A stretch of 62,809 nt of DNA, filler included, from Bipalium vagum (lineage: Eukaryota), in the NCBI GenBank assembly GCA_037834085.1. It is 3 parts of 3 records of this genome, joined end to end, with 100 filler letters (N's around TTAATTAATTAA, not from the genome) between each part and the next. Parts side by side here need not be neighbours in the genome. Positions count along the whole stretch, not along the records: positions 40,607 to 62,809 come from JBBMKC010225553.1; 2 more parts are not named here. The stretch is one strand, 5' to 3'. Below, piece by piece: positions 1 to 62,809 of this stretch; position 1 is the stretch's first letter, and the number at the start of each line of letters is the position of its first letter. The notes under the pieces are model-generated. The model worked only from the letters and a program-made list of their open reading frames with translations. It was not told the origin of the DNA and did no database searches. The position numbers were made by a program, and so were the translations under genes.

Positions 1-14700: not shown

Positions 14701-17700
14701 AATTAAATTTTTTCATTTTTATATAATACTACCAAGAAAAATAAGCTAAGTAAACATTTTTATAAAATAGTTGAGAATTTATTTATAAACTAAGATATAA
14801 AATACAAATAACATTAGATAACATGAAAACTATCTCTGCTTGAGCAACAGATATAAATCAATTAAGTCTTGATACATTGATCATTTACTAATCTCTTACT
14901 TTGTGAACATATTATATATTTACTTTATATTATAATGGGGGAGATCTTTCATTTGTGTTTATTCAAAATATTGTATAATATTTGGTTTTGTCCATGTACT
15001 TTGTCATAAATATTGATATACTTTGTGAATTAATTCAATTTAATGTAATTAATAGTTTGATCTAATTGTGATTTATTGAATTAATGTTAGAACTTTAAAT
15101 TTTTGATATTTGTAAATGAAAAGTTTATTTGAGAAAATTTTTACCCAGAGTTAATAAAATGAACAAATAAAGATAAGTTTAAAACAAAGTTAATATTAAA
15201 ATTTGAAATGGAATTAAAAAATATAAATAAAGCTGGAAGATTCAGTATTGAAAAAGATTTATTTTTTTGAAATCAATAAAGTAAATGAATTAAGATTTTT
15301 CGAACTATTTAAATAGATATAATAGCAGACAGTGAAATATTAGAATAGTTAAAGTCAATAAGATATAAAAATCAACAAAAACTGACCTGCAGATATAAAT
15401 TATTTTTAAAAAAGATTTGCGAATAAAAATGCAAGTTAAGTCTTATTTTAATTTGAAAGTGAAGTTGACTATTGATTGAAAAATTATTAATTGATTTTAA
15501 AAAGTTATAAATAAATTGATATTGTTGACTGAAGCTTGATTTATAACTAAATTTAACTTTTTAAACTTGATTTTAAATTTGATATACAAGTAAAATTGAT
15601 TTAAAAGATAAATTCTAAAAGGTTGGCTTGAGAGTTTTGTTAGGTGCGATATCAACAAAATCAGTCATTGTTTGAACAATGTATTTCTGAATGCTTTTTA
15701 AAACAATAATACTTAAGAAAATTTTCTATCCTTAATATATTGTGCCATTATATATTAAAATTCATTTCAATAAAAATTCTTTTAAAATAAATATTAAAAT
15801 TAAAATTTAATTAAATAAAAATTTAAATTAGGCACAATATAAAAATTTAAAAACTAGAAATAAGTTTAAATACTCACCAGTTGATTGATAATCGCTTTTG
15901 AAAATACAACTTTACTTGATTTTGAAAATAACGTATGAATATTATTTTAGCTTGAAAAATTGGTAATCGATTGAAAAGAAAACAATTAATATTTTTGTTT
16001 GAAAGATAATTGATCACTGATTTTCTTGAAACCATAATTGAACGTTTATTGTGGTTCTAAGAGAAATGAGAACAAATAAAATGTGTGGACCCTGTTATAG
16101 GAAGCTCTTGTACACTATATTCTATTTACTACTGTAGTAAGCATCAATTATTATTGATTAATTAATTCATGAATTTGATTAAATTGGAATTTTTTCAGAT
16201 AAGTCTGATAATGTTGGGTAATTTAAATAAATTATGAGGTCATGCATATCATTATAATCAATGATCATTAAAAAATGTTTTCAATAAAGCGCATATGTTA
16301 TAATATTTTTTAAAATGTCATAAACATGTGAGCAATGGAAACTTATCAATAAAACTAATATTAGTTAAAGCGACAATTTGAAACGTATTAAAAATTAATC
16401 TTGTTTTAATCTACAACACACTTCATGGTAAAAATAACCAATGTTATTGATAAATCATCAAAAAATTTAAAGTTTTTCAAAAAATTAAAATCAATAAAAA
16501 TGACATTTGCAATTCGTCAGAAAACTTGGTGTGATAATCTAAAAAATGTCTGAAAGGCTCAGATATTTTCCGATATCATCTTCATTCTTTTCAACTGTAA
16601 TAAATATTTAATTCAAGATGACATGGTAAAATTAACAGTATTGTGTCAGGTATTTAATTTATACGGTTTACTTAACTCTTAATCAATTTACTAATAAATC
16701 TCAGTTCTGCATAAATGAATGCAATAAACAAATAAAAGCGATAAGAAACGATATCTATCTCCTCTCTCGAATAGAAAGATTTGCAAAGTATTTTGTGAAC
16801 AAAAGAATTAATATTCTTCGTACTGATTATTTTATTAGTTTTTCTTTAACAGAAATTTGTTTATAATTAATGAAAAATATTATTCTAAAGATTATCATTA
16901 CAATATTATTATCAATATTGCTATTAATATTAATATTATTATATTTAATATATATATAAATTTTATTTTTTATTATTGTTTTTAGTGAGATTCTCTGTAT
17001 GAAAAATATTAAATAAAAATAATTAAGTTAGAAAAATTTTAATAAATTATTTTTTATTAATATATAAAAATGTACGAGACCAAATCTGATTTTCTAAACC
17101 AAACACCAGTTGATTAATCTTTTAATTATCTTCAGACTATTGGATTTTACAAATTGAGTGTTGATTTAGATATATGTTTATGTATATATAATATATTTTT
17201 GAATGAAAATCAAATGGAGCATTATTTTTTTTATTATTGATTTATTTTTATTCAAGTTTATATTAATTACTTGGAAATTATTTACTTACAAATCCAATTT
17301 TTATAACTATTCTCTTTTTCATACAGAAATATTAATAATTAAAATTTTCTAAATTGTTTATTTTTATCAAAAAAATCAATGTTAAAGTAAATATAAAATA
17401 AAATCTTCAAATCTCAACAAACTAAAAAAGAGGTAATTAAAAATTATAAATTGCAAAATAATTTAGAAAAATAAAATATTAAAATGAAAATTGAAAAAAA
17501 TCTATTCTAATCTCAGTCATAAATATATTTATGTTTTTAGGAGATAAAATTATTTTTTCTCCAAAAATTTATTAATTGTATAAAAAATTTCCAGTTAAAT
17601 CAAGCATACAAATCTTTATAAAAATTATTTCTGTGAAAAATAAGTTAAATAACAGAAAAATTAATTTAGAAATCTTATTTAATTTCTGCTTTGTTTTATT

Positions 17701-18174
17701 AAATCTAATTTGCAAAAAATTATTAAATCATCTCCATAATTCATAAAAATAAACCGTAAAATATATAATATCGTTTATTAATATTTTTATTATAACATCA
17801 ACAATAATTATTCAATTTATTTATTTTCTCCGAAATTAAATGATTTTTCTTTCAATAACAATGACTTTTTTGTTATTATTTCATTTTATTAAAAAAAATT
17901 AATAATATCAATTTAATTATAAATAATAATAATAATAAATATTGAAATCGATTCAAACAAAATATGCATAGAATTAAAACACATTTCTTTTTAGACATCA
18001 GCTTTTCATAATGAAATAAAATAATAAAAATAATCTTTTTTTCCCAATGTTCTTATTGAAAATGCAGAGATGGTACGTTTTAAACAAATTAAAAATATTC
18101 TCAAAACTAAATAAGAGAATAAAAAGTTAAAATTTTACTGAAAACATTTATAAAATTTTATCGTGCAACGGAAA

Positions 18175-19650
18175 TTAACATCGATGCATATCTCCTTTCA
18201 TAATTCGTAAAAAAGTACGCTTGAACTGTATGTTAGCTAATGCGTAGCAGAAAGGGTTTATTGGGGAATTCATGTAGCAAAGCCAGTAAGAAATATTGTA
18301 TAGGTGTTCGTTCACGCAACTGGTTTTGAGAATGATATCATCACAGAAACCTTTGATCAATACAAGAACATGGTATGGAGTCCAACAAACTAAAAATGCA
18401 CCCAAAATTAAACTAATGGTTCGAAAAGCTTTTCTTGCTCGATTTTCTGAACGGGAAATCGTTTTGTTCTTTTTGGGTCGTTTTACAAATTTATTATAAT
18501 AAGGTTTTTTCAATACGCCCATCAGAGAAGAGCTTAAAACTGCACTTATACTTTGATTGGGATTTCCCGGACCAGATTCGGAATCGGTAACATAAGTTAC
18601 ACCAAGTTTATTCGGAAATTTGCTTGGTTCATGAGACTGGGATTCCGTATTTTGACCTGACGATTCTGCTTGATTTTCATCTTTTTCCTTCGGTCGCAAT
18701 CTCATTTCTTCATCATCAATATAATCAATGGATTTGACATATTCTGGAGAACCATAGATTTTGTTTGGATAAATATCATTAGCGTGTTTATTCATGATTT
18801 CATTTTGAACCGGTACATAGGTATTTGAAGAACATGGGTGTTTTTCGGCCTGTAGATAGTCTACTGATTCCTTATGGCCATGGATTTCCGAATCATTGTT
18901 ATTCCAGTTGACCCCTACACCAATCCTAGACATTGTTTGTCCAGCCATTGCCATGAGAGTTGTCATTTTCTTGTGTCTCTCATCAGATTTCTTTTGCAAA
19001 TTACATGCCACATTATATATTCCATAGTAAAGAAAGAGCATCACAAAAAGTGGCATCCAGAAATAGCCAACGGTCAAAAGAGTGTTGAAAACCGGTTGAG
19101 ACACAAATTCAGCAAAGCATTCATTGATCAAGCGCTTTCGTTTCGTGAAAAGCGGCCATCCAAGAATTGCTGTGAAAAATAAAATAGACGGAAAAAGCCA
19201 GGCCACGGCAACCATTATGATAACTTTGCATCCCGTTCTCCATGATCGATATATATTGGGTATTTTTACTGAGCAATATCGATCCACTGTAATTGATAGA
19301 ACGGTAAATTGAGAGGTTAAGCAGGCTGTGTAATCAAGTGATAACCACAAGTCACAGAGAAATTGCCCCAGTGGCCAACAACCAAGAAGTAAATAGGCTG
19401 TGAACAAATTCATTGAAAAAAGACCAATTAATAAATCTGTGGCAGCTAAAGAAACAATGAAATAATTTCCCACCACCCGTAGTTTTTTTTCTAATGCAAA
19501 AGCTGTTATAACAAGGATATTACCAGCAATTGTAATGACGCTAGCCGATATCGTTAGGGCCGTGGCAATCACTGTCCATTTCATTGGGTATGCTATGGTA
19601 CTGCAAAGGGAGTCTGTGATATTTGAGAAAGTTTCTGATTGATTTATCAT
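18175..19650 (-). CDS. Muscarinic acetylcholine receptor, B-type/GAR-like rhodopsin GPCR, 491 aa, single coding exon
   Basis: Seven hydrophobic segments. GNILV (TM1), SLAATDLLIG (TM2), CDLWLSLDYTAC..DRY (TM3 Asp), long third intracellular loop ending SRSENRARKAFRTISLILG, CWTPYH (TM6), YWLCYMNSPINPFCYALAN (TM7). Confidence 0.95.
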   Translation of the reverse strand: MINQSETFSNITDSLCSTIAYPMKWTVIATALTISASVITIAGNILVITAFALEKKLRVVGNYFIVSLAATDLLIGLFSMNLFTAYLLLGCWPLGQFLCDLWLSLDYTACLTSQFTVLSITVDRYCSVKIPNIYRSWRTGCKVIIMVAVAWLFPSILFFTAILGWPLFTKRKRLINECFAEFVSQPVFNTLLTVGYFWMPLFVMLFLYYGIYNVACNLQKKSDERHKKMTTLMAMAGQTMSRIGVGVNWNNNDSEIHGHKESVDYLQAEKHPCSSNTYVPVQNEIMNKHANDIYPNKIYGSPEYVKSIDYIDDEEMRLRPKEKDENQAESSGQNTESQSHEPSKFPNKLGVTYVTDSESGPGNPNQSISAVLSSSLMGVLKKPYYNKFVKRPKKNKTISRSENRARKAFRTISLILGAFLVCWTPYHVLVLIKGFCDDIILKTSCVNEHLYNISYWLCYMNSPINPFCYALANIQFKRTFLRIMKGDMHRC

Positions 19651-20249
19651 CTCTAAAATTAGAAAATATTCAAATAAATTTTAATTTATTCTAATATAAT
19701 TCAGATATTTTTGCAGAATATTGTATTAGAATGTTAAGTTAGAGTGAAGAGAAGATTTATTTAATTTACTACGAAATATGTGAAAAGAAAATCATCAAAA
19801 ATTCTTTTCCTTGTGATAACTGGGTTTGTAATTCTTACTCAAAATATTGATTGAATATTTTATTTAATTTGACATTTTTAATTATTTTTGTATAAATTAA
19901 CGAAATTGCTTTTAATGAATATTAATTTTACATTTGATTTCTACTCACACGATAATATACATATGTTTTTGTTTTAATTGATGTATTTCAATAATTCGAT
20001 TGTTTTTATCTTTGCTAATACGGATGCAAATTGATAACTGCAATGAAACAAAATGATTAAGTACAAATATATTTCTTTTAAATTGCTTTTTAAGAAAATT
20101 ATTGAATAGAGTCCAACTTAACGTTTTTATTATTATATCATTATTATTTATATTATATATAATAATTATATATATATTATTATTTTATTATTAGTATTAT
20201 TATTATTATTATATATTTTTATATTGTTAATTAAATCATTATATTTGTT

Positions 20250-20930
20250 ATTATATTATTGCCAGTATATGATTTTCAATCCCTTTTATGCAAAAGTTTT
20301 GATCTTTGAAGTCTAAAAACAGGAGTATACCGTTTCTTGATAAATTCTTAATTTTGAAATATATTACCGGAAAGGAGATGCTGCATCGACCGGAATAATT
20401 GATAGTCAAATGATGCCATATCTGGGAAATTAAAAGGACGAGGGAAACATTATTCACGTTCCCTAAATGTCTGGACGGTCACTTTTTCGGTATGCGATCA
20501 AGCGTTAACTTGGTACAGAATAGCGCCTTTTTATTGGTCAATGAAGGATGTTTAGGTGGAATAGTATCCTTTAATTGTATTAATTGTTCGCAAAAGGTCT
20601 GCCGTAATTGTTCCATGAAGATTCCATGACTTTCCATCAAAAGCTAAGTAATGCCCTTTTCTATTCATATTCAGTTTGAGCGTTGTTTTTGAAGTTTTGG
20701 TTGACGAGAGCCAATGTCTTTTTCGTTTAGGGTTGTCGTACTGAATTTATTTCTCATCACAAGTGACAATTCCATTGAAAAGTGAGTGTCCTGTTGAATA
20801 AGCATTGAATTGTTTATTTATATTCTTCGCATTTTGTCATTTTAGTTAAAGATGCAACACTTAATAATAATGCACGGACAACTGCATATAACACCATCAG
20901 CTTCACATCATATATAGCATCGCTGCTATC
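20250..20930 (-). mobile_element. Highly degenerate mariner transposase remnant
   Basis: Minus strand reads PFNFPDMASFDYQLFRSMQHLLSGNIFQN...KDQNFCIKGIEN, matching mariner PYSPDLAPSDYHLFRSLQ...FYxxGIxxL. Confidence 0.75.
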
Positions 20931-20943
20931 ATACATCAAAAAA

Positions 20944-21043
20944 NNNNNNNNNNNNNNNNNNNNNNNNNNNNNNNNNNNNNNNNNNNNTTAATTAATTAAN
21001 NNNNNNNNNNNNNNNNNNNNNNNNNNNNNNNNNNNNNNNNNNN
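20944..21043. other. Assembly gap with artificial spacer
   Basis: 44 N + TTAATTAATTAA + 44 N = exactly 100 bp. The 12-mer has stops in all six frames. Confidence 0.97.
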
Positions 21044-21161
21044 CAATTTAGCTTATTTAAACACATTTTATTTAAATAATTGTTAAATTATTTAACTTTA
21101 TTACCAAAATTACAAATTTGTGGATTTTTTAAAGAGGTGGACAATTCGTTGGACCAAACTG
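21044..21161. mobile_element. Terminal fragment of a Tc1-like element running into the gap
   Basis: GGTGGACAATTCGTTGGACCAAACTG followed by TA. It is the inverted copy of CAGTTTGGTCCAACGAATAGTCCACC at 40411. Confidence 0.75.
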
Positions 21162-21716
21162 TATATTACTTAAACAAAATTATATTTTTTGCATTAAATA
21201 ATACAAAAAGATTTCAAAATAATGCAAAATGTGCGATAAAATGCAAAAAATGCATTTGGTTACCCTAATTATTATTATTATTTACATTAATATTATTAAT
21301 GGGTATTATTTTGTTTATTAACATTATTGCCTGCCTATCAAAAACGAACTCCCACAATTTAAAGTGTACTACTGTCTTTTAACTAATTTTATTTTTTTAT
21401 AATATTTAATATTATCAAATAATTTCAAATTAAATATTTATTATAATTGACTTTAAAACAAGAGTGAAAAATTTTTTTACATTACATTTTAATTACACTT
21501 TGATTTTCAGTTCAAGAGTCAATTTTATTTTAAAATAATAAATAATTTTATGATTTTATTTATTATTAAAACAATTGAAAATAAAGAGAGAATTTTGTTT
21601 TCACAATAATAATTTATTATTTTTTTTCTGAAAAATATATAAATTAATAAAAAGAATTAATATAATAAAAAAATATAACAATAATAATACGATGAAAATA
21701 ATAATAAGCAAATTAA

Positions 21717-22339
21717 AATCGACGGTTTACACAACGAATTAAAATAAAAAAAAATAATAAAATTATTTTTAAAAATTTCATACATTATTTGATTTATATT
21801 TAGTAAATGGCGTTGTCATGGATTCATATCTATATGAATGGATGTGGAGACAAAATATTCAATCGAAGTATTGCCAATCGATTTTTTACTAAATAAACAA
21901 TTATCTTTTTTGACCGCTCATTCAATCAAGGGTACTGTTTTACTTTAACAACCCTGTGTTATTACACAGTGTCATAACACAGGGTTATTTTCAGATTTTA
22001 TTTTATATAGATCATTTATGTTGTTGAAGTAAAATAGAACCTAATTATGTCATACAAATCAATTTTTTAATATGGTTTCTTTGAAATGATAACGGGTTGG
22101 AGAGCACAGCAAAGCTTATATGGTTCTATTTTACTATCACAACATTAATATCTATATAAAATAAAATCTGAAAATAACCCTGTGTTATCAATGGTCTGCT
22201 TATAACACAGGGTTGTTAAAGTAAAATATTACCCAATCAAGTAATAATTTTGACCGAATCTGTCAAAAAAATATAATAAAAAAATTATACCAATAAAATT
22301 TAAATGTCTTTCTGATTTCAAGCTATGTAAACCGTCGGT
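21717..22339. mobile_element. Putative TTAA-flanked (piggyBac-like) non-autonomous element
   Basis: TTAA-AATCGACGGTTTACACAAC at the left and GCTATGTAAACCGTCGGT-TTAA at the right form imperfect TIRs bounded by TTAA. Confidence 0.5.
21931..22233. mobile_element. 303-bp foldback MITE with 8-bp TSD (Merlin-like)
   Basis: About 110-bp imperfect TIRs beginning GGTA and ending TACC. Direct repeat CAATCAAG on both sides (21923-21930, 22234-22241). Confidence 0.88.
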
Positions 22340-22461
22340 TTAACAAATAATAATATTATTATTTATTATTATTATAAATATCCTTTCTTTTCAACTATGG
22401 AGAAGGCAATGTTTTATTCAATATTTCACTAAATTAAAGCACAAAATAATAAAAACATATA

Positions 22462-25400
22462 TTAGTTGAAAAATATTTGTCTAGCTTGAACGGGTTCTAA
22501 GTTGCAGTAGGGACATCGTATCAATTTATCACCACAAATCTCACAAATCGTATGACCACATTCGAAAACAGAATCGACCTCTCTAAATAGACAGATTCCG
22601 CAAACCTTAATCAATATTAATCAAGACGAAAACCAATAAGTTATACCCTCTTTTCTATCTCAATTTCTCTCACAACAACTATTTTTTCTCTTTCCACAAT
22701 CTTTTCCTTTTCGATGATTTTTTCTCTAATAAAATTTGACTCTTTGCTCTGTTTATTTTTGAATAACAATTCAATTTCATTTCTGGTATCAATTGAACAG
22801 CACAATTCTAAGGCCCTTTCTCTTTTCGACGTTTCATGGTAAATGTTGCCCCCTCCAAAAATTATGGCCTTGATGGCATTTTGGTACATTGACCGTTTTT
22901 TGTTCTAAATAAAACTTTGAAAATTATCTCACATGGCAACGCCAAAAGTATTACGTCACAATCACCTGACATTTTCGCAAACAATTGCATCAGAGCAGTA
23001 CGACCTTCATTGTCTTCATTATCCAATTGGTCCGTTTCAAATATCAGCTGCTGTGCAATGTCCATCGAATCGTTGTCAATGGCAACTTGTAAAGGAGTTT
23101 GTTTTTTCTCATTTCTCAAATTTGTATATTTGTTTTTGTTTTTCTTCGATTCGATGATCTTTTCGCAAAATTTGAATTTCTTTTCGCTCAATAATCTCGT
23201 TAAAAGTGTTTCTCCACATTGGAAACATTGAGGACAGTTGATGGCAATATTAAATAAATAATCGAAACTGTCTTCATCATCAACTTTTGCTAAGCGATAC
23301 AAAGACAGCTCTAAAGCAATTTGTTGTACACTGCTACTGGCATTGATAATGAGAGATTTTAAAGTATTTGTGCAGTCATGTTGCAGAGCTGTTTCCAGAA
23401 TTTCCGTAGTAATAATCGATTTCAGATGATCTTTGGGAATCATTTTCATTAGGGCCTCGAAGAATTGGAAAAAGTGGTTTTCCAGACTGATTCTCAAAAG
23501 ACTTTCGCCAAGCTCAAATAATTGAACCCATTGTGGTGGTAGAAGTGCAAGAAGTAATCTGAAAAATTTTTCAATCAATATTTATTCACCTGTTTCACCT
23601 CACAGGTACCATGTGCAGAATTATACAGACAATTTTTTACGTTTCATAACGCTGTTATTTCAAATATTTTACTCTCAAAACAAGGGGCGCATAAATCAGA
23701 ATTTAATAAACATGTGTTCTGTTAATGTCCTCCTCATCAATAATTAATAAAAGATTTTTAATGTTAACAATAATTTGTTTTTGAGGGGGTTCCGTTAAAT
23801 AATAAAAACAAACAAACTTTTCATCATGAAATCTTAACCCAGTATGGAAGATTGAATCATTCCCTTTTGAACATTTATTAAGGTCACATCCGGAAAGGAC
23901 AAGTAAATTTACAATTTCGATAATTGTCTCCTTTTTCTAGGAAGAAAATAAATGCCAGCACAAATTCATAAATATTACATCAATAAACGTTTGTAGATCC
24001 AAGCTGGTTAGCAATTCAAAAATGGGTGTATTTCCTTGTTTATTGACAGAATTGAGATTACCACCTGCTTCTACCAAAGTCCGACAAGACTCAATGTTTA
24101 AACGTTTTACAGCTATATGGAGCAAAGAATTTCCATCTCCATCGGAACTATTGACATTTTTTTCATCCAATGCTTCCAGAAAACAAGTATAAAATGTTGG
24201 GCTGATTTTTGCACACAAAGTCAATGGATTCTCTCTTTGAGAAAGTTGAAACGCATTGTTTAAAATCGGAGGGTTGGCAGAGGTTTCAAGAAACTGAAAA
24301 GGAAAATAAATTGAAATATCACTGGGCTACTATTAATATTATTGTTATTAGGTTGCTCAAAAAATGTCGTTTTTGTCTTATTCCTTCATAGGACATTATT
24401 TTAACAATTTAACTTTTGCTTTAAAGGTTATATTACACATCATTTTAGGGTGCATATTTATATCTATGTTTGTTTGGATATAACTTTTTATTTTTTGTTA
24501 AAATAATGTGTTTAATAATAAGAGAACTTAGTATGGAAAAGAAAGAAAAATGCTACAACTTTCTTCCACTCAAATCAAAGGTTTATTTATGAAAGCCACC
24601 TTTCCGGAGGAAATCTCGTGTTTCTTCTGTATTCATCATCAGATTGGATATTAGATACGAACAGCCTTTCAATTACAAGAATCTTACAAAGAGCATTTCG
24701 ACCGTTCATTACCTAGTCATCTCGTGCAACCCGGTTCTTACACTAGGGTTTTCTATGACTTTAAATATTTGCAAAACCTTTTTGAAAAAAAAATTTTTCA
24801 GAGATGAGAATGATGCCAAAAAGCCTTCCAGAACTCCGTAATTTTACTTAACGGACATAAATAAATCACTCATGTTGGCTAAAGTGTGTTAAATCGAATC
24901 ATTCTTATTTCGATTGATTAACCAACTAATAAAAATTATCAAAAATGTTATTTAAATAAAAACAAACATTATAGATTTAAAGTAATTTATTTAAACAATT
25001 TTTTTTGTACAGGAAAATATACTGGATCTCATTTGATATAGCTTCAGCATTTTATCTTTGTTTTAAATGATTAATTTAATCTCAAATTAATATTAATATT
25101 TAGTGTTACTTTTGTAACTGTATAATATATGAATTAAATTTAACGAAAGTGTTCACTAAGGTCACTACATTTCCTAAAAACGCTCGCTAATTAAAAAAAT
25201 CACATTGTAAGTCTGGATTCTAAAACAATTGTACAATATAAGAAATATTAAATTCATAAATATACTGATGAGCAATTTTTTGACAATAGTTGAAATTAGT
25301 CATATTCAAAAATATGTAAACTTTTTAATGAAATAAAATTATGTATATTAAAAGTATTAAATATTGAAATAATTTTTAAGTTAAATAAATTATTAATTGT

Positions 25401-28400
25401 TTAAATATTCAATTAAATTATGTGCAACTGTTCAAATTTATTGACAACAATATCAGATTTTAATTGTAACTTTTTATTTCATTAAACGAGGACTTATTAT
25501 GAATCTTTATGACCTTTTAGAAGCCGTTTAGTCAAAGTAATTGTTTATAATGGACTGACATCGATAAATAGCTACGTGTCGTTCTTTTTTCTAAATGTTG
25601 TCAATAATTATGCTCACCTAAAATTAAAAAAATTCTGAAATAGAAATTTAAAATTCATAAATTTAACCTAAAATTGTGTGAAATCAATATTTAACATAAT
25701 TATTTGCGTAAAAGTATTTTTGAAAAATTATCTACATTCATAAAATTGACATTTCAAGTGTTGTGAAAAATTTTATATATAATAATAATAAAATTAATAA
25801 TAGTTTTGAAAAAGATGTAATTATAAATAACAGTTTTTACAATTACTACTTACTTTCATGTATTGAGTGCAATCTGCTCCTTTTTTAATTAGCTGATCAC
25901 AAAGCTCCTCGCATTCACGCATAATGGCACAATGTAGAGCAGTCTGACCATTCTAAGACAATAATATCCAGATGGTAATTTCTTTCAAAACAAATGCTCA
26001 CGAATCCCATTTCATTGATATTCTCAACATCATCAATCAAATATCGACAATGGTCAATCATTCCATTTAAAATGGCTTCTTTCAGTGGACTGAGCAAATA
26101 CTAAACCAGATCCATAAGCCAAACTCGATTCTAAGGATTTATTTACTTACCAAATTTGTTGTATTGTAATTAACGTTGAACTTTCCAAGAGCTACCAAAC
26201 AATCTTCATGACATAGAGCGATAGCCAACGCAAAAGCTGTCCCCAAAATCTAAAACGAAATTCTCACATGTGAATAATTTCATAAGATTTCATTCACTTC
26301 ATGATTGTGATTGGGATTGACTAGATTTTCACTCAAAATGTATTCAACCATGTCTGGATCATTGTCACAAACAGCTGTATGCAAAATGGTTAGATTTGCC
26401 TTCAAAAAAACGAAATAATAAAATATAGTAGCCGAAAATTTGGCACAGTACTTTTTCTCGGTATTTCAGCAATTTTTCTCTGCTCAGTATTGATCCATAA
26501 ATATCATAGTGGGTTTTATTCAAAGCAACTTTCTTAGCCTTCAACAATGTCTAAAGGTAAACAAAATCGTAACTAAGACAAAAATCATATTTAGAAATCT
26601 TCTTACATCATCATCGATTATACTTTTTCTCAATATTTCTTGTATAAACCCATAACTACCGTACTCTGCTGCCACCTCCAAAAACGAACACGGAATCTTC
26701 AGAAAAATCAATGATAAAATTCATATGTAAATATAAATATATAAAGGTTGTTTCGAAAAGAAAACAGCGCTTTTTGAAAATTTTCTGAATAAAGCAAAGA
26801 TTTGGTAGAATAATTGGTACTTTAGGTGTGCCATTACGGGAATCTCCGCTCTTTCTAGTCTCGGTATTAGTTCAATTTACTGAATCATGTCTGGAAAATT
26901 GTTATTAAAGTAAATCCGTGCAAAAATGGTTCCTCATCCAATAACAGATGATCATTAGGTCCATAGATTAAAATCTCCACCAATTTTACTTAGAAATCTA
27001 AACATTCATACTATAGTCATTGATTCTTGACCTTTTCAGTAGGATAATTCATACAGAATGGGAACATATTGATGACCGACAAACAATTGGGAGAAGAACA
27101 ATAATGAAGTTTCAAATAATTTTTACCTGAAATTTTGAGGTGATTTCCGATTTCAAGTTTTTAAAGCGTTACCAATCTTTAATTGCTGAAAAGGTAATAA
27201 TTAAAACCTTACTGTGACAATACTTATTCCCATATGACTAGAATGACACAGGACTTCTGTTAAAAGCTTTGAATTAAAATTCCAAAGCAACCACCTTGCT
27301 CTCCAGAAGCAGACTTATTGAACAGATTTTTGACCATAAATATAAAATTCGTCAGAAGAAAACCACGATTTCCGAAAATTAATCCTCTCTCTGAATAACT
27401 GTTTTATTTCAAGAAAAATAAAACGACAAAATTGAAACTGTTGACAGAGCTTGAAGGCCTGACAAATCACGTCAAGAAGAAAAGCAAGAAGCACGTGGAT
27501 TACATCTAACTGCTTGTGTTTCTATAAATATCAGGTTATTCAAAAGTTATTCATGTTTTTTGTTATTTAAAGTTCTTGTTTTACCATATAATTTAATAAG
27601 AATATTTATAGGAAATCTTTGACATCACTTAAAAGCCCTTGAAAAGGAGAATGTAATTACATTTTAAAAGTTAAATTTAGAAAATTCCATTCATTTATTT
27701 CTACAGTTAAAATGATGGAAGAAAAATCAGTAATTCGGATGTTATTACATAATTATTGGAAAAAAGATCTCTATCAGCTACAGCTGTAACTTGAGAAATT
27801 TGCGACGTAGAAGACAAGGATGTGCTCAAGGAAAATACGGCTCAGTGATGGTTTTGTTATTTTAATAAGAGAGATACCGGTCTTGAAGACCAGGAACGTT
27901 CAGGTGGTGAATTAGAAATAGTTTTGTACCATAGTAGAGCAGTATCCCATTACAAGTACCCGAAGACTGTCACAGGAGCTCAAGCATTCTCAAAGCACCA
28001 TAGTTCGTGATCTGCAGAGGATGAGTTTTGTAAATAAAAATCCACTCCAAGTTTCCCTCAAATTGACATTTGTAATGATGGAGACGCTTTGGTTTAGAAG
28101 AAAAGCAAAAAATTGAATAACCGATTTCTTTGCCTCAAAAAACGGCATGGTATCGTCATGGAATTAAGCAATTGGCAGAAATATGCCCTTGAGTTAGAGA
28201 AACTGATGGATTATATTTCGAGGATTAATGTGATCTGTATTAAAAAAAATTGTAAATAAAGTATTAGCTGAAAAACATGAATAACGTTTGACTCAACCTG
28301 GTAGTTCAGTTGGATATTTTGAATATTATATATAAGTTTATAAAAGGCGCTGCTTTTGTGAAACAACCTATATATGCCATAAATATATATATAGATGAAT

Positions 28401-31291
28401 ATATACAATTTTCCTCTTAATATTAATAACATTGGCACAGCATATCAATTGGAAAGCCTCTCGATGATGGTCTCTGATGGATTTGTAGAGAATAATCTGA
28501 AAAGTGATTTTGATTGGTTTAAATTCACAAATAAATCCACTAGCCTCTTTCCACAAATAAGCGTCATTTGGTTGGTCTTCTTCATTTTCTAACATATTTT
28601 TCATATAGCAAATCTCCTGTGATCAGATCTTAAGGTCTAAATATTATCAGAAAAAAGATTTACTAAAGCATCGATTGGTCGGTCTAAAATAAATTTAATG
28701 ATCTTCTCCGCCTTGTTTTCCAGTGCCATTTCGAGCCAGGACAGTTTCAACTAAAAATTAACAAACATTTGCGAATGGTTCTTTGAACTCTATTTTAACG
28801 TTTACATGGTCTCCTGTGGACTTCAGCACCAAATCGGTATAATTTTTCATGAATAACTTATCATCATTAATTACGATGGATTCGCGAATCTGTGACAGGA
28901 CATTTTATTGAGATTTTTATTAATAATTTGTATAGTAATAAATTTTTTTATTTTAATTTTGAATATACTGGTATATCAAAGACGAAGAAATAAATTTGTT
29001 GTTTAAATGAATATATATTTTCTTTAAATCTATTTATTTTTAGAAACTGTATTAAAGTAATTTTGTTTAAATGAATAACCGATAAATACATATTTTAAAT
29101 TTAGCCATGAATCTAGATTTGAAAATGGATTTAATTCCCTGTTATTATAGTAATGGAAATTCCCCTAAAGCTGCAATTAGGGAAATCAAACACCAAAGAA
29201 ATTTAATTAAGGATCCACGTTTTTGTGAAGAAGTTTGAGGAAACTGAGAGTATTGTTAATATATCTAATGGATGTCGTTCTTTGGCGAATGAACGTAATA
29301 CCAGCATTAAATATTCAATTGCTCACATTGATAGTAAGATATTGTCTTTCCCACGAAGAAATGAATTAATGTTATCTGATAAAAGAAATCATTTCGAGAT
29401 CTTAATATCGGATTAAAATTATATATGTTATGTATCATTAGTAATATATCATTTTGCTGTCCATTTTATTTTTCATATACTTTTTTCATCGGTTTTCATT
29501 CAATCGGCACAAAATCAAAACATTGAATTTAGAAATTAGTTTACCAAATACAGAAAAGATTAATTAAGATTTGATGATTAATGTTTTTCTTAATTTATAT
29601 CTCAACAATACTGCAATTTCTCAAATGATTTTTGTAACATTTTGTATCCAATAATAATGAACAGAAATAATAATAATCATGACAGTTATGAGGCAAGCAT
29701 TAATTAGTTGTTTAAGAAAATAATTTAATTATTTAAATAATTAGATTATTTTTAAAAATGATTTGTTTAAATAATTGATTTGTAATAAAATATGTATTTT
29801 TTGGAAAGCATATCGATTTATTAATTAAAATTAATAATAGAATATATGAGAAAAATTGTAAGATCGACAGAAGATCTCAACGAAAAGATCAAAAAAGTAT
29901 CAATGTAATGTTACATGTTCAGAATTTTTTTTTAATATTCTCTATTTATAAAATAAAAGATTCTTGCTCATTAGACTTAAATATATATAATTTTTAATTA
30001 ATTTATATAATTTTTTAAATTCATAAAATTTATTAATTTATATAATTAATGAATTAATTAAATTTCTAAATTACAAAATATTTTTAAAAATTATATAATT
30101 TATAAAATGTGCAGATTTATGAATTTTCTAATTTTAAAAAAATGAAATAATTTATATATTTCTCAAAATTAATATAATTTATAAAATATATTAATTTTAA
30201 TAATTTATTAATTTAAATTTCATTTCATAAAATTGGATTACATATTTTTTAATGAATTTTATTTATTAATTTTGCAAAATTCATATAATTAGAATATATA
30301 AGATATATTATTTAGTAAAATTTATATTTTTTATGATATTTTTAATAATTATTATTTTTTATATTGCATTAATTTCCTATTAAAATTGAAATAAATATAG
30401 TATATAAAAATATGCAATTATTTTGTTTTATTATTTTAAAATAAGTTAAATAAAAATAATCATACAAATAATAATAATACCTTAATCATAGTTTGTATTA
30501 ATTTATCATTTTCCCTTTGAGCGTTTCCTTTTGAAACACGGAAAATGTTTCGTCCTTCCTATAAGGAAAACAGAAAGATGATAAAAACAAAAAGATAAAT
30601 AACATATTATTATTATTATTCGAAGAAAATAATCGAAAACCTAAAAAAAACAAAAAAATATATTTTAAATATTACCCTTATATATGATTGAACCAATTCT
30701 ACAACTTCCCTGTGATTGTTCGATTTTGCCAAATCCAAAGGTGTTAATCCAATCTAAAAATTACCAGGAAAAAGCAAAAAATATTTAAATACAATGCTAA
30801 AAACAAACAAATTAATTAAACATTTTAGTAGAAAATTCATGCAAAACACAAATGGAAATGTAATTGTCTTTTCAAAACATGGAACTGACTCACTTGGTCT
30901 TTTAATTCAAGGTCACATTTTTTGTCCAATAATAATTTCACTATTTCAAATTGACCATTCTGACAGCCTAAATGGATTGGTCTTTCTTTCTAAAAATTAT
31001 CCAATCAATTATCTTAAATTTTAATCAATAGTCAATTACATTTTCAGTTTCACTCTCAATATTGCATTTGTGCTTAATCAAATATTTCGCTATTTCAACA
31101 TGACCAAAACAACATGCATAATGAATCGGTCTCCATTCCTAAATATAAACAAAATTTCGTTTCAGATCACGCAGACAACGAAAACTGATTACATCCTTAT
31201 CTCCAATTTCGATATTGCATCTCTTATCTATCAATAATATCGCTATATCAATATAACCCTTCCAACATGCGTAGTGAATAGGTGTCCAGTT
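22462..31291 (-). CDS. Multi-exon ankyrin-repeat protein with C-terminal C3HC4 RING finger (putative E3 ubiquitin ligase), paralog 1; 5' end uncertain (probably upstream of 31291)
   Basis: GT-AG exons join in frame: 31291-31193 NWTPIHYACWKG.., 31138-31040 EWRPIHYACCFG.., KERPIHLGCQNG.., IGLTPLDLAKSN.., several exons at 30560-26000, 25952-25854 NGQTALHCAIMR.., an exon from ~24295 FLETSANPP..GDGNSLLHIAVKR..QGNTP, then ..KQTPLQVAI..NEGRTAL. Last exon VCGICLFREVDSVFECGHTICEICGDKLIRCPYCNLEPVQARQIFFN* (stop 22462-22464). Confidence 0.85.
26742..28372 (+). mobile_element. Internally deleted mariner element within an intron of the ankyrin-RING gene
   Basis: Imperfect TIRs AGGTTGTTTCGAAAAGAAAACAGCGCTTTT / AAAAGGCGCTGCTTTTGTGAAACAACCT. 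Transposase from 27712 (MMEEKSVIRMLLHNYWKK..EICDVE..TAQ*WF..LEDQERSG) with C-terminus WYRHGIKQLAE..DGLYFED*. Same family as 49913-50575. Confidence 0.82.
29108..29416 (+). mobile_element. N-terminal fragment of a Tc1/mariner-superfamily transposase (intronic)
   Basis: YYSNGNSPKAAIREIKHQRNLIKDP / FVKKFEETESIVNISNGCRSL resembles the HTH consensus VxKFExTGSVxDxxxSGRP. Confidence 0.6.
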
Positions 31292-31734
31292 CTGGAACAG
31301 AAATCGTTTGGCTTTATCAATAATTATTGTTCATTTTATTTGTGTAAAAATATAATATTCAAATAAATTGGAAAATAAAATTGTGAACTCTCTTTTCTCT
31401 AATGAAGAACCAGGCGGAATGAATTCCAAAAATATTTTTCAGGATCACAAGATTTGAAGCATCTGTCAGACACAGATCAGAATAATTAAAAAAAATTAAC
31501 TTTAATTGTTAAAGCAAACTATTGAGATCGGCGTAATTTAAATTGTTACACCTGAACGGTGTCCTCTTTCACGATCAATATAAACACTATTAATTAAACT
31601 ATTATTATTTATATTTGTGGTAAAATAATTTAATAATTAAATTTGCACTATATTTTTATATTTTATTTATATAATTTACAATACTTTAATATTTTTTTTA
31701 ATGACTATGTATAATTAATTAATAATTTTATTAA

Positions 31735-31765
<31 letters not shown>

Positions 31766-31894
31766 AATTATTTTTATTATAATTATTTTTAGTATTATTA
31801 TTATTATATTTATTTTTATTATTTTTTTTATTATTATTAATTTTATTATTACTATTGCTATTTTCTTTATTATTTATTACTTTTAGTATTATTA

Positions 31895-31941
<47 letters not shown>

Positions 31942-32910
31942 TACAACTGTAAATTTTTTTCCTCAATATTTTGTACCATTTAATTAATAAGACTTTATTT
32001 TTTCGTTATATTCAGCATTGGAACATTAAAGCAAAAATATTAAAGATAAAAAACAGAAATAAAAAAATAAAAATCACCAACAAAAAAATTGTCGATAATT
32101 TTGTTCAAGAAAGCTTTTTCGAAAGACTTCAAAACCCCTTCAAAATTTCCTTTTTCCAAAGACTCCTTAAAATTTTCGAATTTTCTTTATAAAAAGACAT
32201 ATTGAAAACCCCTTGATAAAAGTCCATGAAAAAATGAATAACCTTTTGTCCATCGATCGGAATATTATTATATTGATTTTTGCGAAATTTTATATGAAAT
32301 TTTTTTAAGTTTTCTGAAATAAATTAATAAAATATGTTTTATAATTTCAACTGTAAAAATATATAAAAAGAAAAAATTTTTTTCGTTACATTTGCAACAA
32401 ATGATTTAATTCCGATAAATTAGTTGGTTTAAAATATTCACGGTTTGGAATTTTAAAATTGAAGTATTAAAACAAAATTTATTTTATAAGATTTTAATTT
32501 AATTTTATAATAATATTATTAATAATAATATTAATTGAAGATTAATAAAAATAATAAGATTAATAATAATATTATTAAAAATATTGATAATAAAATAATA
32601 TTGATAATAATCATATAAATAATATCATTGTTATTATTCGAAATATAAAATTATTATGATAATAATATTATAAAATATGTTTGATTTGCTAAAACGCTGA
32701 ATTTTAAATTTTGAGTTAAAAGGTTAATAATAATAATAATGTTAATTTTAAGTAAGTGTAATTTTAAAAGATTAAAGTAATAATAATAATTATTTATCAA
32801 AATCTCGCCGTCGAGGTAATGGTAAATATAAAAATAAATTAATACAGTTAAACTTTTTTATAACGACAACCATCGGGAACGCCCAAACTATCGTAATAAT
32901 AAACAAAATT

Positions 32911-33200
32911 ATGTCCCACAATCGAGACAATGTTTTATATTTTTTTATTATTTATATTTTTTATTATTATTAATATTATTATTTGATATAAGTAATTCTA
33001 TCTCGCCGTCCAGATAAAGTCGGGCTATTAGGGTAAAACATCGTCGAAAAGTAAAGATTGGTGGTCGTATTGACCTTATAAGGAAAGGGCTATCTCCAGG
33101 GATACGCCTAAGAGAAAATACCACGTGAATATTTTTATTGTTTTATTTCTACGAGGACGTGTTTATTTAATATTCAAGGAAGAGGACGACCCGATGACCC
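32911..33200 (+). mobile_element. LTR-like interspersed repeat (family B)
   Basis: Colinear similarity with 40719-40965: TGTCCCA..AGACAAT, TATCTCG..GAT.AAGTC, GATTGGTG.TCGTA, TATAAG, CTATCTCCAG, AAGAGAAAATA, ATTCAAGGAAGA. Starts with TGT and contains a TATA-like box. LTR identity is inferred. Confidence 0.5.
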
Positions 33201-33859
33201 ATTGTTTATTGTTTCCTTTTATCAGACATTTGATCAATATTTGACTCTATTGATTTTCCAGACATTTACTGTGATTCTTGTGATGGTGTCATCGTAAACT
33301 GTTTTAAGTGTAATTAAGTTTTATTGTGGTCCTTTTGATTCAACCGTGTTAAGATTTATGTAACTGTTTAACTAAAACGAGCATTAAAGAAGTGAAGAGT
33401 TAATAAAGTTCGAGCTAAACTTACATATTTCGATTAGGGAAAATAGTGACAAATATTCGGTTTTGAGACGTTTCTAACAGACATTACATGATACCATTTT
33501 TTTTACAAAATCACGTTGAATGTAACGTTAATTTTACAAGGTTTGCCCATCTGGCCAAAATGAATTTCTCAGTATGTGTTGCATATTTTGATGAAGTATT
33601 ATTTTCAACAGAACAGTTAAGTTTTGTAATCATTCGTGACTCACTTAATTTTACTGACGTCACCGGTGAGCCGACGGCGCCGAAAAGCACTGTTATTTTA
33701 TTTGCTAATTTCGTTATTTCATTTATTCTGGTTGAGTGCGTCGAACAATCATAACACCTGAAGTATTTTATTAGCGATTTTGAGATGTTCAGCAGATTAC
33801 ATTTGTTCACGGATATGGATAAATGTCTGCCATGAAGTACTAATAGAGCAAATTAATTT

Positions 33860-34660
33860 TTGACGAGATATTTTCTAGTGGTGAATCGGTTTTTTTGTCG
33901 AGGGTTCTGTCACTGCGAGGAAATATTGGAAAAAGGCTACATTATTGGAACAGATAGTTGATACACAATTGTTGGGTTAGCGGAAGAATCTATCGACATG
34001 TAAGCACATTTAGTGGGTTCCCGGAGTTAAAATTGTCGAGGAGATTCAAAAGAAGTAATAAAAAAATTCAAGTAGATAAAATGAAAAGGTTATAATAGTC
34101 TTGAAATGGAAGCATAAGAAGGGTGTGCTTATGCTTTCTACTAAACATTCAACGGAAATGACCACTGTGAATAAGAAATGGTTTTCATGGAATAAACCAA
34201 AAGGAGTTGTCGAAAATAATTTAGGAAAAGCTTCAGTTGATTTAATGGATCAAATGATATCACCATAGTTCACCATTGAGTAGAACTGTAAAAGGGTATA
34301 AAACGTTATCAATAGAGCTACTGTTGAATACTTGTATTGTTAACGCATTTGAAATGTTCAAACAGGTCATTCACAGAAATAAGGTATCTCTGATCTTCAA
34401 ATGAAAATAACCATGTATTTAACACAAGAAAGTGAAACTGATGATTGCCTTTCTTTACGTACGAACTTAGTGAGATATCCACGTTATGGACTTAAAAGAA
34501 TTCCGGAAAAAACTAGAGTCACACGACAATTTTGTAAAGTGTGCTATGAAAAACCTAGCTAGACTAAAGGAGAAAAAACTATAAGAAAAACTTGTGTTAT
34601 ACGTTGGAGACTGCTCAGGTTCACCTTTCCTTTGGTTGGAGTGCTTTAATAAAGTACATA
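33860..34660 (+). mobile_element. Degenerate piggyBac (PGBD4-like) transposase remnant
   Basis: LEKGYIIGTDS*YTIVGLAEE..HLVG, KWKHKKGVLMLSTKH, KPKGVVENNLGKASVDLMDQM, IELLLNTCIVNAF, and C-terminal CKVC. These match the piggyBac DDD core and Cys-rich tail, with many stops and frameshifts. Confidence 0.85.
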
Positions 34661-36989
34661 TTATAAAAAAATTAGGACTTAAAAATTTGTTTGAATTGTG
34701 TTTCTAATATTCTTAGCTTTGTCAGTCACCGATGACCCCAATGATACGAGATAAACTCAGTGCTGGTCACCGTAGATTTCCATGGTATGGAATATGATAA
34801 TGAGGTTTTACTTTTGATAAGATGACTTCACTAAACATACAGAGAACAATTTTGACTTTACTTTGTAAAACAGTGGTTTTTACCAACCCTGACCTTTCAA
34901 ACGTTAAACTTAAACTCGTCACACAACGATATAGTACTGTTTGTTTACTAACGTATTGAAAAAAAGTAATATTTATTTTAAGACAACGCTTCATATCCAT
35001 CTTTCCTCATATTTTTAATTCCTCTTCAGCTTTCGTGTTTCCTTATTCCTCGTCTGTTTGTGTTCGCCTGTCATCGTCTTGTCTTTCTGTCACACCTCGG
35101 CTTGGTAGGGATGCGTCAATTCTGCCATTCCTCAGCTGCGCAGTTCTTCTTTCCCTAAAATCATCATTCACCAGCAACAAATTAATTTCACACAAACACT
35201 AATGCTTGTCTGAGTCCAGGGCTTGTAGTTCCCAACTCATCATTTTTTCGTTAAACCGAGAAAAAAACCTTATGCCTTATCTCGAAAATTATATCACAGA
35301 AATACAAAGAATTTGAAAGACCTATACATAGTTTCTCGGATTATACTAGAGATGTTGGGATATATGCGAGGTTTTTGGGCCCTATTCCATCAGAAAAAAT
35401 AAACCCCGCCACCATAAAAATACTACCCTAATTCTACATATAAAAATTATAAAATGAATACACAGTATTTCCTAAGCCTTATCTTGTTTTCGCCCTCATA
35501 CTATTGAGCCTTACTATTTCAGGCTACTCAGGTGATAGGTGTTAGGGATAATGAACATTCCTTAGAAAATTATTTCCTTAATATTCCGTGAGCAGCGGAT
35601 ATTAAATTATTTCTTCAACTTTGGTCTGTTCAGAGGCCCTTATATATCATTTTTTTTCCTCGTCCCTTGAGTAATGACATATATTGACCTCGGTATAAAA
35701 TTATTTTGAGCTTTGATAATTATAAGTGTATGAATTAATAGGATAAGAATAAAAAAATTGAAGAATATTGTTTAAAATGTTAGTTTCAATTTGATAGGTT
35801 AATTTATATAGTAATGATAGTGATACTTAATATAGTATATATAATGATACTAAAGATATAACTTACTGCTAAATAGTCAGGTCATCCCCTTTATCCTACA
35901 TGCTGTAGGTTGATATGATTTGATTACTTTCAAAATTTACTCTTTCCAAAAATATAAATCTGACTTTAAAAATTTATTGCCATTCACCCTTTGAAGAGTA
36001 GAAAATAATTATAATTATAATAACAATATAAATAAAACTAATAACATTAATATTAGTTGATATTATTGATAATAATAATAATGATGTTAATATTAAAAAA
36101 ATATTGTTCATGCAACTCTTATCTAGCTCATCTGACTTACCCTGAGGTTGCTCTGGGCCTATCTAAAGCGACCGTTATCTCACACTCTGATGAAAACACA
36201 AAAACAGCTACTCTATAAATATATTAAATAAAATAAGAGTAAGACCCTTTTTAACTACAACAATCGGCAGTCATACAAAATCAAAAAACTGCTCAGGCTG
36301 ACTAAAGCAACACACTCCTTAATTAAAAAGCTGTGCCATAGCTTACCCTTGTCAGCAGGATAAAAGTATCAATAAAAAACATACCAAGTTTTCCTGATAA
36401 TTTTCTGTGTAAAAAATAATGAATTTTTGCTGGCTTATATACTATTTTATTTTTTGTTTTAGCGACTCTGATTGGCCATTTAAGCTATCAATCATGACGT
36501 ACTTTCTAAATTTAATTATTACTAAAATAAATAAATTTCTTAAAATTTTAGAAAATTATAATTTTAGAAATACATGCTACTGATTAAAAATCAGTAGTTG
36601 AATTTTAAATAATATTTAAAAATTAGTTTTTTAATTTATTTAATTAATTTTAAATTAGCCAGCGTATTATTTAAATTTTATTTTTCACCAAAATTTTATT
36701 TACAGAAACTTATAAGATAGGAGTCGAACCTCAACATTATCCTGGTTTAGTCTCAAGTTAACAAGTCCACAATTTCAAAAATGAAGATATAAAAGGACCA
36801 TTTAAAATATGGAGCAGCAAGTATGTTTGAATTTTCAAAAACCAGTTTGAAACAGTCTAAATTTCCAGTATAAGGAAAACCAATGTCTGCAGAAATTTGT
36901 AATTAATTTATATTTCTTGTATATGAATTACGAATAAAATTTAAAATGATTTGTTTGAATTAACAAATTCAAGTGAAAATTCAGTTTTC

Positions 36990-37814
36990 AATTTTGTGTC
37001 TAATAAATGAATAAAGCAGAATCTGATTGTTGTTAAATCCAGTATTGGAAAGATTGTCGAAAAATTGGTTTTCTAAATATCTATGAAAAATATCGCAACA
37101 GATTAAAGGCTCAGATTGAAAGTCAATGATATACAAATCCAACATAGCTTCAGAAAAGATTTTTCAAGAAGTGATGGATGGTTGAATAATGTTAAAAAAG
37201 TACAGTATTCTTATCTTATCCATATTGGAGAGAAATTATTTTTCTATGTTTCTGTGTTAAATCATTATTACTCGTGGATAATGCAATTTATAATGGTACA
37301 TTAATGTAATACCAGAAAATGAAGATTTTAATATTTTGTACGTTCGGCCCAATATAAAACCTTATTTACAACCTCTTGATCAACATGTCATCAATTCATT
37401 TAAAAATCGCTACCGGAAGCATCTTCTGAAAACACTGGCATCTAGAAATGAAAATATACAATGGGTATAGTATAGTAGAGGAAGGTTTTGGCTACGAAGA
37501 AACTTTGGATGAAAACTAATTAATGATATTAATGTTAGTGAATTAGATATCAATAACGTGATTGATACTTTTAGAGTGGTCGAAGAGTGCAAGCCTTCAG
37601 ATCAGGAAATTCTTCTTCTTAGAAGAATTCGAGAAAAAGAAGTTTATAAAAAACTAAATCTATAAATGTATGTTAATCTCTGGTTTGCATTTATTACCTC
37701 TTACTGCAATATTTTACAAATTTTTTCAATACTTTAACTTCGATATGAGCAACATATAAGAAACTTTTTAAAAAAATTGCTGTCAGGTTTGGTTACTATA
37801 TCGAATTTCCATTG
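36990..37814 (+). mobile_element. Degenerate pogo/Tigger transposon
   Basis: FSRSDGWLNNVKK (CENP-B-type HTH FxASxGWL), LLVDNA, and RPNIKPYLQPLDQHVINSFKNRYRK (pogo DDE). TIR-like end TTACTATATCGAATTTCCATTG then TA. Confidence 0.82.
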
Positions 37815-38163
37815 TATTCTCCTTTCTATATTTCTTCGGAAACCCAACACGACTTTTAATGAACACATTCAATTCACGTTCAATTGCTACCCGTCATATC
37901 TGAATGAATTCATGTTTTGGACTTACGTGTTATTGATTTTTAAGTGGGTGTGAGTAATACGGAACACAACTATTAAAGATATTGAGATCAGATTCGTAGT
38001 GTGATTGGTTAATATAACAAATAACCAAAATTATGATAAAGACCAATAAAACACAAAAAGATCTAAATGAAAGAAATCAATATAATATTCGGTTTTTACT
38101 TTTTTTTGGATAATTTTAAATGAAAAAATTGGCAATTAAGTAACTCCTTTCTTCTGAACAAGT

Positions 38164-39967
38164 TCAATTACAAACTGGACATTGGCTACATGTTTCTTCG
38201 CAGTTTTCACAGATCCTGTGGCTACAAGAGAACGTAGAAAAACTCTGTATAACTGAAATCCCGCATGAAACACAAATCTGAATTGAGATGAGGTTAAACA
38301 AATAAAAATCATTTCTCTCATACATCCATTCCCAGGCTTTCTGTCGTGGGAATTAATATTCGTTCATTATCATTAATGGGTTCAACTCTTTCGTTTTCCT
38401 TCTTCAGAAAAGCTTCAATTTTTCTTTTTGACTCGTCACAAGAGCAATAATCAAAGGCTGTAAGTCCATCTCTGTTCTGACGGTAAACATGACCCCTTTA
38501 AGGATTATTTTCTTTATCGGTTCCAAATATTGATTTTGCTGAACAAAATTAAGAACAAAACCAATCAAGCAACAATATCTACATTATTTGTTCGTATTTT
38601 CTCAAACAACTGAATCAAAGCAGTACGATTCTCTTTGTCTTCATTGTTCAAATCGGTTGTGTTCGCGACCAAAGATTGTATCAAGCCCATTGCCCCAGTC
38701 TCAATAGCAACTTGCAACGGTGTTTGACATTTCTTATTCAAAATATTAATATATTTATTATTATTTTTGCAGCCAATGATTTTTCGACAAAACTTGACTT
38801 TCTTTTCCTTCAGCAGTGAGGTAAAAAGTGTTTCGCCATCTTCGAAAAGCTTTGGATGTTCTACTTCAATCTTTATGCAGTGCTTGAAGAAATCGTCTTC
38901 ATTCGTTTTGGTTGACAGATACAGAACGCGTTCTATCACATCTTGCTGAAGGCTTTCATTAGTATTCTCAAACACAGACTTCAACAATTTCATAGTTCTT
39001 TTAATAATACTTTTGTCACTCTAAAAAATCAATGAAACATGTTAAAAATGGACAATACTTACATAATCTATTATTCTTTCATCCATTTTCAAGACCAGTT
39101 CCAAAAGAGGAGACAAGCTTTCTCTGTTGAATGTATCGACATTTCCGCCGTATGATATCAAAGTGTCACAGACGTCACTATTTAAAACTTTTACAGCCAG
39201 GTGAATCAAAGAGTTTCCAACACCATCAGAACTGTTTGCTCCATTTTCTTCCAAATCATTTAGGAAACACGGATAGATTGTGTTATTTATTTTCAGACAC
39301 AATGTTAAAGGATTTTCCCGATGAGAAATTGGAATAGAACAGTTCAGCCTGTGCCAGCCTATTGATTTAAAATTGACAGTAAAAAATGCAATTTAACACA
39401 AGTGCAATTTTTATCAATTTTAAAAAGATTTTTTATACAAACATCACTCTCCCATTTATGAATATAACCAAACTCATTTTCACACTCTTCAGGAGAACTG
39501 AGTCGTTGAATGCAAAAATTGATGACTGCATCCAACGGAACAAATGATAATCAAAATCAACGATATCACATGAAGCAACTAATACCGGCAAATATATTAG
39601 GGAGTTATATTTAATATCGAATAGAAGTGTTTGGATTGTGTACCATGGGTTTTCATTCAGTAACAAATTTGTCTTTAGATAATTTTCTTCTTCTTCAATT
39701 ACCTTTTGACTTGGTGTCTACGATTTTATTTCGATAGGACAAAATCAATAATTGCATGTTACCTAAGGAATGTCCTCAACCTAAATTTTTATATTGAGCA
39801 AATTGGTCGAGAATACATGATTTTGAGTATATCGTTATTCTACTCTTGAAGGCATTTACCTTATCAGTATGATAACGCTCCTGTACACCCCTCTCGAGTA
39901 GCTCAACAAAAATTAAAGAAATGAAAAGTTTTACTGCATCTTGCGCGCAATCCGGATATCGCATCAT
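38164..39967 (-). CDS. Ankyrin-repeat + C3HC4 RING protein, paralog 2 (shorter, different N-terminus); 5' end uncertain
   Basis: RENPLTLCLKINNTIYPCFL..NSSDGVGNSLIHLAVK, GETLFTSLLKEKKVKFCRKII..QTPLQVAI..NEDKENRTAL align exon-by-exon with paralog 1. Last exon ICVSCGISVIQSFSTFSCSHRICENCEETCSQCPVCN* (TGA 38164-38166). Confidence 0.82.
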
Positions 39968-40410
39968 CAGATTACGGCTTAATCCGTTCCATGACAGTTT
40001 TCTTACTTTGTCAGCAGTTTAATACATTTAACGAAATAGAATCGGCAAGCTAAGAAAAGTTTACCTCTAAACCGAAAGAAAAGTATCGGTGACAAATTGA
40101 ATTGCCTGCAGAAAGATGTACGGCTGTTATAGAAGATGAAAGTTTGTATTTTATCGAAAGTTATGTTTTATTTTGTGAAATTCATTGTTAAATAAATTTT
40201 GACTTTATGAACACACAGACGTTCCGGACAACCTGTGTAATACAACACGAGTTAATTATTATTTTTTAACATTTGACAAAATATGTTGATCTTTTTGAAT
40301 TTTTAACAAATTTTCCGAAGTCCGCTTTTTTCTATTAATATTTATAATTTTTGAATTTTTACAGTGATCCTAATTTTAATTTTAATATTTAATTTAGTAT
40401 TTTATATATA

Positions 40411-40506
40411 CAGTTTGGTCCAACGAATAGTCCACCCCCTGATAAAACAGAAAAATCCGATAATAACATTTATTAATAAATGATACATGAACTTGGGTAT
40501 AAAAAG
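40411..40506. mobile_element. Terminal fragment of a Tc1-like element running into the gap
   Basis: TA + CAGTTTGGTCCAACGAATAGTCCACC, the same TIR as 21136-21161 inverted. Confidence 0.75.
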
Positions 40507-40606
40507 NNNNNNNNNNNNNNNNNNNNNNNNNNNNNNNNNNNNNNNNNNNNTTAATTAATTAANNNNNNNNNNNNNNNNNNNNNNNNNNNNNNNNNNNNNN
40601 NNNNNN
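40507..40606. other. Assembly gap with artificial spacer
   Basis: 44 N + TTAATTAATTAA + 44 N, identical to 20944-21043. Confidence 0.97.
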
Positions 40607-40718
40607 TAGAAGTATGATGTAGCCTAAAGATCAAACTAAATATTTTCAAAAATCTATGAACTTATTTTTGGAAAACTCAGGAATGTATGTTAATAAGTTT
40701 ATATTGTTAAAAAGGATT

Positions 40719-40965
40719 ATGTCCCATCGTCAAGACAATAAATTATATTATTATTATATTAAAAGTAACTTTATCTCGGTGTCGAGATTAAGTCAGAATT
40801 AATGGGTAATTACGAGAAATAACCGTCTAAATATGGAGATTGGTGATCGTAGATCAATCTCAACGGCTATATAAGACGACTATCTCCAGAAATTTGCCCA
40901 AGAGAAAATAGCACAAGGATATTTTTTATTGTTTTAATTACGACAAGAACGTCATTCAAGGAAGA
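40719..40965 (+). mobile_element. LTR-like interspersed repeat (family B, second copy)
   Basis: Colinear similarity to 32911-33200. Contains TATATAAG. Confidence 0.5.
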
Positions 40966-41785
40966 CTATTCAAAAAAATTCAAGACAGATTATACGAAGA
41001 ATAATATTTTGGTTAACCGTATTTATATATATGCTTCATTCTCAACATGATTTCACAATGGAGTCCACCAAGCTTGGGAATCCCTAGGGGGACCAAAAAG
41101 CACCTAGAGGACAAATCTTCGGTCCGGATGAGAGGACTGTCTTTTTATTATTATTTTATTTTTTTTAATTAATTAATGTTAATTTTTAAAAATTTTAGAA
41201 AGTTTTCTGTGAATTCTCACTGTTTTAAATAATTAGTTCTCTGTAGTTTTTGTAAAACATTCAAAACCATTTTTCGCGTCCCCTATTCAACAGTCAGCCA
41301 TGTAGTTTTAATAGTCAATGTAAATAGTTAAAATTAAAGAGAATTCACAAATTGTGACAGCTATTTCTGATAATATTAAAAATGATTTGAAAATTGGAAA
41401 AACAAAGTTAAATGAACCATTTAAAAAGAAATAAATGAATATTTTGAGCTTTATTTGATATTATCCACATGTTTTCGAACCAGTAGTGCTAAAACTAAAT
41501 TCTTAAAGAAAATTTCAACAAATATTCAGCAAATGAATAGTGAATGATACACAAAAACAACACATTTCAACAACTATCTTAAATATTGCTTAATCACAAC
41601 CAAAACGATATATTACAGAGAGATCATAACCAAGCAATATCGTCAATATGACTACATTTCAAAACAACAAAAAGGAAAAAGAATATATTAAGTAAATACA
41701 ACAATTCTTTATAGAAACAATGACACAGTTATAGCATGACCTACGACAATAATATTTTTCCCTACAATACTCAAATAATCAGAGA

Positions 41786-47578
<5,793 letters not shown>

Positions 47579-48319
47579 CTTGAAACTGTTATTGAAAACT
47601 GAAATCTTAATTATTCTAATTAGTTCATTTAAAGAAATTTGAAGACAGTTGAAAAAATCTTTGTTAAAATGATATATGACAAAATTTTGAGTTAAATTTA
47701 AATGTTAAATTTACCTAAAACAATTATATCTTTAAATTCTTTCTCATGTCAAATTAGTTTTTATAAATAATAATTTTAAAAGGTTGATTAAAAATAAATA
47801 TTTCTTATAATAAAATTAAATTACAATAATTAACTATACAGCTCATTGTTATAAAATTAATTGAAAGAATATTAAAATTATTTAAACTATATAGTGTAAA
47901 TAATAACAATATTTATAAATATTAGTAAATTATTTGACTTACTAAATTCTTTGCTATATTTTATATTTTCTTTTATTAATATATTAATATTATTTGTTTT
48001 TAAATATTTAATTAAATACAAAGTTTTGAACTTCTCTGTGTAAATCTTGTTTGCTTACAAGTTGGCCTTATTCAAAGCCATTAAAACATTTTAAAAACCT
48101 AGCCTGATAATTCTCATATTATCAATATCTCAAGTTTCGATGATTAAAATCATATTTTCCCTTCATTACTCAAAAATGTCAATGGTAACATACTCAAACC
48201 TGTGCTTCTTTCCTATAACATCACGCAAAAATAAGATGTAACCGGAATAATTTATTCTTTGTTGTCATAATTCATTGTATCAGAATGTTTTAGTATCATA
48301 ATTTTTGGATATCGAACAA

Positions 48320-48358
<39 letters not shown>

Positions 48359-48617
48359 TTTTGGTTAACCAAGGGTACATACCTTTTAACTCTCTTAGAA
48401 ATTATTATTTGAGGACCGCTAAAGGGTCAAGATTATTTATAATAATTATACATTACTTATTAAGACTACTAAAGGGTCAGAATTTAATAATAATTTAATC
48501 ATAATAGTAATTATTATTTACACTTATACAATAATTATAATTTTACAATAGTTATAAAGTAAAAATATTATTAATAATATTAATATTAATATTAAAATAT
48601 TTTTATCAAAAAATGAT

Positions 48618-49410
48618 CTAATCTCGACTACGACCAAACAAGATTAGATCAAGGAGGGACCGATTTGGGAATAAGTAATCAAAAGAGGAATTGACATTCT
48701 CCATTAGGAAAACTGATTTGCGGCTGATTAGTCGTCTGACCAATATAAAAGAAATTGGAATCAGCAGTGGATGACCACAAAAAACAAGAGAGACTAGGCA
48801 ACATTGCAAAATTGTCGAAGATTCAGAGGAAAGTAATTGTCAGAAGATAAAGAAGAATTAAAGGAGCAATTATTCGCTGGAAGATAAAGAAGAATACTAG
48901 AACCTATTGTCGGAAGAATAAGAAGAAATTAATAGTCAGAAAATAAAGAGAATTCAGTGTCAGAAGCTTTTTAAAGAGAATCTCAAGCTGGTATCATTTA
49001 TGCCCAATTTATGCCAATGATGGGTCCTGGGCTGCTGGAGTGTTTTTGAGCGAACCGAATCGGGCTTAGCAAACGAATTTTCGGACCCATCGTCTACAGG
49101 ATTAATGAGACCTATATTGAATTGTTTTATTAACTTTTTTATAATTTCTATTAACAATTAACATTAACTTTATTAATTATTGATCTCTTTTGAACTTTTG
49201 TTGATTTTGACATTAATTAATTTAATTGTTTCGTTTTTTATTTTTAACATTATTGACTATTTGAAACATTTCAGGTTATGGTATTGTGTGATCGCTTTTG
49301 TAATTAGGATTGAAATAATAAAGTTTTATTGTAGTTGTTTGATTCATTTATTTGTGAACACGTATGGACAAAGATGAAGGAGTAAGTAAAGTTTACCAGC
49401 TGTGTTTTTT
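48618..49410 (+). mobile_element. LTR-like interspersed repeat (family A) with internal degenerate tandem repeats
   Basis: 3' half is homologous to 2129-2535 (inverted). 48810-48970 has about six degenerate TGTC(A/G)GAAGA(T)AAAGAAGAA units. Confidence 0.5.
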
Positions 49411-49912
49411 TTATAGATTTTTATAGAAATTTAATAGCCTAAAAATGATAATAATCAAACCATCATACCAATCAATTCCATCAAATCCAAAACATTGATT
49501 TCTGGACAAAAACATTGTACCTTGATCCTTTGATGCTGATAAAAACATTTGTTATTATGCTTGTTTAGTTTTATTCATCGATTTTATTGTAAATTTAGAA
49601 CCTGTAGAGACCTAAAATCCTTTTATCCTTCTTTCTTGTGTTAAAATAATTATCAAATAAAATACTAAACATTAAAATAAATAAAAATAAAATATAAAAA
49701 TTATTATTTTAACTATAATTAATTATAAAGTAATCATTTCGATGGTTAATTCTGAAAAAAAAGTAGGAAAAAATAAATCAGTAAAATAAAGTTATGAAAA
49801 ATAATTATTTGACTTTATTTTTTCAATAAGTTATTTTAAAAAATTTATTTATTCTTAAGTTATAAATTTATAAAGTTAAATTTATAAAATTCTATTCACT
49901 TATTTTTACAGA

Positions 49913-50575
49913 ATGATTGAAGAAAAAGCACTAATTCTGATCCTATGATGTCATTATTGGAAAAAAGGTCTATCAGGTGCAGCTGTGACTAGAGAAATTT
50001 TTGAGGTGGAAGGCAAGATAAATAAACTCAAGGAAAATACTGTTCAGTGGTGGTTTCGTTGCTTTAATCAGGGAGATACCGATCTTGAAGATAAGAAATG
50101 TTCAGGTCGACCATCTGTGATAAACAAGGAAGAGTTTTGTGTCCTAATAGATTAAACAGCCCAGTACAAGCACCCGAAGGCTGTAAGAAGAGTTCAAATT
50201 CTCAAAGCACCTTCGTTCGTCATTTACATAACATTGGTTTTGTAAATAAAAATCTACTCCGAGTTCTCCACAAATTGACAGAGTTGATCTTTGTCACGAA
50301 TTACTACAGAATCACAAAGACAAATGCTTTTGGAGGTGCATTATTTCAGGAGATAAAAAGTGTGTTTTCTTCCGTAATCCTAGTAGAGATAAGCTGTGGC
50401 TTCCACCTGGTCAGCCAACTCAGCAAGTAGTTTCACCAGATCGCTTTGAAAGAAAGTGATGTGCGTTTAGTGAAATTATGAAGGGCCTGTGCACTGGGAA
50501 CTTGTTCCGGAGAGTCTAGCTATCGATGATAACCTTTATGCTGAACAACTACAGGGAGTTCATGAAGAAGAGCTA
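49913..50575 (+). mobile_element. Degenerate mariner transposase, 3'-truncated
   Basis: MIEEKALILIL*CHYWKKGLSGAAVTREIFEVEG..ENTVQWWFRCFNQGDTDLEDKKCSGRPS and later NYEGPVHWELVP..YAEQL. Same family as 26742-28372. Confidence 0.85.
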
Positions 50576-52003
50576 GACCCAAGCAACACAGACAGTCTAA
50601 AAGAAAATAATAAACTAAATGAAGGACAAAAGATTTTTTAAAAAAATTTCTTTTATTAAAAAAAATCTTTAATCATACCAATACACATAATCATTTTCTG
50701 AAGAGTAGGTCATATTTTCAGGGTTATTCGAATTCTCTTGACTTCTTTGGTTCCACTTTTAGTTTTGCGCTCTTCTTCTAATTATAATAATAATTTTTAT
50801 ATTTTATTTATTATTTTTATATTTGATAATTATTTTAACATAAGAAAGAAAGATATAATGATTTTAGGTCTCTAAGAGTTCTAACTTTAACAATAAAAAC
50901 GATAAAAAAATACACAAAATTATATTTTTCTTGCACAATAAAATTGTTTTGATCAACGTTTCAATATACAATTTTTTTGTGAAGAAAACAATGTTTAGGA
51001 TTTGCAGAACTGTTTTGTTTGGTAATGGGAATCTCCACAAATTCATTGAGTTTGCTCACTCCTGGTCAGCGTTTGAGTATAAAAAGTAATATTAATTGGA
51101 AATAATATTAATAAAAGCATAAATAAAAATATATATTAAATTTGAATCACCACCTGTTATTAAATATCGTAGTGGATATTGTAATCGGTTATATTGTAGA
51201 TTTGAGTGTCGTTTGGTAACTTGGTAGTACGAATCTTCACGTACTTATAGCTTTTGAGTATAGCTTTTTATTAATTTTTAGTCTGTTTTTAAAAGAGTGC
51301 ATTTTGGCCAAAAAGAACCAGATAAAAAGAATCTCTTCTAGTGTCCTTGGTTCATTAAAACAAAATATATCTATTTTTCCATCGATTTCACCACTTTGTT
51401 TGATCGAAATGTAATTAAATAAAATTATTAATACTGCTTTTAAGTCTGACTCTCCACATAACTATTTGTCAATATTAAAATAACTGAAATTATTAACAAA
51501 TCTCTCATTAAAATCAGAGATACAGTGTTTTTTTCTTAATCATTTTTTTCATACAGACTTGTAGTCTAGGTTAGGATAGAAGACCATTTTTATTCTGAGG
51601 ACCTTTAGTTGGGGTAATAAGGGGTTACATTTTCTTCAGATATTATACACTACATATTTTGTTAGTCTTTATTTACTCTTTATGTTTTATTTAATTTGTT
51701 GGTCTCAGACCAGGATCTGAGTGTAATGTAACATTAATATTAAATTAAAAATCCCACTTTACAGCCAGAAAATGTTTATAATAACCTTTTACCCATGAAA
51801 TGTTTACAATTAACAATTATGATGATTTCAGATTCATATCAGATAATTGTAACGCTTAAAATTAAAAAAATATTTTTCAAATTTCAAATATTCTAAAATA
51901 AGAAAGAATTAAGTCGTATTTAATTGGCTGTCAGCACACAAAGGAAAATGATTTAAATAAATTCGACTAAGTATTGTTCAGTAATTTGTAAAACAGAAAA
52001 ATC

Positions 52004-52807
52004 ATGGATCAATATTTAGTCCAGTTTGATAATTTAGTCACCTTCGATAAAATTTGGAAGTATAATTATATTTTCTTTTTCAAAATATAATTACCATGTT
52101 ACAGACACAGTTTCGATGATCTCAAGAAAACTGCGGATCAAGATGAATTTACCATGTTAAAATATTCAAATAATTTAAAAGAGTCCCAAAACAATAGAGA
52201 TATTTATTCTCATCTGTTTGTCATTGATGGCAATATTCCATATAAGGACATCACAGATCCTATCGATGTCAAACTGAGTAAGAGATTATCAGATGCTGTA
52301 TTTGTACGTAATTTATCACAGGTTCCTCAAAGAAGTATTTCAGTCAATGGGACAAGGAAAATTTTTTATATAATTTACCAAAGACTGAAAATCGATCAAA
52401 TAATCAGAAAAATTCAAATTGTTACAAAATGAAAACCAGAATAAATCACAGAAATAAACCTCTAAATAAAGCAGCTGTACAAGTAATGGAAAAGTGGTAT
52501 ATGAAACATTACAATTATCCTTATCCGAACAATGAGGAAAAAGAAAAATTAGCACTGAAAGGATATATCTCTATTGCTCAAGTAGTTTATAAATGACATT
52601 ATCAGTTTAAAGAAAGTTCAATAGGTCAACTCGTGGTTTGCCAATCGTCGCAATAGAAGTGATAACACAAAGCCGAAAAACAATCGCAAATATCTCGAGG
52701 CCCATCTTAAGAAATTCGCTGAGGAACTGGAAGTCGAAAGTTATGGAACTCTGAAAGCACATTCAATTGCCAGTAGATTGACAGAAATTCTTAAAAAATA
52801 TAATTAA
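52004..52807 (+). CDS. Divergent TALE-class homeobox transcription factor, 4 exons, 223 aa
   Basis: Exons 52004-52059, 52105-52277, 52322-52581 and 52625-52807 (GT-AG introns of 45, 44 and 43 nt) join in frame. Homeodomain NHRNKPLNKAAVQVMEKWYMKHYNYPYPNNEEKEKLALKGYISIAQ|VNSWFANRRNRSDNTKP has the TALE PYP loop and WFxNxR. Confidence 0.92.
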
Positions 52808-53085
52808 TCACAAGAAGCTCAACTAAGATTAACTGGATATAGTTGTGAAAAAAATGTTTATTTTTTCAAATTAAGGATTCTCCTGATATGATGTATTGAA
52901 TTCTGAAAAATTAAATAAAATATACCAACATTAAATTTGTTATATAACGTTTTGAAGTTCAGAGTTAAACCAGTGTGCATGAATAAATGTTTGAGTTTTT
53001 CGTCTGAAATTTCGATTTGTGGTTCTTAAATTGGCTCATTTCACATGTTTTATTAATCAGGACCTTTGATCTTATATCACTGTAA

Positions 53086-53151
53086 GGTAATCATGAACAA
53101 TTCAAGGTCATTTCATTAAAAGTATGTCAAGCCAGATTGTTCATGATTACC
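53086..53151. mobile_element. 66-bp mini-MITE with 16-bp TIRs and 9-bp TSD (Merlin-like termini)
   Basis: GGTAATCATGAACAAT...ATTGTTCATGATTACC flanked by TCACTGTAA on both sides (53077-53085, 53152-53160). Confidence 0.82.
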
Positions 53152-54766
53152 TCACTGTAATTACTGTAGCATAAAAGTATTAGATTGATTTTTAATCAAA
53201 TTTCACTAAAAATTATGTTTTTGGATTACTCAAACTATTAAATAGTAATTAGTAACTTTAACAATTTGTAAATACAAAAATCATTTTATAAAAAAAATTT
53301 TGTATTTTTTATTATCTTAAAGATTTAAAATTTACTTCATTTTTAATTGTGTAGTGACCTTTTGAATTAATTTTTTTATTAATTAAAACTATTTATTTTA
53401 CATAGTTTTATATTAATATTGTACCTCAGACTGAAATCTTTATAGAGAAAATTCTTTAAACTATTCTCGTCAAAAATTTTCATAAACAGAATGTAGATGT
53501 TATTTATGTTATTTGTTTACTATGTTTTACATTTATTATTTTTATTCAAATCTATAATACTGAGTAAAAATGATTTACATAAAATAATGATTATAAAAGA
53601 TTCATTGTGAAATTACAAAAATTGGTTCATAAATTATTCTTATATTTAAAGAAAAATATTCTATAAAAATGTTATAGGTAAAGGTTACATTTCATACAAT
53701 ACAATCAAGATATTCAGAATAACAATAAAAAATTAATTTTATCACCTTTTCATTATTATATTTAATTCCATAAATATCAACTATTTGGGGTTTGCCTAAG
53801 ACAAATCCCTGTAAATTGTAAAGACCTCAAAAGAGTATGACTTATAATTACAATAAATCCCAATGATAATAAATAAATTCTATTAATAATATTTTAAATA
53901 ATAATTAATAAAGCACATAATAATAAAAATTTTAATAAGTGATAGGAAAAATATTCACTGTTCTACAACAGTTATAAAATAAGATTTGATTGTCTATTCT
54001 TAACAGCCAAAAATCTCCTTCGGAAAAACAAAGGGAAAGACTACATAAAACACAGACTCAGGAAAATAAAACACATTTCCTCATTGAAAGAAACGCACAT
54101 ATCTACATGAAAACACGAAAAGAACGGTGCTCAGAGAATCTCTAATTATTACCATTATTACTCGCCACGAAACCGATATTAATCAATATCATCCTCTGGA
54201 ATCAAATGTTTATTTAAAATTTTTTCTTCAATCTTATTAATTATGTTAGTCCAAAGACACAAGAGATTATTTTACTGATTACTAAACACAATAGTTGTAC
54301 TGATTGAAGTGAATAGGGGTTTTAATTTTAATCGTGTTTAAATTTAATTTAATACGTTTTAAAAAGAGATTATGATGAATATTTTTTTATAATTTCCCCT
54401 AATTTATTTTATTTCTGTAATTACTATAACATTAATCCTTAGGTAGGATCAATAAATGTAAAAGGAAAGATTGTTAAAAATCTATTATAAGCTTTATACT
54501 TTACATTATTTTAAAATTATGATAATGCTTTAGATTCGAATAAAAATAAAATAGATGAGAGAAATAAAATACATAAAGAATTTTATAAAACCTTACTGGA
54601 ATTTTCAAAATTGTTTTAATTCTCATTAGTAGGTAAGTGGGGGGTCTAGGTCGAACCCACGTACAAGAAAGAAAAACAAACAACGACATCAACGAAAACA
54701 CAGCGAAAAATTTCTCAAAAAATCATGATAAAAGTAGAGAAAAATCACTAGAAATCACGAAATATA

Positions 54767-56086
54767 CACAGCTGGACAAAAAAATGATGCTTACACAAAA
54801 TAAAATATTTTTATAAAAATGTTAAAATTGGTTAACATTTATTAAATTTTAAATATTTAAGCTATTGCATGTAATATTTATGAAATTTGGTGTTTTTGTT
54901 CTGTTTGTTTTATTAATTCAAGTTATAAATAAAATGAACAAGACACATTTAAATATCGAAACAAAAAATCGGATATGTGGCCTTTGTTACACAAAACTGT
55001 CATATCCTAAAACGCAGAATATTTTGAAGAAACATGGTATTCAAATTCCATTATCCACAACACAAAAAATTTGCTACCAGTTCAAGACAACAGGTTCTGT
55101 AAAAAGATAACCAGGCTCAGGCAGACCCAGAAAAATTACAAGTCGAGATAACAATAGACTGAAATTTGAGGTCATTAAAGATCGTAAGAAAACTATTAAA
55201 AAATTAGCTGAGGAATTCAAAAATGGAAATAATGAAATAGTTTCTCGAAAAACGATTGCAAGACGAGTCAAAGAATTAGGTTTTGCATCTATGCATTCTG
55301 CAAGGAAACCATTTTATTCAAAAAAGAATATTAAAGACAAATTAAATTTTTATAATCTTTGAGGTATGCATGATTCTCAGTGGTTCCAATATGTGTTCTG
55401 GAGGGATGAATGTCAATTTGAACTTCATAGTGATGCCCCTGAACGCTGTCTTTCAAGATCAACTGAAAATTATGTAATGGAATGTATTTCCACCTCAAAA
55501 AAACATGGCGCTGGGGGAATTATGGTTTGGGGAATATTCTCAGCATCTGGAGTTTGTAAGCTAATACGATTTACTGAGTCAATTAATGCCAAAGAGTACC
55601 AAAGGATATTAGATATTGGATTGCTTCCAAGCATCGAGAAGTTATGCACGGAAAATGAAAGACAGTATGTTATTTTCCAACAGGACAATGCAGCGGCACA
55701 CACAGACAAAACAACAAAAGCATGGTTGAAGAAAAAAGTGTACCGGTTATGTTTTGACCTGAACAATCGCCAGATTAATCCCATTGAGAATATATGGGCA
55801 TACATAAAGGCAAAACTAGCTGGGAAATATTTCAATACTCCTGACCAACTGCGGAAAGCAGTCAAGAAAGAATGGAAAATCATTAATACAGAACATTGTC
55901 AGAGACTATCATATAGCCTACCCAAACGGCTCAAGTTGCTTAAATTAGCTAAATGGAAATATATCTCTTATTAATATTTTTTATTTAGTTAATGATATAT
56001 TGTTTAAAATGTTTGTAAAATTGTTAAAATAAATGTTGTCATAATAAATGATATAAATTATGTAAGCCTCATTTTGGCCAGGTGTG
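54767..56086 (+). mobile_element. Full-length but inactivated Tc1-like transposon (1320 bp)
   Basis: Imperfect TIRs CACAGCTGGACAAAAAAATGATGCTTACA / TGTAAGCCTCATTTTGGCCAGGTGTG with TA on both sides. Transposase 54934-55974 with GSGRPRK, WRDE, KHGAGGIMVWG, FQQDNA and NPIENIW, interrupted by in-frame stops. Confidence 0.93.
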
Positions 56087-56174
56087 TAATACTGTAACTA
56101 CCTACAAATTTCATTCTACACAACCTGATATATCTTATAGAAATAAAATAAATTTCGTTTTAGTTTCGAATATA

Positions 56175-56976
56175 CAGGGTGTGTCAGCTATTTGAGGACA
56201 AAAATTGTTAAAATATATCATGATAATTTTTTTAGTAGCGCTAAAATTGATTTGCAATATTTATTAATACAACATTAAATAATTATTTTTAAATTTAAAA
56301 ATGGAAGAAATAACTTTTGAATTAACACAAGAAATAAAAAGGCATGTAGTTATTGCTACATTAATTTTGTTCAAAAAGTTCAGGATATTGTTCATGGAAG
56401 TCCCGGAACATCAATAAGAGAAATTTCCCATCAACTATCGGTTTCTGGGTCAACAGTAAGACAAACGGTACACAATGATTTAAAATGCAATTGTGTATCG
56501 GCAAAAAGCAAAAAAATCGTTTAATCCGCTCGAAGTTTCTTTTAAACAAAGTCAAGCAACCTGATCATCCAAATATGCTATGGTTCTTTTCTGATGAAAA
56601 ACATTTTACTCAAGATCAAAAAATTAATCGATGGCTGTGCTCCAGTGCTTCTGAGGTCAATAATGTTATGCACACCAAGTTCCCATCATCTTTAATGATA
56701 TTGAGTGTTGTGAGCAACGAAGATCATATTATGCCTCCGTATTTCTTTCCATAGGGACTTAGAATTAATACATCTTCTTATATCGATTGTCTGGATACAT
56801 ATGTGAAGCCTTGGATTGAAAAAGTTGCCCACGGAAGGCCTTATGTATTCCAAAAAGACTCAGCTCCCTGCCATACAGCATTAAAAACACATAAATGGCT
56901 ATCGCTAAATTTTAACGACCATGTCACTCCAAACTTTTAATATAAATTTTTGTCCTCAAATAGCTGACACACCCTG
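56175..56976 (+). mobile_element. Internally deleted maT/DD37D-like element with perfect 32-bp TIRs (802 bp)
   Basis: CAGGGTGTGTCAGCTATTTGAGGACAAAAATT at both ends with TA TSD. Peptide WFFSDEKHFTQDQK..NRWL..VMHTKFPSSLMILSVVSNE..MPPYFF..VKPWI..GRPYVFQKDSAPCHTA..WL..NF..TPNF, truncated before the third catalytic residue. Confidence 0.9.
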
Positions 56977-59580
56977 TACTTTTTAGTTATTTTGGTTGCT
57001 TTTAGTAAGTTATTTTTGCTTTTTTTTACTAATTGTTCATGATTTTTAATAATACTTTAGTAAATTTTTCTTTTTTTTTCTTGGGCTCGGTCTAGACTCT
57101 AAATTTTCCTACTAATATTCTGAAATCATAAAAAATATAATTTATAATTTTAAAAATAAAATACAAGATTACAAGTAATTTAAAACTTATCTCTGATATC
57201 AATTATACTTTCGTTAAACTTCGAAAGGTTATGATTAAACGGATCTATTTATTCACATTTTATTATTTTTGGTGATTACATTATACAAATAATAAAGTAT
57301 CTTTTAATGTGAACAATCATTTATATTTTAATAAATGAAGATATAAAAATAATAAATAAATGAAATTATTTATTCAAAACATCGTTTTCGATTCAAAATA
57401 TAAAAGGATACAAAAATAAATATCGTTAAATGTTTCCATAATTTTTATCTAAGTTGAAAATGAAGCTCTTGAAATAGAAAACGCTTTTTGAAGAATGAGG
57501 ATAAAATTAAGTGCGCTATTATAGAGTTAATTTTGTTTGAAAATCAAACATTTTATACAATGTCATTATGCAATTTTATTAAGTTAATTGTTAAGTAATT
57601 AAAGTTCATCAAAGGTGGATTAGTTTTCAATTCGTTATTACAAAAATGTCACTTTCGATCTAAAGAATTGCTAACGAAATATATAATAAGTTCCTTCAAC
57701 AATCATTATTTAACAAGTTATCAAGTAATAGGATGTTAACAAACCAAATTATTTTAATATTAAATCCAAAACTGAATAAAACCTTACTTTTATATATCAT
57801 TTTTTGGTAAAACCATTTTTAAAATCAATTTTATAATGCTGATATCGAATTTTTATAACAATTGATATTTTATTTGTTTAAACATCTCAATAATTAGAAT
57901 GTATTCATTCGGTATCAATTTGCACTTAATTCATCTATATAAATATTATTTTTTATAATATCTCAATAAAAAATTTTCTTAATAATGTCCAGTACCTTTT
58001 TCATTTGAACATTAAAAAATTAACATATTATAACAAAGAATTTTCAGACATTAATACTACAAGGAAAGAACAACAATAAAAATGTTTAAGTTGAGATTCA
58101 AGTATTGTTACACTCTTGAATAATCACTTGGTTTGAATTTAATTAAATATGAACACAAAGTGTGTTCAAATGTCACTGGAAAATGTCAAAATCCCAATTA
58201 TTATATAATTTCGATGATATATTTGAAAATATAATTCAAGAATTGATTCACCAATTTACACACACCTATTGTCAATGAAAAAAGGTTTTTAAATAACTGA
58301 TAGTAAATATATTTAACAGTAAATTGTTACAGACAACTTCGTTTAGAATGTATTACTTTGGAACGCATGTTTTATCCATTGTAAGGAACTATCCAGAGTG
58401 ACAGATTTTTCCAAGCTACAAGATCTAATGATATATCATTGAAGAACATTATTAATCTAAAGAAATATCGTGACTATATTTAATTGATTTCTAAACCTTT
58501 AAATTTACAAGAAATAATTGTATCAACATTTAAGAAGGAAAGGAATCAATTAATCAATTCAACATATAAGATATAAATTTATATATGGAAATGTTTATAA
58601 AATTTACTCAAACTGGAAAGGTTGATAGAACTGGACAGTTTGTTTTCGCAGCTCATTACTCAATCGTTAAATTGTAATATGATCTTAATCATTTTTACTT
58701 GTTCAATTTCCTTTTCGTTGTACGTCTTTATAATAAATATTATTATATGCTGAGTTTAATAGTAGATTTCATTACAAGAACATTATTGTCTTATGACTAA
58801 TGCAACCTGTTGTACAAAATTCGGTAAATATGATTATTTTTTCATTTAGTTTAGTAAAGAGAGTGGGCTTAGTGTGCAAAATTAAATAATATCTATTAGT
58901 TATTAGAGAATATCATTGATTTTCAAACAAATAAAAATTCATAGATTCACAAATTTGTCAAAGAGCGTAATTTCTTCAGCAAATCTTTCACAAGTTAATT
59001 TTCATAAAGAATAAAAATACAAAAATTTTTGAAAATATCAAAAACCAAATTATTTTTAAATTTTATTTGGTAAATCTTTCACAATACATATTTCAACAAT
59101 TTAAAAAAGAAACAAAAAATGATTAGACTATGTGCCTTAAGAATGGAAAAAATCCCAAAAGTACTTTTTAATTTAATGACATTGTTAAAAACGTGATTTC
59201 ACCACTTCTCAAATGTTCGTTGTAAATGACTGATAATTATGATTTTAATAATATCAATATTTCAAGATTTTCATGTTCACATCAGTTTTTAAAACAATAA
59301 AAATAATTATTTCACTTTTGTTTTGAAATTAACAAAAGATTATACTATAATTTCTAGAATAATATTGATTTTCTCCAAAAATTAAAGAAATCCTTGTTTC
59401 AAAAAACATTACCAAATTTTAAAAATGAATAAGAATTCCAGTATTAAAATTTATTTATCAAATCATTCACAGTAGAATTTTTACAATCAATTTAAAATAA
59501 TTATTAGATAAAACTGTAAGTGCTAAAGTTTTCTGATACAGGTAACGACGTTGCAGTTCGATAAGCAATTCCAAAATCTC

Positions 59581-61036
59581 TCATTGCGATTTCTGCTTCT
59601 CCTGTTTCGATCCGTATACAATCCAAACTGCAGACAATGGAGAGATCCAGTACACCAAAACATGGTTCCAAATATTTGAATTGTCACAGAAAAAAGTTTG
59701 AGCCGAGGCATTTATTGGATTAGCAAAGGCTCCTGTTAGATCCACTCCTGAAACGAGTTTCAAATGAATTCGTCAATTCAAACAAAGGAAAACCGACCAA
59801 TGGCAATCCAAGACAAGTTGAGAATGTTTGCCAGAGTGAACAGGAATTTATAAGAAGACGCTTCCGGTTTCTTAGTAGATAAATATTTTCTCAAAAAGTT
59901 ATCTGACAGCACCGAGGAAAATTCAATAAAGCACCCCAGTAACACAGGTGCGAGTAAATTAGAGCACTTTGTGTTGGAGAAATGAGTTTTGTGTAAACTC
60001 GTATAACCGAGATTGCACCAGTTTCGATTATACAAATGTGCTGCACAGCCACCACCAATTTGAAATAAGATTGATAAAATCAATAAAATTAAACTGATCT
60101 CTCCTTTTAAATATCTTCATTGATTTTTTAAAAAAGGAAAAAAATGAAAAAGTAATACTTCATAAAACTTTTTAAAGGCGTAGCGGCAGCATTGGGCGGG
60201 ATGATAAATGTCAATACGTTTGAGAACACAAATATTGTGAAAAGGAAACTCAATTCTCCGAAATATTTTCGGATAAATCCATTTTCCATGCTGCACGCGA
60301 CGATGACAAATGATGTTATAAATTCAAGAAATAATAATTTGAAAAGAGTTTCTACCTAAATTTGAAAGTATTGGATTAATTTCCTTGAAAAGAATTGTGA
60401 TTGTTTTTCCAAAAGGTTTAACACAGTGACTTGACAATTAAACTGATTTTTGCAATTTTTTCAAAGTCAATCTTTTTTTTAATTAGGGAAACGCATAAAA
60501 TTTTGAATAAATACTGTATAAAAATTGGTCTGCTTTAATCCACAAAAATGATAACATTTGGTTTTCTCTACAAAGAGGAAATTGATTATATATTAATTAG
60601 GAGATAACATTTTAAAATAGAATAAACAGAAAATAATCCATCGTTTATGTGATAAAATATCTCAATGAAGTAAAACAGAATTAAAATAAATTTTCCACTA
60701 GAAATTGGAAAATACAAGTGTGAAATTGGATTATAAATGATATTGAAATAAAATTACACTTTACTATTAAAATTATCATTGTTATTTCTAAGAACATTTT
60801 AAAAATCATTTAAATTCAAAGTTTAAAATTAATTTCACGTTTATCAGTTTATAAGTTTATTTTCTAATAATATTGACATTTTACTTAAATAAAAAGATTA
60901 TATAAATAAAACATACCTTCTGAAAATAAACAATACCAATCAATAAATAAACAGTAATGCAAGTAAACATCCAATATAAAATTGAAGGAAATAATTTTGA
61001 TCCAATAGAATAAACGATTATGAAATTATTATCCAT
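59581..61036 (-). CDS. Unorthodox (AQP11/AQP12-like) aquaporin, 4 exons, 266 aa
   Basis: Exons 61036-60917, 60355-60159, 60114-59798 and 59747-59581 join in frame (801 nt). Six hydrophobic segments, with LEFITSF, QIGGG, LLGCFIEF and LTGAFANPINASAQTFFC...HVLVYWISP, matching AQP11/12 LTGAxxNPALAxxxxFxC...VYWLxP. Confidence 0.88.
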
Positions 61037-61474
61037 ATCCTGAAATTAAAATTCTTTTCAAAATTTAATATAATAAAATATTATTATTCAGTATTTAATT
61101 ATTTATCAACTAAGAGCAAAATTATATTTGAATAAATTGAATTATCGCTATTATATATATCTAAAATATTAACAGCTAATGAATAAGGTTAAAACATAAA
61201 TATTTAAACAAGTATATACTTATCAATTTTATTTTACAAATAGCATAAACTAAATGAAAAATTTAAAATTTATAAAAAGCGCAATTATATATTTATAAAA
61301 CTTTTTTAAAATCAGATTTTCAATTTTCTAATGCCTTCTTTTTCAAAATATCCTTATTCTAAATATCAAGATGATTTACCAAAAATATAAAATAACGTTC
61401 ACATCTATTTCATTAATTAAATTCTAATTGTGAAAAATATTACACATTTTTATCATTAGAAAAGTAAACAGGTA

Positions 61475-61717
61475 ATGATAAAAGAAATAGGTGATTTCTA
61501 TGATCAAAGCTCAAAATCACAAACTTCACACAATCAAAGGTATAACGATAACTGAATTCCTGCACAGTCAGACTTTTTTCTGTTCAGAAACCTAAAGAAA
61601 TTTCTAGCCGGACAAGATTTTTGTCAAATAGTGGCTGGAGATTTTACAGATCTCGACAAATTGGCCTACAGCAATGGTTTCAAAGATTTTAAGAAACATC
61701 TAATGAAGTGTATTTAG
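61475..61717 (+). CDS. Possible small spliced gene (or part of one), product unknown
   Basis: ATG at 61475, exon to 61539, a 48-nt GT-AG intron, then exon 61588-61717 in frame (MIKEIGDFYDQ..RNLKKFLAGQDFCQIVAGDFTDLDKLAYSNGFKDFKKHLMKCI*). No recognised domain. Confidence 0.3.
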
Positions 61718-62809
61718 CTTATAGGAAACTATTTTGAAAAATAAATTATTTTTATCTACTGATTTTACCGAACTTTTCAACCCACCATCTTAAATCGATT
61801 ACTGTTAGAATTGTTCTAAAGTTTCTTCCCTCCTGTATAAATGTAAAATCAACAGTTCAAATATCATATTTATTAAAGACTTTAACCTTATGATATTATT
61901 TTAGTTTTCTAAATTCTTTATGAAGTTCTTTGACTAATTTTCTTTCATTTTGAGATAAATTTAGAGTGTTCAGAGTTTTTAATTATAATATTTTTACTTC
62001 TCTTGATAAAACTTGACCAAATAAACTTTACTTTTCAAAATTAATTTTAAAATTGGTTTTTCAAGTCTTTCTCTTGGCATTGGATTTTGAATGTCATTCA
62101 TTTCATAAATAGTTTCTACATCAGCAACATGTATAACTTTTAAGTCTATAAATATGTTTTACATCATGTTTCATAGCAGCTTGATCTCTCTATTTATTGG
62201 AATTGAATCTTTTTTTAGAAATTAGAAATATTTAATATTCCTGTTTTATTATAATGATTTATTATTTCATATATTATTATTATCATTTCTAATTTTTAAA
62301 ATATTTATATTGTGCATAATCTAAATTTTTAATTAATGGTAAATTTAATTTTTATATTTATTTTAAAATAATTTTTATTTTAATTTTAAATCGCACAATA
62401 TATTAATTTATTAAAAATGGAAAATTTGTTTAAGTATTGTTGGGATCCATAGAAAAAGAGGTCCCAGCACCAATCATCATCAATTCTAAGCCCACAAAGG
62501 AGCCAAAAGAGCAAGAGCTTATGGAGGTTGTTTCTCCAAAGCTTATTATCGATAATTGTGAAACATTTTAATTACATTTTGATTTTAATTTGATCTTTAA
62601 ATTGTGCATGAAAAAGCCTTGTTAGGCTTACTGTCTTTTATATATTTTGACCATTTTATGTCATTTTATATTTTGTATTATATTTTAGAAAAATTAATAA
62701 TATTTAAATTATATATATATTTTTTTAAATACTATAAATAAATAAAATAATAATAATATAAATTGTGGGTTGAAGTTAATTAAAACTTAACCCACAAAAT
62801 TAGCAAAAT

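What the first reader, a model, noticed from the sequence alone, without database searches (positions are those of the whole stretch)
52004..52807. Hidden divergent TALE homeobox gene resembling the spiralian-specific TALE (SPILE-type) expansions
Seen: a 223-aa four-exon gene whose homeodomain the ORF track misses, with PYP, Ala at homeodomain position 50 (WFANRR) and a tail NRSDNTKP. No PBC, MEIS or IRO-box region is recognisable. Established: PBX has WFGNKR, MEIS/PKNOX/TGIF have WFINAR and IRX/MKX have WFANARRR, so it fits no canonical family cleanly. Inference from recalled pattern: PLNxxAVxxMxxWY..LAxxGxI..QV..WFAN(K/R)RNRxxNT resembles lineage-specific lophotrochozoan TALE genes linked to early cleavage patterning, which are poorly characterised in flatworms.
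Basis: partly seen in the sequence, partly recalled or inferred. Interest (0 to 1): 0.72.

Follow-up and report, generated by a model that had tools for sequence, protein, structure and literature searches.

The report
Flatworm spiralian-specific TALE homeobox gene
This is a real homeobox gene of the spiralian-specific TALE (SPILE) group that groups with a blood-fluke gene labelled 'irx' which marks germline stem cells, so it is likely a germline or egg transcription factor, predicted to pair with itself through a conserved helical tail.

Summary
The gene is real. A TALE homeodomain (PYP, Ala50) is split by a 43-nt intron after residue 44 and followed by a 44-residue tail. Exons 3-4 are confirmed by homologues and purifying selection; exons 1-2 are one of many possible splice models and have no transcript support. 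Trees place it in the SPILE group (98/92), outside PBX, IRX and TGIF/PKNOX, inside a flatworm clade (98/96) with Schistosoma Smp_063520 and Echinococcus-like genes that Paps et al. 2015 already listed as TALE Clade III (SPILE-E). It is therefore a new member of a known family, not a new expansion; the second copy in this assembly probably comes from a second flatworm genome mixed in. Whether the clade is mollusc SPILE-E or -D is unresolved; lack of a PADRE domain favours E. Useful new links: the schistosome member, published as 'irx', is germline-stem-cell specific (RNAi: no testis phenotype), mollusc SPILE-E is maternal, and the tail of a close relative is predicted to form a homodimer (0.32 vs control 0.01, at the pass mark). 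Best reading: a germline/maternal transcription factor. Function in this animal is untested.

The parts
52004..52059 (+). Predicted exon 1 (ATG start)
   Evidence: Splice-model enumeration only; no homology or transcript support
52060..52104 (+). Predicted intron 1, 45 nt, GT-AG
   Evidence: Contains an in-frame stop and a T-rich tract; alternative acceptor at 52110
52105..52277 (+). Predicted exon 2, unconserved N-terminal region
   Evidence: weak match of a D[IM]YSHLF word to P0188, which overlaps that protein's helicase-like part; no Pfam hit
52278..52321 (+). Predicted intron 2, 44 nt, GT-AG
   Evidence: Best consensus donor GTAAG, but one of 11 frame-keeping choices
52322..52581 (+). Exon 3; 52441-52581 encodes homeodomain residues 1-44 with the TALE loop and PYP
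   Evidence: Pfam Homeobox_KN 24.4 bits; PBX1/PKNOX1/MEIS chains are the best PDB sequence matches; 51% identical to P0003
52582..52624 (+). Intron 3, 43 nt, phase 0, between homeodomain Q44 and V45
   Evidence: Same position in the second copy, in PBX L019/L022 and L033; P0188 ends there
52625..52672 (+). Exon 4, homeodomain residues 45-60 (recognition helix, WFANRR, Ala50)
   Evidence: Identical to the second copy and to P0003 at all 16 residues
52673..52807 (+). Exon 4, 44-residue two-helix C-terminal tail and stop; predicted homodimer interface
   Evidence: Scores 31.1 bits on a profile of 14 trematode/cestode tails, best of 200 shuffles 6.1; two helices at pLDDT >90 in the P0003 model; complex prediction on P0003; 9 fully hydrophobic columns all in the predicted interface
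41786..47704 (-). Neighbouring DDX5/p68-like DEAD-box helicase gene, head-to-head (context, not part of the gene)
   Evidence: ORFs; Pfam DEAD and Helicase_C; 52% identical to the N-terminal part of P0188

Best explanation
The gene encodes a TALE homeodomain protein of the spiralian-specific SPILE group, in the flatworm branch of TALE Clade III, and likely acts as a transcription factor in germline stem cells and eggs, predicted to bind DNA as a homodimer held together by its two-helix tail. Shown here: the homeodomain, the conserved tail, purifying selection and the tree position. Shown by others for relatives: gonad and germline-stem-cell expression of the schistosome member; maternal, all-blastomere expression of mollusc SPILE-E. 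Predicted: tail-to-tail dimer (on the relative P0003). Inferred: DNA binding through helix 3 (W48, F49, N51, R53 intact), expression in this animal's germline, and a role in setting up the oocyte or earliest embryonic programme rather than in adult axis patterning. It lacks the PBC/MEIS and PADRE partner domains, so the tail would replace them as the interaction surface.
For: Tree of 45 rows, homeodomain plus tail, LG+G4: query in a clade of 15 rows (98/96) holding 11 trematode/cestode-type proteins (10 named by the sources) inside 38 SPILE-type rows (98/92). P0008 (S. mansoni 'Irx-related') is identical over the 58 residues printed for TALE_Clade_III Smp_063520. [quoted passage not shown] SPILE-E is maternal in limpet and mussel (PMC8524836 section 7); oyster TALE1-4 peak egg to blastula (PMC5322547 section 12). 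A PADRE-region profile from 7 D-clade proteins hits D and B proteins but not the query or any flatworm or E protein, matching the published E-clade trait. Homodimer model: score 0.32, best of 3 controls 0.01; the mark was reached by 21 of 30 solved pairs and 0 of 23 single chains (eukaryotes 17 of 29, animals 7 of 16, 0 of 30 single chains); runs agree in at least 81% of contacts, pLDDT at least 74; all named interface residues lie in the tail.
Against: No expression data for this gene. Knock-down of the schistosome member gave no visible phenotype (male germline examined only). One-to-one orthology with Smp_063520 is not shown: trematodes and cestodes hold more than one type in the clade. Flatworm + mollusc E as one clade is neither recovered nor rejected (p-AU 0.245, 0.225), nor is flatworm + D (0.127); published support for Clade III is 10%. 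The query's tail alone does not score above shuffles on mollusc E or D tail profiles (2.5 and 3.6 bits). The dimer score sits exactly at the mark, was run on P0003 and without the alignment; only 1 of 7 eukaryote pairs without an older solved relative reached the mark; query identity at interface positions (11 of 18) is not significantly above the rest of the tail (8 of 22; p 0.11). A 63-column mixture-model quick tree left PBX and SPILE rows in one unresolved fork and split the flatworm rows in three. Tree rows were found with a profile built from the query, and A/C-clade SPILE and MKX were not in the 45-row trees.
Confidence: 0.6

Rival explanations
1. It is a SPILE gene that patterns early blastomeres, as in limpet and mussel, with no special germline role.
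For: SPILE genes specify quartet fates in limpet (PMC8524836 background); E-clade transcripts are in all blastomeres to the 16-cell stage; schistosome RNAi showed no testis defect.
Against: Most flatworm classes, and the flukes and tapeworms that keep this gene, lack spiral cleavage (PMC9469890 passage; own knowledge for flukes); the schistosome member is expressed in both gonads before eggs are made. Not exclusive of the best explanation: a maternal factor is made in the germline.
Confidence: 0.2
2. It is a flatworm-only TALE family, or the D rather than E branch of SPILE, and the link to mollusc SPILE-E is only homeodomain convergence.
For: AU tests do not choose between E and D; tail similarity to mollusc tails is not significant; by-eye identity to a Patella TALE-XVIII homeodomain (37/63) exceeds that to oyster TALE3 (34/63); a tapeworm paper speaks of a TALE expansion specific to parasitic flatworms (PMC6225667 passage).
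Against: No PADRE domain, which all D-clade genes have; N-x-P-L-N arm and QVxSW shared with E; homeodomain scores 97 bits on the E profile against 91 on D (small difference); the same NT[KR]PK junction and two-helix spacing in flatworm, E and D proteins.
Confidence: 0.25
3. It is a fast-evolving PBX (or IRX) duplicate that works as a Hox cofactor.
For: PBX1 is the best PDB sequence match for exon 3; shared intron at 44/45; query+PBX not rejected on the homeodomain alone (p-AU 0.059); databases label relatives 'Irx' or 'Pre-B-cell leukemia factor 4'.
Against: Only 19 of 63 residues identical to the assembly's PBX and 18-20 to IRX, against 31-40 to SPILE-E and flatworm rows; rejected with the tail (p-AU 0.021 PBX, 0.002 IRX); no PBC hit; canonical PBX and IRX genes exist separately in the assembly.
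Confidence: 0.05
4. It is a decaying duplicate or pseudogene.
For: It has diverged more in the tail than the second copy (62% vs 75% to P0003); exons 1-2 lack support; transposon remnants flank it.
Against: Open frame, canonical splice sites, dN/dS about 0.16 against the second copy and 13:1 synonymous to non-synonymous differences in the recognition helix region; all hydrophobic tail core positions kept.
Confidence: 0.04

Closest known systems
Schistosoma mansoni Smp_063520 ('irx', 'Irx-related'; TALE Clade III of Paps et al. 2015)
   Same: Same clade (98/96); 35 of 63 homeodomain residues identical; ungapped 44-residue tail of the same pattern; homeodomain near the C-terminus; no PADRE.
   Different: 689 aa against a predicted 223 aa; helix 3 reads WFANRRTRT against WFANRRNRS; function known only as germline-stem-cell expression with no RNAi phenotype in testes.
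Mollusc SPILE-E / TALE-III (Crassostrea TALE3, Nipponacmea SPILE-E, Patella TALE-III)
   Same: 31-35 of 63 homeodomain residues identical; N-x-P-L-N arm, QVxSWFAN, NT[KR]PK junction; single homeodomain; no PADRE domain.
   Different: K rather than R at position 52 in nearly all; tail not significantly alike by profile; one clade with the flatworm genes is not recovered; expressed maternally in spirally cleaving embryos.
SPILE-D / TALE-XVIII and TALE-II
   Same: 27-33 of 63 residues identical; a similar helical tail after NTKPK.
   Different: Carry a PADRE-type domain upstream, absent here; QVKAW rather than QVNSW.
PBX/extradenticle
   Same: TALE fold (rmsd 0.8-0.9 A over 58-59 residues for the P0003 model, Z 10.8); intron at 44/45.
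   Different: Gly50, PBC domains, 19 of 63 identity, different C-terminal extension.

Membership tests
TALE class homeodomain | 63-residue homeodomain with three-residue loop extension and PYP | tested here: met
   Numbering; Pfam Homeobox_KN over cut-off; ungapped alignment
TALE class homeodomain | Three-helix fold matching solved TALE domains | tested here: met
   Model of relative P0003: MEIS2 Z 11.4, rmsd 0.8, 55 aligned; EXD Z 10.8; the query itself was not folded
SPILE (spiralian TALE) clade | Groups with SPILE homeodomains to the exclusion of PBX, MEIS/PKNOX, TGIF, IRX | tested here: met
   98/92 and 98/93; clade labels assigned by matching stored proteins to published homeodomain rows; B, D and E types sampled, A/C types absent from the 45-row trees
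TALE Clade III / SPILE-E | Groups with the flatworm members listed in 2015 (Smp_063520, EmW_000753000, EmW_001016600) | tested here: met
   15-row clade 98/96 with tail; homeodomain alone 77/74, not rejected; tail profile 31.1 bits vs 6.1 shuffled
TALE Clade III / SPILE-E | One clade with mollusc E genes | tested here: inconclusive
   p-AU 0.245 and 0.225; flatworm + D 0.127
TALE Clade III / SPILE-E | Single homeodomain, no PADRE domain | tested here: met
   PADRE-region profile gives no hit on the 223-aa model at E up to 10; depends on the predicted N-terminus
TALE Clade III / SPILE-E | Maternal expression in eggs and early blastomeres | not testable with these tools
   No RNA run listed
SPILE-D / TALE-XVIII | PADRE-type domain upstream of the homeodomain | tested here: not met
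   definition from PMC8524836 section 5
SPILE-B / TALE-IV | Two homeodomains and RQ[VI]PNYF tail | tested here: not met
   One homeodomain in the model; tail scores -1.4 bits on the B profile
PBX | Gly50 (WFGNKR), PBC domain, grouping with PBX | tested here: not met
   Ala50; no PBC hit in three pieces; p-AU 0.021 with tail, 0.059 without
IRX | WFANARRR helix and grouping with IRX | tested here: not met
   WFANRRNR; p-AU 0.002 and 0.005; Ala50 alone is shared
MEIS / PKNOX / TGIF | Ile50 (WFINAR) and grouping | tested here: not met
   Ala50; query+TGIF+PKNOX p-AU 0.008; MEIS only as partial rows
MKX | Grouping with MKX homeodomains | not tested
   No MKX protein was stored; published MKX rows read WFANAR, unlike the query

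The most novel reading that the evidence does not exclude
SPILE-E is an ancestral spiralian germline-to-egg transcription factor, not primarily a cleavage-patterning gene: it survives across flatworms that abandoned spiral cleavage, the schistosome germline marker 'irx' is really this SPILE, and the family replaced PBX-MEIS-type partnering with homodimerisation through its own four-helix tail bundle, an undescribed interaction domain. A free-living member makes this testable by RNAi.
Probability: 0.3. Interest if true: 0.68.

Novelty: new member of a known kind. Interest (0 to 1): 0.42.

Why it matters
SPILE genes are the main candidate for a spiralian-specific control layer in early development, but they have been studied in molluscs and annelids. 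This gene shows the family in what is likely a free-living flatworm, ties it to a schistosome germline gene that databases and a functional paper call 'irx', and points to a conserved tail that may be a dimerisation domain. That turns the question 'why keep a spiral-cleavage gene without spiral cleavage?' into an RNAi and in situ experiment. The family itself and its parasitic-flatworm members were already in print, so the surprise is moderate.

Tried and rejected
No RNA holder listed; the one run laid gave patchy contig cover and no intron joints: no evidence either way on expression. Word-index search with exon 3 found nothing. ESM Atlas gave no usable hit for exon 4. Earlier scan findings: nothing shown in 3 look-ups. 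Single-sequence fold of P0003 failed (pLDDT 36); the alignment-based one worked; fold searches covered only the homeodomain, so the tail's fold was not compared on its own. The mixture-model careful tree did not finish; its quick stand-in was poorly resolved, so the reported trees use LG+G4. Idea that the query's N-terminus derives from the neighbouring helicase: rejected (1103 of 2000 shuffles as high; only short AT-rich DNA matches). Idea that the second copy shows an expansion: rejected as unsafe. Idea that planarian 'irx-like' (PMC13594227) is this gene: unlikely, its best model-organism hit is mouse Irx1 at 4e-30 and the motifs were not in the 5 supplements held as text; its sequence was not seen. 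Morino et al. 2017 is not held; it included flatworm sequences, so a planarian member may be named there. No planarian study of this gene turned up in paper searches. Four FASTA supplements of PMC8524836 and file 1 of PMC5322547 could not be read and may bear on clade membership. Published SPILE rows were compared by eye, not put in the trees.

Full report
Observation. The finding lies in the third stretch of the pack (40607-62809 = G000:C225553), about 25-30% GC. A four-exon model with 45, 44 and 43-nt GT-AG introns gives 223 aa. The homeodomain starts at residue 117, has 63 residues with the TALE loop, PYP, W48, F49, A50, N51, R53, and is cut by intron 3 between Q44 and V45, which shifts the frame and hides it from a plain ORF scan. 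Exon 3 passes Pfam Homeobox_KN and its best PDB sequence matches are PBX1, PKNOX1, EXD and MEIS. Exons 3-4 are secure; exons 1-2 are not: about 44 frame-keeping models exist (my count of a cut listing), and the N-terminus has only weak support from one relative. No RNA could be laid.

It is under selection. Two searches of G000 found 2 matches each, the gene and one copy on C213710 (lower bounds). That copy has the same intron position (4953 nt long) and an ungapped match over 107 codons: 56 identical residues, dN 0.38, dS 2.39; in the first 19 codons of exon 4, 13 synonymous against 1 non-synonymous differences. The copy should not be read as a paralogue without care. All 11 of 11 other homeobox pairs I checked in the assembly are 92-100% identical in protein yet differ at 37-63% of shared codons, and the assembly holds two long cox1 frames open under table 9 that are 80% identical in protein, plus further, more distant cox1 pieces. 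The simplest reading is two flatworm genomes and some other DNA in one assembly; an old genome doubling is less likely given the two cox1 types. Either way this family evolves far faster than canonical TALE genes.

Relatives. Exon 4 found one protein among 17 candidates, P0003 (unnamed, 63% identical over 98% of the exon), with a 382-aa cluster mate. A profile of P0003 and the four exon pieces, run on 1.84 billion representatives, gave 4074 hits at E 0.001 and listed the best 150. Those matching homeodomain and tail in one stretch include named trematode and cestode proteins (9 of the 10 looked up carry names: Schistosoma, Trichobilharzia, Heterobilharzia, Calicophoron, Opisthorchis, Fasciola, Paragonimus, Dicrocoelium, Taenia) and mollusc and nemertean proteins (Patella, Lineus). 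P0008, named 'Irx-related' in S. mansoni, is identical over the 58 printed residues to 'TALE_Clade_III Smp_063520' in the supplement of Paps et al. 2015 (PMC5322547; supplement rows); P0056 and P0184/P0185 nearly match the two Echinococcus rows of the same clade; P0068 and P0105 differ by one residue from oyster TALE3 and Patella TALE-III (PMC6118893 supplement part 22), which that paper equates with SPILE-E (section 11).

Trees. Identity over 63 homeodomain columns: 40 to P0003, 31-35 to E-type and fluke/tapeworm rows, 27-33 to D-type, 21 to TGIF at best, 18-20 to IRX, 19 to PBX. With 45 of the 80 prepared rows (thinned for run time; tails used for 34, homeodomain only for 11), IQ-TREE LG+G4 puts the query with P0188, the second copy and P0003 (99/94), inside a 15-row flatworm-type clade (98/96), inside 38 SPILE-type rows (98/92) that exclude PBX, IRX, TGIF, PKNOX and the TALE-IV-type gene. 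Homeodomain alone: SPILE side 98/93, flatworm rows 77/74. AU tests: query+IRX p 0.002 and 0.005; query+TGIF+PKNOX 0.008; query+PBX 0.021 with tail and 0.059 without; flatworm+E 0.245 and 0.225; flatworm+D 0.127. An 80-row mixture-model quick tree on 63 columns was mostly unresolved and left PBX among SPILE rows. So SPILE membership and the flatworm Clade III group are supported; E against D is open. A profile of the PADRE region from 7 D-type proteins hits D and B proteins down to E 1e-5 but not the query, flatworm or E proteins, which fits the published trait that only E lacks PADRE (PMC8524836 section 5). Caveats: rows were retrieved with a profile built from the query; clade labels are mine, by matching to published rows; A/C-type SPILE and MKX were not in the 45-row trees.

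The tail. The 44 residues after the homeodomain align without gaps across 16 flatworm-type rows plus P0003. The query's tail scores 31.1 bits on a profile of 14 fluke and tapeworm tails (best of 200 shuffles 6.1) but only 2.5 and 3.6 on mollusc E and D tails, no better than shuffles. An alignment-based model of P0003 shows the homeodomain followed by helices 150-172 and 179-194 at pLDDT above 90; the N-terminal 80 residues are low-confidence. Two copies of P0003 residues 88-195 scored 0.32 against a best control of 0.01; the mark was reached by 21 of 30 solved pairs and 0 of 23 single chains (eukaryotes 17 of 29, only 1 of 7 without an older solved relative; 0 of 30 single chains); runs agree in at least 81% of contacts, pLDDT at least 74; the alignment was not used; all 18 named interface residues are in the tail. 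The 9 tail columns that are hydrophobic in all 16 rows all fall in that interface; the same residues could also pack within one chain. This supports, and does not show, a tail-to-tail four-helix dimer, and the query itself was not modelled.

How it likely works. Helix 3 keeps the DNA-contacting residues, so sequence-specific binding is inferred from established homeodomain biology. Without PBC, MEIS or PADRE domains the protein would rely on its tail for partnering. For where it acts, the evidence is from relatives. Smp_063520, called 'irx', is one of two transcription factors specific to schistosome germline stem cells, is seen in male and female gonad primordia, and gave no visible RNAi phenotype in a screen focused on testes (PMC7817839 passages; preprint passages); in the miracidium it is confined to Kappa stem cells with other germline genes (PMC11349301 passage). 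Mollusc SPILE-E is maternal and in all early blastomeres (PMC8524836 section 7). An unclassified tapeworm TALE gene is testis-specific and two others rise in maturing segments (PMC6225667 passages), but I could not tell whether they belong to this clade. Most flatworm classes have lost spiral cleavage (PMC9469890 passage). A germline and egg role fits all of these; I put it at 0.6, a purely cleavage-stage role at 0.2. That the host is a free-living triclad-like worm is my inference from the tree, the cox1 code and recalled genome traits; no call names it.

Neighbourhood. A DDX5/p68-like helicase gene lies head-to-head 4.3 kb upstream. The query's nearest tree neighbour P0188 (98/80) is a single frame whose first 110 residues are a degenerate piece of such a helicase, 52% identical to this neighbour against 42-46% to four other DDX5-like loci, followed by the homeodomain up to the same intron point. 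This suggests the two genes are linked in a related species and were fused there, or that the record is chimeric. The second copy's contig shares nothing with the window beyond the homeobox gene.

Novelty. The family and its fluke and tapeworm members are in print (2015, with 10% support); the 2018 revision left flatworms out; Morino et al. 2017 was not available. My paper searches showed no study of a free-living flatworm member, no statement that schistosome 'irx' is a SPILE, and no account of the tail as a dimer domain; most subscription papers are outside that library. Verdict: new member of a known kind, interest 0.42.

Noticed in passing
G000 as a whole (L003-L041, L050-L052): 11 of 11 homeobox pairs checked are near-identical in protein but far apart at silent sites, and two distinct table-9 cox1 frames plus other cox1 pieces are present: the assembly looks like a mix of two flatworm genomes and other DNA, so copy numbers from it are unsafe.
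   Followed up: partly
P0188 (unnamed record) and window 41786-47704: The nearest relative is a helicase-homeobox chimera whose helicase part best matches the DDX5-like gene next to the query; possible conserved linkage or fusion.
   Followed up: partly
window 41786-47704, - strand: The DDX5/p68-like gene is a divergent copy: its four nearest matches in the assembly are only 56-60% identical.
   Followed up: partly
L014, L018, L033: A second non-canonical TALE family in the assembly whose homeodomain matches the flatworm rows of TALE Clade IV (Smp_157830, EmW_000427000); it falls outside the SPILE side in my trees.
   Followed up: partly
L015:196-378 (406-bp contig, GC 0.44): A SPILE-like homeodomain with an in-frame stop in the N-terminal arm; may be a pseudogene or foreign DNA.
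   Followed up: no
window 55111-55974, also about 50000-50550 and 56479-56754: Transposase remnants flank the gene; the first has a weak DDE_3 match below cut-off, the other two are judged by eye.
   Followed up: no
P0008, P0033, P0056, P0184: [quoted passage not shown]
   Followed up: yes
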